A stretch of 64,000 nucleotides of DNA from an uncultured bacterium (GCA_964448115.1 CAYUVA010000013.1:8351-72350), one strand, 5' to 3'. Positions 1-64,000 are shown, counted from the stretch's first letter. Notes: generated by a model not told the origin, from the sequence alone. Program-made: numbers and translations.

Positions 1-215
1 AAGTCCAGTTCCAGGTTCTCCTCGAACTTGCGCTTCTGCTCTTGGTTGAGTATCTCGTATAGAAATTGCTTGCCATCATGCGCGGTCAGGGTTCGAAAGT
101 TTATGGGGAGAAGCTCGCCGTTATAGCGAATATAGGGAACCATCCCGGAGATGAAGTGCAGGTCCGATGCGCCCTGTTCATGGGCAAGCTCCAGGAATGC
201 GTCTATACGAGCCAT
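1..215 (-). CDS. pilT: PilT/PilU family ATPase, N-terminal part (runs off the window edge)
   Basis: Not in the ORF track. Manual translation gives MARIDAFLELAHEQGASDLHFISGMVPYIRYNGE...FEENLELD, the canonical PilT N-terminus. Its ATG overlaps the upstream TGA (TGATG). Confidence 0.9.
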   Translation of the reverse strand, partial: MARIDAFLELAHEQGASDLHFISGMVPYIRYNGELLPINFRTLTAHDGKQFLYEILNQEQKRKFEENLELD

Positions 216-3028
216 CAGCTTTCCCCCTCTCTTTGCGGGGGCTGTATCCTGATAGGAGCTTGATTTCTGGCTTGTTTTTGCTGATCGACCTCGAAGAGGT
301 TTTCTATCTCTGCCTTGTCGTAAGCTCTTGCATAAGCCTCATCCTTATCGATCTCACCGCGTTGGGCTAGTTGGTAAAGATGTTGATCCATGGTTATCAT
401 CCCCTCCTCGGCGCTAGCCATCATCACCGAGTAGATCTGGTGTATTTTACGCTCTCGGATAAGGTTGGCGATCGGTGGAGTGCCTAGGAGCACCTCGAAG
501 GCAGCGCGCCGACCGGAGCCATCTGCCCTGCGCACCAACTGCTGGGCGATCACCCCTTTCAGGTTCTCGGCGAGCATGATCCTTATCTGCCCCTGCTGTG
601 ATGGCGGAAAGGTGCTTATTATCCGATCAATAGCCTTGGCTGCGCTGAATGCGTGCAGCGTTCCCAAGACCAGGTGCCCGGTCTCGGCGGCGGTTACCGC
701 AATCTGGATGCTTTCGGCATCGCGAAGCTCACCAATGCAGATAACATCGGGATCTTCACGCAACGCCGAACGCAGCGCCCGTATGAACGATTGAGTATGC
801 ACACCCACCTCACGCTGGGTTACCTGACATCTTATGTTGCGATGGATGTACTCGATAGGCTCCTCGATGGAGATGATGTTCTTCCTCTGCGTCTTGTTTA
901 TATAGTCGATAAGAGAAGCGAGCGTGGTGGTCTTTCCCACCCCGGTGCTACCAACGCACAGAACCAACCCCCGATGAAGATTACATAACTCCTTGACCGT
1001 CAGCGGCACATCCAGTTGATCAATGGTGGGAGGGAAATCAGGGATGATACGAAATACAGCCGATAGACCCTCCTTCTTATGAAAGACATTGACCCTGAAG
1101 CGCCCTTTTTTCTCTATGATATAGGAAAAGTCTAGCTCTTGAAGCCGTTCCAAGGCAGCTATCTGATCCTCGTTGAGCACCTTGTAGAGGATCTGTTTCA
1201 TCCCATCAGGTGTCAAATCAAGGGGATAAAGATGCCTGACCTCTCCATGAACCTTTATATGCGGCTGCTCGCCGGCGAAAAGATAGACATCATTAGCGCC
1301 CTGCTTCTTGGCGGAGAGCAACAGCCCATCGAGCAGTGGAACCACCCTTTCCTCGGTAAGCTCCAGCCTTCCTATCTTAGCCTGTCCCCCCATGGTGAGC
1401 CGACTCCTCAGCTTCTTCAGGGCATTTGCTGCCTCGAAGCGAACCGCAACATCCGGGTCGTTCATCATCTTGGTGAGCGGTTCTATGACCCGATTGTCTC
1501 CCAGCCTCTCCAGCAGGCGAATCATGGAGATGCGCACCTCCTTGTGTCCCTTGTCGATGACCTCGAGCACTGCCTCGACCGCTGTCGGATCGCCAAGCTC
1601 ATTAAGTGCATCAACAGTAACCCCGCGCAGGGTATCGTCCTTTAGAAATGGTAAAAGATGCTCGGTTACACTCCTGTCATGCAGCTCGCCAAGGGCGGCA
1701 ATAGCGCGCTCCACAACCCACCAGTCCTCGTCTTTGAGCTTCTGTAGCAGGTATGGTTTTGCAGCCGGATCTTTGATCTTGGTCAGAACCTCGATGGCAA
1801 AACGGCGGATAAGTGCTAGCGGATGATCGAGCATCTTGATCATCGGCTCGGTGATATTGAACTCCTTCAGCTCTATAAGCGCCCTGGCGATGACCTCCCT
1901 TGTCCAGAAGTTCTCCTCTGCCAAGGAGAGGATGGTCTCATGGAGGATATTCTCGTTCCTTAGCACATCCATCATGTCCCGAAGCTTGCCTCTAACCGCC
2001 TGGTGGTCGGTTTTTAGCATATTAACGATGATCTTAGCCTGGTCGATCTTCCCTTCCTTTCCTAGGCTAGCCAGGGCGTCGAAGGCAGCGGTTTGTATGC
2101 TGGAATCCACATCCTTGAGGCGATTCACCAGTGGTTCAACCACCTTGTCAGTGCCTAGTTTTGCAAGGACATTTATGGTCTCGGCACGTATCCTTCGATC
2201 AGGATCCTCGAGCAAAAACAGCAGTCGCTCAACGAAGTCGCCCTCTTTGACCTTTGCCAGGCTGCGTATTGCCTGTATCTTTACCTGGAAGCTCCCCTGC
2301 TCGAATATCTCCAGTAGGGGATCGATTACCTCAGCAGTGCCCAGCTCACCCAGCGCCCATGCCAGCTTTATCTGCACATCGAGGACTGCATTTTTCGATT
2401 GTTCTTTGAATATCTGAATCATCTGGTTGGACTTATAGCTTGAGAGCAGCTCCACGGAGTACAGTTTCTCAGCCAGCGAACCAGATTTCAGGATCTCGAG
2501 TATTATCGGTATAGCCCGTTTATCGCCTATCTCTGCCAGGGCGAACATCCCGATCTTGCGCGAAGGCCAGCGATCATTGAGAAGAGAATCAGCTAGCATT
2601 CGAAAAAGCACATTCTGCCCGCGATCGATGATCACCTTAAAGGCGATCTTCTGGTAGATCTCGTTGCCGTTTCGCAGCGTATCGATCAGCTCAGTTGGAT
2701 AGGCATGAACCAGCTTCTCCCCTATGATATTGATGATGGTCTTGGTGCGATCCACCGCGATCATGCGCAGGATCATCTCGAAGTTACCCTTGACCATCTC
2801 CGATGGCGCACCGGCAATCACTTCACCGATGACCTGGAGTTTCTTTTTTACTTTGGCTTTATCCTTATCCTCAAGGGTCAGCGAGACCAGCTCGGTCAGG
2901 GTTTTTATCGGGATCTTGCCTCCCAGCGCCAGCAGCGACTGTACAACGATTTTCCTCTCATCGTCGCTGCTCCAGGCTGCGTTATGCAAGATACTTACTA
3001 ACTTGCTGGGATTTCTTATTAGTTCCAT
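215..3028 (-). CDS. HEAT-repeat protein fused to a C-terminal PilT-type ATPase
   Basis: About 560 aa of HEAT/PBS-like repeats (LLEDPDRRIRAETINVLAKL, LKDEDWWVVERAIAALGEL), then RFRVN, Walker A GSTGVGKTT, ALREDPD, GELRD, His box TGHLVLGTLH, NLIRE, GMITMDQ. Confidence 0.92.
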   Translation of the reverse strand: MELIRNPSKLVSILHNAAWSSDDERKIVVQSLLALGGKIPIKTLTELVSLTLEDKDKAKVKKKLQVIGEVIAGAPSEMVKGNFEMILRMIAVDRTKTIINIIGEKLVHAYPTELIDTLRNGNEIYQKIAFKVIIDRGQNVLFRMLADSLLNDRWPSRKIGMFALAEIGDKRAIPIILEILKSGSLAEKLYSVELLSSYKSNQMIQIFKEQSKNAVLDVQIKLAWALGELGTAEVIDPLLEIFEQGSFQVKIQAIRSLAKVKEGDFVERLLFLLEDPDRRIRAETINVLAKLGTDKVVEPLVNRLKDVDSSIQTAAFDALASLGKEGKIDQAKIIVNMLKTDHQAVRGKLRDMMDVLRNENILHETILSLAEENFWTREVIARALIELKEFNITEPMIKMLDHPLALIRRFAIEVLTKIKDPAAKPYLLQKLKDEDWWVVERAIAALGELHDRSVTEHLLPFLKDDTLRGVTVDALNELGDPTAVEAVLEVIDKGHKEVRISMIRLLERLGDNRVIEPLTKMMNDPDVAVRFEAANALKKLRSRLTMGGQAKIGRLELTEERVVPLLDGLLLSAKKQGANDVYLFAGEQPHIKVHGEVRHLYPLDLTPDGMKQILYKVLNEDQIAALERLQELDFSYIIEKKGRFRVNVFHKKEGLSAVFRIIPDFPPTIDQLDVPLTVKELCNLHRGLVLCVGSTGVGKTTTLASLIDYINKTQRKNIISIEEPIEYIHRNIRCQVTQREVGVHTQSFIRALRSALREDPDVICIGELRDAESIQIAVTAAETGHLVLGTLHAFSAAKAIDRIISTFPPSQQGQIRIMLAENLKGVIAQQLVRRADGSGRRAAFEVLLGTPPIANLIRERKIHQIYSVMMASAEEGMITMDQHLYQLAQRGEIDKDEAYARAYDKAEIENLFEVDQQKQARNQAPIRIQPPQREGES

Positions 3029-3114
3029 CGAGATACTTCCAGGTTAACTTTTTTAAGTTTAGCATTATCTCCGCCAATTCTCAAGCCTAAAACCGTTTAC
3101 TTCAGCTCACCTTA

Positions 3115-3596
3115 CCACCACAAGATTGCTTCATACGCCCCATTATCCGTCATTCCCGCCACGCACCAAGTGCGGGCAAAACTCCGACGGGAATCCATTA
3201 ATCATGTGAATTGCTAGAGTTATAATGTGATAAAGTGATAGCGGAGAGAAAAGCCCCTCACCCCCGCCCTCTCCCTCTGGGAGAGGGTCTTGATCCCCTC
3301 TAAAAAGAGGGGTGGCAGCTGAAGGCAGACAGGTTGTGTATTAGCTAAATCACCACCTGAATAAATTCAGGTGATGAGGATAGCTCACCGACCTCTGAAG
3401 AGGTCTCAATGTGCTTAAGGTCGTGAGGGTCATTGAACCATAAAGTCACAGAAAGGAAAGTGATACCGTGATATTGCGTTAGAGTGATAAAGGCATATTG
3501 AACCACAAAGTCACAAAGGCACGAAGAAAGAAGGAAAGAATATTTGTGCCTTGGTGCCTTTATGGTTCAAAACCCATCACCCCTCAAGCCTAAAGG
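3115..3596. repeat. Mosaic of short palindromic/REP-like intergenic repeats
   Basis: GTCATTCCCGC..GGGAATCCA, GTGATA octamers, CCCCTCACCCCCGCCCTCTCCC..GGGAGAGGG, the hairpin CACCTGAATAAATTCAGGTG, and ACCACAAAGTCACAAAGGCAC with an inverted copy TTTGTGCCTTGGTGCCTTTATGGTT. Confidence 0.8.
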
Positions 3597-4664
3597 CTAC
3601 TCGACGGCAGTTTGGGCGGAGTCCTTGTCCTTTAACTTCTCCTTTATGGCGTTGAAGATTCCCTTGAGCCTCCTCTGCGGGTAATCGGCGGAGAATGGTA
3701 TCGGTCTCACCTCCCGCTGGGCTGCCAATCCAACCCTGGCGGTGAGCATCGCGGTGGTGAATCCCTGTCCAATCGGTCTTGCCAGAGAATGGAGGAAGCC
3801 ACGGCTGGTGATGTCGGGCAGTATATTGAACAGCTCATGGGATAAATCTGCGAATATCACCGCTGATACCACCTTTCGCATCAGGCGCAGAGTGCCTAAG
3901 AATCCAGTTCGCACATGATATACCTCGGCAATGGAGCTAAGCAATCGGCTGCTTCGCCAAAGAGTGATCCCTGCATCAAGGATCGCATAGGGAGAAATCG
4001 CGGTCGCCAACGCAACATTGAGCGACTCGTGGAGGATACGCTCGCTGGCTCGGCGATCCAGGTCGGCAAGCAGTATGGACTCTATGTCCTTCTTCCATTC
4101 CACAGCGTCTTCCACCCAGGCGATCCGTTCCTTGAGAGCCTTGATCGATTGCCTGGTCTGCTCATCGCCGGCTGACTCCAGTATGGATAGATAGCTCTTA
4201 AACTCCCGGCGCACGCGGTCGTTGAGCCTTGGATCCTTGGGGTGTTGTTCGAGAGCTTGATACCCCTCTCGTAGATGCTCTATTTTAGCCAATCGCAGAT
4301 AGCTGATCATGGAGCTGGCAACGAAGGCGAGCAGCGAGAGCACTAATAGAGCGAACATCGAGATAGTAAAATAACCAAGGTAGGGGTGAACCTTGCTGGA
4401 GTTCGCATAAAGCTGCACAGCCTCGCGATAAAGGAATAGCCCAACCAAAAGCGATAGGATCACTAGTATTAAGCTGCCCAGGGCTCGAAGTATGTACGAG
4501 CCTTTGTTTTGTTTGCGTTTCATCTCGCCAGGTGCAGTCTCACCAGCCTGAGATGATCGGTCGGTTATATCCCCACGAGGCAAAGTATCTCTGCTCTCAT
4601 CATCCTGCTCTTTTACCGGCTTTGAGATCTCCGTGATATCCCCGATTTTTCTATTTGCAGTCAT
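3597..4664 (-). CDS. ycjF: YcjF family (DUF697) membrane protein
   Basis: Two TM helices, then AISPYAILDAGITLWRSSRLLSSIAEVY and GQGFTTAMLTARVG...RPIPF. Overlaps the YcjX-like gene by 4 nt. Confidence 0.85.
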   Translation of the reverse strand: MTANRKIGDITEISKPVKEQDDESRDTLPRGDITDRSSQAGETAPGEMKRKQNKGSYILRALGSLILVILSLLVGLFLYREAVQLYANSSKVHPYLGYFTISMFALLVLSLLAFVASSMISYLRLAKIEHLREGYQALEQHPKDPRLNDRVRREFKSYLSILESAGDEQTRQSIKALKERIAWVEDAVEWKKDIESILLADLDRRASERILHESLNVALATAISPYAILDAGITLWRSSRLLSSIAEVYHVRTGFLGTLRLMRKVVSAVIFADLSHELFNILPDITSRGFLHSLARPIGQGFTTAMLTARVGLAAQREVRPIPFSADYPQRRLKGIFNAIKEKLKDKDSAQTAVE

Positions 4665-6037
4665 TTTAACAATTCCCTGAAAAGGTTGATTATGACCTCA
4701 TCCATGTTGATATGAGGCAGGGTTACATCATGGCGGTCAGGCAGGCGCCGTGGCTCGAAGTCGGTGAACTCGAACTGGGATGTGTCCCAGGGCTCCCTAG
4801 GCCACTCGTAGGGTACCTCGCCAGGGAAGATGATCCTATGTCCAAGCTCCCGTTTGCCTTTAACTACTCCCTCCAAGGCAGATACCCTTTTGCCATCCAG
4901 TATTCGATGCGCATCCTTGGTTGCCCGGTTAGCAGCAACCACCAGGAAGGAGACATCCTTTTCCTTTACCTTGCCGTGCAGCTCATGGAGCGTATCCCTG
5001 ACCAGGTTGCGCAGAAGGTCTTTTGTATGAGCGCGGCTGTATGCTGTCGCCTGATCCGCCTTGGGCGCGATGAAGAGAATGCGCTTTATCCAGGTCTGCT
5101 TGAAGATATTGGACATCAATCCAAAAGGACCACCTAGCAAATAGGCGAGCAAGATCTTCATGAATCCAGGCTTCCCGTAGCCGAAGGCAGCCAGTATCTC
5201 CTTGATGCAGGTATGTATGTCCTTGTATGAATCCTCCCCCTTGTTCAGGATGCGCATTATGTCAACCAGCACGACCTGGTGAGTCGCCTGGTGCATCTTG
5301 GCGAAGAAGGGCACGATGACCTTTTCCTTGTATCGCTCGAATCGGGCAGCCATAGCTTCGGCGAGCTGGGGATTCTTTTGCACCAAATCCTTGCTTAGCG
5401 GACAAAATGGCTCGTATTCGGGATTGGGGTGCCGGAGATTCATCACCATCATCGCGGGCTGCACCTTGTGCTCCAAGCCGGCTTCTCGACAGGCGAGAAG
5501 GTATTTACCGTATCCATCGATGAGCAACCTTTCATCGGACTGTTGTATTTGCGGCTTGGCGCTCAATACATCCATGTACTCAAGCCACTTAGCGGCAAGC
5601 GCTTGTCTCTGCTGGTTACCCTGCACCTTGTCAAGGATCGCCTGTGACCACTGTGTAAAGGTCTGAGCCATCATGGGCAGGTCGAGGAGCTGCTCCCCTG
5701 GATAATCGACCAGCTCAACAACATAGTTCCTGTATTCAGCGTTCGAGCTTGTATATATCCTAACATTCAGGCGAAGCTCTGTGATATCATCGGTGCGCTG
5801 CGGCCACTGAGGGGGATCCTGCTTGAGAAGCTCAAGGTAATCCTTATAGCGGAAGGGGTTATGTTCATTGGAGTCTGACTCGATGATGCTCGCCGAGATG
5901 CGTTTTCCCTTCACATAAGGATTGTTTTCAAAAAGCTGGTTCCTGCCACTGAGCAGGTGATTGAGCAAGGAGACCAGAAAGACGGTCTTGCCCGACTTGG
6001 ACAAGCCAGTTACCGCAATGCGCATTCTTTTTGCCAT
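4661..6037 (-). CDS. ycjX: YcjX family P-loop NTPase
   Basis: RIAVTGLSKSGKTVF, WPQRT, VDYPGEQLLDLPM, QVVLVD, KAD motifs; paired with ycjF. Confidence 0.88.
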   Translation of the reverse strand: MAKRMRIAVTGLSKSGKTVFLVSLLNHLLSGRNQLFENNPYVKGKRISASIIESDSNEHNPFRYKDYLELLKQDPPQWPQRTDDITELRLNVRIYTSSNAEYRNYVVELVDYPGEQLLDLPMMAQTFTQWSQAILDKVQGNQQRQALAAKWLEYMDVLSAKPQIQQSDERLLIDGYGKYLLACREAGLEHKVQPAMMVMNLRHPNPEYEPFCPLSKDLVQKNPQLAEAMAARFERYKEKVIVPFFAKMHQATHQVVLVDIMRILNKGEDSYKDIHTCIKEILAAFGYGKPGFMKILLAYLLGGPFGLMSNIFKQTWIKRILFIAPKADQATAYSRAHTKDLLRNLVRDTLHELHGKVKEKDVSFLVVAANRATKDAHRILDGKRVSALEGVVKGKRELGHRIIFPGEVPYEWPREPWDTSQFEFTDFEPRRLPDRHDVTLPHINMDEVIINLFRELLK

Positions 6038-6107
6038 GATTTACCTATTTTTAAGTCCTTCTGTGGTAATATAACCGCTGGCAGCCTTACAGGTCAATCT
6101 TTGATCG

Positions 6108-6884
6108 ATGATGAAACAAAAGCGCAGCGTAAAACCAGGCTCATCGACCCTGCAACTGGAGGGAAGAAACCCGCTACTGGAAGCGATATATTGTGGTGCT
6201 ACCGTGCATCGTGTGCTGCTGGACAAGGGTGCCAAGCAAAAGGGCAAGATCTCACAGATAATCAGCCTTTGCAGGCAACACAATGTTCCGATAAACAAGG
6301 TAGATCGCCGTGAGCTTGACCAAATGTCCCAGACGGGTGTCCATCAAGGGGTGATCGCCATTGCGCAGGCGCCGCGACCGGCATCGCTGAGCCAATATCT
6401 CGCCGAGCTAAGCGATGCTGAGATATCCCCCTGTTTCGTGATCCTGGACGAGGTTCAGTACGAGCACAATCTCGGCGCTGTATTGCGCACGGCTGCGGGA
6501 GCTGGCATTGATGGCTTGGTAATCCCCAAGGGGCGAAGTGCAGCAATTACCTCGACCGTGGCTCGGCTATCCATGGGAGCTTGCTTTTTAGTTCCTGTAT
6601 TCCAGGAGAGCCTGATGAATGCGATTAAGATCCTAAAGGAGCATGGAATATGGTTATTTGCGCTCGATGTCGATGGTGAGATTCCCTATTTCAAGCAGGA
6701 TCTGACAGGGGCAGTTGCTTTCATCCTTGGCGGCGAGGACAAGGGAGTCTCGTCGCCGCTCAAGGCAAAGTGCGATCTTGTCCTTAGCATCCCCATGCCA
6801 GGCAGGGTCCCATCGCTCAATGTGAGCGTTTGCGCTGCCATCATCATCTTCGAGCGCCTAAGGCAGCTTTCCTCTCCTGAATAG
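6108..6884 (+). CDS. rlmB: SpoU/TrmH family RNA 2'-O-methyltransferase (RlmB-like)
   Basis: GRNPLLEA, HQGVIA, HNLGAVLRTA, GGEDKG, SLNVSV SPOUT motifs. Confidence 0.85.
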   Translation: MMKQKRSVKPGSSTLQLEGRNPLLEAIYCGATVHRVLLDKGAKQKGKISQIISLCRQHNVPINKVDRRELDQMSQTGVHQGVIAIAQAPRPASLSQYLAELSDAEISPCFVILDEVQYEHNLGAVLRTAAGAGIDGLVIPKGRSAAITSTVARLSMGACFLVPVFQESLMNAIKILKEHGIWLFALDVDGEIPYFKQDLTGAVAFILGGEDKGVSSPLKAKCDLVLSIPMPGRVPSLNVSVCAAIIIFERLRQLSSPE

Positions 6885-7547
6885 CGGTGGCTCAACGATG
6901 AGACCCGTTCTCCCCTGTTTGAGAGCCTCTACCATAACATGCGAAGCCCGTGCACCTGGTCTTGGATACATCATTCTGATGCGTTTTGGCTCCAGCTTAT
7001 TCATTTTGAGCACCTCGAGAAGCTCGGACAAGCGCCACGGATTATAGATAAGCGCGAACCTTCCCTTGTTTTTCAGCAAGTAAGAAGCAGCGCTGACCAG
7101 ATCCTCAAGCTGGCAAAGCAGCTCCCCGCGCGACTTTGCTTTATGCTCATCAGGACTGAGCTTACCAGTGCCAACGCGGTGATATGGCGGATTGCTGATC
7201 ACCAGGTCGGAAGCGCCGCCTGTAAGTATCTCTCGAATTTGTCTTATATCCCCTTTTATGATCTCGAACTTTTCTTGAAGATCGTTGAGCTGCATGTTAT
7301 GCTTAGCCATATCGGCAGGTTCAGCTTGGATCTCCACGCCATAGCCCTTTTCGATGTCCATTCTGTGGCTTAGCAACAAAAGCAGGATACCGTTTCCGCA
7401 GCCGAGATCGACTATTTGGCGATATTTGCCCTTGGTTACGAAGTCAGCCAGGAAGAACGAGTCCTCGTTGACCTTGTATCCTTTGCTGTATTGCAGGATC
7501 TTCAGGCTGGTGCCTGGGATCGAATGCTCTTTGGGATCGGTTTCCAT
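6858..7547 (-). CDS. tRNA1(Val) A37 N6-methyltransferase family
   Basis: DLGCGNG, VEIQ, NPPY, LEPKRIRM. Start placed at ATG 7547 because the sequence further upstream is repeat DNA. Confidence 0.82.
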   Translation of the reverse strand: METDPKEHSIPGTSLKILQYSKGYKVNEDSFFLADFVTKGKYRQIVDLGCGNGILLLLLSHRMDIEKGYGVEIQAEPADMAKHNMQLNDLQEKFEIIKGDIRQIREILTGGASDLVISNPPYHRVGTGKLSPDEHKAKSRGELLCQLEDLVSAASYLLKNKGRFALIYNPWRLSELLEVLKMNKLEPKRIRMMYPRPGARASHVMVEALKQGRTGLIVEPPLFRRGKLP

Positions 7548-7559
7548 GGTTAAATAGAA

Positions 7560-7712
7560 GTATCCTCTTTCCTTTGCGCCCTTGCCCAAGTAAAGTCGCG
7601 CCTAAAAGGACGCAGCTGCAAAAATAACTTTTCGCCTTTTCTCTCCTGTCTTTCTTTGCACTTGGCATCTTTGCGCCTTTGCGTGATCCTCCTTCTTTTC
7701 CTCTCCCGAGCC
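7560..7712. repeat. Intergenic CGCAAAG-type composite repeat
   Basis: 7665-7691 is the exact reverse complement of 60357-60383 (GAGGATCACGCAAAGGCGCAAAGATGC). Confidence 0.8.
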
Positions 7713-8561
7713 TCAAGCATTCTTCCCTCGCAGGCTGCGCAGTAGCTGTAGGTTCTTGATGTCCATATCATCTTCCTTGGGCGTCTCCAGCAGCATCGGC
7801 GTATGCTTGAACCTGTGGTGGTTGAGCAGATATTCAAACGCCTCCAAGCCGATGTTTCCCTGCCCGATGTGCGCATGGCGATCCACTCTCTTGCCCAGGG
7901 TCGATTTGGCATCGTTGAGATGAAAGACCTTCAGGGTATCGAGTCCGATCGTAGCATCGAAGCTTAAAAGCACCTGCTCGAAGCCCTTGCTGGTGGTGAT
8001 ATCGTATCCAGCGGAGAAGACATGGCATGTATCGAAGCAGGTACCGAGGCGCGGGTGTCTGCCGAGTTTGTCCAGGATATACGCCAAGTGCTCGAACTTG
8101 TAGCCTAGATTGCTCCCCTGCCCGGCAGTAGTTTCCAGCAGTATCATCACCTTGTAATCAGCGGTGCGCTCCAGGATGTCAGATAGGCTTTCCACCATTC
8201 GCTCTAGCCCGAATGCCTCGGACTCACCCTTCGGCGTACCCGGATGTGTAACCAGGTATGGTATGCCTAAAAACTCGCAACGACCAAGCTCATCTATGAA
8301 TGCCTCAATCGACTTGTTCCAAAGTGCTTTGTCCGGTGAAGCGAGGTTGATCAGGTAGGAATCATGCGCCACCACCGGCTTGATGCCTGTGCGCGCTTGT
8401 TCGGCAATATACAGCTCCCGATCCTGTTCGGTAAGCGGTCTAGCCTTCCATTGGCTAGCGTTCTTGGTGAAGACCTGTATGGTGTTGCAGGTTACATCCA
8501 CCCCGCGCTGGAAGGCGTTATGTATGCCACCTGCTATGGATATATGCGCTCCGAGGTTCAT
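7713..8561 (-). CDS. nfo: Endonuclease IV
   Basis: LGAHISIAGG, HDSYLINL, LETTAGQG, CFDTCH, HLND, DRHAHIG, LETP. Confidence 0.96.
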   Translation of the reverse strand: MNLGAHISIAGGIHNAFQRGVDVTCNTIQVFTKNASQWKARPLTEQDRELYIAEQARTGIKPVVAHDSYLINLASPDKALWNKSIEAFIDELGRCEFLGIPYLVTHPGTPKGESEAFGLERMVESLSDILERTADYKVMILLETTAGQGSNLGYKFEHLAYILDKLGRHPRLGTCFDTCHVFSAGYDITTSKGFEQVLLSFDATIGLDTLKVFHLNDAKSTLGKRVDRHAHIGQGNIGLEAFEYLLNHHRFKHTPMLLETPKEDDMDIKNLQLLRSLRGKNA

Positions 8562-10855
8562 ATTTTCGCCTCTATTCCGTAAGTTAGTTTATGGTTAATA
8601 ATATAACAAGCAAGCAGAGCCAGAGATAAAAGCGATATGAAGGTTCCGATCCTATAAGAATATGGCTCGAAGCGAGCGGTAATAGTGCCTGATTTATTTT
8701 GTGTTCCTGCCGGGATAATCACCTGATTGTCGATTATATCGAGTTTAATGTCGCCAAGGTAAGCCCTCCACCCCGGATAATCATTCAAGGGCAATGATAA
8801 TCGCTCCTGGCTGCCATCCAGCTCGGCGGTAATGCGGTTTCTTCTTAAGATTATATCCCTATTGCTTATGCTGCTTGCAGTCCTCGTCTTTTGATCTACC
8901 CATAATGGGATCTGATAAACATAGATTTGAAGTCGCCGGCTTTTCCTGGTTTCAGCCTGCATGACAGGAAGCGTTGCCTGATAGACAAGTTTTGCCCGCT
9001 CATCCTCGACCTGTTGAAAAGATACAAGGTATCGCACCCCGATCTTAGCCATAGCAGGCAGCGAATCGCCTAAGCTGCCCCCCGTATAAGGCTTGCCGAT
9101 GCCCCAGACAACCCGCTCTCTCAGGTAGCGGTCATGCTCTGCCATGCGCAGAGTCGAGGTGGTCATTATGCTCTTGATGTTATGAATCATTGTCGTATCA
9201 GAGGTTATAAAAGCCCTGTAATGGGCTGGTTCGCTGCTTTTAGGCAAAAGCCTCTGAAGGTAATGAACGCGGGATAGATCGCCATCGGCCTGCAGGAATC
9301 TGATATAGCCAGGCTGGAGTTGAATGTCGCTATCGGGAACTGACGGGTTGTAGCCTCTGGCAAAAAGGCAAAGGTCGATGATGACAAGCAGCGAAAGCCC
9401 GTGAGGCAGCCATCTCGGATTGCGCCATAGAATGGCAAAGACCAGTATCAGCAATCCGCACAGTGCAATTGAAACCTGTGCAATATTGCGCAGATTACCT
9501 GGCGATGTGGAGTTGAATATCGCCTTGATTATCTTAGGGGAATCCGTGTTCTGGGTATATGTTCGCTGTTGCTGGTAGAGCTGTTGGATCTCGCCCTTAT
9601 GGTTAGCTATTATCGACCCTGCAAAGTATATGAGCAGGCTTATAGCTGCAATAATCACTATAGCTTCTATTGTCCAGCGCGGAATAATTCGTCGAAGTAA
9701 AAGCTGTAACAGTTTCTCCAAGCCCGCCCCTGCCAGCAAAGCGCCGCACAAGCAAAAGACCATTGAAAATCGAGCCGGGATACGAAACAAGCTGAAGCCG
9801 GGCAGGTAGGCTAAGAGGCAGTGAATAAAGCCATACTTGCCGAGCATGAGCAATAATGACGCAATGAATGCGACCTTTATCGGCATAAGCCTCCTGTTTT
9901 TCTGCGAGATACCCAAGCCGATCAGCAAAATGCTCCAAAGCCCCAAGTAACACGCCTGCTCCCAGAAGAACGGCTTGCCCCAGTAATCCCCACCCGCGAT
10001 AGGATTCGGCGCGCCGAAGAAATATGGATGGAGCAATGTGATCAGGTGCAAAGGATGGAAGCTGCCGCCGATCACCTCGCTGCCGCTCAATCCACCGGCA
10101 CGGATGGAATGCATGGACAACTCCAGGGTTGGTATGGTCTGTGCAGCTCCTAGAAGCATGGCAATTACAAGCAATAATGGAACAGACCAGGCTTTGGCTC
10201 TATTTTCACCAGGTAGCCGTGCCCCATAATAAAAAGCCAGATAGATCACCATCAGCAGTGTATAAAATGTTACCTGAGGGTGGCTGCCCAGCAGTTGAAA
10301 GGCAAGAAAAAGCAGCAGCATTACAGCATATCTGGCAGTTAAACCCCTATGCCTCGATTCAATGTAACCGAGCAGGCTGTATAATACCCAGGGGAACAAG
10401 GCAGCGCCGATGATGATGTTGAGCTGGTGCAGGTGAGCGACCATGAAACCGCACAGCATATAGATCGCGCCGCACAAAAAAGCGCCATAAGAGGCGATAT
10501 CGAATCTCCTTGCCAAAAGAAATGCACCCATGCCAGCGACAACATAATGGCTGGTAATTAACTGTTGCAAGGCTGCAACAGTAGAAAAAAGCAGGAACAA
10601 CAGGAAGGTCGGCGGATACAGCATCCCGGTCTCGCCCTCGGCAAATAGGGGGAACCCACAGTATATCTCGTGGATCCAGAGGGGGATTACGCCCTGCTTG
10701 AGCGACTGGGCAAGCTCGAAGCGATAAGGGAGGTGCAGCGACTTCATATCGTAGAAATATGGGATCTCCCCGCGCAGGAAGGCAAAAAAGACCACCAGCA
10801 CAAGCAATGTATAGATAACAAGAGCGCTAGCAATCGATTTGGCTTCGGGTTTCAT
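8558..10855 (-). CDS. YfhO-like polytopic membrane protein (putative GT-C glycosyltransferase)
   Basis: IPLW..YCGFPLFAE..LYPP, SHPQ, FRIPARF, YPGWRAY and many TM helices. Confidence 0.8.
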   Translation of the reverse strand: MKPEAKSIASALVIYTLLVLVVFFAFLRGEIPYFYDMKSLHLPYRFELAQSLKQGVIPLWIHEIYCGFPLFAEGETGMLYPPTFLLFLLFSTVAALQQLITSHYVVAGMGAFLLARRFDIASYGAFLCGAIYMLCGFMVAHLHQLNIIIGAALFPWVLYSLLGYIESRHRGLTARYAVMLLLFLAFQLLGSHPQVTFYTLLMVIYLAFYYGARLPGENRAKAWSVPLLLVIAMLLGAAQTIPTLELSMHSIRAGGLSGSEVIGGSFHPLHLITLLHPYFFGAPNPIAGGDYWGKPFFWEQACYLGLWSILLIGLGISQKNRRLMPIKVAFIASLLLMLGKYGFIHCLLAYLPGFSLFRIPARFSMVFCLCGALLAGAGLEKLLQLLLRRIIPRWTIEAIVIIAAISLLIYFAGSIIANHKGEIQQLYQQQRTYTQNTDSPKIIKAIFNSTSPGNLRNIAQVSIALCGLLILVFAILWRNPRWLPHGLSLLVIIDLCLFARGYNPSVPDSDIQLQPGYIRFLQADGDLSRVHYLQRLLPKSSEPAHYRAFITSDTTMIHNIKSIMTTSTLRMAEHDRYLRERVVWGIGKPYTGGSLGDSLPAMAKIGVRYLVSFQQVEDERAKLVYQATLPVMQAETRKSRRLQIYVYQIPLWVDQKTRTASSISNRDIILRRNRITAELDGSQERLSLPLNDYPGWRAYLGDIKLDIIDNQVIIPAGTQNKSGTITARFEPYSYRIGTFISLLSLALLACYIINHKLTYGIEAKI

Positions 10856-10959
10856 TATTTTATGCAGCCTTTATTCAAGGCTATATTACATTCTTCACCC
10901 CTTACAGGGCAAATTTTATCCACAATAATTAAGGCACGACAGTTAGGGAGTGAGTAGAT

Positions 10960-11185
10960 AGAAAGAGATCTCACGCAAAGATCGCAAAGAAAGAAGCGAT
11001 AAAGTGATGGAGTGATGGAGGAAAGGAAAAGCCCCTCACCCCCCGCCCTCTCCCTGAGAGAGGGAGTCCAGATTTTATCGGGAGGAGAGGGTTAAGGAAA
11101 AAGTGAATATGTCATTGCCTGTGAGTCTGGCGCAAGCCAGTGAGGAGTTCGAGAGGACATGTTTTGGTGGTTTTGAGACAGAATA
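10960..11185. repeat. Composite intergenic repeat
   Basis: CACGCAAAG, GTGATGGA repeats, CCCCTCACCCCCCGCCCTCTCCC and GTTTTGGTGGTTTTGAGACAG, each shared with other intergenic regions of the window. Confidence 0.72.
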
Positions 11186-11269
11186 ACAACATCCTTGAAA
11201 TCCGCAGTTTTAATGGTATCTTATCACTGCTGACGCACTGTTGACGAACTAACCAAGGGAGCATATCTG

Positions 11270-12289
11270 ATGAAGGCAATGATTCTTGCAGCCGGCTTTG
11301 GGACGAGGATGAAACCCTTCACTGACATTGTTGCGAAACCTGCGCTGCCGCTACTCAATGTACCGATAATCAGGCACAATATCGCCAAGATCGCACAGGT
11401 AGGTATCAAGGAACTGATCATCAATCTGCATCACCTACCACAGACGATAAAGGATGCTGTAGATGGATACGATGAGCTGGAGGTAAGTATAACCTTTGTT
11501 GAGGAAGAGCAGATTCTAGGCACTGGGGGCGGACTTAAAAACGCTCAGAAGATTATTGGGGATCAGACCCTGCTGCTTATCAATGCAGATATCTTTCATC
11601 AAGTGCCACTAGGTGATGTGATCAAGTTTCATATCGACCACGGTGGTCAAGCTACCATGGTTTTATTACGAGCCGAGGAAGCGGAGTTTCCGCTTCTTGG
11701 CGCAACAGAAAGGCTGAAGATAAATGACTTTCTAGGTCAGCGTTTCACGGACCATGAGATCGTGCACCGTGGAGTATTCACTGGCATCCACATTCTTGAG
11801 CCTATGATATTCGATTACATCCCCGAAGGTCGCTTTTACGAGATCAACCAGCGCGCCTATCCTGCCATGCTGCGCGAGTTCCCCAACTCGGTGAACGCCT
11901 TCATGTACCAGGGGTACTGGACAGAGCTGGGGGACCCGAAGCGATATTTGCAGGCGCACTATGACATACTGAAGAACCCGATGCTCATGTCGCCGACATA
12001 CAATTACGCCCAGCCAAGGGGGGTGCACATCACCGAGATAATGAATCTGGACAATGGCTCGGTATTGTATCCACCCTCGTTCATAGGAGAGGAGCTTCAA
12101 ATCGGCGCTTCTGCCAGGATCGGTCCCTATGCCTTCATTGGGGAAAAGGTCAATATAGAGGATGATGTTGTCATCAGCCACGCGGTAGTTATGGAGGGAG
12201 TAAAGACCGAGAAGAAAGGCTCCTATCGCAACGGCATATTCGCCTGGGATAAGGTAAACAACCGATTGGTCGAGCATCGTCTCGACTAG
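11270..12289 (+). CDS. NDP-sugar pyrophosphorylase (mannose-1-phosphate guanylyltransferase-like)
   Basis: MKAMILAAGFGTRMKP, LGTGGGL, NADI, C-terminal hexapeptide repeats. Confidence 0.88.
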   Translation: MKAMILAAGFGTRMKPFTDIVAKPALPLLNVPIIRHNIAKIAQVGIKELIINLHHLPQTIKDAVDGYDELEVSITFVEEEQILGTGGGLKNAQKIIGDQTLLLINADIFHQVPLGDVIKFHIDHGGQATMVLLRAEEAEFPLLGATERLKINDFLGQRFTDHEIVHRGVFTGIHILEPMIFDYIPEGRFYEINQRAYPAMLREFPNSVNAFMYQGYWTELGDPKRYLQAHYDILKNPMLMSPTYNYAQPRGVHITEIMNLDNGSVLYPPSFIGEELQIGASARIGPYAFIGEKVNIEDDVVISHAVVMEGVKTEKKGSYRNGIFAWDKVNNRLVEHRLD

Positions 12290-13426
12290 CTAATCGATAA
12301 GCGAGTGGATCTCCCGGGCTGCTGTAGCTGAGGCATCCGAGTTGCCCAGGATCGACCTTATCCCTCTTAATGCCTCTATTTTCTGCTTATAGGCATGCTG
12401 GTCTTGCAGTAAATCTAGGATTTGCGATGAGATAGCTTTTGGCTTGGCATCATCTTGTATCAGTTCAGCCACGACCTGCCTTCCAGCGATGAGGTTAGGC
12501 ATGGCAATGAAGGGAACATCAACCAGCCAGCGGGCGATTCGGTAACTTGTAGCACTTACCTTATAGACCACCACCATCGGTGTTTCGCAGAGCGCAGCCT
12601 CCATGGTAGCGGTGCCGGATGCGACTATGGCACACTTTGCCAGCTTCAGGGTGGGGATCGAGTTGCCCCTGATCGCCTTTATGGGAAGACGGCTAGCTCC
12701 AATCGCTTGCTCCACTGGTTGGATATGTATGCTCGATGCCACTGGAAGCAGGAATTCCACCGCGGGTTCTGCTTGATGAATAAGGTGAGCACTTTGCAAG
12801 AATAGCTCCAACATGCGATCCAGCTCGCTCATTCTGCTTCCGGGGAGCAAGGCGACATAGGTCTTGTCGCCCCTGAGTTTGTACTGAGCCATGAACGAAT
12901 TGCTGTCCTGTACCTGTGATACGCGCTTGACCAGGGGGTGTCCGACATAGCGAACCGGAATCCCAGCTTTCTTATATAGATCTTCCTCAAAGGGGAGGAT
13001 CACCAGCATCTTTTTCACCATAGCCTTGAGAGTTGTGATCCTCCCTTTTCTCCATGCCCAGACTTGCGGACTTATGTAATAGGCTATGTCGATTCCCATC
13101 GCTTTCGCAGCCTTTCCGAGCCTGAGATTGAAGTCTGGATAGTCGATGAGTACCAGCAGATTCGGTCGGTACAGGGACAGGGTTTCCACCAGCATCCTGA
13201 ATATTCGCCTGATGACAGCAAAGCGTCCGATGACCTCGGAGAATCCAACCACGGCGAGGTCATCGATGTTTGCTATTAGCTTGATGCCTGCTCTGCGCAT
13301 TGCAGCACCGCCGACCCCGTGGATCTCGAGTGTGGGATCAATTTTTAGAAGCTCCAAGGCAAGCTCGGCGCCGTGTGCTTCGCCGCTGCTTTCTCCGCTG
13401 ATGATGAAGATGCGTTTATCGCTCAT
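12290..13426 (-). CDS. lpxB: Lipid-A-disaccharide synthase
   Basis: GESSGE, IDYPDFN, SPQVWAW, YVGHPL, LLPGSR, SGTATME. Confidence 0.97.
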   Translation of the reverse strand: MSDKRIFIISGESSGEAHGAELALELLKIDPTLEIHGVGGAAMRRAGIKLIANIDDLAVVGFSEVIGRFAVIRRIFRMLVETLSLYRPNLLVLIDYPDFNLRLGKAAKAMGIDIAYYISPQVWAWRKGRITTLKAMVKKMLVILPFEEDLYKKAGIPVRYVGHPLVKRVSQVQDSNSFMAQYKLRGDKTYVALLPGSRMSELDRMLELFLQSAHLIHQAEPAVEFLLPVASSIHIQPVEQAIGASRLPIKAIRGNSIPTLKLAKCAIVASGTATMEAALCETPMVVVYKVSATSYRIARWLVDVPFIAMPNLIAGRQVVAELIQDDAKPKAISSQILDLLQDQHAYKQKIEALRGIRSILGNSDASATAAREIHSLID

Positions 13427-15003
13427 TTATAGCTCTTGATTAGCACTTTAGGGTAGTAAAAATCAAGTATCTCGCTCCATGAATGCCCTTCCTTTGCCAT
13501 CTGGTATGCGCCCCATTGGCTCATGCCGACCCCGTGTCCGAAGCCATTGCCCTTGAAGATGAACTTGTTCCCCTTTTTTCTCACCGAGAAAAGGGTGCTT
13601 TTAATATCCATCGCTCCCACCGTAAGGCGCAGCTTGTTCCCGTTTAATATCTCATTCCGCTCGCTGCCGATGATGCGAAGCGTGGCTGCCCTGCCACTCG
13701 GCGAGTATGTCTGTATCCTGACATCCTTTATCTTCCCGGTATCGTATCCGCCAGCCTTCAGCCTCTCTTCGAGGTCGGCGGCGGTTATCTCGAAGCTCCA
13801 CGAGATGCCGGGGTTGCCAGAGGGGAGCTTGAGGCTGTAAGGATCTTTCTTCACCACTAGGTATGGCGATGGCTTTCCCCATACATACCGGGCATCCTCG
13901 CTTATCCCGCCGTTATTGGAGTGGAAGTAGGCGCTTATCGGAACCGAGTCATAGGTCAAGATGGTCTTGTCGGTCAGCTTTACTGCCTCCTTGCAGGCAT
14001 CGCTGCCTGTTGCTGCGCCCTTATAGACCTGGGAGCAGATGTCGCTGGTCAGGTCATATCCCTTGTCCTGTCCCTGCATTACAGCCTGCCAGAGCCTTTC
14101 CACCAGGTAGGTGCGTGCCACCACTGCCTGAGCCTTGAGCACCTCCCGGTGCCAGTTGCAGGAGACCTCCTTGGATAAAACCCCAACGAGGTACTTATCC
14201 TGGCTCACATAGTTGATCACTATTATCCCCTTTGGCGTGCATCTAAGCAGCATCCAGCCCGGATAGTTATTCCCCTTGAAGTTAAGATAAGCCTGGGGGT
14301 TAGTCGTTATCTTGAGCCAAAGATAGTATCCATCGCCAACTCTCATTCCACGCGGGTGCTTCTCGATTTCAATAGATGTGAGATCCGAGCTTAGGACCGT
14401 ACCGTTGATGTCCATAATGTTTATCAGCGTCGGCATTGACTTGGCTTTAGGATTTATGGCGCTTATTGTAACCTTATCCATATCATCTGCGAGCAGGATC
14501 CTCACATCTTTCTCTAGCAGCTCGACATTCAGCTCATCGAGCTTTTTTTGGCAGTATGCGATGTAGAAATCGAGGTTGCGATGGTCGAAGTCGTAGCTGG
14601 CGGATTCGGCTGCAAGCTCCCTGAATATGGGAAGACTTTGATGATAAAGCCCAACGCTCATCATCGCCTGTGCGAGGTTCAATTTGAGCCGTTCTGCCTG
14701 TTGAAAATCAGGACAACGGGCCAGGACCTGCTGATAGCACTCTATCGCCTCGGCTGGCTTGAAGAGATTCTCGAAGAGTATATTCCCGCGCATAAAAATC
14801 GCCTGGCAAGCGATGCTCTGGTTGGCATCACCTGCGTTGGCGATGTCGGCGAGCAGATCCGCGGCGAGCGCGTAGTCCCCCTTGGTTCTTGCTGCAATAG
14901 CCTGTTGCCAGGATAGAGTTTCGGCAGCCGCTTGAGCAGGGAGACTTGGCGCTAAAGCAAGGGTAATCGATGTAACCAACAAAACTAACCGACAAGGAAA
15001 CAT
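13423..15003 (-). CDS. SpoIID/LytB domain protein with N-terminal TPR region
   Basis: Signal peptide, TPR-like helices, LKAQAVVARTY, QVYKG, GFGHGVGMSQWGA. Confidence 0.92.
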   Translation of the reverse strand: MFPCRLVLLVTSITLALAPSLPAQAAAETLSWQQAIAARTKGDYALAADLLADIANAGDANQSIACQAIFMRGNILFENLFKPAEAIECYQQVLARCPDFQQAERLKLNLAQAMMSVGLYHQSLPIFRELAAESASYDFDHRNLDFYIAYCQKKLDELNVELLEKDVRILLADDMDKVTISAINPKAKSMPTLINIMDINGTVLSSDLTSIEIEKHPRGMRVGDGYYLWLKITTNPQAYLNFKGNNYPGWMLLRCTPKGIIVINYVSQDKYLVGVLSKEVSCNWHREVLKAQAVVARTYLVERLWQAVMQGQDKGYDLTSDICSQVYKGAATGSDACKEAVKLTDKTILTYDSVPISAYFHSNNGGISEDARYVWGKPSPYLVVKKDPYSLKLPSGNPGISWSFEITAADLEERLKAGGYDTGKIKDVRIQTYSPSGRAATLRIIGSERNEILNGNKLRLTVGAMDIKSTLFSVRKKGNKFIFKGNGFGHGVGMSQWGAYQMAKEGHSWSEILDFYYPKVLIKSYK

Positions 15004-15080
15004 GACCAGTACCTCCTATTATAGAAACCAAGGGTATTGTAAAATATGCACCTCTTATTCACAAGCTGAAGTAAATCCCA

Positions 15081-15176
15081 CTACTTGAACTGTGAGAAAT
15101 AGCGGTTGATCTCCGGTGCTAGCTCAATGCCTGCCCTCTTTTCTATATCAAATTTCTGCCTGCTGTTTAATGACAT
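15081..15176 (-). pseudogene. Collapsed type II restriction endonuclease remnant (TdeIII-like termini)
   Basis: 31-aa ORF MSLNSRQKFDIEKRAGIELAPEINRYFSQFK, coupled to the MTase stop (TAATG). Its second half resembles the C-terminus I recall for TdeIII-family REases. Confidence 0.5.
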
Positions 15177-15463
15177 TATTTTTCCTTAAGATGAAAGATC
15201 GTTTCAGAGTATGCCTTTGATCTATCTTTCTCGGCTCTGCAAAGCACTGGTCTTTTATATTCAATTACTATTTTCATTCCTGCCAACTGTGCTATGTCTA
15301 TGTACAAGTTAAATTTAGCATTAGCCACAAGGAAAATATCATGGTCATCTTGAAGATACTTTTTGCAATTACTCAAAACTTTGGCAATATTTTTTATATA
15401 GCTTTCCTTTGCTTTTTTACCCTGACCCTCGAATCTTGGACCTATTTCCAGATTATCATTTCT
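15176..15463 (-). pseudogene. C-terminal fragment of a DNA methyltransferase
   Basis: Open frame RNDNLEIGPRFEGQGKKAKESYIKNIAKVLSNCKKYL...KRPVLCRAEKDRSKAYSETIFHLKEK, preceded by an in-frame TGA (15464-15466). AT-rich. Confidence 0.6.
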
Positions 15464-15523
15464 TCATACGATTAGCCATCCCGCCAGATACCCTGAAGTT
15501 AGGCAAGTATTACGCTAACGGAT

Positions 15524-16585
15524 CTATGTTAGCTTTGGCTCGTAGATGCAGAACGGCTCCTCATCAAGGTAATCGCCGGTTACGCCAAAGGCTCTAGCCC
15601 TGCATCCCAGGCAGAGACCACGATACTCGCATATACCGCATTTGCCCTTGAGTAAAGTAACATCTCTAAGCTGCTTGAATAAAAGTGAGTTGTTCCATAT
15701 CTCCCTAAATGGCTTCTCAAGCACATTCCCCGCCTTTACCGGCAGGTAACCGCAGGGCTGAACATCACCCTGGTGGGATATGAAGCAGACGCCGGAGCCG
15801 GCGAGACAACCCTTTGTTATGGCATGGAATCCATGTTTCCCCTTGAAGGCTGATTTGCCTTCATGCTGATGTAAGATTCGATAGTAATGCGGTGCACAGG
15901 TCGCCTTCAGCTCCATGGAGACCTCCTTGGAGCGATGATAGAACCATTCCAGCGTCTCCTCGTATTGCTGGGGTGAGATCATCATCGATTCGCTGATCTC
16001 CATCCCGCAACCGACCGGAACCAACAGGAATATATGCAGCGCGACCGCTCCCATGTTCTCCGCCAGGTGCATTATCTCAGGAAGCTCATTGATATTAGCC
16101 TTAGTGATAGTGGTGTTTAATTGCACAGGAATGCCCGCCGATTTAAGATTCTCGAAGCCATCCATAGCCCCCTTGAAGCTCCCTGGCAGCCCGCGAAAGC
16201 TGTCATGGGTCTGAGCTGATGCGCCATCGATACTAAGTGAAACGCGAGCCACGCTAGCTTCTTTGATTTTAATGGCCATCTTTTTATTGATAAGAACGCC
16301 ATTAGATGCCAGTGCGATGCGAAAGCCCTTTTGTACAGCGTAAGGGATGATATCGAACAGGTCCTTTCTGAGCAGTGGCTCTCCGCCGGTTAGCACCAGT
16401 ATTGGCTTGCCGACTTGTTCGATATCATCTATGGTCTTAAGTATCTGTTCGGTGTTAAGGACACCCGGCTCTGCATCATGGGGACCGCCGGCTCTACAGT
16501 GTAAGCAATCGAGGTTGCACCTGGAGGTCAGCTCCCAGAAGACAAGGCGTGGAGCTGGATAGCTATCTCTATGACTGGGGTGCAT
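15524..16585 (-). CDS. ahbD: Radical SAM/SPASM protein, heme b synthase AhbD-like
   Basis: WELTSRCNLDCLHCRA, LKATCAPHYYR, GCLAG..CFISH.G.VQPCGYL, SPASM cysteines. Confidence 0.8.
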   Translation of the reverse strand: MHPSHRDSYPAPRLVFWELTSRCNLDCLHCRAGGPHDAEPGVLNTEQILKTIDDIEQVGKPILVLTGGEPLLRKDLFDIIPYAVQKGFRIALASNGVLINKKMAIKIKEASVARVSLSIDGASAQTHDSFRGLPGSFKGAMDGFENLKSAGIPVQLNTTITKANINELPEIMHLAENMGAVALHIFLLVPVGCGMEISESMMISPQQYEETLEWFYHRSKEVSMELKATCAPHYYRILHQHEGKSAFKGKHGFHAITKGCLAGSGVCFISHQGDVQPCGYLPVKAGNVLEKPFREIWNNSLLFKQLRDVTLLKGKCGICEYRGLCLGCRARAFGVTGDYLDEEPFCIYEPKLT

Positions 16586-16712
16586 GAGCCTTATTTACCT
16601 TATAAAAGTTTTATTTTGACACCATCAATATACCTAAAAGCCATTTATTGGGCAAGCACAGGGATAGCTATAATAAAAAGATTATTAAAATCTGCGGGAA
16701 TAATTCTCAGAT

Positions 16713-16731
16713 GATAATGGTTATCATTATC
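16713..16731 (+). promoter_or_regulatory. Fur box
   Basis: GATAATGGTTATCATTATC matches the consensus GATAATGATAATCATTATC at 17/19 positions and lies 4 nt before the Fur-family ORF. Confidence 0.85.
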
Positions 16732-16735
16732 GATC

Positions 16736-17182
16736 ATGACATACAAGTTAAACAGAAGCGGTTATGACAAGCTGCGAATGAGCAAGCAGAGAAAGGCGAT
16801 CCTTAAAGCCTTGCGCAGCACGAAAAACCATCCTACAGCAGAGGAGATATACAACCGCCTTAAATCAGAGATCCCTCATATCAGCCTGGGAACCGTCTAT
16901 CGCAACCTGGAGATGCTATGCGATCTCGGCATGGTAGTCAAACTGGAACAGGGAAGCGGACAAAGGCGATATGACTATAACACCAAGCCACATCACCACA
17001 TCTTCTGTATCAACTGCAATCGGGTTGATGATATTGGCATTGAAACCCCTTTAGAGTTGATTGGTAAGATGAAAGTGCATAGCGATTATGATATAACTGG
17101 TTATAATCTATCATTTTATGGGCTCTGTCCCGATTGCCGTGAAGATATAAGACATAGCGATATGTCCGATGATCGAGAATAA
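16736..17182 (+). CDS. Fur/PerR family transcriptional repressor
   Basis: HPTAEEIY, SLGTVYRNL, HHHIFCINC, GLCPDC. The start could be the second Met at 16778. Confidence 0.93.
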   Translation: MTYKLNRSGYDKLRMSKQRKAILKALRSTKNHPTAEEIYNRLKSEIPHISLGTVYRNLEMLCDLGMVVKLEQGSGQRRYDYNTKPHHHIFCINCNRVDDIGIETPLELIGKMKVHSDYDITGYNLSFYGLCPDCREDIRHSDMSDDRE

Positions 17183-17202
17183 CTATCAATAGGAGGCTTA
17201 TT

Positions 17203-17427
17203 ATGGGCAATTGCAACTGCAATGACATTACAGATGAACAAAGGAAGGTTTTGAAAGCGCTGGCTGAAATAGAAAAGCCGGCTGCTAACAAAGAAATAGC
17301 AGCAACCAGCGGCTTGGATGTAAAGGTCGTGACCAAGGTGATCAAGCAACTCAAGGAACAGGGCTGTGTCGATAGCCCGGCAAGATGCAAATATGGAATC
17401 ACCGAGCAGGGAATCAATTGCCTGTAA
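17203..17427 (+). CDS. Small winged-helix (MarR-like) protein
   Basis: AGGAGG RBS; KVLKAL..EIAATSGLDVKVVTKVIKQLKEQG.VDSPARCKY. Confidence 0.75.
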   Translation: MGNCNCNDITDEQRKVLKALAEIEKPAANKEIAATSGLDVKVVTKVIKQLKEQGCVDSPARCKYGITEQGINCL

Positions 17428-17454
17428 TTGACAAGATAGGGGAGTTAACTAACA

Positions 17455-18027
17455 ATGACACTGAAGGGAACAAAGACCGAGAAGAACCTTTTGACCGCAT
17501 TCGCTGGCGAATCGCAAGCCAGAAATCGCTACACCTACGCTGCTGGAGTCGCCCGCAAGGAAGGCTTCGTGCAGATCGCCAAGATCTTCGAGGAAACCGC
17601 TGACCAGGAAAAGGAACATGCCAAGAGGCTATTTAAATTCCTTGAAGGCGGCGAGGTCGAGATACAAGCCGCATTCCCCGCTGGAGTTATCGGCAACACC
17701 GAGCAGAACCTCAAGGCTGCCGCCGAGGGTGAACACTACGAGTGGACCGATATGTATCCATCATTCGCCAAGGTGGCTAAAGAAGAGGGCTTCCACGAGA
17801 TCGCCTTCGTGTTCGAGGCTATCGCAATCGCGGAGAAACAGCACGAGAAGCGCTACCTGGCATTGATGGCAAATGTTAAAAATGGCACCGTCTTTAAGAA
17901 GCCGCAGCGAGTAACCTGGCGCTGCCAGAACTGCGGTTACATACACGAAGGAAACGAGGCGCCAGAGAAATGCCCTGCCTGCGCACACCCACAGGCGCAT
18001 TTCGAGCTGCTCGCCGAGAACTGGTAG
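17455..18027 (+). CDS. rbr: Rubrerythrin
   Basis: [37 protein letters not shown]. Confidence 0.97.
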
Positions 18028-18102
18028 GAAAATACCTACTTACAATTAACAACTAACACCGTTTCGACAGACAACGATAAACGGTAATTGAGAGCTGTAC
18101 TG

Positions 18103-18546
18103 ATGGAAGGAAAAGAGTTGCAGCAGAGGCTGATCGAGAACATGAAGAACTGGCAGAAGGTCGAACACGCTGCCATTGTGCAGACCGCTAAGATCATGGA
18201 GAAAACAGAATATCCACTGATCAAACTGGTCATGGAAGTGATACAACGCGACTCGCAGATGCACTATAGGACGCAGGAGTTCATCGTTGACTCATTGCAG
18301 AAGGCATCAATCGCAATGAGTCCTGATGACCTGGTCGAGATCTGGGATCTGATCGAGGAGCACATCAAGATCGAGAAAAAGACCATCGAGCTGGCAAAGC
18401 AAGCGCTTAATGAGCTTTCAGGCAAGAAAATGGTGATCCAGCAGTACCTGCTCGAATACCTGCTAGCCGACGAGGAGAAGCACGACAAGCTCCTCGAAAA
18501 ACTCGAAAAGATCAAAAGCGGAATGTATCCCTACAGCGGGTACTAA
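18103..18546 (+). CDS. Ferritin-like four-helix protein
   Basis: DSQMH, EEHIKIE and DEEKHD diiron-type spacing; lies within the stress operon. Confidence 0.7.
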   Translation: MEGKELQQRLIENMKNWQKVEHAAIVQTAKIMEKTEYPLIKLVMEVIQRDSQMHYRTQEFIVDSLQKASIAMSPDDLVEIWDLIEEHIKIEKKTIELAKQALNELSGKKMVIQQYLLEYLLADEEKHDKLLEKLEKIKSGMYPYSGY

Positions 18547-18636
18547 GATCAACCGGGACGAGAGGTCATACATAAATCGCCTCTTGTCCGTATTCTCAAA
18601 ATGTAAATCAACCCCCTTAAAGATAGGGAGCATATC

Positions 18637-19278
18637 ATGGAAGATAAATTCGTGCTGATCGGGGATCAGTTCCCCAAGATGACAGTAGAGACCACGGATG
18701 GGACAAAGACTTTGCCTGATGATCACAGCGGGAAATGGTTTATCCTGTTCTCACACCCGGCTGATTTCACGCCAGTCTGCACCACGGAGTTCGTCGCTTT
18801 TCAGCGCAGATTCAAACAGTTCAAGGAGCTTGGAGTCGATCTTATCGGACTTTCAACCGACCAGGTCTTCTCACATATCAAGTGGCTGGATTGGATCGAA
18901 GATACCCTGGGAGAGGAGATCGAGTTCCCCGTTATAGCAGACCATAACGGCGCTGTAGCAAAAAAACTTGGACTGATCCACCCCGGCAAGGGAAGCACAA
19001 CAGTTAGAGCCGTTTATATTGTTGACCCCAACAGTATCGTTCGTGCTATCCTTTACTACCCACAAGAACTGGGACGAAATATGGACGAGATCGTCCGAAT
19101 GGTAAAGGGATTGCAGTTTGCTGATAACAATAAGGTCGCAATTCCAGCTGGCTGGCCTAACAACGAGCTGATCAAGGATGAGGTCATAATCCCGCCGGCT
19201 AAGGATAGAAAAACAGCAAAACAGAGAATGAAGCAGCATCAATGCTTCGATTGGTGGTTCTGCCACAAGAAGATGTAG
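18637..19278 (+). CDS. Peroxiredoxin (Prx6/archaeal TPx-like)
   Basis: [21 protein letters not shown]-terminal CFDWWFC. Confidence 0.95.
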
Positions 19279-19316
19279 ATGAACAGAATGATTCAAATGC
19301 AAGGAGAACAAGGGAT

Positions 19317-19832
19317 ATGATTAGCGAAAAGATACAACAGGCTTTCAATGACCAGGTGAATGCAGAGCTTTTTTCTGCATACCTATACCTGTCCATGCAC
19401 CATTACTTCCAGGCTGAGGGCTTACCCGGCTTTGCCAACTGGATGTATGTGCAGACCCTCGAGGAGATGACCCATGCACAGAAGTTCTTCGACTTTGTCA
19501 ATGAACGCAACGGCAGGGTGATCCTGAAAGCAATCGAGACGCCACAGTCCGAATGGGAATCACCGCTCGATGCCTTCAAGGACGCCCTGAAACACGAGGA
19601 GTACATCACCGGGCAGATCAATGACCTGTTGAAGCTATCCAGGGATGAAAATGACTACGCTGCCGAGTCGTTCCTCAAGTGGTTCATCGATGAGCAGGTC
19701 GAGGAAGAGGCTTCGGTTCAGGAGATCATCGACAAACTCAAGCTTATGGCTGAGTCCGGGCACGGGCTTTACATCATCGACCGCGAGCTTGCCCAGAGGA
19801 CCTTTGTGCCACCAGCAGCCGAAGGACAATAG
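19317..19832 (+). CDS. ftnA: Non-heme ferritin
   Basis: QVNAELFSAYLY, EEMTHA, HEEYIT, WFIDEQVEEE; AGGAG upstream of ATG 19317. Confidence 0.94.
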   Translation: MISEKIQQAFNDQVNAELFSAYLYLSMHHYFQAEGLPGFANWMYVQTLEEMTHAQKFFDFVNERNGRVILKAIETPQSEWESPLDAFKDALKHEEYITGQINDLLKLSRDENDYAAESFLKWFIDEQVEEEASVQEIIDKLKLMAESGHGLYIIDRELAQRTFVPPAAEGQ

Positions 19833-19857
19833 ACCAAACCTAAAATAAGGGCGGAAT

Positions 19858-21201
19858 ATGGAAGCTGCGGTTATACTTGCCCGTATAAAGTTCGCCTTTA
19901 CAATAGGGTTCCACTTCATCTTTCCCGCCATTACCATCGGCATGGCCTGGATCATCCTGTACATGATAACCAGGTATTGGCGGGGAGGAGAAGAACTCTA
20001 CGGGCAAATGGCGCGCTTCTGGGTCAAGATCTTCGGAGTTACATTTGCAATGGGGGTTGCCACCGGCATCACCATGGAGTTCCAGTTCGGGATGAACTGG
20101 TCTGAGTATTCGAGATTCGTCGGGGATATCTTCGGCGCTCCGCTGGCTGCCGAGGGCATCTTTTCATTTTTCCTGGAGTCAACATTTCTGGGGATTTTGC
20201 TCTTTGGCTGGAAACGATTCTCCAAGAAAACTCTCTGGTTAGCATCGCTAATGGTTGCGGTCGGTGCTACGCTTTCAGCATTCTGGATCCTGGCGGCAAA
20301 CTCCTGGCAGCAAACCCCTGCTGGATATCACATAGTCAACAGCAGGGCGGAGCTGACCAGCTTCCTACAGGCGGTGTTCAATCCTTCGACCATTCCGCGT
20401 TTTTTTCACACGGTTGTAGGGGCGATGATTACCGGCGCATTCTTTATGATGGGAATGAGCGCCTGGTATCTGATCCGGGGAAAACACAAGGAATTAGCTG
20501 CCCGATCCTTAAAGATAACACTAACTGTCGCATTTTTCTTCTCAATACTACAGCTCTTCACCGGGCATTTGCACGGCGTCCAGGTGGCTCGCACGCAGCC
20601 GGAGAAGCTCGCAGTGCTCGAAGGGCACTTCGAGACGCATCGAAGAGCGCCGGCACTTCTATTCGGAATTCCATCACGCAGCGCTGAGAAGGTTTATCTG
20701 CCCATAAAGATACCGGGGCTACTCAGTGTATTCGCCTATGGCGATGCGAATGCGGTGGTCGCAGGCTTGAAGGACTACCCCAAAGAAGACTGGCCGCCAT
20801 TCGTTCTGACCTTCTATCCGTTCCATATAATGGTCGCCCTCGGTGGGATTATGCTTCTATTCACCGCTTTTGGCATGTATCTGCTGATTAAAGAGAGACT
20901 CTATGATCATAAGAAGTTCCTCAAGTGGGCGCTATATGCCATACCGCTGCCCCATATAGCCAATCAACTAGGTTGGATGTCAGCCGAAGTGGGCAGGCAG
21001 CCCTGGGCGGTCTATCACCTGCTTCGCACCAAGGATGCGGTATCCATCTCGGTGCCGGCATTTCAGATATTCCTCGCCCTCGTATTTCTGGTCATAGTAT
21101 ATGCCATCCTGTTCTTGATCTGGGTTTATGTGCTAAGGTTGCTGCTGGAAAGGGGACCTGGTGATAGCAAACTAAACGCTGAAGCGGAGGGCAGCGGATG
21201 A
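19858..21201 (+). CDS. cydA: Cytochrome bd ubiquinol oxidase subunit I
   Basis: FHFIFP, EFQFGMNW, FFLESTF, NSWQQTP, QPEKLA, EVGRQPW. Confidence 0.97.
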   Translation: MEAAVILARIKFAFTIGFHFIFPAITIGMAWIILYMITRYWRGGEELYGQMARFWVKIFGVTFAMGVATGITMEFQFGMNWSEYSRFVGDIFGAPLAAEGIFSFFLESTFLGILLFGWKRFSKKTLWLASLMVAVGATLSAFWILAANSWQQTPAGYHIVNSRAELTSFLQAVFNPSTIPRFFHTVVGAMITGAFFMMGMSAWYLIRGKHKELAARSLKITLTVAFFFSILQLFTGHLHGVQVARTQPEKLAVLEGHFETHRRAPALLFGIPSRSAEKVYLPIKIPGLLSVFAYGDANAVVAGLKDYPKEDWPPFVLTFYPFHIMVALGGIMLLFTAFGMYLLIKERLYDHKKFLKWALYAIPLPHIANQLGWMSAEVGRQPWAVYHLLRTKDAVSISVPAFQIFLALVFLVIVYAILFLIWVYVLRLLLERGPGDSKLNAEAEGSG

Positions 21202-22214
21202 CATTCCTGCAGGTTATATGGTTTATACTTATAGGCGTTCTGCTGACCGGTTATGCGATCCTCGATGGCTTCGACCTCGGCGTCGGGATTTGGCATCTGT
21301 TCAGCAAGAAAGAAAAAGATCGTCAGCGGATGCTGGCAGCCATAGCCCCGGTCTGGGACGGCAACGAGGTTTGGCTTCTGACCGCTGGCGGAGCGCTATT
21401 CGCAGCCTTTCCGCATGTTTACGCCACCGCCTTCAGCAGCCTGTACCTGGCGCTGATGCTAGTGTTGATTGGGCTTATATTCCGCGCGGTAGCCATCGAG
21501 GTGCGCAGCAAGGATGAGAATCCGAGGTGGAAAAGCGCCTGGGACAAGGTCTTTGCCATCGCCAGCATGGTACCAGCTTTCCTATTCGGGGTGGCGATTG
21601 GCAATATGCTGCGCGGGATACCGCTTGATGAGAGGATGAACTTCACGGGGAGCTTTTTCTCGCTGCTCAATCCTTATGCGCTGCTTATTGGCTTGCTAGG
21701 CTTCATTGCCTTTGCTCATCACGGCGCGCTTTACCTGATCCTGAAGGTGGATGGAGAGCTTGGACAGCAGGCGATAAGGTGGGCAAAAAGCTCCTGGATA
21801 GCGCTTTTAGGCATGTATCTGCTAGTATCGGCTGTAACCTTGACCACGCAGGATGCCATTGTAAAGGCTGCTGCCGAGCGTGAGTTTATTGGCTTTTTCC
21901 CGGTGATCACATTGCTTGCGATGCTGGGCGTGCGCTATTATGTAAGGCGAGACGATTACAGCAAGGGCTTTATTGCATCGGCTCTGACCATTGCAGGCAT
22001 GATGGGCATAGTGGGAGTTACTCTATTTCCGAGGCTGGTGCCGGCATCGAACGATCCATCATTGAGTTTGACTATTTATAATGCCTCATCCTCGTGGATG
22101 ACCTTGCTGGTGATGCTTATTATGGTGATAATCGGCATGCCGATAGTGATAGGCTACACGCTCTGGGTTTACAATCAATTCAGCGGGAAGGTGGATGAGG
22201 AGGGGGGATATTGA
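21198..22214 (+). CDS. cydB: Cytochrome bd ubiquinol oxidase subunit II
   Basis: LDGFDLGVG, PVWDGNEVWL, LFAAFP; ATGA overlap with cydA. Confidence 0.97.
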   Translation: MTFLQVIWFILIGVLLTGYAILDGFDLGVGIWHLFSKKEKDRQRMLAAIAPVWDGNEVWLLTAGGALFAAFPHVYATAFSSLYLALMLVLIGLIFRAVAIEVRSKDENPRWKSAWDKVFAIASMVPAFLFGVAIGNMLRGIPLDERMNFTGSFFSLLNPYALLIGLLGFIAFAHHGALYLILKVDGELGQQAIRWAKSSWIALLGMYLLVSAVTLTTQDAIVKAAAEREFIGFFPVITLLAMLGVRYYVRRDDYSKGFIASALTIAGMMGIVGVTLFPRLVPASNDPSLSLTIYNASSSWMTLLVMLIMVIIGMPIVIGYTLWVYNQFSGKVDEEGGY

Positions 22215-22224
22215 AAAATGCAAT

Positions 22225-23087
22225 CTACTTTATTGTTAATTTAAATATGTCCTTGAAATCTTTATCTCTAATAGTTCTTATTGTGTCAAGATATTTTGAG
22301 AAATATACACCATTTATTTTTGTTTCTTGTGTTTGCTTTAGATGGTTTCCAGCAATTTGCACATAAGATTCATCTAATTCAATACCGATATACTTGCGGA
22401 GCCAAGTCGCTTTGCAGCTATCGCAGTCGTGCCAGTGCCCACAAATGGATCAAGGACAATATCTGATACATCTGTGCACATAAGAATCAACCTCTCTAGT
22501 AATGGCAATGGTAGCTGGCAGGGATGAGCGTCCCTGCGTTTCTTATGTCTTATTCGATGTATATCAGTCCAAACATCTGAGAGTAAAGGTCCGAAATCAT
22601 GGGCAAGATCCTTTTTCCCGCCATAATCCTTGAGAAACTCCTTGCAGAGTCTGCAACGCGGGTGAGGATATCTTATATCGTAAAACTTAAAATCCTTTAG
22701 TGATTTTGTGTAGTAGATTATTCCATAATGATTTGGTAATAACGTTTTTCCTAAGGGTGCACCACCTGAGTCCCATGATATCCAATGGCGAAAATAAGCT
22801 ATTTTATTCAAATACGCAGCATAGTAGATTAACCATCGTGGAATATTATGTACAAAAATCGACCCGGTAGGTTTTGTAATTCTGACCATCTCGTCAAGCC
22901 AATTATAACACCATTCCAAATACTCATCTTTTTCTTTTTTATCTAAGTAATTATTATATTTTTTCTTTAGATTAAAAGGAGGATCAGCAAAAGTCATATC
23001 AACAGAATCATCTGGTATTTCTTTCATAATATTCAAGCTATCACCTTGTATTATTTTATTTTCGTATTTTTTAATAATTTCATTCAT
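22225..23087 (-). pseudogene. N4/N6 DNA methyltransferase (beta class), frameshifted near the 3' end
   Basis: FADPPFN, HPCQLP, VLDPFVGTGTT. After AAKRLG, two extra nt (22399-22400) shift the expected RKYIGIELDESYV...IRDKDFK tail (stop 22225-22227) out of frame. Confidence 0.85.
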
Positions 23088-23092
23088 ACTAT

Positions 23093-23322
23093 TTATTCTA
23101 TTTCAAGTGATCTGATTAATTTTTTAAAGCGATTTATTTCTTCGTTATGAAATGCTCTTTCTTTAACCCATCATTAAAAATTTTATTTTTTAAGACCAAT
23201 AAAGTATCTTTTATTGAAGAGATATGCCCCTCATAGCTCTCTTCAAAATCAGGATCATAAAAATAAAAAGTATTTTTTTTGATTACTATGTTGTATTTTT
23301 CATCATCTGTTAGTTTCTTCAT
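23093..23322 (-). pseudogene. Type II restriction endonuclease remnant with a probable large internal deletion (DpnII-like)
   Basis: N-terminal MKKLTDDEKYNIVIKKNTFYFY...GLKKEH is joined out of frame to FHNEEINRFKKLIRSLEIE*, whose stop lies 5 nt before the MTase ATG. AT-rich. Confidence 0.6.
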
Positions 23323-23706
23323 GTGTATTACTTCGCCTTCCTGAAAAAAAGGATAATTTCTTCTTCCAAATCAATATGATAGCTCCATACTGTCATGAAA
23401 TACATCCACTAACATCGTTTATACAAATACTTGCTTTAATTACACTCTCTTCCAATGTCAATCCACGATTGCATATTTAATGCAATGAAGTTGATCTATA
23501 CTTTTCGATTTGAGCGCCGTCGAGTAATAATTGCTCCAAGTAACACCTGATGGCATTCTTTGCCATTTCCCCGGCTCCCTGTAGAACTCTTTCTTCAGTT
23601 ACAGGGTGCCACAGCCATTTATCGACCGGGGCATCATTGTAATGAATTACAAGATGATTGAATCACGCCTTGTCAATGGCTGGTGCATGGGCATATAATA
23701 AACTTG

Positions 23707-24318
23707 ATGCGCCAAGATAAATCAATACCGATCATCCTCGCCTCCACATCGCCACGCCGTAAAGCCATCCTTGAAAACCTCAAGATCCCCTTTCTGGTCA
23801 TGGCTCCTGGTTATGTGGAAGGCTGGCAGCCTACCGTCAATTCACCGAAGGATACGATAATAGAAGCCCTGGCAAAGGCGCATTCAGTTGCACAAAAAGT
23901 GCCTGGTACTTTTGTGATCGCTGCTGATACGGTTGTTTTTCATGGCAACAGACCTCTGGGGAAGCCCAAGGATCGCCAACAGGCGCAGGATTGGCTCAAG
24001 CTGCTCTCCGATAGTTGGCACCAGGTGGTAACCGCGGTTGCCCTGGTCAACATGAGGCTCGACTATAAAAAAGCACTGACCGCCACCACAGCGGTTCGCT
24101 TCAGAAAGCTCAGCGGTGAGCAGATCGACAGATACCTGGACACAGGGGAGTACCTCGACAAGGCAGGTGCCTATGGGATTCAAGGCATGGGAGGGCTTCT
24201 GGTCAGGGAGATCAGGGGCGATTACTTCAATGTGGTTGGCTTGCCACTTTACATTCTAGTGCGCCTATTCGAGGATGCCGGCATCGACTTACTAACGCTT
24301 GCCTACCCATCCCGTTAA
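23707..24318 (+). CDS. maf: Maf nucleoside triphosphate pyrophosphatase
   Basis: IILASTSPRR, AADTVV, GKPKD, DKAGAYGIQG, NVVGLP. Confidence 0.95.
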   Translation: MRQDKSIPIILASTSPRRKAILENLKIPFLVMAPGYVEGWQPTVNSPKDTIIEALAKAHSVAQKVPGTFVIAADTVVFHGNRPLGKPKDRQQAQDWLKLLSDSWHQVVTAVALVNMRLDYKKALTATTAVRFRKLSGEQIDRYLDTGEYLDKAGAYGIQGMGGLLVREIRGDYFNVVGLPLYILVRLFEDAGIDLLTLAYPSR

Positions 24319-24464
24319 CAAGTGCTTTTGTGAGTAATTCACCTATCATAAATATGGATAGGCTTCGTTGGTCTTGATGGTTTACAATTGCACGAATAGA
24401 TCGTATAATCTTTTTAACCAATTGAAAGGGGTCTATCAATGTATAACTCACAGGAGGAAATGGA

Positions 24465-24959
24465 ATGAGGTCCAGTAGTTCCACCCACCGACGGCTAGGA
24501 TTAGCCATCCCGCTGGCACTTATCATCATAGCGACACTTGCCACCGCTTCATGGGCGTTATCCGCAAAGGTAAGCGACCAGTGGCTCGTGCAACATTCAA
24601 GGCTAATCATCATCGGAAAGGTTACCCGGCAGTGGTTTGGCGATTGTCCCAACGGACATATATGCACCTACTCGAAGGTTAGCGTCCAATCTACCCTCAA
24701 GGGAGATACGCCTAACAGCGAGCTAACAGTCTGGTATTTCGGCGGCATCAAGGGAGATATCGGCTTAGCTGTGGAAGATATGCCTAAGCTAAGCACCGGC
24801 GAAACCGTACTGCTGTTCCTCAGCCCCAAGGGTGAGGGCTACTGGATAAATGGAGCCTTCCAGGGCAAGCTGACCATCAAGGATGACATGGTTCTCGAAA
24901 GGGGCATCCCCCTGGTCGAATTCATTGAGAACATCTACCGCATAATCGATAACAACTAG
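24465..24959 (+). CDS. Secreted hypothetical protein (resembles N-terminal/pro domains of matrixin-like proteases)
   Basis: AGGAGG RBS, signal peptide, IIIGKV..LKG..FGG..GETVLLFL..FQGK pattern. Confidence 0.65.
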   Translation: MRSSSSTHRRLGLAIPLALIIIATLATASWALSAKVSDQWLVQHSRLIIIGKVTRQWFGDCPNGHICTYSKVSVQSTLKGDTPNSELTVWYFGGIKGDIGLAVEDMPKLSTGETVLLFLSPKGEGYWINGAFQGKLTIKDDMVLERGIPLVEFIENIYRIIDNN

Positions 24960-24968
24960 GGAGGTTGG

Positions 24969-25781
24969 ATGATGATTAACCACAAACATGTTCTTTTTAC
25001 GGTTTTTATTCTGCTTGTCGCCTCGGCAACCTCATACGGGTATATCGACTATGTCTGGGAGTCAGTTCGCAACGCCATGTACGATGATGATCGCTGTGGC
25101 TATGAAAGCCCTCATCTTTATTGGGAAGCTGGCGGTATGACTTATTTAATAGATATCGATGGCACTCCCGATGATGCTGGCGAGCATGCAGCAATATCCA
25201 GCGCCGGTGCCACCTGGAACGATGTCGATTACTGTACATTCACCTTCACCAATGGTGGAAGCCTTAACTTCGATACTGTAGATTTTGGAGTCAACGACGG
25301 GCAGAACATCATGATATGGTTCGAGTCCGACTGGCCTTATGATCCCTCTGTCATAGCAGTAAACTACCACTATTACACCATATCTAACGGTAGGCTACTC
25401 GATGCTGATATAGCCTTCAACGGCGAGGATTATAACTGGACGGTTGGGGATATCCTATATAAATGGGTCGATGTAGAGACGGTTGCACTGCACGAGATGG
25501 GGCACTCGTTGACCCTGGGGGATATCTACAATTCACCGCATTCAGGTTGGGCTTTATGCATGGGGGGAGGCAATGGTGAGCAGACGATGTACGGCGTACT
25601 CGATGTTAGCGGATATACGGTTATAGATACCACCCTGGCAACTGGAGATATGAGGGGCATCAGATACATCTACCCAGAGCCGATTCCGAGCCTTCAAACC
25701 TGGGGAATTATAGTTCTGGCGCTGTTGTTAGGTGGCATTTTGCTGCTAAAAACGCACCGACCCTCATGTCGAATTGATTAA
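24969..25781 (+). CDS. Matrixin/M10-like zinc metalloprotease with an IPTL-CTERM-like sorting signal
   Basis: Signal peptide, DADIAFN, HEMGHSLTLGD, Met-turn TMYG, C-terminal IPSLQTWGIIVLALLLGGILLLKTHR. Confidence 0.8.
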   Translation: MMINHKHVLFTVFILLVASATSYGYIDYVWESVRNAMYDDDRCGYESPHLYWEAGGMTYLIDIDGTPDDAGEHAAISSAGATWNDVDYCTFTFTNGGSLNFDTVDFGVNDGQNIMIWFESDWPYDPSVIAVNYHYYTISNGRLLDADIAFNGEDYNWTVGDILYKWVDVETVALHEMGHSLTLGDIYNSPHSGWALCMGGGNGEQTMYGVLDVSGYTVIDTTLATGDMRGIRYIYPEPIPSLQTWGIIVLALLLGGILLLKTHRPSCRID

Positions 25782-25801
25782 GGAACAGACAAGATTGCAG
25801 G

Positions 25802-27481
25802 TTAAAGCATTTCGTTTTCAACCTGGTAAATGAAGATAAGGTCGGGCCACAGCAGGGAGCGATACTCCTCGTAGATAGCCTGAAGCCTCCTGAACCTCTC
25901 CTCATGGGACATTATGTGGATGATCGTGTCGTAGCAGTAGATCCGATCCCTGTTCTCTGGGCGAATGATATCCCAGTAGTGGTTGCCGAAGACGATATAC
26001 TTGATATCAAAGGCTCGTACCTGTTCTTCGAGCAATGAAGGATCGGCTGGAAGCCCGATGATGTTGCGTCCGGTCTGATAGATAAGCTCTAGCGGATAGC
26101 CGGGTTGAGCCATTATATTGCCCGGGGGGAGGGTGTTTATGTAGGCAGCCGTGTTGGCGCTTTCCAGTTCAGCAGTCGATGCCAGCACTGGATAGCGATG
26201 CTCCTGGTACCAGATCAAAGCCAGAGCCAGTGATGCAAGTGCGATCACCCCTTGAAGGGACCTTGCCAGTTGCGGGCTGAAGCCATCATCGCTTTTGATC
26301 CTTTGTGCTAGATTGACTGCAAGCCTGGCCAATATAATCAGCCCACTACCCCAAATATAAGCTCCGGCGATCGCCGAGGGGAGGCTGTAGCGGGGACGAA
26401 AGCTCTGCATGGGGAGGGGAACGAGGAATACGACAAAAAGCATAAGGATACTGGTGCCTAGCAGCCAAAGCTTGGGATTAACCCTTCGGCTTTGATAAAT
26501 GCTGTAGATAAAGGCAATCAGGCAGGCGATGAACAGGCAGAATAGGATATAGTTGCGCACCAGGAATAAGGCTCGCGGACCTTGTTGCGACAGCGGATTG
26601 AAGATGTAAAACAGGTTTGGCAATAGATGCGACAGCCAATCCTTGGTCAGGTGGAATTTCTGTAAAACGGCTGTCTGGGGCAGGAAATTGGGGTTGAATA
26701 TCGCTGCCAGGCTTATTCTGCTTGTATCCTCCAGCAGCCCGTCCAATCCGCCAGGCTGCAATGGATACTTGCGATAATGAAAATACCGAGTCAAAAGCCA
26801 CGAGATGTAAGCAGCCGCCGTGCTCGCCAGCGGGATGATATTCCTTGGTATTATTCGCTTATCTTTTATCGCTGTTGCAACCAGCATTCCTGTCATCACT
26901 AGCATCAAAAGCAAGACAAAATCAGAGGTATAAGCTGCTGCGATCCCAAGGAACGATGCCATGTACAGCGATCTCGCCTTGCCCAGTAGCCCTGAAAAAT
27001 AAAAGTAAAGCACCGCAATGAAGATGGTCAGCATGAACGACTCCTTGTAGATGCTCTGCGAGTGTTGGATATGCAACGGGATAATCGAGCAGAATAACAA
27101 GGCGATGTTCTTTACCAGCCAATCGACCTTTGCCTTGGTCATCAAGGCATAAAACAAGTAGAATGTGGCAAGCGAGCTGACCAGCGATAGCAGCAATGCA
27201 CCTTTGATATATCCGCCAATGAAGTGGAACAGCCAAATAAAATAAGGATAAAGCGGCGGGTGCAGGGTGTAGAAGAAGTCGAAATAGACCGTGTGGCTGG
27301 GGAAATTCCTCGCCAGGGTTAGATACGATGCCCCATCCCAGGCGATTAAAAAATGGGTTCTATCCCAGAAGATACGAATTACAGCGAACAGGACAAATAC
27401 AGCAAGCAGCGTCAATCTCTCCAGGCGCGCGCCGCTTGAAAGATGCCTATCTGCATTCGATGGAAATAGGTGGCTGATCAT
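25802..27481 (-). CDS. Polytopic membrane glycosyltransferase (GT-C, ArnT/PMT-like)
   Basis: WDGASY..LA, HPPLYP, RYSLP, about 11 TM helices and a soluble C-terminal domain. Confidence 0.75.
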   Translation of the reverse strand: MISHLFPSNADRHLSSGARLERLTLLAVFVLFAVIRIFWDRTHFLIAWDGASYLTLARNFPSHTVYFDFFYTLHPPLYPYFIWLFHFIGGYIKGALLLSLVSSLATFYLFYALMTKAKVDWLVKNIALLFCSIIPLHIQHSQSIYKESFMLTIFIAVLYFYFSGLLGKARSLYMASFLGIAAAYTSDFVLLLMLVMTGMLVATAIKDKRIIPRNIIPLASTAAAYISWLLTRYFHYRKYPLQPGGLDGLLEDTSRISLAAIFNPNFLPQTAVLQKFHLTKDWLSHLLPNLFYIFNPLSQQGPRALFLVRNYILFCLFIACLIAFIYSIYQSRRVNPKLWLLGTSILMLFVVFLVPLPMQSFRPRYSLPSAIAGAYIWGSGLIILARLAVNLAQRIKSDDGFSPQLARSLQGVIALASLALALIWYQEHRYPVLASTAELESANTAAYINTLPPGNIMAQPGYPLELIYQTGRNIIGLPADPSLLEEQVRAFDIKYIVFGNHYWDIIRPENRDRIYCYDTIIHIMSHEERFRRLQAIYEEYRSLLWPDLIFIYQVENEML

Positions 27482-27954
27482 CTAGTCTTGAGGATCATAA
27501 TCCCCACTATAACAATAAGGGCGAAGACGAGCAGAAGGATTATGTTTCCGAGTGTCTTGCGCGCTTTGGCTCGTTCTTGCTCTTTTTTGGCTCTTCTGCT
27601 GATGCGGTCTGCTTTTCTCTCGAACCTGGGGGCAGGTGGTTTTTGCGCTGCCTTTGCCTTGGCAGCCTGCGGACTCTCGGTAGGCTCTGATTTTTCTTTT
27701 GTAGTTTCTGCTGGTTCCCCTGTACCAGGGCTGAGTCCGATGTCTCTCTCCACTTCCTCGTATTCGACACCAGCCAGCCTTGCGTACTTCTGCTTGGCTT
27801 CCTTTAGCTCCTTTTCTAGCTTCCTTAACGGGCTATAATATCCTATTTTATCTACCTCTCTGCTTTGTTTCAGTTGCTCCTCGTATCTCTTATGGCGAGC
27901 GATCTTCCTTTTGAGATCTTCGATCTTTACCCTGAGTGAATAAAGGTCATCCAT
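27478..27954 (-). CDS. Hypothetical coiled-coil protein with a C-terminal membrane anchor
   Basis: 158-aa ORF with an AGGGG RBS, charged helices and a single C-terminal TM; overlaps the next gene by 4 nt. Confidence 0.65.
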   Translation of the reverse strand: MDDLYSLRVKIEDLKRKIARHKRYEEQLKQSREVDKIGYYSPLRKLEKELKEAKQKYARLAGVEYEEVERDIGLSPGTGEPAETTKEKSEPTESPQAAKAKAAQKPPAPRFERKADRISRRAKKEQERAKARKTLGNIILLLVFALIVIVGIMILKTR

Positions 27955-27979
27955 GATTTATACCCCTATTTTAATAATA

Positions 27980-28053
27980 TGCGCCTGAGAGGACTCGAAC
28001 CTCCGGCACAGGGATTAGGAATCCCTTGCTCTATCCTACTGAGCTACAGGCGC
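27980..28053 (-). tRNA. tRNA-Arg(CCT)
   Basis: GCGCCTGTAGCTCAGTAGGATAGAGCAAGGGATTCCTAATCCCTGTGCCGGAGGTTCGAGTCCTCTCAGGCGCA folds into a cloverleaf with anticodon CCT; CCA is not encoded. Confidence 0.96.
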
Positions 28054-28165
28054 AGTAGCTAAACTTATAGATACTATATACTCTGATTGTTCAATTTTCA
28101 ACCCTTGACAGATGATGTATGAAACACCCCTCATTAAGCGGTAAAATACTTGGCTGTTATGGTAT

Positions 28166-28195
28166 TTGACTTGGAAAGGGGTGTTTGGCTATACT
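28166..28195 (+). promoter_or_regulatory. Putative sigma70 promoter
   Basis: TTGACT-18 bp-TATACT upstream of 28293. Confidence 0.5.
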
Positions 28196-28292
28196 CATAA
28201 TAGTCGCTTAATTGTGGCATAATGGTCGCTTTGGAATATATGATCGCGAAGAATAATGAACTCGGGAAGAGAAAACCAGGGGGATAAAGATA

Positions 28293-30539
28293 ATGAATAA
28301 AGACAGAGGCTGTATCATCCTTCTGTCATTGGTATCAATAGTATCGTTTTTTTCCATCGGCTATGCGCTAGATGAGCCTACACAGGTGCATATAAATTGC
28401 AAGGGTGATCCAAGCAACTCCATGACCGTCCTTTGGAAGACTGGCGGTACCACCCAGACCAGCACGGTAAAATGGGGAACAAACCCGTCGAACCTCAACA
28501 ATACAGCCACCGGCACCCAGTTCCCATCACCCAACCAACTGAGCGGCACCATACACGAGGTGGAGCTAACCGGATTGGAGCCAAATACACTTTATTATTA
28601 CAAGTGTGGGGACAACCTCGATGGCTGGAGCACGGTTTACTCATTCGTGACCGCCCAGACCGAGCTACATTACGAGGATTTTTCATTCGCAGCCTTCGGG
28701 GATACACACTACAACAACTCCAACACGCTCAACCTGGTGAACCGCCTTGCGCAGCAGCTCAATCCACCTTTTGAGTTCTTCGTCCACTGCGGGGATATCA
28801 CCTACGCTGATGGCATCCAGGGTCGCTGGGATGATTTCTTCAATAACTGGTTGACGGTGATGCCTAATTTACCTGGTTTTTTAATACCCGGAGAACATGA
28901 GGACGAATACTTCATTATCGATATGGGTATCACTACTTACCTGGGGAGATTCGCCCTGCCGAACAACGAGGTCTTTTATTCATTTGACTGGGGCAGGGTA
29001 CACTTCATCATGCTTTACAGCGACTGGGAGAACCCGGCAAAGCCCGAAGAGGAGGATATGCAGAAGATCTGGCTGGAGATGCACCTGCAGGAGATCGCCG
29101 AAGATCCCACCATAAAATGGAAGATAATAGTGCTCCATAGACCGCTTTATAGCTCTGGAGAGACCTATGGTAGTGACCTTGAGTGGCGGGATTACCTGGC
29201 TCCACTATGTGACCAGTATGGCATCGACCTGGTACTTTCGGCGCATGAGCGCAACTATGAGCGCACTTATCCGCTCAACAACAACGAGGTGGTTAATACG
29301 GATCCCAATCATTACATAGAGCCAGAGGGCACGATATATGTGGTAACCGGTGGCGGGGGAGCAGGCAAGGACACCAGTTTCGAGAATCCACCACCTTCAT
29401 GGTCTGCCTTCAGACAAGCCGAGTACCACTACCTGCACATCAATGTATATCGTTACGGCAGGCTGGAGATTATAGCCAAGAAGTCCTCTGATGGAACCGA
29501 GATCGACTCTTTTACTATTGACAAGCTGGAGCCAACGCCAACGCCTACGCCGACCGAGACCTGGGAGCCGACCGATACCAAGACCCCGATGCCGACCGGC
29601 ACTCCCACCCCATCGATCAGCGCCACGCCAACATTCACTGCCACTCCAACCAAGACAGCCATGCCGACCTGGACGCCGACCATTACGCCAAGCGGGGGAC
29701 CGCAATATACCTCCACGCCGACAGCGACTGCCACGCCGTTACCCTCAGGACCAAAGGTGCTGGTCGGTGGTTATTGGGATACTTACCTGACTGCAACTGA
29801 AGGTGGAAACATGAGAATATCAGCCCTGGTTACCGAGCCGGAGATGAGAGCGGTCGAGCTTTACTACGGAGGGATGGCTACTGGCATATTGCTCTACGAC
29901 GATGGTCAGCATGGCGATTTTGGCTTCGGAGACGGGCTTTATGGGAACCAGTTCACCTTCGCGCCGGGAGACTATGCACCGCGCTACCTGTTCGAGCTTC
30001 AGCCCTCGAATCGGCAGGGGATTTTTGGACCCCTATGGCCATATCTGCCTATGTACACCGGACCGACCTTCACGCCGACAATAGCTCCAGCGACCGCCAC
30101 GCCAACGGCTACCAATACCCCTACGCCTAGCGGTCTCGCAGAGCTTTGCAAGGCTTATATCGACCCGGATCCGATGAGCAACTGCGATGAGATCGCCTAT
30201 TACAACTGTTCCAATCCAGAGGTCTCTTGTGATTTCGATGCAGTTGCCTACATCGTTACCCACTATAGCGCGCAGTTGGAGGATTCTTATCGCTTCGAGT
30301 GGCGAAAAAATATGGAGGTTTATGAGTTCTACGAGGGAGTCGTCTCCGAGGAGTGCGATCCGCAGTTCTTTATCAGTGAGCTGATCATCGACACTGAGAC
30401 CCGTAGTTACTGCAACGATGACTGGCGGGTGGAGTTCTACTACAACGATGAGCTGATCCACTTCATGGAGTTCGATATCACGGCGGACACGCACGACTGT
30501 CGCTGCCTGGAGCCGACCCCAAAGGCGCCCGAACTCTGA
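28293..30539 (+). CDS. Secreted purple-acid-phosphatase-like metallophosphoesterase with Fn3 domain, Pro/Thr linkers and extra C-terminal domains
   Basis: Signal peptide, HEVELTGLEPNTLYYYKCG, GDTH, GDITY, HRPLYSS, NYERTYP, VTGGGG, PTPTPT linkers. Confidence 0.88.
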   Translation: MNKDRGCIILLSLVSIVSFFSIGYALDEPTQVHINCKGDPSNSMTVLWKTGGTTQTSTVKWGTNPSNLNNTATGTQFPSPNQLSGTIHEVELTGLEPNTLYYYKCGDNLDGWSTVYSFVTAQTELHYEDFSFAAFGDTHYNNSNTLNLVNRLAQQLNPPFEFFVHCGDITYADGIQGRWDDFFNNWLTVMPNLPGFLIPGEHEDEYFIIDMGITTYLGRFALPNNEVFYSFDWGRVHFIMLYSDWENPAKPEEEDMQKIWLEMHLQEIAEDPTIKWKIIVLHRPLYSSGETYGSDLEWRDYLAPLCDQYGIDLVLSAHERNYERTYPLNNNEVVNTDPNHYIEPEGTIYVVTGGGGAGKDTSFENPPPSWSAFRQAEYHYLHINVYRYGRLEIIAKKSSDGTEIDSFTIDKLEPTPTPTPTETWEPTDTKTPMPTGTPTPSISATPTFTATPTKTAMPTWTPTITPSGGPQYTSTPTATATPLPSGPKVLVGGYWDTYLTATEGGNMRISALVTEPEMRAVELYYGGMATGILLYDDGQHGDFGFGDGLYGNQFTFAPGDYAPRYLFELQPSNRQGIFGPLWPYLPMYTGPTFTPTIAPATATPTATNTPTPSGLAELCKAYIDPDPMSNCDEIAYYNCSNPEVSCDFDAVAYIVTHYSAQLEDSYRFEWRKNMEVYEFYEGVVSEECDPQFFISELIIDTETRSYCNDDWRVEFYYNDELIHFMEFDITADTHDCRCLEPTPKAPEL

Positions 30540-30549
30540 TAACGGCAGG

Positions 30550-32493
30550 TTATCGGTCTTCTATCGCTGCGGATAACCCCCGATATTCTTTTTCCAATGT
30601 ACCAAAGTCGGTAACCAGTGGGCAATCGGGAAGACTGTTTAAAAACATCCTGCCATACCCCTTGGTAAGAACCCGACTATCCAACAGGCAAAGTATCCCG
30701 GTGTCCTTGGCGCTTCTTAAAAGCCTGCCCATACCCTGCTTCAATAGTATCACCGCCTGTGGGATCTGGTACTCGTAAAAAGCGCTTTTGCCCTGTTGAT
30801 TGATCTGCTCTATGCGTGCCTCGACTATCGGCTCCGAGGGGACTGCGAAGGGGAGCTTATCGATGATTACGCATCCCAGCGATTCACCTTGCACATCGAT
30901 CCCCTGCCAGAAGCTGCTGGTGGCAAACAAGACCGAGGAGACATCGTCCCTGAACTGTTCCAGTAGTTCACCCTTCTGCTTCTGTCCCTGAAGGAGCAGC
31001 CTGAAGGGGAGCTTATTCTTCAGTTCGTTGTAGGCTCGGTTCATGTTGTGATAGCTGGTAAACAGCACCAGGGCTCTGCCATCGGTGAGCTTGATGATCT
31101 TCTCAATCAATTCGATAGCCCTTGATAAGTATTCATCGTTTCTCGGTTCGGGGATATCCTGGGGGACGAAGAGCAGCGCCTGGCTCTTGAAATCGAAGCT
31201 GGAGGGGAGGATGGCGGCAACTGCCTCTTGTACTCCGAGCCTGCTTTTTACAAAGTCGAAGTTACCTTGGGTAGCAAGGGTTGCCGAGGTCAGGATAACA
31301 GTCATTATCCGATCCAGGACTTCTGCCTTGAATGCCATTGCGATATTTATCGGCGAGGCACCGAGCCTGGTTCCACGGGTCAGCGGCTCCATCCAGTAAA
31401 CATAACTCGGATCGGATCGGCTCATTATAAGATTGATTGCAGCAGCTAGCTCCCTTGCCCTGTTTCGTAATCTATCGTATATATCCGAGTCGTCCAAGAC
31501 CGATAGCTCCTCTTCCATGAGCTGCACCTGGTTTAACAGGTTCATCATGGGCGTATAAGCGAGGCTGGTATATCTATCATCCTTTATGCGCACTCGATTC
31601 TCTATGCCGCTGAAGCATTCAAAGAAGCTTCGGCTTCCCATCTCCACGCCCGAAACAGCATTTAGCAAATCCTGGCAGTCCTTATTGCTATTCTTGATAT
31701 CTCTTCGGATATCGCCAATAAGGTCTGTAAAGCTGTAATTGGAGACAGTGATACTGAAGAAATCGGTAGCGATATCCTCCAGTTGATGCGCCTCATCGAA
31801 GACAACTACCTGGTGTTCCGGTAACAGGTTGGTCTCTGATAGTCCGCGGATGGAGATATCAGCAAAGTAGAGATGATGATTAACCACCACGATATTGGCT
31901 TTGGCAGCCTTCCTGCGGGCTTTATTGACGAAACAGTTTCCGCTACAGTGGCACTTTGATGACCCGATACAGCTCTCCGATGTGGAGCAGATCTCCTTCC
32001 AGGTCGGAAAGTTCTCCGGCAATCCTTCAAGTTCCGATTTCTCCCCGCTCTCGGTTGTATTTACCCAGTCAAGTATCCTTTGATAATGTTTTATTTCCTC
32101 CTTTTCGAAGAAGGTGGGCTGTTGATTGAAAAGCTCCAATCTTCTCCTGCAGATATAGTTGGCTCTTCCTTTAAGGTATGTAAAGCTGAGATTCGGCTTT
32201 ATTAGGTCGCGCACCAGTGGGATATCCTTGCGCATCAGTTGGTCTTGCAGGGTCTTGGTTCCAGTGGAAACGACCACTTTTCGGTTGCTAATCACTGCTG
32301 GTATGAGATAAGCGAGTGTTTTGCCGGTGCCGGTGCCTGCCTCGACAAGCAGGTGGTTTCCCCGGCTGGCAGCCTGCAAGACCAGCTTGCTCATCTCCAG
32401 TTGACTTGGGCGGTACTCGAAGAAGGGGAGCTTTTTTTCCAACAGACCCCCCTCACCGAAGATCTCCCTCATATCATAAGCTGCCCCGGGCAT
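30550..32493 (-). CDS. DinG/YoaA family ATP-dependent DNA helicase
   Basis: RPSQ, EAGTGTGKT, LKGRANY, Fe-S cysteines, DEAH, SATL, QGMGRLLR. Confidence 0.95.
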   Translation of the reverse strand: MPGAAYDMREIFGEGGLLEKKLPFFEYRPSQLEMSKLVLQAASRGNHLLVEAGTGTGKTLAYLIPAVISNRKVVVSTGTKTLQDQLMRKDIPLVRDLIKPNLSFTYLKGRANYICRRRLELFNQQPTFFEKEEIKHYQRILDWVNTTESGEKSELEGLPENFPTWKEICSTSESCIGSSKCHCSGNCFVNKARRKAAKANIVVVNHHLYFADISIRGLSETNLLPEHQVVVFDEAHQLEDIATDFFSITVSNYSFTDLIGDIRRDIKNSNKDCQDLLNAVSGVEMGSRSFFECFSGIENRVRIKDDRYTSLAYTPMMNLLNQVQLMEEELSVLDDSDIYDRLRNRARELAAAINLIMSRSDPSYVYWMEPLTRGTRLGASPINIAMAFKAEVLDRIMTVILTSATLATQGNFDFVKSRLGVQEAVAAILPSSFDFKSQALLFVPQDIPEPRNDEYLSRAIELIEKIIKLTDGRALVLFTSYHNMNRAYNELKNKLPFRLLLQGQKQKGELLEQFRDDVSSVLFATSSFWQGIDVQGESLGCVIIDKLPFAVPSEPIVEARIEQINQQGKSAFYEYQIPQAVILLKQGMGRLLRSAKDTGILCLLDSRVLTKGYGRMFLNSLPDCPLVTDFGTLEKEYRGLSAAIEDR

Positions 32494-32549
32494 GGCTTTA
32501 GACGATTAGTTCATGGTTTATATAAGCTGAATTAAAGGATCTAGTTACT

Positions 32550-33170
32550 TTATTCTCTCAGCAATCTAAGCGATTCTGCCCAATCAAGGAACTCCTGGAA
32601 GTGATCTCCAAAGTCCTCTGGCGATGCCATATATCCAAGGACATATAGATTCTTCTTGCTGTGGTAACAAAGAAGTATTGCCTTTCTTTGTATGTCGAAC
32701 CTGCCAAAGCTTCTCATCGGTATCAGGAAGCTGCCATCGATGCGCCTAAACCTTTGGAGGCTTGGGCTTATGCTCATATTGAGATCCAACTGACTCCAAC
32801 TGGAGAGCTTCTGCTTTTTTCCTTTTAGTTTATCGGTAACCTCGATGAAGATATCCTTGGATTTCTTTAGTTTCGGGGAGATTGCTACCGAGAAGATCTG
32901 TGCACTTGATCCCTTGGTTATGAAGAGAAGGTCTAATGGATCCGCCTTGACATACTTCCATCGATAATAAGGGATATCAAGGAGATAGGCATGATACCTG
33001 TTTACATATTTCCCGTTGATATAGTTTTTTTTCGGTACCGGCGGCGCTTGTATTTCTTTTAGAACCTTGTCCTCGTAGCTGCAAGAGAAAAAAAGGCAGG
33101 GGAATGAGAACAAAAGGCTCAGCCCGAATACGAGCTTATACCTGCGATCTAGCGATAACAGCCTTGACAT
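32550..33170 (-). CDS. Hypothetical lipoprotein
   Basis: Basic N-region, hydrophobic stretch and FFSC lipobox-like motif. Confidence 0.55.
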   Translation of the reverse strand: MSRLLSLDRRYKLVFGLSLLFSFPCLFFSCSYEDKVLKEIQAPPVPKKNYINGKYVNRYHAYLLDIPYYRWKYVKADPLDLLFITKGSSAQIFSVAISPKLKKSKDIFIEVTDKLKGKKQKLSSWSQLDLNMSISPSLQRFRRIDGSFLIPMRSFGRFDIQRKAILLCYHSKKNLYVLGYMASPEDFGDHFQEFLDWAESLRLLRE

Positions 33171-33404
33171 GGTATGCAGGCTTTTATCAGAATGGTTTGT
33201 AAGTGTCAATAATAGTGTTGTAGCATCTATTGACATTGGCTGAATAATATTTTAAGTATGAAGATGAAAGCAGGATCCAGCCTGGTTCAGCATTTTTTGC
33301 TCGAGGTTGCGATGCTGGCTCATCTAAAGATAGAATGAGTTCATGATATTCGAGATGGGAAAAATGAATTGGTATATAACTGAACACAATAAGGAGGAGT
33401 ATAA

Positions 33405-36050
33405 TTGATGCACCTTAGAGGTATTCACGGAAGTGCCCTTTTTTTGGGTATATGCCTGCTTTTGGCATTCGCCTTCACCGCTAACGCTGGAGATGTTGGT
33501 ATCATCAAGGGTACCGTTACCGATGCTCAAAAGGAATGGCCTATGCCGGGGGTCTTTATCACTTTGGAAAGAGAGGGCGGGGATGTCTGGACGAAGGGTA
33601 TCACCGCAGTAACCGATGTTGATGGTACTTTTTCCATGTTCAACATTCCCCCGGGTACTTATACCTTGGTTGCTGAATTCATGGGCTACGCCAAGACAAG
33701 AATTGAGGGCGTTGAGGTGTTCATGGATCAAACGACCGAGGTTAATTTCTCCATGAAAAAGGAGGCAGTCGGTAAGATCACCGAGGTGATCGAGGCTGAG
33801 GCGCCCCCGATAATAAAGAAAGAAAAGACACATGCATTCGATGAGATCACAACTGAGGAGCTTGAGGATTTCCCAATCCCCGGCAGATCTTTCCAGGCTG
33901 CTCTTGAGCTTTTGCCTGGCGTTACCCAGGGCGCTACCGACGGACAATCACATGTGCGCGGTGGCAGGGATAACGAGCTTGGATACTATGTTGACGGACA
34001 TAGCGTCAACGATCCAGTAACCGGCACATTCGGAACCAATCTGAATATGAACTCCATCGAGAGCATGGAGGTTATAACCGGTGGCTTCAATGCTGAATAT
34101 GGTAAGTACATGTCTGGGATGGTCAACGTGGTTACCAAAAGCGGTGGCAACGAGTTCCACGGCAATGTGGGCTTGTATTACCGAAACGATGCACTTGACT
34201 TCGTTGATGAGGAGATCGATCACTATCGATACCAGCCAGATTTCTCTCTTGAGGGATTTATCATACCTGATCGCCTAACCTTCTTTACCTCTGTAGAGTT
34301 CGCCAAGATAGAATATAACAGGGAATGGATGAGGTCAGATTACTGGTGGGATGGCTATGATGGTCAAGCCAAGCTGACCTACCGACTGACCCCGGATGAT
34401 AAGTTTGTTATCAACTTCACCAAGAGCTATGCAGAGATCGGCAGACCCTACAAGTGGATCCCTGAGGGGCATAATCCGACCCAGCTTCAAGATACCGGTT
34501 CTGTGATGGCAAAGTACACCCACATCTTCACTCCAGAGACTTATTTCAACCTTCGTTATCAGCACATGAATATGCACCTTAAGGTGAGCGTTCATAATAC
34601 TCCTGGCGATCATGAGCCTTACACCATGGCTCTTATCATCGCCAGGCCAGATGCAGATATCTGGGATGAACTCGCTGAGTACACCGATGGAGAGGTTACC
34701 AGTGCTGAAGACCTCGACGATGACGAGATATATATCAGCGGCGATCTGTATTACTGGTACCAGAGATATACCTTTGTCAACAGCTTGAAGGGAGAGTTCG
34801 TTACCCATCTGGGCAAGGATCACAACATCAAGGCTGGTTACGAGGTCATGCATGTGAATTACCTGGATCAGTTCCTCTGGACCGGCATCAACTGGTATGT
34901 CTATTACGGCGACCGTTGGTTCGGCAGGGGAGATCCCTTTGATGACTGGGCAGGTGATTTCCCTTACCAGCAGTACCGAAAGGAGGTACCCCCCGGAGAG
35001 GACTACAGCAACAACCACAAGGTGCAGACCGTTATGGGACAGTATGTCGGCTTCATCCAGGATACATGGAGCGCTTTCCCTACTCTTACCGTGAACATGG
35101 GACTGCGCTATGACTACGAGGGTATCTTCGGCTCAAAGGACTTCAGCCCCCGCATCGGAGTCAATTATGTGCCTAACGAGAAAACCAAGCTATATCTTAA
35201 TTACGGTCATTTCTATAACAGCCTGAATCTTCATTATGCCCAGGTTACCGATGAATCAAAGAAGTTCCAGTATCGTAACTACGATCCCAGCTTCGACGAT
35301 CCGAACCAGATCCCCTGGAGCACCCAGGACTATGTCCCTTCAAATCTTGAATCGGAGAAGACAAACTTCATCCAGATCGGTTTTGAGCGTGCCCTGTCAA
35401 AGAACACACTGCTCGAGATCATCGGCTCATTCAAGAAGGTCCATAACCTGTATGTGGTAGTTGACCTAGCCCCGGGACAGTACATGGGACCGCAGCAGGC
35501 ACAGGCTATCGGATATGCCGACTACTGGGGACTTGACTTCAAGCTAACAAAAAGGCTAAGCAATAACTGGTCTGCGAGGTTCTCTTATTCCTACTCATCG
35601 ATTATGGGAACCCTCGACTGGTACGACTACATCTCCAACCAGTACTATTCGCCGAACCGAGGCGAGCTGTACCCGCTCGATTGGGATGTGCCGCATGACA
35701 TAAAGCTATCTGGACGCTATGAGCTGCCCTGGAAGATGGATTTCTCCATGATCTTCAGGTATCAGAGCGGTTATCCATATACAAAGTACCACTGGAACTT
35801 CCTTGGTGGAAGGCCGGATAAGGTCTGGGATACTGCGAAGAACTCCAAGAGAGTGCCTGATCTACACTCCATGGATGTTACTCTGGGCAAGGCGTTCGAC
35901 TGGGGAACCAGGTACTCCCTAAAGCTGTACCTGAAGGTTTACAACCTGTACAACCAGCGCAATGTAGTGGAGGTCTTCCCCAATACTGGACATGCGATGA
36001 CGGTCCAAGCCAGAAGGAGAGTGGAGCTAGGCTTTAACTTCAAGTTCTAG
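33405..36050 (+). CDS. TonB-dependent receptor with N-terminal carboxypeptidase-regulatory-like domain
   Basis: GIIKGTVTDA, LLPGV, VRGGR, EVITGGFNAEYG..SGMVNVVTKSG, NMGLRYD, SPRIG, terminal Phe. Confidence 0.93.
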   Translation: MMHLRGIHGSALFLGICLLLAFAFTANAGDVGIIKGTVTDAQKEWPMPGVFITLEREGGDVWTKGITAVTDVDGTFSMFNIPPGTYTLVAEFMGYAKTRIEGVEVFMDQTTEVNFSMKKEAVGKITEVIEAEAPPIIKKEKTHAFDEITTEELEDFPIPGRSFQAALELLPGVTQGATDGQSHVRGGRDNELGYYVDGHSVNDPVTGTFGTNLNMNSIESMEVITGGFNAEYGKYMSGMVNVVTKSGGNEFHGNVGLYYRNDALDFVDEEIDHYRYQPDFSLEGFIIPDRLTFFTSVEFAKIEYNREWMRSDYWWDGYDGQAKLTYRLTPDDKFVINFTKSYAEIGRPYKWIPEGHNPTQLQDTGSVMAKYTHIFTPETYFNLRYQHMNMHLKVSVHNTPGDHEPYTMALIIARPDADIWDELAEYTDGEVTSAEDLDDDEIYISGDLYYWYQRYTFVNSLKGEFVTHLGKDHNIKAGYEVMHVNYLDQFLWTGINWYVYYGDRWFGRGDPFDDWAGDFPYQQYRKEVPPGEDYSNNHKVQTVMGQYVGFIQDTWSAFPTLTVNMGLRYDYEGIFGSKDFSPRIGVNYVPNEKTKLYLNYGHFYNSLNLHYAQVTDESKKFQYRNYDPSFDDPNQIPWSTQDYVPSNLESEKTNFIQIGFERALSKNTLLEIIGSFKKVHNLYVVVDLAPGQYMGPQQAQAIGYADYWGLDFKLTKRLSNNWSARFSYSYSSIMGTLDWYDYISNQYYSPNRGELYPLDWDVPHDIKLSGRYELPWKMDFSMIFRYQSGYPYTKYHWNFLGGRPDKVWDTAKNSKRVPDLHSMDVTLGKAFDWGTRYSLKLYLKVYNLYNQRNVVEVFPNTGHAMTVQARRRVELGFNFKF

Positions 36051-36076
36051 CCGCAAGAGCAAGACCGATAAACTTC

Positions 36077-36120
36077 AGGCGGCGTTTGCTGGACATACAG
36101 CAGGTGCCGCCTATTATTTT
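36077..36120 (+). terminator. Rho-independent terminator
   Basis: 15-bp stem AGGCGGCGTTTGCTG/CAGCAGGTGCCGCCT (three G-U pairs) followed by ATTATTTT. Confidence 0.7.
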
Positions 36121-36164
36121 ATACAAAAATTATATATAGAGACCCTCCCCTGATTTATTATGCG

Positions 36165-36325
36165 GCGGAAATCCAGTAATCACGGGCAGTGATAGAGTGA
36201 TAAAGGCGTATTAACCACAAAGGCACAAAGAAGAAGTGATACGGTGATAAAGTGATAGGGGAAATAAAGACCCTCAGCCATTTTTCCTGGCTTTATCTGG
36301 TTGCGGCTACGCTGCCTTAGATAAT
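36165..36325. repeat. Composite intergenic repeat
   Basis: AGAGTGATAAAGGCGTATTAACCACAAAG is nearly identical to 3481-3510; GTGATA octamers. Confidence 0.78.
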
Positions 36326-36354
36326 TAGCCTAAGAAACCTGGCCTGGATTATTA

Positions 36355-36954
36355 TTAAAGCTCCTCGCCGACCTGGTAGCGTGTAAAGCGCCTGATGACG
36401 ATGTTCTCCCCGGTGGTCGCTATGGTCTCTTTGACCAGCTCCTCGATTGTCTTCTTGGGATCTTTTATATATTCCTGTTCCAGGAGGCAGTTTTCCTTAT
36501 AGAATTTTGTGAGCCTTCCCTCTATAATCTTCTCGATTATTTCCGGCGGTTTCCTGGAGTCTTGTATCTGTGCGCGCAGGATCTCCTTTTCCTTGTCGAG
36601 CACATCCTCTGGTACATGGTCGCGACTCACATAGGTTGGATTGGCGGCTGCTATCTGCATGCAGATCTCCTTAGCCAGGCTAACGAACTGCTCGTTTTTA
36701 GCAACGAAATCGGTCTCGCAGTTGATCTCGAGCAGCACGCCAAGCTTGTCTCCGAAGTGTATGTACGAGGCTATCCTTCCCTCTGATGCTGCCCTGGTGG
36801 CTTTTTTCAGGGCACCAACGATCCCCTTTTTTCTGAGCAGTTCGGCTGCTTTTTCGATATCGCCATCGGTTTGGTTGAGTGCATTTTTGCAGTCGAGGAT
36901 GCCGGCTTGTGTCTTTTCTCTCAGGATCTTGACCATTTCAGCGGTGATTTCCAT
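36355..36954 (-). CDS. tsf: Elongation factor Ts (short form)
   Basis: LREKTQAGILDCK, EINCETDFVAK, GENIVIRRF. Confidence 0.97.
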   Translation of the reverse strand: MEITAEMVKILREKTQAGILDCKNALNQTDGDIEKAAELLRKKGIVGALKKATRAASEGRIASYIHFGDKLGVLLEINCETDFVAKNEQFVSLAKEICMQIAAANPTYVSRDHVPEDVLDKEKEILRAQIQDSRKPPEIIEKIIEGRLTKFYKENCLLEQEYIKDPKKTIEELVKETIATTGENIVIRRFTRYQVGEEL

Positions 36955-36984
36955 CTTTAGTAACCTCCCAGGTTTTCTGGATGT

Positions 36985-37905
36985 TTATTGTTGAAGTTCC
37001 TCTTTTTCTTCCTCAATGGTTTCGTTTTGTGGTTTATCGGAGGCGATATCCTCTGCCGGTCTTTTCGTCTCTGCATCTTCATCATTCTTCTCGATCATCT
37101 TGGCTTCAGTCTTCTGCTCGAGCTTTGGCTTGTTATCATGGCTGGTTTCAATTTTTTCTGTTGTTTCTTCGGCTGGTTCCTCTTCTTGCTCGAAGGATTC
37201 TTCCCCCTCCTCGATGGCTCTCAGGATCTCCTTTCCGCGAATGACCGCCTCGGCGATCTTGCTGGTTATCAGCCTGATGGCTCTGATTGCATCATCGTTG
37301 CCCGGTATAGGGAAATCGACTATATCCGGATCGCAATTGGTATCGACTATGGCGACTATAGGAATATTCAGCTTTCTTGCCTCTTTTACTGCAATCTCCT
37401 CGCGTTTAGGGTCAACTATATAGACGATATCAGGCAATTCGGTCATCTCCTTGATACCGCTCAGGTTTCGATTCATTTTATTTATCAGTTTCTCCATCTT
37501 GACGCGTTCTTTCTTGACCATGCCCTCAATCTCGCCCTTGGAAAAGATCTCCTCCATCCTTTTTAGCTTTTGTATGCTTCTTCGGATGGTAGCGAAGTTA
37601 GTAAGCGTTCCGCCGAGCCAGCGGTGAGCCACGTAGTACATTTCGCATTTTCTTGCCTCATCGACGATTGCCGACTGCGCCTGTTTCTTTGTACCTACGA
37701 ATAGTACCTTACCGTCCTGTGCTACGGTCTCGACCACGAAGTTGTATGCATCCTTGAACTTCTTGAGGGTCTTTTGCAGGTCTATGATGTAGATACCGTT
37801 TCTCTCCCCGAAGATGTAGTCTTCCATCTTGGGGTTCCAGCGTTTGGTCTGATGACCGAAGTGTACTCCTGCCTCCAGGAGTTGTCTCATGCTCATTACT
37901 GTCAA
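36985..37905 (-). CDS. rpsB: 30S ribosomal protein S2 with acidic C-terminal extension
   Basis: [36 protein letters not shown]; TTG start after AGGAG. Confidence 0.98.
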
Positions 37906-37958
37906 TATTGATCTCCTTGTTTCACAGGAAAAGATTTTAGGATGAAACGCAAGGTTTA

Positions 37959-38351
37959 TTATCTCTTGGAGTACTGGTATCTGGCTCTGGCTCCGCGTTG
38001 ACCGTACTTTTTCCTTTCTTTCATTCGTGGGTCGCGAGTAACCAGACCAGCGTTCTTTAGTATCCCTTTAAGAGCCGGATTGTACTCGATCAAAGCCCTG
38101 GTAATGCCGTGCCGAATGGCACCTGCTTGACCAGCCAGCCCTCCGCCGGTTACATTCACATAGATATCGAATTTCCGCAGAGCATCGCAGAGCAATAGCG
38201 GTTGAAGCACCACCTTACGATAAGATTCTACCGGAAGATACTCCTCGAATTCTCGTTTATTGATGGTGATCTCGCCAGTGCCCCTTTTCAGCCATACCCT
38301 GGCTATGGCGGTCTTTCTGCGACCGGTCCCGTAGTATTTATCTTCTCTCAC
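37959..38351 (-). CDS. rpsI: 30S ribosomal protein S9
   Basis: [29 protein letters not shown]. Confidence 0.98.
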
Positions 38352-38361
38352 CTAAACCTCC

Positions 38362-38814
38362 TTAGGTTATATTCTTCTTTAGGTCAGGATGGTTGTATGG
38401 TATAGGCTTCTGTGCCTGGTGTTCGTGCTTGTCTCCAGCATATACCTTGAGCTTCTTGAACATCTTTCTTCCCAGCTTGCCTTTGGGCATCATTCCCCAT
38501 ACGGCATGTTTGATTATACGGGTGGGGTCTTTTTGCATCAACTTATTATAGCTGATCTCCTTAAGCCCGGACTGGTAGCCGCTGTGGTGGCGATATAGTT
38601 TCTGCTGCGCTTTCTTGCCGCTGATTGCTACCTTGTCAGCGTTTATGATAACTACATAGTCGCCGACATCAAGGTTACCCGTGTAATAAGGCTTGTGCTT
38701 GCCGATGAGCAGTTGCGCTGCCACCGAAGCAAGCCTTCCCAACACCATATTCTCTGCATCGAGCAGGTACCATTTTTGCTCGATATCCTTCTGTTTTGTC
38801 GTTGTAATTCGCAT
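38362..38814 (-). CDS. rplM: 50S ribosomal protein L13
   Basis: WYLLDA..LGRLAS, GKHKP, GDYVVIINA, HEHQAQKP. Confidence 0.97.
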   Translation of the reverse strand: MRITTTKQKDIEQKWYLLDAENMVLGRLASVAAQLLIGKHKPYYTGNLDVGDYVVIINADKVAISGKKAQQKLYRHHSGYQSGLKEISYNKLMQKDPTRIIKHAVWGMMPKGKLGRKMFKKLKVYAGDKHEHQAQKPIPYNHPDLKKNIT

Positions 38815-38856
38815 TTTTTCACCTATCAGTATTATCAATTATACTGCGAAATGGTT

Positions 38857-38885
38857 ATTATAAAGATTCAAGGTCATCCTGTCAA
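38857..38885 (-). promoter_or_regulatory. Consensus sigma70 promoter of the rplM operon
   Basis: Minus strand reads TTGACA-17 bp-TATAAT, a perfect consensus. Confidence 0.9.
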
Positions 38886-38979
38886 GTGGATTTGGACCTG
38901 AGAAAGGACTGGGAAAATGATACCAGATTTCTTAGTATAACTTGAGCCATACCTGGTTTTGGTCTAATAAATAGCTGAC

Positions 38980-39465
38980 ATGAGCGAAAAGATCAGATTT
39001 GTAGCCGATGCTATGCTAGGGACCCTGGCAAAGAGGCTAAGGTGGCTGGGCTTTGATACGCTATATCAGCCTGGTATCGAGGATGAAAAACTGATCCAGC
39101 TTGCCTTACAGGATCGAATACTATTGACCAGGGACACTGAGCTAACCAGGCGAATAAACAGCATGAATCGGAAGCAAGACTCCCACATAAGATATATCTT
39201 CATAATCGGCGACAAGGTGAATGAACAGCTCGAGCACCTTAGCAGTGAACTTGGTGTAGCTATCAGGATGCAACGAAAAAGCAGATGCACGATATGCAAT
39301 ACGATGCTAAGACAAGTGAAGCCACACGAGGTTGCTGGACTTGTGCCTGAGTATATACTTAGTGTCCATCGTCAGTTCTATCTTTGCGATAATTGTAACA
39401 AGGCATACTGGAAGGGAAGCCACTTCGAGAGATTCATCGGGTCGCTACCTGATGAGGTTAAATAA
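38980..39465 (+). CDS. Mut7-C RNase (PIN) domain protein
   Basis: FVADAMLGTLAKRLRWLGFD, LLTRD, RCTICN, CDNC..YWKGSH. Confidence 0.9.
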   Translation: MSEKIRFVADAMLGTLAKRLRWLGFDTLYQPGIEDEKLIQLALQDRILLTRDTELTRRINSMNRKQDSHIRYIFIIGDKVNEQLEHLSSELGVAIRMQRKSRCTICNTMLRQVKPHEVAGLVPEYILSVHRQFYLCDNCNKAYWKGSHFERFIGSLPDEVK

Positions 39466-39480
39466 TGAAGGTAAAAGCAA

Positions 39481-40488
39481 ATGAAAAATAACATAACAAC
39501 CACCATCGCAATTGTTGGATTAGGTAACTGGGGCAAGAATCACCTCAGAACCTTCGATGCCATACCCTGGTGCCAAGTAAAGTATATCTTTGACAAGGAT
39601 AATAAATGCCTCAGCGAGATTGGTAATCGTTATGCACGGATTCGATGCGCCACCCGGTTCGGGGATATAATCGAGGATGCTGATATCGAGGGCGTGGTGA
39701 TTGCCACATCCTCCAATAGCCACTATTCGCTAACCAGAGATAGCCTTGTCGCCGGCAAGGATGTGCTGGTTGAAAAGCCGCTTGCCGGCACCAGCAGGGA
39801 GGCTTCCGAGCTATGCGAGCTGGCTCAAAGAAATGGCTGTATTCTCATGGTCGGACATCTACTATTATATCACCCGGCGCTGGCAAAGCTGATCGAGCTT
39901 ATCCATGAGGGTCTGCTCGGTGATATCTATTACTTCTACTCCCAGCGAACCAATCTCGGCATCATACGAGATGATGAGAACTGCATGTATAGCCTTGCTG
40001 CGCACGATATATCGGCTGCGTTGCATATATTCAACGGTGAAATGCCTCGAAAGGTAAGCGCGGTAGGAAGCTGCTATGTTCGAAAGGATATCGAGGATGT
40101 GGTCTTTTTGAATTGCATTTATGACAACGGAAGCTTGGCTAATATTCACACCAGTTGGCTGGATCCTCATAAGGTCAGAAGAATTACCGTGGTCGGCTCA
40201 AGGAAGATGGCTGTCTTTGATGACATGGAGACAACCGAGAAGCTGCGAATCTATGACAAGGGTGTCGATATGGATCATGGCTATAACTCGTTCGGCGAGG
40301 CTATGAGCCTGCGGTTCGGGGATATCTACTCGCCAAGCATCAACATGCGCGAGCCGCTCAGGCTGGAAGCGGAACACTTCCTCGATTGCATCGTCAACCG
40401 AAAGCAGCCTCTCACCCCCGGCCAGGAAGGGCTTAAGGTGGTACAGATACTGGAGCAAGCACAACAAAGCCTGAAAGCAAAAAGATAG
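39481..40488 (+). CDS. Gfo/Idh/MocA family oxidoreductase
   Basis: VGLGNWGKN, VLVEKP, MVGH, SWLDPHK. Confidence 0.92.
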   Translation: MKNNITTTIAIVGLGNWGKNHLRTFDAIPWCQVKYIFDKDNKCLSEIGNRYARIRCATRFGDIIEDADIEGVVIATSSNSHYSLTRDSLVAGKDVLVEKPLAGTSREASELCELAQRNGCILMVGHLLLYHPALAKLIELIHEGLLGDIYYFYSQRTNLGIIRDDENCMYSLAAHDISAALHIFNGEMPRKVSAVGSCYVRKDIEDVVFLNCIYDNGSLANIHTSWLDPHKVRRITVVGSRKMAVFDDMETTEKLRIYDKGVDMDHGYNSFGEAMSLRFGDIYSPSINMREPLRLEAEHFLDCIVNRKQPLTPGQEGLKVVQILEQAQQSLKAKR

Positions 40489-40499
40489 GTCATTAAATA

Positions 40500-40982
40500 G
40501 TGTCTGAACCCCATAAGAACATGGTCATTGAGACAAACTCCACCCAAGAGACCATCGAGCTTGGAGCCAGACTAGGCGCTAGACTCAAGGCAGAGGATGT
40601 AGTCTGCCTTATAGGGGATCTGGGCAGCGGGAAGACTCAACTGACCAAGGGAATAGCCAAGGGGTTGAAGATTAAAAGCCATCGATATGTTAACAGCCCC
40701 ACCTTCATGATCTTGAATATCCATCATGGCGAAACTTCGACCCTATATCATCTCGATTTCTATCGCCTGAACAACAAGCAGGATGCGCTTGATGCCGGGT
40801 TGGATGAATATATCCCCTCTGATGGGGTTACGGTAATCGAGTGGGCGGATCGCATAGCGGACATTCTCCCTGATCATAGGTTGGATGTGTATCTTGAGAT
40901 ACTCTCCGAGCATCATCGAAGGATAACAATCAGTAAGGTTGGTAGGTTTGACATCGACCTCGACACCCTGGAGGTTTTATGA
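40500..40982 (+). CDS. tsaE: t6A biosynthesis ATPase TsaE
   Basis: GDLGSGKT, SPTF, HLDFYRL, IEWA. Confidence 0.96.
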   Translation: MSEPHKNMVIETNSTQETIELGARLGARLKAEDVVCLIGDLGSGKTQLTKGIAKGLKIKSHRYVNSPTFMILNIHHGETSTLYHLDFYRLNNKQDALDAGLDEYIPSDGVTVIEWADRIADILPDHRLDVYLEILSEHHRRITISKVGRFDIDLDTLEVL

Positions 40983-41662
40983 GGCTGCTAGCCGTTGAAA
41001 CATCGACCCTTTACGGAAGCGTTGCTTTATTCGAGGGAGAAACCATGCTTGCTGAATTGACCTATCGGGCAGCTCAAACGCACTCTAAACAACTGATGGC
41101 AACAATAGATAAGGTCTTATCTCTCGGTGGCATCGAGGCGCATAAACTAGAGGCAATAGCGGTCTCACTGGGTCCGGGGAGCTTTACTGCCCTGCGTATA
41201 GGAGTGGCTACCGCAAAATCGCTTGCCCATATACTCGATATTCCGATGGTGGGGAGGCTCTCACTGGATATTCTAGCTGAGGGCTGCGGCGCTTATGATG
41301 GAAGAATTATCTGCCTGATCGAAGTGAAGAAAGGGGAGCTTTTTATAAGAAAATACGAGTCCAAGGCACTCGAAAAGAATGCAATGGATGATATTTCCAT
41401 TATTGCTATCAAGGATCTACCCGGGGTATTAAAAACAGGAGACCTGGTAGTCGGCGAGTTTATACATCGACAGGCGCCCCTTGCTGAGGCAATTTGCTCG
41501 GCAAAAGCAATCATCGCACCAATCGAGTTAGCCTTGCCCAGAGCTTCCGTGTTGGCTCGAATGGCTATGGGGAATCTGAAGCGAGGCGAAGCTGACTCCT
41601 ACCTAACCCTTGAGCCGGTGTATATCAAGATGCCGCCAATTAAAACCAAGAAGAGATGCTGA
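40979..41662 (+). CDS. tsaB: t6A biosynthesis protein TsaB
   Basis: LAVETST, HSKQL, GPGSFTALRIG, LEPVY. Confidence 0.95.
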   Translation: MRLLAVETSTLYGSVALFEGETMLAELTYRAAQTHSKQLMATIDKVLSLGGIEAHKLEAIAVSLGPGSFTALRIGVATAKSLAHILDIPMVGRLSLDILAEGCGAYDGRIICLIEVKKGELFIRKYESKALEKNAMDDISIIAIKDLPGVLKTGDLVVGEFIHRQAPLAEAICSAKAIIAPIELALPRASVLARMAMGNLKRGEADSYLTLEPVYIKMPPIKTKKRC

Positions 41663-42714
41663 TACTAGGTATTGATACATCCTGTGATGATACTTGCGCT
41701 GCCGTTGTCGAGGATGGATGCAAGATCCTATCTAATATAATTTCCTCCCAGGTAGAGTTCCACAGGGAATATGGTGGTGTAGTGCCCGAGATAGCCTCAC
41801 GCAAACATATTCTTAACATTCAACCAGTCATTCAGCAGGCTCTTGAAAAAGCCTTAATAGACTTCAACCAACTCGATGCGGTTGCAGTTACCCAGGGTCC
41901 CGGGCTTATAGGTTCGCTCGTCATCGGTATCGCTGCTGCCAAGTCCCTAAGCTATCTTAAACGCATTCCGCTTATTCCAGTAAATCATGTACTCGCTCAT
42001 GCATACTCCAATTTTCTAGTGGAAATCGATATCCATGACAGCTTCTCGCCACCTGCCTTTCCACTGCTTTCATTGGTCGTATCCGGCGGGCATACCGTCC
42101 TTCTAAAAGCATTGAGTCATCTTCAATACCAAGCCATCGGAACCACCCTGGATGATGCCGCTGGCGAGGCGTTCGACAAGGCAGCCAAAATGATGGGCTT
42201 GGGGTATCCTGGGGGGGCGATAGTCTCAAAATTAGCTATCGATGGTAATCCCGAGGCAGTTAGCTTTCCACGCCCAATGATGCACTCGGAGAGTTTTGAT
42301 TTCAGCTTCAGCGGCTTAAAGACAGCCATATTGCATCATCTAAGGCGCTATTATGGGGATATAACCTCACCAAGCTCGCCTCCCCTGGATATCCCAAGAC
42401 AAGACCTGGCAGATATATGTGCTTCGTTTCAGGAGGCTGTGGTCGATGTTCTTTGCAGTAAGACTATTAATGCCGCATCAGCCATGGATATTGATACGAT
42501 TGCAATCAGCGGTGGGGTAGCTGCAAATGCTCGTCTCAGAGGGCTTATGGCACAAAGAGCATCACAGGCTGGTATAAAGGTTTATTTCCCATCGCGGGTA
42601 CTATGCACCGACAATGCGGCGATGATTGCTGGATTGGGCTTTCATCTTATTAAACAGGGTCAAACAGCGGATATGAGCATGGATGGCATTGCTTCATTGT
42701 CCGAGATGATGTAA
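41656..42714 (+). CDS. tsaD: t6A carbamoyltransferase TsaD
   Basis: GIDTSCDDT, GGVVPEIASRKH, HVLAH, DDAAGEAFDK, FSFSGLKT, TDNAAMI. Confidence 0.97.
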   Translation: MLILGIDTSCDDTCAAVVEDGCKILSNIISSQVEFHREYGGVVPEIASRKHILNIQPVIQQALEKALIDFNQLDAVAVTQGPGLIGSLVIGIAAAKSLSYLKRIPLIPVNHVLAHAYSNFLVEIDIHDSFSPPAFPLLSLVVSGGHTVLLKALSHLQYQAIGTTLDDAAGEAFDKAAKMMGLGYPGGAIVSKLAIDGNPEAVSFPRPMMHSESFDFSFSGLKTAILHHLRRYYGDITSPSSPPLDIPRQDLADICASFQEAVVDVLCSKTINAASAMDIDTIAISGGVAANARLRGLMAQRASQAGIKVYFPSRVLCTDNAAMIAGLGFHLIKQGQTADMSMDGIASLSEMM

Positions 42715-42719
42715 CAATG

Positions 42720-43004
42720 ATAGGGGTAGGAAAGACCGGTTGCCTGGTCTCCCCTCCCCCAAGTTTGGGTCTGTCTCAAAACGCCAAAAATATCACCAAA
42801 ATGTCACTGCGAGCAAAGCGAAGCAATCTCTATCTTATCAAGACCGATGCGGAGGGCAACACTGGTCCCCCACCGGAATAGGCTTGAGACTTGAGGCTTG
42901 AGGGAGGAGAAAGGAAAAGAGAACCACAAAGCATGCCCTGAGCATAGTCGAAGGTGCACGAAGGCACAAAGAAAGAAGTGATAAGTGATACCGTGATATA
43001 ATTG
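42720..43004. repeat. Composite/nested intergenic repeat
   Basis: CTGTCTCAAAA..TGTCACTGCGAGCAAAGCGAAGCAATCTC, GGCTTGA heptamers, ACCACAAAG interrupted by CCCTGAGCATAGTCGAAGG, GTGATA octamers. Confidence 0.8.
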
Positions 43005-43631
43005 CTAGATGATCCCTAGCCAGTTGTGGATCAAGAAGTAGGTTCGCCCAATGAGTAGGGAGATTCGTGCCATCACCGTATAGCCGAACGATGCTCCGAA
43101 TCCCACCATGATAAAGACAATTCCAACCCTTGCAATGCCGCCTAGTACCCCTTTATGTTCTCTGCTAAAGAAGAAGTATATGAGGGTTGCCAGTACGCCG
43201 GCAAAGATAAACCAATTATTGATAATATCCCAAGCCATCAGCTCATGACCATATAGTGGGATCATAGTCGCCTCTGCTTGCTTAATCAGCCTTTGTTCAA
43301 CCATGCGAGGGATTGCGAAGCCGCTGGAGCCGCCGATCATAAAAGCGAGCGACCAACGCGATAACCAGCCGTACTTGGAGCTGAAACGAGTAAACATCAA
43401 AAGCCCTAGGATCAAAGGAATTATGGTGATGTACCTATGTTCCTTGAATAAAGGATCAATAAGATAAGGCTTCACCGCATTGTAGTAGAAGATGATCACA
43501 TAGTATCCGGCGGTAACACCGACCACCAGGTGCTCAGCAAACTTGTAGAAAGGATTGTCCTTGATCAGGAAGGAGAAGATAGAGAGGGTCAGAATGGCTG
43601 CGACCCAAGTAAAGAATAGCTCCTGTGTCAT
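43005..43631 (-). CDS. Conserved hypothetical integral membrane protein (gene 4 of the DUF6754-like operon)
   Basis: About 6 TM helices; LTLSIFSFLIKDNPFYKFAEH, YFFFSREH, GFGASFGYTVMAR. Confidence 0.85.
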   Translation of the reverse strand: MTQELFFTWVAAILTLSIFSFLIKDNPFYKFAEHLVVGVTAGYYVIIFYYNAVKPYLIDPLFKEHRYITIIPLILGLLMFTRFSSKYGWLSRWSLAFMIGGSSGFAIPRMVEQRLIKQAEATMIPLYGHELMAWDIINNWFIFAGVLATLIYFFFSREHKGVLGGIARVGIVFIMVGFGASFGYTVMARISLLIGRTYFLIHNWLGII

Positions 43632-43641
43632 AACCTTTCCC

Positions 43642-44484
43642 CTACCTCCTTCTCTTGTATTGTCCGGTAATAAAGTAGGCGAGATTACCCAGGATGATAA
43701 AAAATATGATAAGCAGATGTGATATGGACTGCGAGTCCATACCTGTATAAGCTCTCGCCTTGTGTTTGATTAACAGCTCATATTCAGCCGCTCCGCGCAA
43801 TCCGCCTAACAATCCAACTAATTGATTCGACTGCAAAAATGGATATGCATCGCTCGCCATCACGGCAGTTACGCCAGCTCCGATGGTGGCATTGAACTTG
43901 GCTCTGGCATAGTAAATCCAGGTCTCGTAATAGGCTGCACCGCTGATGGTTACTACCAATCCTATATCATCGTAGTTCTCTATTCCGTTTAACATTGGTA
44001 TTTCATCAGTACTGGTACCGTAGTAGTCATTTGGAAAAGCAGCCTTTATGCTTTCTCCAATCTTAAGAATCAATATTCCATATCCGACTCCGAAGCCAAG
44101 GAAACAGTAATCCTGACCATACACAGCACCTGTCTCCTCAGCAGTCTCTTTCACAGCCTGCTCAGCGATACCTGCTCCGGCTGGATGAAGTGTCATGACT
44201 GCTACTGGGATATCCTTGGATATGCAGTGTCTTAGTAATGCCTTTACCATCGGGAAAAGCTCCGGTTCCACCGCAGGATCAAAATCGCACGATATCAATA
44301 CGATCTTGCCGCTGTCAGCCATACTCTCCACTGTTTCGTACAGCCCTTTAACTGCCGGGGTGATCTCTATCGGTAGATTTAATGGCATAAAAAATGGAAC
44401 CAGAACAGCTAAAAATACACACAGAAAGATCCATCTCCTGTCCAAGTTATTGATATACTCGAATATTCTTTTAACCACATCCAT
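43642..44484 (-). CDS. Conserved hypothetical membrane-anchored protein (gene 3)
   Basis: N- and C-terminal TM helices flank an alpha/beta domain; YPFLQSNQLVGLLGGLRGAAEYE. Confidence 0.85.
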   Translation of the reverse strand: MDVVKRIFEYINNLDRRWIFLCVFLAVLVPFFMPLNLPIEITPAVKGLYETVESMADSGKIVLISCDFDPAVEPELFPMVKALLRHCISKDIPVAVMTLHPAGAGIAEQAVKETAEETGAVYGQDYCFLGFGVGYGILILKIGESIKAAFPNDYYGTSTDEIPMLNGIENYDDIGLVVTISGAAYYETWIYYARAKFNATIGAGVTAVMASDAYPFLQSNQLVGLLGGLRGAAEYELLIKHKARAYTGMDSQSISHLLIIFFIILGNLAYFITGQYKRRR

Positions 44485-44490
44485 ATTTGT

Positions 44491-45180
44491 TTATCCAGCT
44501 CCGCCCAGATAAGTTTTTTCTATGCCAAGTATGATCTTAAGGGCAGTCGATATCATCCCCAAGCCGACTCCTATGACGATACCACGCTTGGAAGCCATGT
44601 TGGGTATGTTCAGAATCCATTCTTTAAGCCACTCGAACAGTGAGACAGAGGTTGCATCCGGGGCGATCATACCCATTGCTTTCATAAAGGCGATGGTCTT
44701 CTCGCCGCTTAGAACAATCATGTTTGCGCCTATCGGAACCTGACCCAGCATCACGATTATGGCAGCTAAAAGTAGCAATGTGGAGGAAACATTGCGCATC
44801 CTGAAAGCCCTGAAGGTCGCAGAAGCTATGTAGAAGGCAAGAAGGCTGAACATGGTAGCCTGAATCGGCATCTGCACATTGAAGTAAACATATTGAAACA
44901 CCGTACCCTGCTCATGCCCGAAGAACCCACATATTATCATTCCCACCAATCCAACCAGGGTTACTATGCTGAATCCCCAGCCCTTTACCTTTCTCTTTAT
45001 CTTGTTGTAGTGATGATTAATAAGGCTCCCGATACCCAAAACCAGGGCAAATACGGTTACGATTAGCATCCACTGGGTGAGGTACTCATAAACATAATCC
45101 AAGGCGGGAATAAAGTACTGGATTACCGCAAAAACTCCAACCGCGAAACAGATTATTATCGGTATCGTCCTTTTAGCCAT
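44491..45180 (-). CDS. Conserved hypothetical integral membrane protein (gene 2)
   Basis: 5-6 TM helices; PIQATMFSLLAFYIASATFRAFR, RGIVIGVGLG. Confidence 0.85.
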   Translation of the reverse strand: MAKRTIPIIICFAVGVFAVIQYFIPALDYVYEYLTQWMLIVTVFALVLGIGSLINHHYNKIKRKVKGWGFSIVTLVGLVGMIICGFFGHEQGTVFQYVYFNVQMPIQATMFSLLAFYIASATFRAFRMRNVSSTLLLLAAIIVMLGQVPIGANMIVLSGEKTIAFMKAMGMIAPDATSVSLFEWLKEWILNIPNMASKRGIVIGVGLGMISTALKIILGIEKTYLGGAG

Positions 45181-45194
45181 AGAAAAATCCCATG

Positions 45195-46646
45195 CTAGAC
45201 GGTCAACCAATCTTTAAGAAAGTCATATCCAAGGGTTACCAGCAATGTCCCCACCACGAACATTACCAAAAGTATGATCTTAGACCAGTCCTGCCCCTTG
45301 AGGCTTCCCAAGAGCAATGGATCTCTGCTTATGTAAGCGCTTGCCGCGTAAAGCTCCTCGCCGATTAGGGTGTAATCGCAGGCGGTGATGAAAAAGGGCA
45401 ACTGTGTAACCGCATCGGTGCCAGCGATCTGGATGGCGCCGGTTGAAGCTCCGGTCTCTGCTAGAATAAGGGACTCAGCATAAAACATTCCCATATACAA
45501 CATGGTTGCAGGCTTATCCCTTACCATGATACCGCTCACCGCTGCTACATAACCGAACTGGTCATCGGTCAGATAGAATACATCCTCTTTTCGATACGCA
45601 TCCGGTCTGCCCACAGCAAGGTATGCCTCCTCGACCACTTCCTGCTGCACGGTCATTACCACCGCATCCCGACAGGGCACGATCAGTCTCGTATCGTACT
45701 GGGCGGTCTTCTTGGCTACTCCGCTGAGGATATTTATGGCAGCTATGGTGGCAACATCGCTAATGGTGCTCAATCCAGAAATATAAAGGATCGGTTTTCC
45801 CATCTCGGTTGCCCTGCCGACCGCCTCATCCATTGCATCGATAACCACCATCTTGCGGATGAAAAGATCCTTGCCTCGGCGAGCCTGTATGATGAAGTAG
45901 TAGATAAGCCCACAAAACAGGAAGGTAAATATGAAGGTCGGCACCTTGCTAGTATTAAAGTACTGGATCTTCGGTATCGCAGAGACGACTTTCGTCTCGG
46001 CCACCAAGCCGTCTTCGGTTATGAAGTTCAGCTTATAATAATAGCGTTCACCGTTCTTCAGCTTCGCTTCTGCGCCTCCCTCATCCTGGTAAAACTGCTT
46101 CCCATTCTCAATGATATTTATCACCTCGAAACCTGAGTCGGGATCATCAGAGCGGAGGATCTCCACTGTCTTGAGCCTTTTGGTCTCCGAGTCTGCATAG
46201 CTCCATTCTAGCGCAATTTTACCGCCATCATCATTGGGTTGATCCCTGGCGGCTAACTGGATATTGACCATGGGAGTTGCAGAGGCTGTATTGCTGGTTA
46301 TTACCCTCCCATCAGCTAGCTCGGCTGAGACCATGTATTGATAGGTCCTAGTGTTATCGAGTCCCCTGCCGAATGTCCCCTGGTCCTTGAAGGTTTCGCT
46401 AGGTTCATGCATCTCGAAGATCTTATCATAGATTTCCTCGCCTTTTACTTTACGGTATATGGTAAAAGAAGATACAAGGCTTTTATTCAGATCTGCTGGC
46501 AGCTCCCATTTAAGGAAGATGGTTCCACCTTGGTCAAAGGGAAAATCCTCCGCGTAGAGAGTGATGTTCATATCAGCAAGCGAACCGTATCCTGGCGGAG
46601 CAATAGCGAAACAAAGCATGGGTATTATTATCGCCACCCCTAGCAA
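45195..46646 (-). CDS. Fn3-repeat / DUF6754-like membrane protein (gene 1)
   Basis: Two Fn3-like repeats, a TM helix, then EAVGRATEMGKP, FYAESLILAETG, QLPFFITACDYTLIGEELYAASAY. The true start may be 46673/46676 (see findings). Confidence 0.82.
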   Translation of the reverse strand: MLGVAIIIPMLCFAIAPPGYGSLADMNITLYAEDFPFDQGGTIFLKWELPADLNKSLVSSFTIYRKVKGEEIYDKIFEMHEPSETFKDQGTFGRGLDNTRTYQYMVSAELADGRVITSNTASATPMVNIQLAARDQPNDDGGKIALEWSYADSETKRLKTVEILRSDDPDSGFEVINIIENGKQFYQDEGGAEAKLKNGERYYYKLNFITEDGLVAETKVVSAIPKIQYFNTSKVPTFIFTFLFCGLIYYFIIQARRGKDLFIRKMVVIDAMDEAVGRATEMGKPILYISGLSTISDVATIAAINILSGVAKKTAQYDTRLIVPCRDAVVMTVQQEVVEEAYLAVGRPDAYRKEDVFYLTDDQFGYVAAVSGIMVRDKPATMLYMGMFYAESLILAETGASTGAIQIAGTDAVTQLPFFITACDYTLIGEELYAASAYISRDPLLLGSLKGQDWSKIILLVMFVVGTLLVTLGYDFLKDWLTV

Positions 46647-46740
46647 GGATCCGATAACCTTTATTCTATTTATGATAGCTACTACTCCCTAGTTACGAAG
46701 TATTCTTACATATTGACAGGCAATTGCTAACATATCGGTT

Positions 46741-46911
46741 ATGCCATGTCAAGCATATTTTATTGATAAGATCCTCTTGGAAGGAGGCTATTGGGCTGAA
46801 GTCCCTGCTGTGTTGGTGTCTGCTACTCAAAGAGAGACATTCGAGGAACTTTTAGTAAGTATATATGAGGCTGTCGAAGGATGCCTATCGCTGGAGGTTA
46901 TGAATGTTTAA
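46741..46911 (+). pseudogene. Degenerate HicB-family antitoxin
   Basis: Below the ORF-track cutoff. EGGYWAEVPAVLVSATQRETFEELLVSIYEAVEGCL compares with the HicB pattern EGGYWAEVPA.PGC.TQG.T.EE...N..EA..GCL; no hicA nearby. Confidence 0.65.
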
Positions 46912-46917
46912 TTCAAT

Positions 46918-47994
46918 CTATTTATATTCCTTAATCTCTACCTTTCGATCAATAGCCAGGAATCCGCCCTGTGCCATCGCCTCTAGCTCACCCTCGCCAG
47001 GCACAACCTCGATGGGGGCAATAAAGCTCACATATCCTTTGACACCATTAACTACATATTCGCTGTAAGCGATGCCACCGGTTAAAATGATGCGATCCAC
47101 CTCGCCCCTCAGCACCGCTGCCAAGGCGCCGATATCCTTTGCTATGCGATAGATCATGGCATCGAGGATCAGCCTGGCTTTGTCATCTCCTGAGGCTATG
47201 CGTTGCTCCACCTCCTCGACCTTGGCTGTTCCCAGGTATCCCTTCAAGCCAGATTCCTTGGATAGTATCTTATAAAGCTTCGCCCGGTCGCAGTTCAGTT
47301 TATCAACGAAGTAGTCGATCAGCCCCTCGATGGGCAGTGTACCGGCGCGCTCTGGGGAAAAGGGTCCCTCGCCGAGCAGGGCGTTGTTGACATCGATCTG
47401 CCTTCCCTTGCGCAAGGGAGCGATCGAAATCCCTCCACCCATGTGAGCCACGATGAAATTGCAGTCCTCTATCGTTTTGCCGAGTTTGGCAGCGGTTTTC
47501 CTCGACACCGCCCGGATATTCAAGATGTGGGAGCGGGATTTTCGTTCGATCTCAGGATGTCCAGAGATGCGTGCTTCGGGGATGAACTCATCGATGGTAA
47601 TGGGATCGACCACATACGAAGGAACCATGTAGTGATCTCCCACTGCCTTGGCTATCATGGCACCGAGGTTGCTGGCATGATTGGAGTAGCGACAGGAACG
47701 AAGATCCTCTAATAGTTTAGATCCTATCGCATAGACGCCGCCCTCGATAGGCTTTACCGGACCTCCCCGCCCAACCACGGCAACTACCTTGCTTTTTAGA
47801 GCATCCACCTGATTGAGGAACTCATTGACCTGTGCGAACCGAGTCTGGAATTGCTCGGTTACCAGCTCGAACTTTGCCAGCTCCTTCTCATCATGGACTA
47901 TAGTACGATCAAGAACATTGCCATCTCTGTTAAAGGCAGCCAACTTTGTGGAAGTGCTGCCCGGATTGATCACGATCACCAGCTCATCAGCCAT
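46918..47994 (-). CDS. buk: Butyrate (branched-chain carboxylate) kinase
   Basis: INPGSTSTK, VGRGG, HASNLG, AHMGGGIS, GPFSPERAG, LTGGIAYS, PGEGE. Confidence 0.96.
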   Translation of the reverse strand: MADELVIVINPGSTSTKLAAFNRDGNVLDRTIVHDEKELAKFELVTEQFQTRFAQVNEFLNQVDALKSKVVAVVGRGGPVKPIEGGVYAIGSKLLEDLRSCRYSNHASNLGAMIAKAVGDHYMVPSYVVDPITIDEFIPEARISGHPEIERKSRSHILNIRAVSRKTAAKLGKTIEDCNFIVAHMGGGISIAPLRKGRQIDVNNALLGEGPFSPERAGTLPIEGLIDYFVDKLNCDRAKLYKILSKESGLKGYLGTAKVEEVEQRIASGDDKARLILDAMIYRIAKDIGALAAVLRGEVDRIILTGGIAYSEYVVNGVKGYVSFIAPIEVVPGEGELEAMAQGGFLAIDRKVEIKEYK

Positions 47995-48183
47995 TGCAAA
48001 GACCTCCTACAATATTGATTCGTTTTCATAGTAAGCAATTATGTCAGTTTGTTATTGCCAAATACTATCAATGAAAGATACTATTTTCCACCTTGTTTTC
48101 AATCCTTTCATACCCTCGTGCCCTTATACCTCTGTGTAGTTGGATGATCTTTGGCATTAAAGCGCTAACTGCCAATAAATAAC

Positions 48184-48367
48184 TGGATTCCCGCCTGCGC
48201 GGGAATGACAGAAGGGGGTTGCGGGAATGGCAAGAAGGAGAGCTAGTGAAAAAAACAAGTAGGGGGTGCAGAATTCTCATTAGACCCTGTCTCACCCAAG
48301 CATATTAAATTAGGGATAGACCTTTGTGTCTGCCCATTGAAGGGCGAACATATTGGTTCACCCCTAC
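48184..48367. repeat. REP-like palindromes
   Basis: GGATTCCCGCCTGCGCGGGAATGAC hairpin and a degenerate GTAG-type REP doublet (TAGGGATAGACCTTTGTGTCTGCCC...GGGCGAACATATTGGTTCACCCCTAC). Confidence 0.75.
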
Positions 48368-48465
48368 CTTCAATGTGATGACATGTTAGATATTGCTAAC
48401 TATCAACAGTTTTGATATTTGCATGTCGGGGCGAATATGGTATATTCGAGATCAAGGAAAAGGTT

Positions 48466-48648
48466 ATGGGCTATCAATACATACCGCTTATCATTATAGG
48501 TTTAGTCGCATTGTTCTGGGGCTTCTGGGCGGCACACGAGGCGAAGAAGCCGCTCGATATCATTGGCGCCATAGCTGCTCCGGTAGGGCTAATAGTGGCA
48601 CTGTTGGGGGTACTGCTTCTTTGTGTCCCCGGATTCTTCTCAGGCTGA
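48466..48648 (+). CDS. Small two-TM membrane protein
   Basis: MGYQYIPLIIIGLVALFWG...LLLCVPGFFSG, with AAGGA upstream. Confidence 0.7.
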   Translation: MGYQYIPLIIIGLVALFWGFWAAHEAKKPLDIIGAIAAPVGLIVALLGVLLLCVPGFFSG

Positions 48649-48691
48649 AGCGCCATTGTTTTATTACGATACACCAGTCGCTGCTGAACGA

Positions 48692-49756
48692 TCACTCTGC
48701 CATTGAACTTTCCAGCATCCTGCTGAAAAAGACCCTGTCTTCAGCCACCGACTCGGCCTCTTCTCTGGTGATGAGTCCCCTTCTTACCAATGAAATAAGG
48801 GACTGATCCAGGGTCTGCATATTCGGCTGGGATTGCATTATCGAGGTAACCTGGATTATGTTGTTCTCCCTGATGCAGGTCATCACCGCATGGTTGACGA
48901 AGAGGAGTTCTACGGCGGCAATTCGACCTGCACCGTCAGCCCTGCGTAGCAGTTGTTGACTAACCACGCCCTTGAGTGAGATGGACAAAAGGATCCGTAC
49001 CTGTTGCTGTTCCTCTTCGGGGAAGACATCGATTAGTCTATCGATTGTCTTGGGTGCATTATTGGTATGCAGTGTTCCAAAGACCAGCATCCCGGCATCG
49101 ACAGCGGAGAGCGCTGACTTTATGGTCTCAAGGTCGCGTAACTCTCCGATAAGAAGCACATCGGTCGATTCCTTCTGGGCGAAATAGACCCCCTCGGCGA
49201 ATGAGCGAACATGGGTGCCGACCTCAAGCTGTGTAACCGTGCTAAGCTTGCCGTAGTGCACGTATTCAATTGGGTCTTCTATGGTCAGTATATGCTTTCG
49301 TTTGGTCTCATTGATCTCGTCTATTATGGTGGCTAAGGTTGTACTCTTGCCGCAACCAGTGGGTCCGGTGCATAAGATCAACCCCTTGTCCATCAGGGTG
49401 AACTTAAGCAGTTCTTCGGGCAGAGCGAGTTGCTGGATCTTGGGTATCTCCTTGGGTATTAGCCTGAAGACAGCGCATATACCTCGCCGCTGCATATATA
49501 CATTTACCCGGAATCGAGCCTTATCGCCAAGGCTATAGCCCAGGTCGAGATCCATCTTTTCCTCGAAGTGTTTCCTTTGTTTCTTATCCAGGATCTCGAA
49601 GATCATATCCTCCAGCTCGTAGTGGTGGAACGGTTTGATGCGCATCTGGTTTATCTCGCCATTTATACGAAATATTGGTGCTGAGCCGGAGTGCAAATGC
49701 AGATCTGATGCGCCGACACGAACCGCAAGCTCCAGTAAATCATCCAGTTTGTGCAC
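48692..49756 (-). CDS. pilT: PilT/PilU family ATPase (divergent)
   Basis: GASDLHL, RFRVN, GPTGCGKSTT, TIEDPIE, GELRD, TLHT; GTG start 3 nt after the upstream stop. Confidence 0.92.
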   Translation of the reverse strand: MHKLDDLLELAVRVGASDLHLHSGSAPIFRINGEINQMRIKPFHHYELEDMIFEILDKKQRKHFEEKMDLDLGYSLGDKARFRVNVYMQRRGICAVFRLIPKEIPKIQQLALPEELLKFTLMDKGLILCTGPTGCGKSTTLATIIDEINETKRKHILTIEDPIEYVHYGKLSTVTQLEVGTHVRSFAEGVYFAQKESTDVLLIGELRDLETIKSALSAVDAGMLVFGTLHTNNAPKTIDRLIDVFPEEEQQQVRILLSISLKGVVSQQLLRRADGAGRIAAVELLFVNHAVMTCIRENNIIQVTSIMQSQPNMQTLDQSLISLVRRGLITREEAESVAEDRVFFSRMLESSMAE

Positions 49757-49759
49757 CTA

Positions 49760-52543
49760 TCAATCCCTTTCTTGATCAACGAAAAGCTCGTCCAGCTCCT
49801 CATCCTTTAGGTATGACTCGAAGTCAGCCTTGGCGACCGAGCGCAGGTATGCCTCACCTCCGGATATGATCCCTTTTTTATACAGTTCGAGAAGCGCCTG
49901 ATCCATCGTCTGCATTCCAAGCTCGGTGCTGCTTTGGATAACCGAAGGGATCTGGTTTGCCTTATTGGAGCGTATAAGGTTAGCGATGGCAGGGGTTACC
50001 GACATCACCTCGCAGGCAGCGATCCTCCCCTTTCGATCCTTGCGCTTGACCAATTGCTGGCAGATCACACCTTTTATTAGATCCGAGAGTATGGTCCTTA
50101 TCTGTCGTTGTTGGGCTCCGGGATAGAAGTTGACCAGTCTTTCCACCGTATTGGCTGCATCTACTGTGCTCAGGGTTGCCAGCACCAAGTGCCCGGTCTC
50201 GGCGGCGGTTATTGCCCAATAAGCGGTCTCGAAGTCCTTGATCTCACCGACTAGTATGACATCGGGGTCTTCCCTGAGCGCAGCTCGCAAGGCTCCGGCA
50301 TAAGTGCTTGTATGCATACCGATCTGTCTTTGGCTTATAATAGATCTCCGATTGCGATGTATGATCTCGATAGGATTTTCCAGGATGATAATATTAGCCG
50401 ACCGCGTGGTGTTGATGATATCGACCATAGCCGCCAGTGTGGTGGTTTTCCCGCTGCGTCCGCTACCAGCGACTATTACCATACCCCTCGGTAATGAGGC
50501 AAAGCGTTTTATCAAGGGAGGTAATCCGAGTTCCTCCAGTGATGGGATACGATCCTGAAGCCTCCTGAAGGTCAAGCTGGTGCCATGCAGATGCCTTAAT
50601 CCGCTAATTAAATATCGCTCTCCCTTTCGGGATTCGTAAGCAAGCTCGATGAAATTGCGCTCCTTGAAGTTCGAAACCTGCTCTGGTGTAAGATTTTCCT
50701 CAAAAAATATATCCAAGAGCTTTCCACTGATGGTTGGACTTCCCATCTCGACCAGCTCCTCCTGGATGCGCATCTTGGGAACCTGCCCCTCAATGATGAA
50801 AACCTCGCTGGCGCCCTCCTTGTTAGCAGCGGTCAAGAGGCTGTCTATCCTTCCCATGCGCATTATAGTAGAGTCATGGGGATTGTTTTTATCATTAAGA
50901 AATTTCTCCGGGGTTATCTTTACTAGTATATCGAGGATCTCGGTCCTAAGCTCCTTATCTGGCGATTTGAGCGATGCCACCAGCGAAGGCGCAGCCTGCT
51001 CGGCGTGCTCCCACATCGCACCAATAGCCTTTACTATCTCCAGTTTCGTATGCCTTTTCTCGCTGATAAGGAATGTCTCCAGTAGCTTGACCGTCTCTGG
51101 CTCTCCGATCTGCCCCAGCGCCTTGGCAGCCACGCTTCTGAACTGCGGTTCATTTTTAAAAATATCCGAGAGCAACGCTATCGCATTACGATCTTTAAGC
51201 TTACCTAGCGCTTCTATTGCAAGCTCCCTGGTCAGCCAGTCGCCAGAATTGGCCAAGGGATACAACAGGTGTGAATATCGTTGACCATTAGCTGCCAGGA
51301 TAAGCTCGATGCCGTATCGTTTAAGGATCGCATCATTTTCGTTGAGCATCTTGGCAGCCACCTTGCTAAACTTATCCGGGGCGATATCGATGATGGTATG
51401 AATGAATCGATCGAGCGTAAGATAATCGAGCCTTCGGAAGTGCTCCAGCAACCTGTCCTCGAACATGGGGGCTTCAATCGCTTCCTGGAACTCGTTGGTG
51501 AGTTTTCTGATCTTCTCCGAGCTATTTGCCAGTATCTTGATGTACAAGCCGACAGGATCGATGCACTGCTTGAATAATAGGTTTCTGATCGAAGCCTTGA
51601 TGTCATTATGGAAGGTCTCATCATCCTCCCCCAGCTTGACCAGGAAATAAGGGATCACCGAGTCGTTGCCCACTACTCCCAGGGTTCTGATCGCCCGTTT
51701 TACAAGGTGTGGCTTGGGATCGTTCAGGTATCCGACCAGAAGCTCTACCGCGCCCGGTGCGCCCCAATATCCGAGCAGCTCCAGCGCTCTCTCTCTTATA
51801 TTCACCTCGCGGTCGTTGATGACTTTTTTTAGCAGGGCGAATCCCTCGGGCAGGGCGATCTTGCCCAGAGCCATCACTGCTGCATAGCGGACACTCCAGT
51901 TTTCATCATCCAGGGCTTTTCCGACTATATTTGCCGTGATGATGCTCTTGCTATGGGCAGCCAGGTTTACGGCGTGTATCTTCTCGTTTGTGTTGCCATT
52001 TTTTATGTGCGACTCAAGATAAGGCATCGTCTTTAGCACATCGAGCTTGAACATCACCTCGAGCATCAGCCTTTTTCCGCTCTCGTTTTGCTTCTCATAC
52101 TCGCGCAGTGCGTACTCAAAGATCTTTGGTGAGTTCATAAAGGCTAATAGCTTGCTAATCTCGGCAAGGTACTCTCCTTTGGTATGGAGTAGCAAGTTGA
52201 TCAGGCTCAAGCATAGGTTGCGAAGCCTTGCTCTGCTTAAGATTCTTTTTATCAGTTGGTACTCTGTGCGAGAGCCTTCGCGCACCTGTTTGGTTAATTC
52301 CTTGGCAGCATAGCTAGCATCTAGTTTACTCAGAAATAATCTTAATTCCTCGACTAGATCCTCCATGAATGCAGGCTCGGTATCTTGCAACTTTTGAGCT
52401 AGTATTGATATTAGCTTGGAAAAAGGTGGATCCGGGAACCTGAAGAATAGCTTCCTGAAGGCGAGTTTGCTTTCCTTTTCGCTCCAGTTTACCTCCAGGC
52501 AAGCTTTCTCAAACTGTTCATCCTTAGGGGTGCTTTTGAACAT
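49760..52543 (-). CDS. HEAT-repeat protein fused to a C-terminal PilT-type domain (second paralog)
   Basis: HEAT repeats (LDDENWSVRYAAVMALGKI), GSGRSGKTT, ALREDPD, AETGH, AIANLIR, GMQTMDQ. Confidence 0.92.
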   Translation of the reverse strand: MFKSTPKDEQFEKACLEVNWSEKESKLAFRKLFFRFPDPPFSKLISILAQKLQDTEPAFMEDLVEELRLFLSKLDASYAAKELTKQVREGSRTEYQLIKRILSRARLRNLCLSLINLLLHTKGEYLAEISKLLAFMNSPKIFEYALREYEKQNESGKRLMLEVMFKLDVLKTMPYLESHIKNGNTNEKIHAVNLAAHSKSIITANIVGKALDDENWSVRYAAVMALGKIALPEGFALLKKVINDREVNIRERALELLGYWGAPGAVELLVGYLNDPKPHLVKRAIRTLGVVGNDSVIPYFLVKLGEDDETFHNDIKASIRNLLFKQCIDPVGLYIKILANSSEKIRKLTNEFQEAIEAPMFEDRLLEHFRRLDYLTLDRFIHTIIDIAPDKFSKVAAKMLNENDAILKRYGIELILAANGQRYSHLLYPLANSGDWLTRELAIEALGKLKDRNAIALLSDIFKNEPQFRSVAAKALGQIGEPETVKLLETFLISEKRHTKLEIVKAIGAMWEHAEQAAPSLVASLKSPDKELRTEILDILVKITPEKFLNDKNNPHDSTIMRMGRIDSLLTAANKEGASEVFIIEGQVPKMRIQEELVEMGSPTISGKLLDIFFEENLTPEQVSNFKERNFIELAYESRKGERYLISGLRHLHGTSLTFRRLQDRIPSLEELGLPPLIKRFASLPRGMVIVAGSGRSGKTTTLAAMVDIINTTRSANIIILENPIEIIHRNRRSIISQRQIGMHTSTYAGALRAALREDPDVILVGEIKDFETAYWAITAAETGHLVLATLSTVDAANTVERLVNFYPGAQQRQIRTILSDLIKGVICQQLVKRKDRKGRIAACEVMSVTPAIANLIRSNKANQIPSVIQSSTELGMQTMDQALLELYKKGIISGGEAYLRSVAKADFESYLKDEELDELFVDQERD

Positions 52544-52635
52544 GCCCTCTTACTTAGCCAACTATTTTATATTAAATATAATTTCTCATCTCGTTTCAAT
52601 ATAACATTAACTCAGGACAATTTTCAAATATCATA

Positions 52636-52686
52636 AGGAGCAATCGATTTGCTCCTATTGACCATCGGAAGTGATAATGTTAAATA
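52636..52686 (+). promoter_or_regulatory. Inverted repeat next to a putative promoter
   Basis: AGGAGCAA-N5-TTGCTCCT immediately before TTGACC-17 bp-TAAATA, between divergent genes. Confidence 0.45.
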
Positions 52687-52719
52687 AGCGAAGATGTAAC
52701 TTAAATTGAGGATCTGTCT

Positions 52720-54741
52720 ATGATACCCAGCAATAAACGCTATGCTATTTTAACAATACTTCTTGTTGTTCTCTTGCCAGGCTCGATACCAGGTGTTCCG
52801 CTAAAAACCTGGCAGGAGCAACCGCTCAATATGCCCGGCGGTTGGCCGGATCTTTACCTTGATCCTAACGGAGACCTTCATGTCATTTGCGCAGATGGTT
52901 TCGGATGGCTTTATTATAAGAAGCTACTCCTCACCCAATGGGACGGAGAGGGCGCCATCCCCTTCGATGGTTCCATACCGGTTACACCGCCTAACGCCAA
53001 GTGCGATGTGATCTTCGGCTTGCCTCATATAGTGGCTGATTCAAAGGGAAATCCCCATATAGTCTGGGCTGCCTATGGCAGACCGCGGGTAGGTCCGGTC
53101 TATTATCAAACCCTGGTCGATGGGCAGTGGCTACCCGAGGCGGAGATCGTATCCCGTGGAGAAACTGACTGGATAGGCTTTCCAGAGATCGGAATAGACG
53201 CAAATGATCAGCTTTATGTGGTCGCCGAGCAGGTCTATGATAAAGACTATGATGGTTTCGGTTTTAATCAGATCATCTTCAAGTACAAGGACAAGGAAAG
53301 CGGCGATTGGTTACCGCCCGATGATAATCCCGGTGGCTTACAGATCACCAGGTTTTACTGGAATCCGCAGATCCCTGATATCGCAATCGATCCCATGGGA
53401 AACCTGCATGTCTGCTGGGAGCAACCATCCAATGAATATACAGAAATAGGTTATATATATTTCAATGGCTTTAGCTGGGACCCAATATCACTGATCGCCG
53501 ACTTTGACAAATGGTGCACAAGGTCGCGAATCCTTTGCGATGCTCATGGAGATCCTTATGTTGCTGCTACGGTGATGGAAAGACAGGGAGAGGATTATTG
53601 GTTCCTAAGCGGAATCGCTTACCTTGAGCGACATGATAACCAATGGGATGGAGTTATGTTCGGTAGAAATCACGGCAATACCAACGAGTTCCGAACCGGC
53701 TTTGCCATTAATGACAATGGTCTCTTGATCACCTGGCCTGACTATGGAGATGTGCAATACTGGTACAAGCGTTTCGATGAGCCTATCCATGAGAATATAG
53801 ATAGCTTCAGTCCATCCTCGAAACAGGCTTTCACCCTAAATAGCGTGGCAGCTGCCGGGGATGGGGAGGTCTTTTATGTGGTCTGGGAGGATAGTCGCGG
53901 GGGGTTATTTTACAATATGCTTTCCGAGATATCGACCTCTGCTCCCCGAATTATCGCTGGTGGTTATATGCAGACGCGCATCAAGTACGAAAGCGGCGGC
54001 GCCCTTGAGTTGGCTTGCATAGTTGATGACGATGTTGGACCTTATAACATCCAGTCGGTGGAGATATTATACGATGGCATCCCTACCGGCTTGATGCTTA
54101 CCGATAACACTCAATACGGCTTAGGCAAGGATTATCGCGATGGAATATGGCGATTCGAGATCCCGTTTATTCCCCCATGGACACCGTGGGGAGATTATCT
54201 TCTGGAGCTTCAGGCAACCAATCGCGATGGTCTAAAGAGCGAGATCTGGCCTTGGTGTCATATAGTCGCCGAGCAGAGTGCTCAACGGCAAGCCTTGAAT
54301 CTATGGGATCTGCCTGGAATAAAGACCTTGATGGAGTTCAACTGGGAGGCTGAGTTTCTTAGATCGGTCAATGGCGCGGCGGATCTTAACTCGACCTACG
54401 ATCGCTATGGACCTTTTGTGAGCCTGGCTGGCTACCTTACTGCAACCATTCCAGCAAGTGGTGGCGCTTTTTCGATGATCGCCGCCGCATCTGATGGAAA
54501 TGGCGCTGAAAACTTGTCAGGGGTTGAGCTTTGCTACGCGGGGAATACAACTGGAATATTCATGGAGGAGCTGCCGGTCGGCTTGGACTCGATGAGCAAG
54601 ATATATCGATTAGACTTGGAGTTAGGGCAAGCGCCAGCCGGCGATTACCTGCTCGAACTTATAGCATACGATGAAGATGGAAACCGAAGCCTCCTCTGGC
54701 CTTACCTGAACATCGCCTCAGAGGATACATTGGGATACTAA
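52720..54741 (+). CDS. Secreted beta-propeller-like protein with two repeated C-terminal domains
   Basis: Signal peptide; repeats PHIVADSKGNPHIVW / PDIAIDPMGNLHVCW; two ~100-aa domains ending in WPW and WPYL. Confidence 0.8.
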   Translation: MIPSNKRYAILTILLVVLLPGSIPGVPLKTWQEQPLNMPGGWPDLYLDPNGDLHVICADGFGWLYYKKLLLTQWDGEGAIPFDGSIPVTPPNAKCDVIFGLPHIVADSKGNPHIVWAAYGRPRVGPVYYQTLVDGQWLPEAEIVSRGETDWIGFPEIGIDANDQLYVVAEQVYDKDYDGFGFNQIIFKYKDKESGDWLPPDDNPGGLQITRFYWNPQIPDIAIDPMGNLHVCWEQPSNEYTEIGYIYFNGFSWDPISLIADFDKWCTRSRILCDAHGDPYVAATVMERQGEDYWFLSGIAYLERHDNQWDGVMFGRNHGNTNEFRTGFAINDNGLLITWPDYGDVQYWYKRFDEPIHENIDSFSPSSKQAFTLNSVAAAGDGEVFYVVWEDSRGGLFYNMLSEISTSAPRIIAGGYMQTRIKYESGGALELACIVDDDVGPYNIQSVEILYDGIPTGLMLTDNTQYGLGKDYRDGIWRFEIPFIPPWTPWGDYLLELQATNRDGLKSEIWPWCHIVAEQSAQRQALNLWDLPGIKTLMEFNWEAEFLRSVNGAADLNSTYDRYGPFVSLAGYLTATIPASGGAFSMIAAASDGNGAENLSGVELCYAGNTTGIFMEELPVGLDSMSKIYRLDLELGQAPAGDYLLELIAYDEDGNRSLLWPYLNIASEDTLGY

Positions 54742-54774
54742 GACCTTGTAGATATATTTTTCTTTCTGACTCGG

Positions 54775-57423
54775 TCATTGATTCTGGTTAGATCTTCTTA
54801 CAGTTATACTTTCGATGACAACGCTTGCGGTGGAGAAACGCGCCGAACGCACTCCATAACCACCATCCTCGATTATCCAATTATTTTCAGGGTCGTTGCA
54901 TGCGATAAAAGCGTGGCTGCTGCGAAATAGGTCTTTGTGGGGCATTGCACTGCCCATTTCGACCATAAACTCGCACAGTTCGGCGCTAAGGTTCATGGTT
55001 GCCTCGTCTTTTATGGCACCGAGGATAAGAATGCCAGGGGGAGCTGTTCGCAGCGTTTGCAGCATCCTGTCCGCCTCGGCTGCATCCATGTAGATGTCAA
55101 AGGAGTAACTATCGAGCACCCGAAGATTCGCCGGGTCAAATAATATGATGTTATACCCACGCTTGTTTGGTGAGTAATCAGTTCCATCGATAGCAATAAC
55201 ACTGTAGTTCCCGCTGTTCATGCCAGCGCTCACTACTTGGATGTCGTGCCTGGCTGCTGCTTGCTCGATGAACATTTGCAGCAGGTTGTTGGCTCTTGTG
55301 CACAGTCTTGCTGGTACGGTGATATCAATGCTATTCGTGCCTGGTTCAAGCTCGATCTTATCATGGTTTCTACCGTTGACCTTGACCATCATGTTTGGTG
55401 GTTCGAGGATGCTTATGGTTTTCAAATGGATCTCCAGGCTGACCTCTTGCCATTTGGTGTCAGGAAGGATGATGCTGAGCAGGTCGCTCACAATAATCGC
55501 TTCATGTACCCTACCTCCAATACCAATACGGATCGGTTGATGATTCTTGTGAACAAGAAATAGCTTCCTTAAATCAGCATCGCCACTTATCTCAAGGGGA
55601 TACTTCATACTTGAATAATTCAGGCGCGTCACAAGGTAGTCCTCATCGATGTAGATAACCCGCGCATCTGGATATGTTTTCTCCAGCAGATTAAAGACAA
55701 GACCCGCATTCTGCAAGAACCTGTGGTTCACGATCACATACTCCAAGCCCATGAATTCAGCCATCTTCTGCGCTGCATCGCTGATAATGCTCATATTGAT
55801 ATCGGGCGTATTATCCTTCACCTGAAGCTCAGCCAGAGTGCGCAAAAAGGGTATGGACTCGAAATAATCGAAGTGCTCCTCCGGGAGACGGGCAGAGAAA
55901 CCACTCGGCATCCTATGCTCATGGAACGCCTGATCATATATCAGAAGCGCATCCTTAAGGGGCTGAGTCAAGCCGATGCCCCGATGTCCGTCCCTTACGG
56001 TGAACGGAATAGTTAAAACAGCACCCTCTCCGCCCAATTCACCGAGAGCGCTTATGAAACGCGGGGGGCGAATGGAGGTGACCGCGTTCTGGTGATCATC
56101 GATATCCGCTAGATGAAAATATGACACCAGGAGCATAACCACAGCGAAAAGAGCCGACTTTGCACGCCTTCCATTGCCTGAAACCACGCGCTCCTGGATA
56201 CGCGATATCACCATCGATGCGAGAACGGCAATAGCAAGAAACACCATGACTATAAACCTGGAAGGACAGCGAAAATCCCCTAGAAGTGGGATATGATAAT
56301 AGAGCATGTAAGGCAAGGGGAGGAATAACTTGTGTTCTCCAAGGCTGAATAGATGGGTATTATTAACCTTGAGCACCGGACCTAGCGATAGTATAAAAAA
56401 GATCAGCAAGATAACCCTCCAGTACCTCGCCTTAGAGTTACCTCTAAGCATAATTACTGACAGAATCAGGCTCATTATGGGAAAGACTCCCAGATATATC
56501 CCCGGACGCGCCCCCATCGGCTTAGTGTCGATAAGCTCTAAAAAAGGCATCCAAACCTGTCGATTGAGCCATTTCTGATGATTCCATGGACGCAGAAAAT
56601 CGAGCAGGTCATTGCTATATAAGATCGCCTCCTCCATGCTGCCTCCAGCATGGTAATGAAACGACATTGCGCTTTGCTTATGCAGTTGATGTAAGGTCGG
56701 AAGCAACATAATAACCAGCAAAATCGCACCGGGAAGCATACCCTTGAAAAAGGCAACTATTGTCTCTTTTTTCAGTAATTTTTTGCAATCATGCAAGCTA
56801 TAAATCAATGCGTAGGTTATCATGATAATAAAATAGTTATGGCTGCTGTAAAAATCGATTGCAAAAGTAATCATTGCATAAAAGATATACTTAGGCTTCT
56901 TGTATGCAACAAAGCTGTGTAAAAATAAAATGAACAACGGCAGCCAGCAAAGGTGCAGTAAATTATAGTGCCCCCGCGCAGTGCTTTGAATGAACGAAGA
57001 TAGACCGTAAATCAATCCCCCCATAAAGGCTCCCCAGCGACTGGTGCATAATTGCTTGCACAATAAATAGGAGAAATAACAAGAAGCCAGCGATAAGATT
57101 ATGATCAGAAGATTCAGAGTAGTTTCGATGCTAATAAAAAAACCAAGTAAAAGATAAAATAACGAATTAAGGAATGAGTTGGTGTTGAAGACCAGCGAAG
57201 CGCCCAGCGGATGAAACATGTAGCCGCAAAACAGCGGATTTGTGCCTAGTTCAGTCAGCGCATACTTGAACCACCACAGATTCCAGGCAAAATTAGGCGC
57301 ATCGCCGTTAGTGAAGAAGATGCGACTGCCAAAATGGGGCAATAACGGATAATAAACCAGCAGACTGAAAAACAGGTAAGCAATCAGGACAAGCAAGTCT
57401 CTGGATATATTTTTGCTTCTCAC
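54775..57423 (-). CDS. YfhO/GT-C-like membrane protein with C-terminal ILEI/PANDER-like domain
   Basis: D..NFAWNLWW, FHPLG, LSLGP, FRCPSRF; C-terminal RGYNII..D...SFDIY..GAIKDEA..FRSSHAFI. Confidence 0.75.
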   Translation of the reverse strand: MRSKNISRDLLVLIAYLFFSLLVYYPLLPHFGSRIFFTNGDAPNFAWNLWWFKYALTELGTNPLFCGYMFHPLGASLVFNTNSFLNSLFYLLLGFFISIETTLNLLIIILSLASCYFSYLLCKQLCTSRWGAFMGGLIYGLSSFIQSTARGHYNLLHLCWLPLFILFLHSFVAYKKPKYIFYAMITFAIDFYSSHNYFIIMITYALIYSLHDCKKLLKKETIVAFFKGMLPGAILLVIMLLPTLHQLHKQSAMSFHYHAGGSMEEAILYSNDLLDFLRPWNHQKWLNRQVWMPFLELIDTKPMGARPGIYLGVFPIMSLILSVIMLRGNSKARYWRVILLIFFILSLGPVLKVNNTHLFSLGEHKLFLPLPYMLYYHIPLLGDFRCPSRFIVMVFLAIAVLASMVISRIQERVVSGNGRRAKSALFAVVMLLVSYFHLADIDDHQNAVTSIRPPRFISALGELGGEGAVLTIPFTVRDGHRGIGLTQPLKDALLIYDQAFHEHRMPSGFSARLPEEHFDYFESIPFLRTLAELQVKDNTPDINMSIISDAAQKMAEFMGLEYVIVNHRFLQNAGLVFNLLEKTYPDARVIYIDEDYLVTRLNYSSMKYPLEISGDADLRKLFLVHKNHQPIRIGIGGRVHEAIIVSDLLSIILPDTKWQEVSLEIHLKTISILEPPNMMVKVNGRNHDKIELEPGTNSIDITVPARLCTRANNLLQMFIEQAAARHDIQVVSAGMNSGNYSVIAIDGTDYSPNKRGYNIILFDPANLRVLDSYSFDIYMDAAEADRMLQTLRTAPPGILILGAIKDEATMNLSAELCEFMVEMGSAMPHKDLFRSSHAFIACNDPENNWIIEDGGYGVRSARFSTASVVIESITVRRSNQNQ

Positions 57424-57445
57424 CGCTTGCCTTGTTATCGCCTGG

Positions 57446-58546
57446 TTAATTTAGCTTCTCGGTCAGTATGGCAGCTATGCGTTGCGCAGCCTTCCCGTCG
57501 CCGTAGGGATTGCAGTGGCAGATCATAGAATCATAACGCTCCTTATCATCAAGCAACCTGAGCGATTCAGCGACTATCTTAGCTTTATCGGTTCCCACCA
57601 GCGTTGCCAGTCCTGCCTCGATGCCCTCCTGCCTCTCTGTCTTTTGGCGCATGACCAGAACCGGCTTCCTGAGGGTCGGGGCTTCCTCCTGGATGCCACC
57701 GCTATCGGTGAGGATAAAAATCGATGACCTCATAAGATTGACCATGGTGAGGTAATCGACCGGCTTGGGGAGAAAGACATTGTCGATACCGGCTAGTACC
57801 CGCCGTACCGGCTCATCGACTCGCGGATTGAGGTGCACCGGATAGATGAACTGAATGCCAGGCTTAGCCTGCGCAAGCTCCTTTATTGCCAGGCATAATT
57901 GCTCGAAAGGCTCGCCGAAGGACTCGCGGCGATGAGCGGTGATCAGAATATACGGCTGGCTGATATCGAAACCACCAAGCGCCTCTGCATCCGGCTGCCA
58001 TGGAATGTTCAGTGCCATAAGTAGCGTATCAATGGCGGTATTGCCAGTTACCCAGACATTGCTCTTTATCCCTTCATTCTCCAGGTTTTTCTTTGCAAGC
58101 TCGGTCGGAGCAAAGTGATAATCGGCAAGTCCGCTGATAAGTCGCCGATTCATCTCCTCTGGATAAGGTGAATACTTGTCCCCGGTGCGTAGCCCCGCCT
58201 CGACATGAGCGACCGCTACCTGATTATAGTAGGCTGAGAGCGCTGCCGCAAAGCTGCTGGTAGTATCACCCTGTACGATAAGACATGTCGGCTTGGCAGC
58301 ATTTAATATCCCCTTGAAGCGTTCCAAGACTAAGGTGGTAATCGACTCTAGGGTCTGATCGTGTCTCATCACCCTCAGGTCAAAGTCCGGCTTTATGTCA
58401 AAGATGCTGAGCACCTGCCTGAGCATGGTTATGTGCTGGGAGGTAATGCAGACCTTCGGTTTGATTCCCCGCTCGGCAAATGCCTTGATCACCGGGATGA
58501 GCTTGAGGGCATCCGGCCTGGTGCCGCAGGTAACCATTATTTCCAT
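57446..58546 (-). CDS. wecB: UDP-N-acetylglucosamine 2-epimerase (non-hydrolysing)
   Basis: GTRPD, VQGDT, HVEAGLR, PEEMNR, HRRE, TDSGGIQEEAP, NPYGDG. Confidence 0.96.
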   Translation of the reverse strand: MEIMVTCGTRPDALKLIPVIKAFAERGIKPKVCITSQHITMLRQVLSIFDIKPDFDLRVMRHDQTLESITTLVLERFKGILNAAKPTCLIVQGDTTSSFAAALSAYYNQVAVAHVEAGLRTGDKYSPYPEEMNRRLISGLADYHFAPTELAKKNLENEGIKSNVWVTGNTAIDTLLMALNIPWQPDAEALGGFDISQPYILITAHRRESFGEPFEQLCLAIKELAQAKPGIQFIYPVHLNPRVDEPVRRVLAGIDNVFLPKPVDYLTMVNLMRSSIFILTDSGGIQEEAPTLRKPVLVMRQKTERQEGIEAGLATLVGTDKAKIVAESLRLLDDKERYDSMICHCNPYGDGKAAQRIAAILTEKLN

Positions 58547-58675
58547 GCCCCAACATTATCACGCAAAGGCATATAGAGTAAAGAAAGGGGCGTGAGCTGC
58601 AAAGTGCAAGGTGCGAGGCAATTTAACCACAAAGGCACTTATACCTTTGTGGTTTTCAACGATCCTCCTTGCTCC

Positions 58676-60322
58676 TTAGGCATTCTTGTACTGCTTCTTT
58701 ATCCGCGCAACCTGGGCATCGATCTCCTGCCAGTTCGCCACCGTGTATAGCGTGTCCAGCACGGTGCCATCGCGGTACTCGATGTAACCCATCGGCTTAT
58801 CGAATTGGGGTGCTATAATATTCTCGCCGTAGGTATTGAGCCTCCTCTTAGCCATCTCGTGTAGCTCCTCGATGCTGCGCACCGTGATCCCTGCCTTGCG
58901 CAGGTGACTGCCCAGGTCAGGGTTTCTCCCCTTGGGATTGACCGCCACCCCTTCCTCGGTGATCACGCAATCGACGCTCCAGCCAGGGGTGGCACAGGTG
59001 GTAACCCGCTCGGTTATGGACATCACGCTCCCGCCGGCACTCATCAGCGGAGTAACCGCCATGGACATCTTGGCGCCGGCTGCGACCGGCTGGTGTCCGC
59101 CAATGCCGTGCTGCGTGTAGCCGGTGTTGCTGCGGGTGGTGATATTGATGTTGAAGTCGAGATCGACCTCAAGTGCACCGAGGGTAACCACATCTACCAT
59201 GTTTGACACGCAAGCCATCCCGTAAGAGTTCGCTAGCATAGTCGAGATATCCTGGTGATCCGGATTGTCCCTGATGCTAGCCACCGCCTCGGCATCGAAG
59301 GTCTGGGTGTCCATGATGCGATCGACCAACCCCTCGTTTAGCATCTGTACCTGGAACTTGGTGATGCCGCCCATGATGAACGAGCCTTTGATACCATCCT
59401 TGATCATCCGCTCGCGCAGGTACTTGGTTGAAAGCAAGGCTGCTCCGCCGGCTCCGGTCTGAAACGAGAAGCGGTTTCGATAATATGGCGAGGCGCAGAT
59501 AACATCGGTGATCAACTTGCCTAGAAGCGCTGGCATCCCCTCCTCCCTTATCTGAAGGCTGCCGGTGGCGATCCTGGTCGGGTTCCCTATCGGCTGCTCA
59601 ATATGCACCACCTGATCGGCATTCAGCGAGCTTATCTGGCGTATGCGTACCGGGTAGTGCTTGAGGTTGTCGGTGATGATTATCACATGGTCTGCGAACA
59701 TGGAGTCAACCTGGTTGTATCCAAAGGCGCCAAAGGCAGAAGGACCGTTCACACCGTTGGCATTGCCGTATTCATCAGCCTCGGAGGCGGCAATGAAGGC
59801 TACATTTATCCTCTTTCGACCAAAGGCTATCGCATTCACCCTTCCATCATGCGAGCGCAGCACTAGCGGACTTTTCAGGCTCACCTCTCCCCGCGAGATA
59901 GCGATGCCGACCTCGGAGTTGACGCTCCCCTCTATGCCAGTAATAACCCCTTTTTTCACATACTCGATAATTCGCTTGTGGACGCCGAAGTGAGCGCTGG
60001 CATAGATTGACAGATCCCTGAAGCCGAGGGCATCGATGCGCTCCAGCACCAGGTTGAGCACATTATCCCCCTCGCGCAGGTGATGATGGAAGCTGATGCA
60101 ATCCCCGTTGCGCAGCCCGCTATTGATTATCGCCTCATCCAGGCTCTTTGCCAGCTTACTGCGCACACCGACCGGGCAGTATCGAACTGGCATCGGCGCA
60201 TAGTACTTCGGCACCGGCACCTCCTTGCCGCTATACGGAAGCAAGGGCTTGCCGTTGAGCCGTGTCGGAACCTTCCTTCCAGCAGCATTGATGATGAAAT
60301 CTTCAAGCACGAATCCTGTCAT
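58676..60322 (-). CDS. citF: Citrate lyase alpha subunit / citrate CoA-transferase
   Basis: ISFHHHLREGD, RSHDGR, FQTGAGG, GGIT, LGALEVDLDFNIN, GIGGH, IEYRDGTVLD. Confidence 0.9.
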   Translation of the reverse strand: MTGFVLEDFIINAAGRKVPTRLNGKPLLPYSGKEVPVPKYYAPMPVRYCPVGVRSKLAKSLDEAIINSGLRNGDCISFHHHLREGDNVLNLVLERIDALGFRDLSIYASAHFGVHKRIIEYVKKGVITGIEGSVNSEVGIAISRGEVSLKSPLVLRSHDGRVNAIAFGRKRINVAFIAASEADEYGNANGVNGPSAFGAFGYNQVDSMFADHVIIITDNLKHYPVRIRQISSLNADQVVHIEQPIGNPTRIATGSLQIREEGMPALLGKLITDVICASPYYRNRFSFQTGAGGAALLSTKYLRERMIKDGIKGSFIMGGITKFQVQMLNEGLVDRIMDTQTFDAEAVASIRDNPDHQDISTMLANSYGMACVSNMVDVVTLGALEVDLDFNINITTRSNTGYTQHGIGGHQPVAAGAKMSMAVTPLMSAGGSVMSITERVTTCATPGWSVDCVITEEGVAVNPKGRNPDLGSHLRKAGITVRSIEELHEMAKRRLNTYGENIIAPQFDKPMGYIEYRDGTVLDTLYTVANWQEIDAQVARIKKQYKNA

Positions 60323-60339
60323 CTCATACTCCCTTTTAT

Positions 60340-60465
60340 AGGCTTGAGGAAAAAGAGAGGATCACGCAAAGGCGCAAAGATGCAAAGAAATCCTTTTTCT
60401 TACTTTGTGCCTTCGTGTCTTGGCGGTTAACACACTCATTACCTCAAGCCTCAAGTCTCAAGCCT
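60340..60465. repeat. Composite intergenic repeat overlapping a gene 3' end
   Basis: Contains the CGCAAAG unit and an inverted copy; 60442-60465 is the exact reverse complement of 42880-42903. Confidence 0.8.
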
Positions 60466-62360
60466 TTCTTCACATATTCGAGCAAGCCACCGCAGTCGAT
60501 GATCTCCATCATCAGCAAAGGGATAGGCTCGAAATCGAACCGCCTATCGCCAAATCTAATGGATGAAGCGCAAAGATCAATCTCGATAATCTCGCCCGTA
60601 TCGATGGTCTTGTCGGTTATGGAGGCGTTCTTTTTACGCAGGTGATCGATAAGCTCTGGGCACTCGATGCACAAGAAGCCGTTATTTATGGCATTCCTAT
60701 AGTATGTATCGCTTATCGATTCGGCTACTATGGCAGCCACGCCGGCATGGATGAGCGCAGTTGCAGCCTGTTCCCTCGATGATCCACAGCCGAAGTTCTT
60801 CCCCGCTGCCAGGATGCATCCCTTGCGCACCAGATCCTTGAAGCCAGGATGGTAGTTCTCCATCGCAAGGCTCGCCATCTGTTCGGGCGAGTGCGATATG
60901 TAGGTGTGCTTGCCGGCGTAGATTCCATCGGTGTCGATATTGTCAGCAGTTAAGTAAATAAGCCTTCCGCTGATGATGCGATCCACCGATAAGCCCCGCC
61001 TGGCAAAAGCCGGCTTTGGTCGTTCAAGTACCTCGATGCCCGGTTGTTCGATCCTATCGGCGGTCTTGGCTTGTGGATTGTTGATATAGCCGCTGAGCGC
61101 CGAATAAGCGACTGTTTTGGGGCTTGCCAGGTAGATATTCGCCTCCCTGGAACCCATACGCCCGCGAAAGTTGCGATTTGTGGTCGAGATGGCGGACTCA
61201 CCGGCGGCAAGCACTCCCTGATGCTGCCCCAGGCAGGGACCGCAGTTTGGATTGCATATCGTGGCGCCGGCTCCGATTAGATCAGCTATATATCCAGCCT
61301 TTATCGCCTCAAGGTAGATGCGCGAAGATGCGGGGATAACGATAAATCGCACTCCCTTGGCTATCTTGTTCCCCTTGACTATCTGGGCTGCTTCTGCGAG
61401 ATCTTCCAGCCTTCCGTTTGTGCATGAACCTAGAACCGCCTGGTCGATGCTTATCTTGGTCCCTGCCAGATCTTTTATTAACCGGGTATTACCCGGGCTG
61501 TGAGGGGCAGCGACTAAGGGTCCCAGGTCATCAAGGTTCACCGAGACGATGGCTGCATACCGCGCATCATCATCCGGCGCTAGAGATTCAATGGAAGCAT
61601 CTTCAAGCATCCCCATCTGCCCCAGGCTTCTAATATAGCGCTCAGCAGTCTCATCGTAGGGGAATATCCCCGCCATGCCTCCCATCTCCACGGTCATGTT
61701 GCTGATGGTCATGCGGTCGCTCATGCTAAGGTATTCTATCGCCTCGCCGTGGTACTCGACAACCCGGTTGAGCGCGAAGTCAACCCCCAAGCTGCCGATC
61801 AAGTAAAGTATGATGTCCTTGCCACAGATGCGGCTGGTATCGGGGATGCCTTGGAGCCTGATCTTTATGGTTTCAGGCACTTTTAGCCATGTCTCTCCGC
61901 TAGCCCACAATGCTGCTGCATCGGTGCGCACCACCGGGATGCCGGCTGCGCAAAGCGCACCGTGCATCGTGGTATGCGAATCCGAGCCGAGGATCAGGCT
62001 TCCCGGCAGAACGAAGCCCTCCTCGATGAGCACCTGGTGGCAGACACCTCGCTCGAGGTCATAAAAATAAGGCAGTGCTTGCTTCATGGCGAAATGGCGC
62101 ACTGACTTCATCGCCTGGCTCGTCTTCTCGGTCGGAGCCGGCGAGGCGTGATCCAAGACTATGACCGGCTGTTTTGCATCCTTGACCCTATCCAAGCCAA
62201 GCGCCTTGAACTTGCTTATCACCGCGGAGCTGTTGTTGTGGGTGAGGATATGCCTCGGCTTGACAAGCACGAACTCGCCGGGAACAAGCTCGCCATCAGC
62301 TCCAGACAGCCTGCGGGTTTTATGTGTCCTTATTATCTTTTGTATAATTGTCTCTCCCAT
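60444..62360 (-). CDS. Fused large+small subunit aconitase-family dehydratase (homoaconitase / 3-isopropylmalate dehydratase-like)
   Basis: LDH, GVCHQV, GSDSHT, GSCTNGR, CGPCLG, TNRNF.GR, then NIDTD and NFGCGSSREQA. Confidence 0.92.
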   Translation of the reverse strand: MGETIIQKIIRTHKTRRLSGADGELVPGEFVLVKPRHILTHNNSSAVISKFKALGLDRVKDAKQPVIVLDHASPAPTEKTSQAMKSVRHFAMKQALPYFYDLERGVCHQVLIEEGFVLPGSLILGSDSHTTMHGALCAAGIPVVRTDAAALWASGETWLKVPETIKIRLQGIPDTSRICGKDIILYLIGSLGVDFALNRVVEYHGEAIEYLSMSDRMTISNMTVEMGGMAGIFPYDETAERYIRSLGQMGMLEDASIESLAPDDDARYAAIVSVNLDDLGPLVAAPHSPGNTRLIKDLAGTKISIDQAVLGSCTNGRLEDLAEAAQIVKGNKIAKGVRFIVIPASSRIYLEAIKAGYIADLIGAGATICNPNCGPCLGQHQGVLAAGESAISTTNRNFRGRMGSREANIYLASPKTVAYSALSGYINNPQAKTADRIEQPGIEVLERPKPAFARRGLSVDRIISGRLIYLTADNIDTDGIYAGKHTYISHSPEQMASLAMENYHPGFKDLVRKGCILAAGKNFGCGSSREQAATALIHAGVAAIVAESISDTYYRNAINNGFLCIECPELIDHLRKKNASITDKTIDTGEIIEIDLCASSIRFGDRRFDFEPIPLLMMEIIDCGGLLEYVKKGLRLEA

Positions 62361-62371
62361 TTATACCCCCA

Positions 62372-62670
62372 GTAATCTTGTCTCAAATGTCTGCCAGGAA
62401 AGGCATCCTTCCGTGTTTGACTTAAAACCACCAAAACCTGTCATCCTGAGCGCAGTCCCGATTTTCCTGGAAATCGGGACGAAGTCGAAGGATCTCCGTA
62501 AGGCATTGATTTTAGTGAGATTCCTCGACTCACTCGCCAGTGCCATTCGACTACACTCAGGGCAGGCTTCGCTCGCTTGGAATGACATATTAGAGATTTT
62601 CCTTGATTTGTTGGGACAGACTCTTTCCGGGTGCGATGTCGCGCCCGGAATCCCGATATAATCGGGACTA
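62372..62670. repeat. MITE/REPIN-like nested palindromic element
   Basis: Arms TGTCATCCTGAGCG..GAAGTCGAAGGATCTC and GAGATTCCTCGACT..TGGAATGACA, with internal hairpins GTCCCGATTTTCCTGGAAATCGGGAC and TTCGACTACACTCAGGGC. Confidence 0.75.
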
Positions 62671-62689
62671 CATTTTAAGACAGATCCCA

Positions 62690-64000
62690 TTAAGCCTCCT
62701 GGTTCTTGATCCTTCTTGCCAGGGAGAACAGCCCGCCAGCCTGGTATTTGAGCATGAAGTTCTCCGATAGACCTACGCCATCTTTAAGCTCGATGCCTTT
62801 TGCCTGATTGGAGATGCAACCCGTATTTAAGTCCAGGGTAATGATATCACCATCGTTGAGCTTGTCATAGCCGACCTGGCGGTTGATTATAAGCGGAAAG
62901 CCGAGCGCCTCTGCATTGCCGAGATAGATGGGTGCGAAGCTGCGAGCCACGATGGCGCCAACCCCCAGCGACATGAAGCACTTGACCGCATGTTCACGCG
63001 ATGAGCCAGCCCCGAAGTTATCCCCGGCGATCACGATATCCCCCGGCTTGCAGAGCCTTGCAAATTCGCCATAGCGCGGGTATCTGGTGAAGCGCTCAAA
63101 GGTATATTGCCCCATCTTTGCAGGATCGGTCTCCTGGAGGCGCAGGTTGTGATAGATGGCATCGGTATCAACATCATCGAACAGCCTCTCGCCATCGCCG
63201 ATGAGCCACACCCGTCCCCTAAGCAGACTCGGCTTCTCAAAGGGGATATCCACCTGCAGCGACGGTTGCACGGCAGTATCGAGATGATCTATCTTGAGAA
63301 CATGATCTGCTTCTAGCGCACTCCCCTTCATCTCCCAAAGTGATGTATCCGGGCATTGTATCCCCTGCCCGATTGGGTCGGTTATGTGCCCAGCGATCGC
63401 CGAGGCGATGACCGTCTCCGGGCTGGCAAGGTACTTGACCCCGGGACCCTGCTTCTCGGCGAAGTTGCGGTTCCCGGTATCGATGGCTACCGTATTTTGT
63501 CCCAGTTTTCCCACCTGCTCCGAGGTGCACCCGGCGCATGAGGGTGGGTAAACGATAAACCCGGCATCCAGTAGCCTTTGCAGGATCCCCTCCTGTGCGA
63601 TGCGCTGCATGGTCTCAATTGTACCGGGAACGATAAACGCCCGCACCGATGGGTGAACCGTGTGCTCGGAAAGCAAGGTTGCTACACGCTTTATGTCTTC
63701 GTAGGTCGAGTTGGTGCAGGAGCCGATCAACGCCTGGTTTATCCTGGTTCCCCTTACTTCATCCACTGCCACCACATCCCTGGGATCGCCGGGGAGAGAG
63801 ACCAGTGGCTTCAAGTCGCTGACATCGATCTCGAAAATGTCGCTGTATTCGGCATCATCATCAGCGATCAACGCCTTGAGCTTACGCCCGGCTTTTGCCT
63901 CAAACTGAGCCATCTGCTGTGCATTGGGTGTCATAAGCACCGTAACTGCCGACATCTCGGCGCCCATGCTGGCAAGGGTGATGCGGGAGGGGGTATTCAT
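62690..64000 (-). CDS. Second fused aconitase-family dehydratase (5' end outside the window)
   Basis: GSCTN, SCAGC, GNRNF, LASP, DVDTD, NFGAGSSREHA. Confidence 0.9.
   Translation of the reverse strand: MNTPSRITLASMGAEMSAVTVLMTPNAQQMAQFEAKAGRKLKALIADDDAEYSDIFEIDVSDLKPLVSLPGDPRDVVAVDEVRGTRINQALIGSCTNSTYEDIKRVATLLSEHTVHPSVRAFIVPGTIETMQRIAQEGILQRLLDAGFIVYPPSCAGCTSEQVGKLGQNTVAIDTGNRNFAEKQGPGVKYLASPETVIASAIAGHITDPIGQGIQCPDTSLWEMKGSALEADHVLKIDHLDTAVQPSLQVDIPFEKPSLLRGRVWLIGDGERLFDDVDTDAIYHNLRLQETDPAKMGQYTFERFTRYPRYGEFARLCKPGDIVIAGDNFGAGSSREHAVKCFMSLGVGAIVARSFAPIYLGNAEALGFPLIINRQVGYDKLNDGDIITLDLNTGCISNQAKGIELKDGVGLSENFMLKYQAGGLFSLARRIKNQEA

What the first reader, a model, noticed from the sequence alone, without database searches (positions are those of the whole stretch)
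48692..52543. HEAT-PilT fusion and partner PilT show complementary motif loss: candidate obligate alternating hetero-hexameric motor
Seen in sequence: the plain PilT keeps GASDLHL, RINGE, RFRVN, TIEDPIE, GELRD and TLHT, but changes QRE to QLE, ALREDPD to AQKESTD, ETGH to DAGM and AIRNLIRE to AVMTCIRE. The fusion shows the mirror pattern: it keeps QRQ, ALREDPD, AETGH and AIANLIR, but changes SDLH to SEVF, RxxG to RIQE, RFRVN to RYLIS, EDPIE to ENPIE, ELRD to EIKD and TLHT to TLST. Established: PilT hexamers pack the C-domain of one protomer on the N-domain of the next, and the RFRVN arginine, Asp box and His box serve catalysis. Inference: the partner is the catalytic subunit and the fusion is a weakened or dead subunit. 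The partner's altered C-face would fit the fusion's altered N-face, giving an A3B3 ring with three long HEAT solenoids as adaptors. No pilB, pilC or pilin gene is in the window, so the substrate may not be a pilus.
Basis: partly seen in the sequence, partly recalled or inferred. Interest (0 to 1): 0.82.

Follow-up and report, generated by a model that had tools for sequence, protein, structure and literature searches.

The report
Paired PilT ATPases with complementary defects
Two adjacent genes for pilus-retraction-type motor proteins, one carrying a long helical-repeat arm, have lost opposite halves of the same shared ATP site; this marks a widespread, unstudied gene pair that probably builds a mixed six-membered ring.

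Summary
Window 49760-52543(-) encodes a 927-aa alpha-solenoid (HEAT) plus PilT fusion, here called A. Three bases downstream, 48692-49756(-) encodes a 354-aa PilT, here called B. Both score above the PilT/PilU family cut-off.

Mapped onto published PilT/PilB contacts, A has lost residues of its own ATP pocket: T132G, D160N, H229S and Arg-finger R82L (P. aeruginosa PilT numbering). A keeps the face that reaches into a neighbour's pocket. B keeps its own pocket and has lost exactly that reaching face: R194K, T220A, H222M.

The pair is not unique. This genome holds five HEAT-PilT genes, four of them followed by a short PilT. I collected 39 such A-B tandems from several phyla. A was changed at 44 of 312 pocket positions and 0 of 117 reaching-face positions. 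B was changed at 10 of 312 and 58 of 117. PilT-PilU control pairs show almost no change.

This supports a mixed, probably alternating, ring with three normal and three degenerate ATP sites. It does not prove it: complex prediction gave only weak support, and two separate stacked rings, as in PilT/PilU, remain possible. The extreme degeneration is specific to this lineage. The function is unknown.

The parts
49760..52543 (-). Gene A (P0001, 927 aa): alpha-solenoid/HEAT arm fused to a PilT-family ATPase with a degenerate ATP pocket
   Evidence: ORF, translation. Pfam HEAT_2 (4 stretches) plus T2SSE. TIGR01420 369.1 bits against a cut-off of 319.1. AlphaFold2 model with mean pLDDT 87.1.
50897..52522 (-). 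All-alpha solenoid, residues 8-549 (about 36 helices). HEAT repeats are detectable from about residue 200, and there is a conserved D-W-(W) motif at residues 435-437.
   Evidence: Secondary structure and pLDDT (mostly 85-95). HEAT family hits. D435 and W436 are invariant in 29 HEAT-PilT proteins.
50861..50896 (-). Flexible linker (residues 550-561) between the solenoid and the PilT N-terminal domain
   Evidence: pLDDT is below 50 for residues 549-561. The pTM of 0.49 shows that the relative placement of the two domains is not defined.
49769..50860 (-). PilT-family domain of A (residues 562-925). It keeps Walker A K699, Mg-Glu E726, catalytic E767 and the trans face R757/T783/H785. It has G695 (T132), N723 (D160), S792 (H229), L645 (R82), K769 (R206) and F582 (H19).
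   Evidence: Alignment to 3jvu, paralogue alignment, position table. P0001 residue = Pa number + 563.
50168..50170 (-). [quoted passage not shown]
   Evidence: TLST. The role of this His is described.
48692..49756 (-). Gene B (P0002, 354 aa): short PilT-family ATPase with an intact own ATP pocket and an altered trans-acting face
   Evidence: ORF, translation. TIGR01420 406.2 bits. Alignment to 3jvu. Positions.
49088..49099 (-). Codons of D220-A221-G222-M223 of B, replacing the ETGH loop (Pa E219, T220, G221, H222) that contacts the neighbour's gamma-phosphate His and Walker A
   Evidence: DAGM. The contact roles are described.
49754..49762 (-). Junction: stop codon TGA of A, 3 bases, then GTG start of B, with AGGGA 8-12 bases upstream of the GTG. 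Likely translational coupling.
   Evidence: Sequence. A Logan contig of run X1 spans 48954-50561 with no differences.
52598..52627 (-). Promoter-like site (TTGAAA, 18-nt spacer, TATATT, with TG) in the 176-bp divergent intergenic region upstream of A
   Evidence: 10 of 12 matches. This is a consensus match only.
48187..48206 (-). Terminator-like hairpin downstream of B, before the butyrate/acetate-kinase-family gene
   Evidence: This is a consensus match only; 5 such sites were found against 4.5 expected.

Best explanation
The two genes form a two-gene operon for two different subunits of one PilT-type hexameric ATPase ring, most simply alternating A-B-A-B-A-B.

In PilT-like motors each ATP site is composite. 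One chain supplies Walker A, the Asp box, the catalytic Glu, the gamma-phosphate His (H229) and, from its own N-domain, the arginine fingers. The next chain reaches in with its ETGH loop (T220, H222) and with R194.

In this pair, B's own pocket is canonical and A's reaching face is canonical. The three B-pocket/A-face sites would therefore be normal catalytic sites. A's pocket has lost H229, D160, T132 and Arg-finger R82, and B's reaching face has lost T220, H222 and R194. The three A-pocket/B-face sites would therefore be degenerate on both sides. They probably still bind nucleotide, because the Walker A Lys, the Mg-Glu and the catalytic Glu are kept, but hydrolyse it poorly or not at all.

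Such a ring can only be three-fold symmetric. It would carry three roughly 550-residue HEAT solenoids on flexible linkers, presumably to dock the motor to a partner.

Shown: the sequences, family membership, positions of the changes, conservation of the A/B split in 39 pairs, and tight gene coupling. Inferred: that the two proteins share one ring, the 3:3 alternation, which sites fire, and the role of the HEAT arm. The cellular machine served is unknown. A type IV pilus or type II secretion-like machine encoded elsewhere in the genome is the default guess.
For: 1. Motifs. P0001 is changed at 4 of 8 own-pocket positions and 0 of 3 trans positions. P0002 is changed at 0 of 8 and 3 of 3.

2. Published contacts. 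Between chains, H230-T221, T221-T133, R195-D161 and R195-T133 touch (G. metallireducens numbering = Pa+1; preprint 10.1101/672212 section 9). In PilB the trans Thr is sandwiched between the first His-box His and the neighbour's gamma-phosphate His, 'mediating inter-chain cooperativity' (PMC5424180 passages). Every lost contact pair is thus split between the two proteins.

3. Family-wide asymmetry in 39 A-B tandems (own genome, G022, Acidobacteriota, Gammaproteobacteria, Verrucomicrobiota, Desulfomonile and other MAGs). A is changed at 44 of 312 pocket and 0 of 117 trans positions. B is changed at 10 of 312 (9 of them D160E) and 58 of 117. Leaving out H222, which defined B, B is changed at 20 of 78 trans positions against 0 of 78 in A. 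Controls: PilT 0 of 232 and 0 of 87; PilU 2 of 232 and 0 of 87.

4. Unbiased scan of 110 PilT-invariant columns. Those relaxed only in A cluster on Walker A, the Asp box, Walker B and the His-box end (T129, T132, S134, H154, T157, L201, H229, T230, R277 and others). Those relaxed only in B are T182, L193, P197, I200, T220 and H222.

5. Losses track each other. The more pocket columns A has lost, the more trans columns B has lost: Spearman 0.72, against 0.29 for all other columns. The column sets were partly post hoc and kin are not independent.

6. Coincident changes on the tree of pairs. A's H229 was lost about 4 separate times. In the Acidobacteriota subclade (8 pairs) B's T220 became K/R on the same branch. 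In our pair it became A while the sister pair keeps H and T.

7. Linkage. 38 of 41 H222-less PilT ORFs have a PilT-family gene directly upstream. The median A-B gap is 6 nt (25 of 34 at or below 15 nt) against 28 nt for PilT-PilU pairs (9 of 29). In ours the gap is 3 nt.

8. Complex prediction of the A PilT domain with B gave weak support: ipSAE 0.33 (runs 0.38, 0.00, 0.33) against a best control of 0.01. That mark was reached by 58 of 80 solved complexes and 2 of 110 mismatched pairs, but a score of 0.60 or under by only 7 of those 80. Partner pLDDT was at least 83 and contact agreement between runs was 0%. My own alignments were used, and solved PilT hexamers may be remembered by the model.
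Against: - No direct evidence of binding or stoichiometry exists. The complex prediction is weak, its runs share no contacts, and any PilT-like pair could pass by likeness.
- The only tested precedent, PilT/PilU, forms separate homohexamers (10.1101/634048 passages), modelled as stacked rings (10.1101/2025.10.30.685630 abstract and section 5).
- In an ABABAB ring the opposite subunits differ. The two-fold-symmetric rotary cycle favoured for PilT/PilB is therefore impossible, and a different cycle must be assumed.
- In the 9 gammaproteobacterial pairs counted (eight with the upstream HEAT-kinase gene, plus L069), A is fully canonical at all 11 positions, so there A6 could be an ordinary PilT.
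- Two H222-less genes (own C10, L021) have no adjacent A, and one HEAT-PilT (own C64) has no adjacent B.
- The pair nearest to ours has an intact A pocket, and ours has the lowest family scores of the five pairs in the genome. Relaxed selection on a redundant copy could explain part of the pattern.
- B was defined by loss of H222, and pairs from related genomes are not independent.
Confidence: 0.45

Rival explanations
1. There are two separate rings working in series, as in PilT/PilU. HEAT-A forms an ATPase-impaired homohexamer that acts as the docking or adaptor ring, and B forms the active homohexamer that A recruits.
For: [quoted passage not shown] AlphaFold3 modelling with genetics places PilT between PilC and PilU (10.1101/2025.10.30.685630 abstract and section 5). 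Adjacent co-transcribed paralogues fit this model equally well.
Against: A B6 ring would lack the trans T220/H222 relay at all six sites, whereas 29 PilU-like control proteins never lose it (0 of 87). B has no PilU-type C-terminal extension: it is 354 aa against about 375-391 aa for PilU-like ORFs, and that C-terminus is what contacts PilT in V. cholerae (abstract). The model does not explain why A's pocket losses and B's trans-face losses rise together.
Confidence: 0.3
2. This is a redundant paralogue pair under relaxed selection. With five HEAT-PilT/PilT pairs in one genome, this copy is drifting. A is a pseudo-ATPase or regulator, possibly on the way to loss, and the complementary pattern has no assembly meaning.
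For: There are five long and six short paralogues in the genome, and ours has the lowest TIGR01420 scores (372 and 406 bits against 430-456 for the others). A has the most changes at other PilT-invariant columns of all 39 pairs (25 of 85). The nearest pair (L134) has an intact pocket. No close orthologue exists in 5.8 billion proteins; the best full-length hits are 27-32% identical.
Against: Both ORFs are intact and identical in three independently assembled runs of one sample. A folds with mean pLDDT 87. The losses are placed non-randomly: 0 of 3 trans in A and 0 of 8 pocket in B. The Walker A Lys, Mg-Glu and catalytic Glu are kept in both. The same A/B asymmetry, including loss of H229 in A, recurs in Acidobacteriota, Desulfomonile and a Xenobia MAG.
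Confidence: 0.15
3. Mixed rings form with another stoichiometry or order, for example A2B4 or A4B2 (which could keep two-fold symmetry), or rings that also take in subunits from the other paralogous pairs.
For: A 3:3 alternation is incompatible with the two-fold-symmetric cycle described for PilT/PilB. One locus in this genome is a triple, long A then short A-like then B (contig C33), which could give a two-fold A-A'-B-A-A'-B ring. One A (C64) and one B (C10) are unlinked.
Against: The tight 1:1 gene coupling suggests equal amounts. The composite-site logic gives exactly two interface types only for strict alternation.
Confidence: 0.1

Closest known systems
PilT, the type IVa pilus retraction ATPase (P. 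aeruginosa 3jvu/3jvv; G. metallireducens 6ojx and related entries)
   Same: Both proteins score above the family cut-off. They align end to end with solved PilT at E 3.8e-93 and 2.2e-75. They have the same N2D plus RecA-like CTD architecture, and both keep the Walker A Lys, the Asp-box Glu and the catalytic Glu. The Arg of the AIRNLIRE motif is kept in 29 of 39 A and 39 of 39 B.
   Different: Neither protein has a complete His box: A lacks H229 and B lacks H222. A also lacks Arg-finger R82, D160 and T132. B lacks R194 and T220. A carries a roughly 550-residue solenoid. There are no pilus genes nearby. PilT is a homohexamer.
PilT-PilU dual retraction motor
   Same: It is a tandem of two PilT-family paralogues. 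One partner depends on the other, and an ATPase-dead PilT can still serve as an adaptor.
   Different: PilU-like proteins in my control set keep all 3 trans and nearly all pocket residues (2 of 232 and 0 of 87 changed). They have H19 changed to N/Y/F and D196A, lack the AIRNLIRE Arg (0 of 29) and are longer. A and B fall in a different clade from the PilU-like groups. PilT and PilU are reported as separate homohexamers.
Uncharacterised HEAT-PilT fusion proteins of Myxococcota and Acidobacteriota, annotated only as 'PilT/PilU family type 4a pilus ATPase'
   Same: They share the HEAT_2 plus T2SSE architecture and a length of 820-975 aa. ESM Atlas holds clusters of 51-131 members. Where the DNA was read, an H222-less short PilT lies directly downstream. 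In 8 of 14 Acidobacteriota pairs A has also lost H229.
   Different: Ours is only 27-32% identical to any of them. It combines the class I N-face (H19F) with loss of H229, and it is the only one in my tables that has also lost R82. It is likewise the only one with D160N; elsewhere only D160E occurs. No paper in the held library links HEAT repeats to PilT (search: 6 papers, none relevant).
Rings of alternating catalytic and non-catalytic paralogues, such as F1-ATPase alpha3beta3 (recalled from general knowledge, not tested here)
   Same: The proposed logic is the same: a duplicated P-loop subunit, composite sites at interfaces, three active sites alternating with three degenerate nucleotide-binding sites.
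   Different: They belong to an unrelated branch of P-loop ATPases. No such arrangement has been shown for any type IV filament ATPase. Heterohexamers there are only hypothesised (PMC6711533 passage).

Membership tests
PilT/PilU family type IVa pilus ATPase (NCBIfam TIGR01420) | Whole-protein HMM score above the curated cut-off (319.1 bits) | tested here: met
   P0001 scores 369.1 bits (residues 566-903). P0002 scores 406.2 bits (residues 3-340).
PilT/PilU family type IVa pilus ATPase (NCBIfam TIGR01420) | Walker A GxxxxGK[ST], Asp-box Mg-coordinating Glu (Pa E163), catalytic Glu (Pa E204) | tested here: met
   P0001 has GSGRSGKTT, E726 and E767. P0002 has GPTGCGKST, E164 and E205.
PilT/PilU family type IVa pilus ATPase (NCBIfam TIGR01420) | Complete His box (Pa H222 and H229) and both arginine fingers (Pa R82, R97; my mapping from PilB R271/R286) | tested here: not met
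   P0001 has H229S and R82L. P0002 has H222M. In 29 PilT control proteins these residues are changed in 0 of 232 and 0 of 87 positions.
PilT/PilU family type IVa pilus ATPase (NCBIfam TIGR01420) | Genetic or functional link to a type IV pilus machine (pilB, pilC, pilins) | tested here: not met
   No such gene lies on contig C13. The machines lie on other contigs, so a link in trans is not excluded.
PilT/PilU family type IVa pilus ATPase (NCBIfam TIGR01420) | Homohexameric ring | not testable with these tools
   Only a two-chain prediction fits the 1000-residue limit.
PilU (accessory retraction ATPase) | Signature seen in my 29 PilU-like control ORFs: H19 changed to N/Y/F, D196A, AIRNLIRE Arg absent, length about 375-391 aa, downstream of pilT | tested here: not met
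   P0002 keeps H19, has D196S, keeps the Arg (CIRE) and is 354 aa long. It lies outside the PilU-like clades in the tree.
HEAT-PilT / H222-less PilT ('A/B') tandem family (defined here) | A upstream keeps the trans face (R194, T220, H222). B directly downstream lacks H222. Both fall in the A+B superclade. | tested here: met
   Superclade support is 0.997. P0001 lies in the A clade. P0002 sits at the base of the own-genome B clade (0.958). The concatenated pair groups with G022's pair (0.91).
Anti-phage defence systems (PADLOC) | Match to a defence-system protein model | tested here: not met
   Only generic repeat and P-loop matches were found: HEAT-ARM_XIII at 8.2e-15 over about 80 residues, and mad8 at 2.3e-08.

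The most novel reading that the evidence does not exclude
A/B PilT pairs, found from Verrucomicrobiota to Acidobacteriota and often fused or linked to HEAT-repeat proteins, are obligate three-fold-symmetric heterohexamers. They would be the first heteromeric motor of the type IV filament ATPase superfamily. Catalytic sites would be built from B's pocket and A's trans loop, alternating with regulatory, non-hydrolysing sites. The motor would run on a cycle different from the two-fold rotary cycle of PilT/PilB, and its HEAT arms may couple it to something other than a classical pilus platform.
Probability: 0.35. Interest if true: 0.85.

Novelty: new variant of a known kind. Interest (0 to 1): 0.66.

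Why it matters
Whether ATPases of the type IV filament superfamily ever form mixed rings is an open question. It has been raised for PilT/PilU and for extension versus retraction motors (PMC6711533), and for PilT/PilU the answer so far has been negative.

This pair family is a natural test case. The two paralogues have split the two halves of a composite ATP site between them, so neither homohexamer would have a fully canonical site. If a mixed ring is confirmed, three things follow:
- It would show how duplication and complementary decay lock two paralogues into one motor.
- It would give a ring fixed in the three-fold form that has been seen as one of several PilT conformations.
- It would define a large family, with hundreds of proteins in public data, that is now annotated simply as PilT.

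It also flags HEAT-repeat arms as a recurrent, unexplained attachment to these motors.

Tried and rejected
- Older structure papers (Satyshur 2007, Misic 2010) are not held. Whether H19 touches H222 across the N2D-CTD packing interface could therefore not be checked. I dropped the H19/H222 covariation idea because H19 is also lost in PilU-like proteins and is kept in class II and gammaproteobacterial A proteins.
- Paper supplements were not consulted; they are closed. The contact maps and tables of 10.1101/672212 are figures that I could not see.
- Close orthologues were sought and not found. All 40 'relatives' held are kin only at domain level, and the best full-length hits are 27-32% identical. 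Conservation of this pair's extra losses, and dN/dS, could therefore not be tested.
- The genome-contig scan with alignment A1 was largely swamped by ordinary pilT/pilU loci. Only 3 fused loci (L010, L080, L109) and 8 with an upstream HEAT-kinase gene came from it.
- The roughly 670-aa ORF downstream of the gammaproteobacterial pairs is MetRS and is unrelated. Our 673-aa divergent neighbour has no Pfam or PADLOC match and no match to those ORFs.
- RNA: no RNA holder is listed, so expression could not be examined.
- A defence-system link was rejected.
- An A3B3 versus A6/B6 ring prediction was not possible because of the 1000-residue limit.
- The metagenome-contig scan and the search of protein representatives were not used.
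- The M. xanthus MXAN_6705/6706 adjacent paralogues (PMC13584747 passages) may be an A/B pair, but I could not fetch them.
- Rows dropped before counts:
  - L010, L135 and L136, as duplicates of L134, L072 and L062.
  - ORFs whose PilT match covers 300 residues or fewer, for example the truncated B of L060 and the truncated A of L094.
  - L124 (A only; no B ORF in the stretch fetched) and L109 (contig end).
  - G069, which was not fetched.
  - Four pairs (L104, L121, L122, L130) were added by hand because ORF calling ran the B frame upstream. L072 was added although its B keeps H222.
- Unpublished genomes G069 and G197 appeared only as rows.

Full report
THE OBSERVATION

The region holds two same-strand ORFs separated by three bases: 49760-52543(-), 927 aa (P0001, 'A'), and 48692-49756(-), 354 aa (P0002, 'B').

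Pfam finds HEAT repeats plus a T2SSE domain in A and T2SSE in B. Both exceed the curated cut-off of the PilT/PilU family model TIGR01420, at 369.1 and 406.2 bits against 319.1. Both align over their full ATPase length with solved PilT structures: 3jvu at E 3.8e-93 for B and 2.2e-75 for A residues 562-927. The two ATPase parts are 36% identical.

Contigs assembled independently from three runs of one sample match window 48500-52800 without any difference, and one bridges the gene junction. The substitutions are therefore not assembly errors. This is probably the same sample the genome came from, so it is not independent biological support.

An AlphaFold2 model of A has mean pLDDT 87.1 and pTM 0.49. 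It shows an all-alpha solenoid over residues 8-549, a disordered linker at 549-561, and then the PilT fold.

WHAT THE SUBSTITUTIONS MEAN

I use P. aeruginosa PilT numbering, read off the alignments. A residue = Pa + 563 and B residue = Pa + 1.

A keeps K136, E163, E204, R194, E219, T220 and H222. A has T132G, D160N, H229S, R82L, R206K, H19F, D17E and G32E.

B keeps H19, R80, R82, R97, T132, K136, D160, E163, E204 and H229. B has R176L, R194K, D196S, E219D, T220A and H222M.

The published contacts are as follows. McCallum et al. (preprint 10.1101/672212; I read sections 9 and 17 and further passages) list the contacts between neighbouring 'packing units' of PilT as H230-T221, T221-T133, R195-D161, R195-T133 and D164-R81 (G. 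metallireducens numbering = Pa + 1). They state that only H230 and E164 touch ATP or magnesium. They also report that H229A and E204A abolish twitching in P. aeruginosa.

For PilB (PMC5424180, three passages), the Thr of the neighbouring chain is sandwiched between the first His-box His and the gamma-phosphate His of the nucleotide-bound chain, 'mediating inter-chain cooperativity'. Two arginine fingers are completely conserved in the superfamily.

Two steps here are my own inference. First, the first His sits on the same chain as the Thr, because the two histidines lie at opposite ends of one beta-strand. Second, PilB R271/R286 correspond to Pa R82/R97, because both pairs are 15 residues apart.

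Read this way, A has lost the cis half of its ATP site (T132, D160, H229, R82) and B has lost the trans half that would serve a neighbour's site (R194, T220, H222). Each lost contact pair (H229-T220, T132-T220, D160-R194) is split between the two proteins. With 11 positions fixed beforehand, A's 4 changes are all among the 8 cis positions and B's 3 changes are exactly the 3 trans positions. Random placement gives about 0.0013. This is post hoc.

THE PAIR IS ONE OF A FAMILY

The window's genome is 3.98 Mb in 86 contigs and 94% complete. It holds 14 TIGR01420 matches above the cut-off. Five are about 920-aa HEAT-PilT genes. Four of these are followed directly by a short PilT: C13 twice (one at the window's own start, 215-3028(-)), C44, and C33, where a third short PilT follows. 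One long gene (C64) and one short gene (C10) stand alone. A canonical pilB-pilT pair lies on C8.

In all five long proteins H19 is F, Y or I and H222 is kept. In five of six short partners H222 is M, V, I, A or I and D196 is S or A.

A search of 5.8 billion proteins found many HEAT-PilT fusions, named only 'PilT/PilU family' and carrying labels such as Myxococcota, Deltaproteobacteria, Thermoanaerobaculia and Acidobacteria. None is closer than 27-32% identity over the full length. ESM Atlas clusters of 51-131 members have the same architecture.

These fusions fall into two classes:
- A class of about 900-975 aa with H19 lost. Ours belongs here.
- A class of about 825-860 aa that keeps H19 but has mostly lost H229, to S or N.

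No close kin of this genome are held. Among 40 other genomes searched, only G022 has such pairs.

PAIRS IN OTHER LINEAGES

From a scan of species-representative genomes and from Acidobacteriota genomes, I read the DNA around HEAT-PilT genes and around other PilT tandems.

Eight gammaproteobacterial loci carry a HEAT-repeat protein with a C-terminal Ser/Thr kinase domain, then a canonical PilT ('A'), then a 353-aa PilT with H222I and mostly T220M ('B').

Verrucomicrobiota (Akkermansia, Prosthecobacter), a Bacillota MAG, Desulfomonile, Methylomirabilota and others have unfused A-B tandems whose B has H222 changed to L, I, S or V.

In a tree of 177 PilT-family sequences, all A proteins (fused or not) and all B proteins fall in one superclade with support 0.997. 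Its two sides are A and B. PilU-like proteins lie elsewhere.

Of 41 H222-less ORFs, 38 have a PilT-family gene directly upstream. One more has a truncated upstream gene. Two have none.

THE COMPARATIVE TEST

I compared 39 A-B pairs with 29 PilT-PilU pairs as a control.

| Set | Cis positions changed | Trans positions changed |
|---|---|---|
| A (39) | 44 of 312 (T132 25, H229 11, D160 4, E204 3, R82 1) | 0 of 117 |
| B (39) | 10 of 312 (9 are D160E) | 58 of 117 (H222 38, by definition; T220 19; R194 1, ours) |
| PilT controls (29) | 0 of 232 | 0 of 87 |
| PilU controls (29) | 2 of 232 | 0 of 87 |

These counts use the 11 literature positions.

A scan of all 110 columns that are at least 93% invariant in the PilT controls gave the same split without prior choice. 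Columns relaxed only in A are N84, P100, L109, T129, T132, S134, H154, T157, L201, H229, T230, G276, R277 and R295. Columns relaxed only in B are T182, L193, P197, I200, T220 and H222.

Across pairs, A's pocket losses correlate with B's trans-face losses (Spearman 0.72). All remaining columns correlate at 0.29. The column sets were partly chosen, and related genomes inflate the significance.

On a tree of concatenated pairs, A's H229 was lost about four times:
- In an Acidobacteriota subclade of 8 pairs, B's T220 is K or R in all 8. The sister pair has H and T.
- In our pair, B has T220A. The sister pair L134 has H and T.
- In Desulfomonile, B has T220L. The related gammaproteobacterial B proteins already have M.
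- In a Xenobia MAG, B is unchanged. This is an exception.

A-B genes are also more tightly spaced than PilT-PilU genes: median 6 nt against 28 nt. Start codons were assigned by rule, so the gaps are approximate.

MECHANISM PROPOSED

The simplest reading is one ring containing both subunits in alternation. All relaxed positions then fall on a single interface type (A pocket with B trans face), and the other interface type (B pocket with A trans face) stays canonical. B would provide three working ATP sites. A would provide three sites that may bind but hardly hydrolyse ATP.

In our pair both halves of the degenerate site have decayed furthest: A has lost 8 of 17 pocket columns and B 8 of 8 trans columns.

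Such a ring cannot have two-fold symmetry, because opposite subunits differ. It would be confined to three-fold forms such as the alternating open/closed form that McCallum et al. observed for PilT. It would therefore need a cycle different from the two-fold rotary model.

The HEAT solenoids, three per ring and on flexible linkers, would act as docking or regulatory arms. They carry a conserved D-W-(W) motif. Their partner is unknown.

The operon has a promoter-like site upstream of A and a terminator-like hairpin after B. These are consensus matches only.

LIMITS AND RIVALS

A two-chain prediction of A's PilT domain with B gave only weak support. The ipSAE was 0.33, the median of runs at 0.38, 0.00 and 0.33, against a best control of 0.01. 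The mark was reached by 58 of 80 solved complexes and 2 of 110 mismatched pairs, but a score of 0.60 or under by only 7 of those 80. Partner pLDDT was at least 83. The runs agreed in 0% of contacts. My own alignments were used. Since PilT hexamers are solved, a pass may reflect likeness only.

The best-studied paralogue pair, PilT/PilU, forms separate homohexamers, modelled as stacked rings with PilT bridging PilU to PilC. An analogous 'A6 adaptor plus B6 motor' arrangement is the main rival. It does not explain why B, unlike PilU, has lost the trans relay, nor why A and B losses go together.

A third reading is decay of a redundant copy. It is supported by the five paralogous pairs, by this pair's low family scores and by the intact pocket of its nearest relative. 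It is opposed by the intact, well-folding ORFs and by the non-random placement of the losses.

Other stoichiometries are possible. The C33 triple hints at this.

CONTEXT AND NOVELTY

Neighbouring genes give no functional clue. They are a butyrate/acetate-kinase-family gene, DUF6754, a YfhO-like membrane protein, and a 673-aa protein without family matches whose only relative found is the divergent neighbour of the C33 locus. There is no defence-system match.

The genome encodes several pilus or secretion machines elsewhere: about 5 PilC/GspF platform genes, 5 PilB-like ATPases, 6 secretins and 15 pilin-signal matches. A pilus-type substrate remains the default.

In the held literature I found nothing on HEAT-PilT fusions. 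The search 'PilT' + 'HEAT repeat' returned 6 papers, none relevant. I found nothing demonstrating a heterohexameric PilT-like ATPase. The searches 'PilT' + 'heterohexamer' and 'PilT paralog' + 'ATPase' each returned 11 papers. Heterohexamers are only hypothesised.

M. xanthus MXAN_6705/6706 are adjacent PilT paralogues, one with a long N-terminus (PMC13584747 passages). They may belong to this family. I could not test that.

VERDICT

The pair is the most degenerate member of a widespread A/B PilT paralogue family whose complementary, interface-specific decay argues for a mixed ring.

I rate the mixed alternating ring at 0.45, separate stacked rings at 0.30, decay or regulation at 0.15, and other mixed stoichiometries at 0.10.

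It is a new variant of a known kind and of real interest to the pilus-motor field. It needs biochemistry to settle.

Noticed in passing
window 215-3028 (-), and the gene running off the window's start (G000:C13:7468-8565): A second HEAT-PilT gene is present: 937 aa, HEAT_2 in 7 stretches plus T2SSE. Its stop overlaps the start of a 365-aa H222I short PilT that is cut by the window edge. This pair has an intact A pocket.
   Followed up: yes
G000:C33:36939-41867 (loci L005/L006): This is a three-gene version: HEAT-PilT (919 aa), then a short PilT that keeps both histidines (364 aa; the closest relative of P0001's ATPase domain, support 0.916), then an H222A short PilT. It could form a ring of three subunit types with two-fold symmetry.
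   Followed up: partly
L055, L060, L064, L066, L067, L070, L073, L104 (gammaproteobacterial MAGs, e.g. Steroidobacteraceae): A roughly 800-aa protein with five HEAT_2 stretches and a C-terminal Ser/Thr protein kinase domain sits directly upstream of a canonical PilT plus H222I PilT tandem. HEAT repeats are thus linked to A/B pairs even when not fused, here together with a kinase.
   Followed up: partly
L080, L119-L123, L125, L126 (Acidobacteriota): Where the HEAT-PilT has lost the gamma-phosphate His (to N, S or D, and in three cases the catalytic Glu is Asp), the partner's trans Thr is Lys or Arg in 8 of 8 pairs. A positive side chain there might reach the neighbour's phosphate as a trans finger.
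   Followed up: no
window 52720-54741 (+): This 673-aa protein, transcribed divergently from the operon, has no Pfam or PADLOC match. Its only relative found (about 35% identity) is a 2143-aa protein that is likewise the divergent neighbour of the C33 HEAT-PilT locus.
   Followed up: partly
control set (e.g. L039, L059, L098, L118): PilU-like downstream genes share a clear signature: H19 changed to N, Y or F together with D196A, while the whole ATP site and trans face are kept. This may be useful for telling PilU from PilT automatically.
   Followed up: no
window 22001-24000: GC content drops to 0.38 against about 0.49 elsewhere. The stretch holds only short ORFs (237 aa on the minus strand, 211 aa on the plus strand). 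A single tRNA-Arg (CCT) lies at 27979-28054(-).
   Followed up: no
whole genome G000: All 40 'relatives' offered are kin only at domain level, so the organism belongs to a lineage with no close representative in the held species set. It carries an unusually large set of PilT-family genes: 14 above the cut-off in 4 Mb.
   Followed up: no
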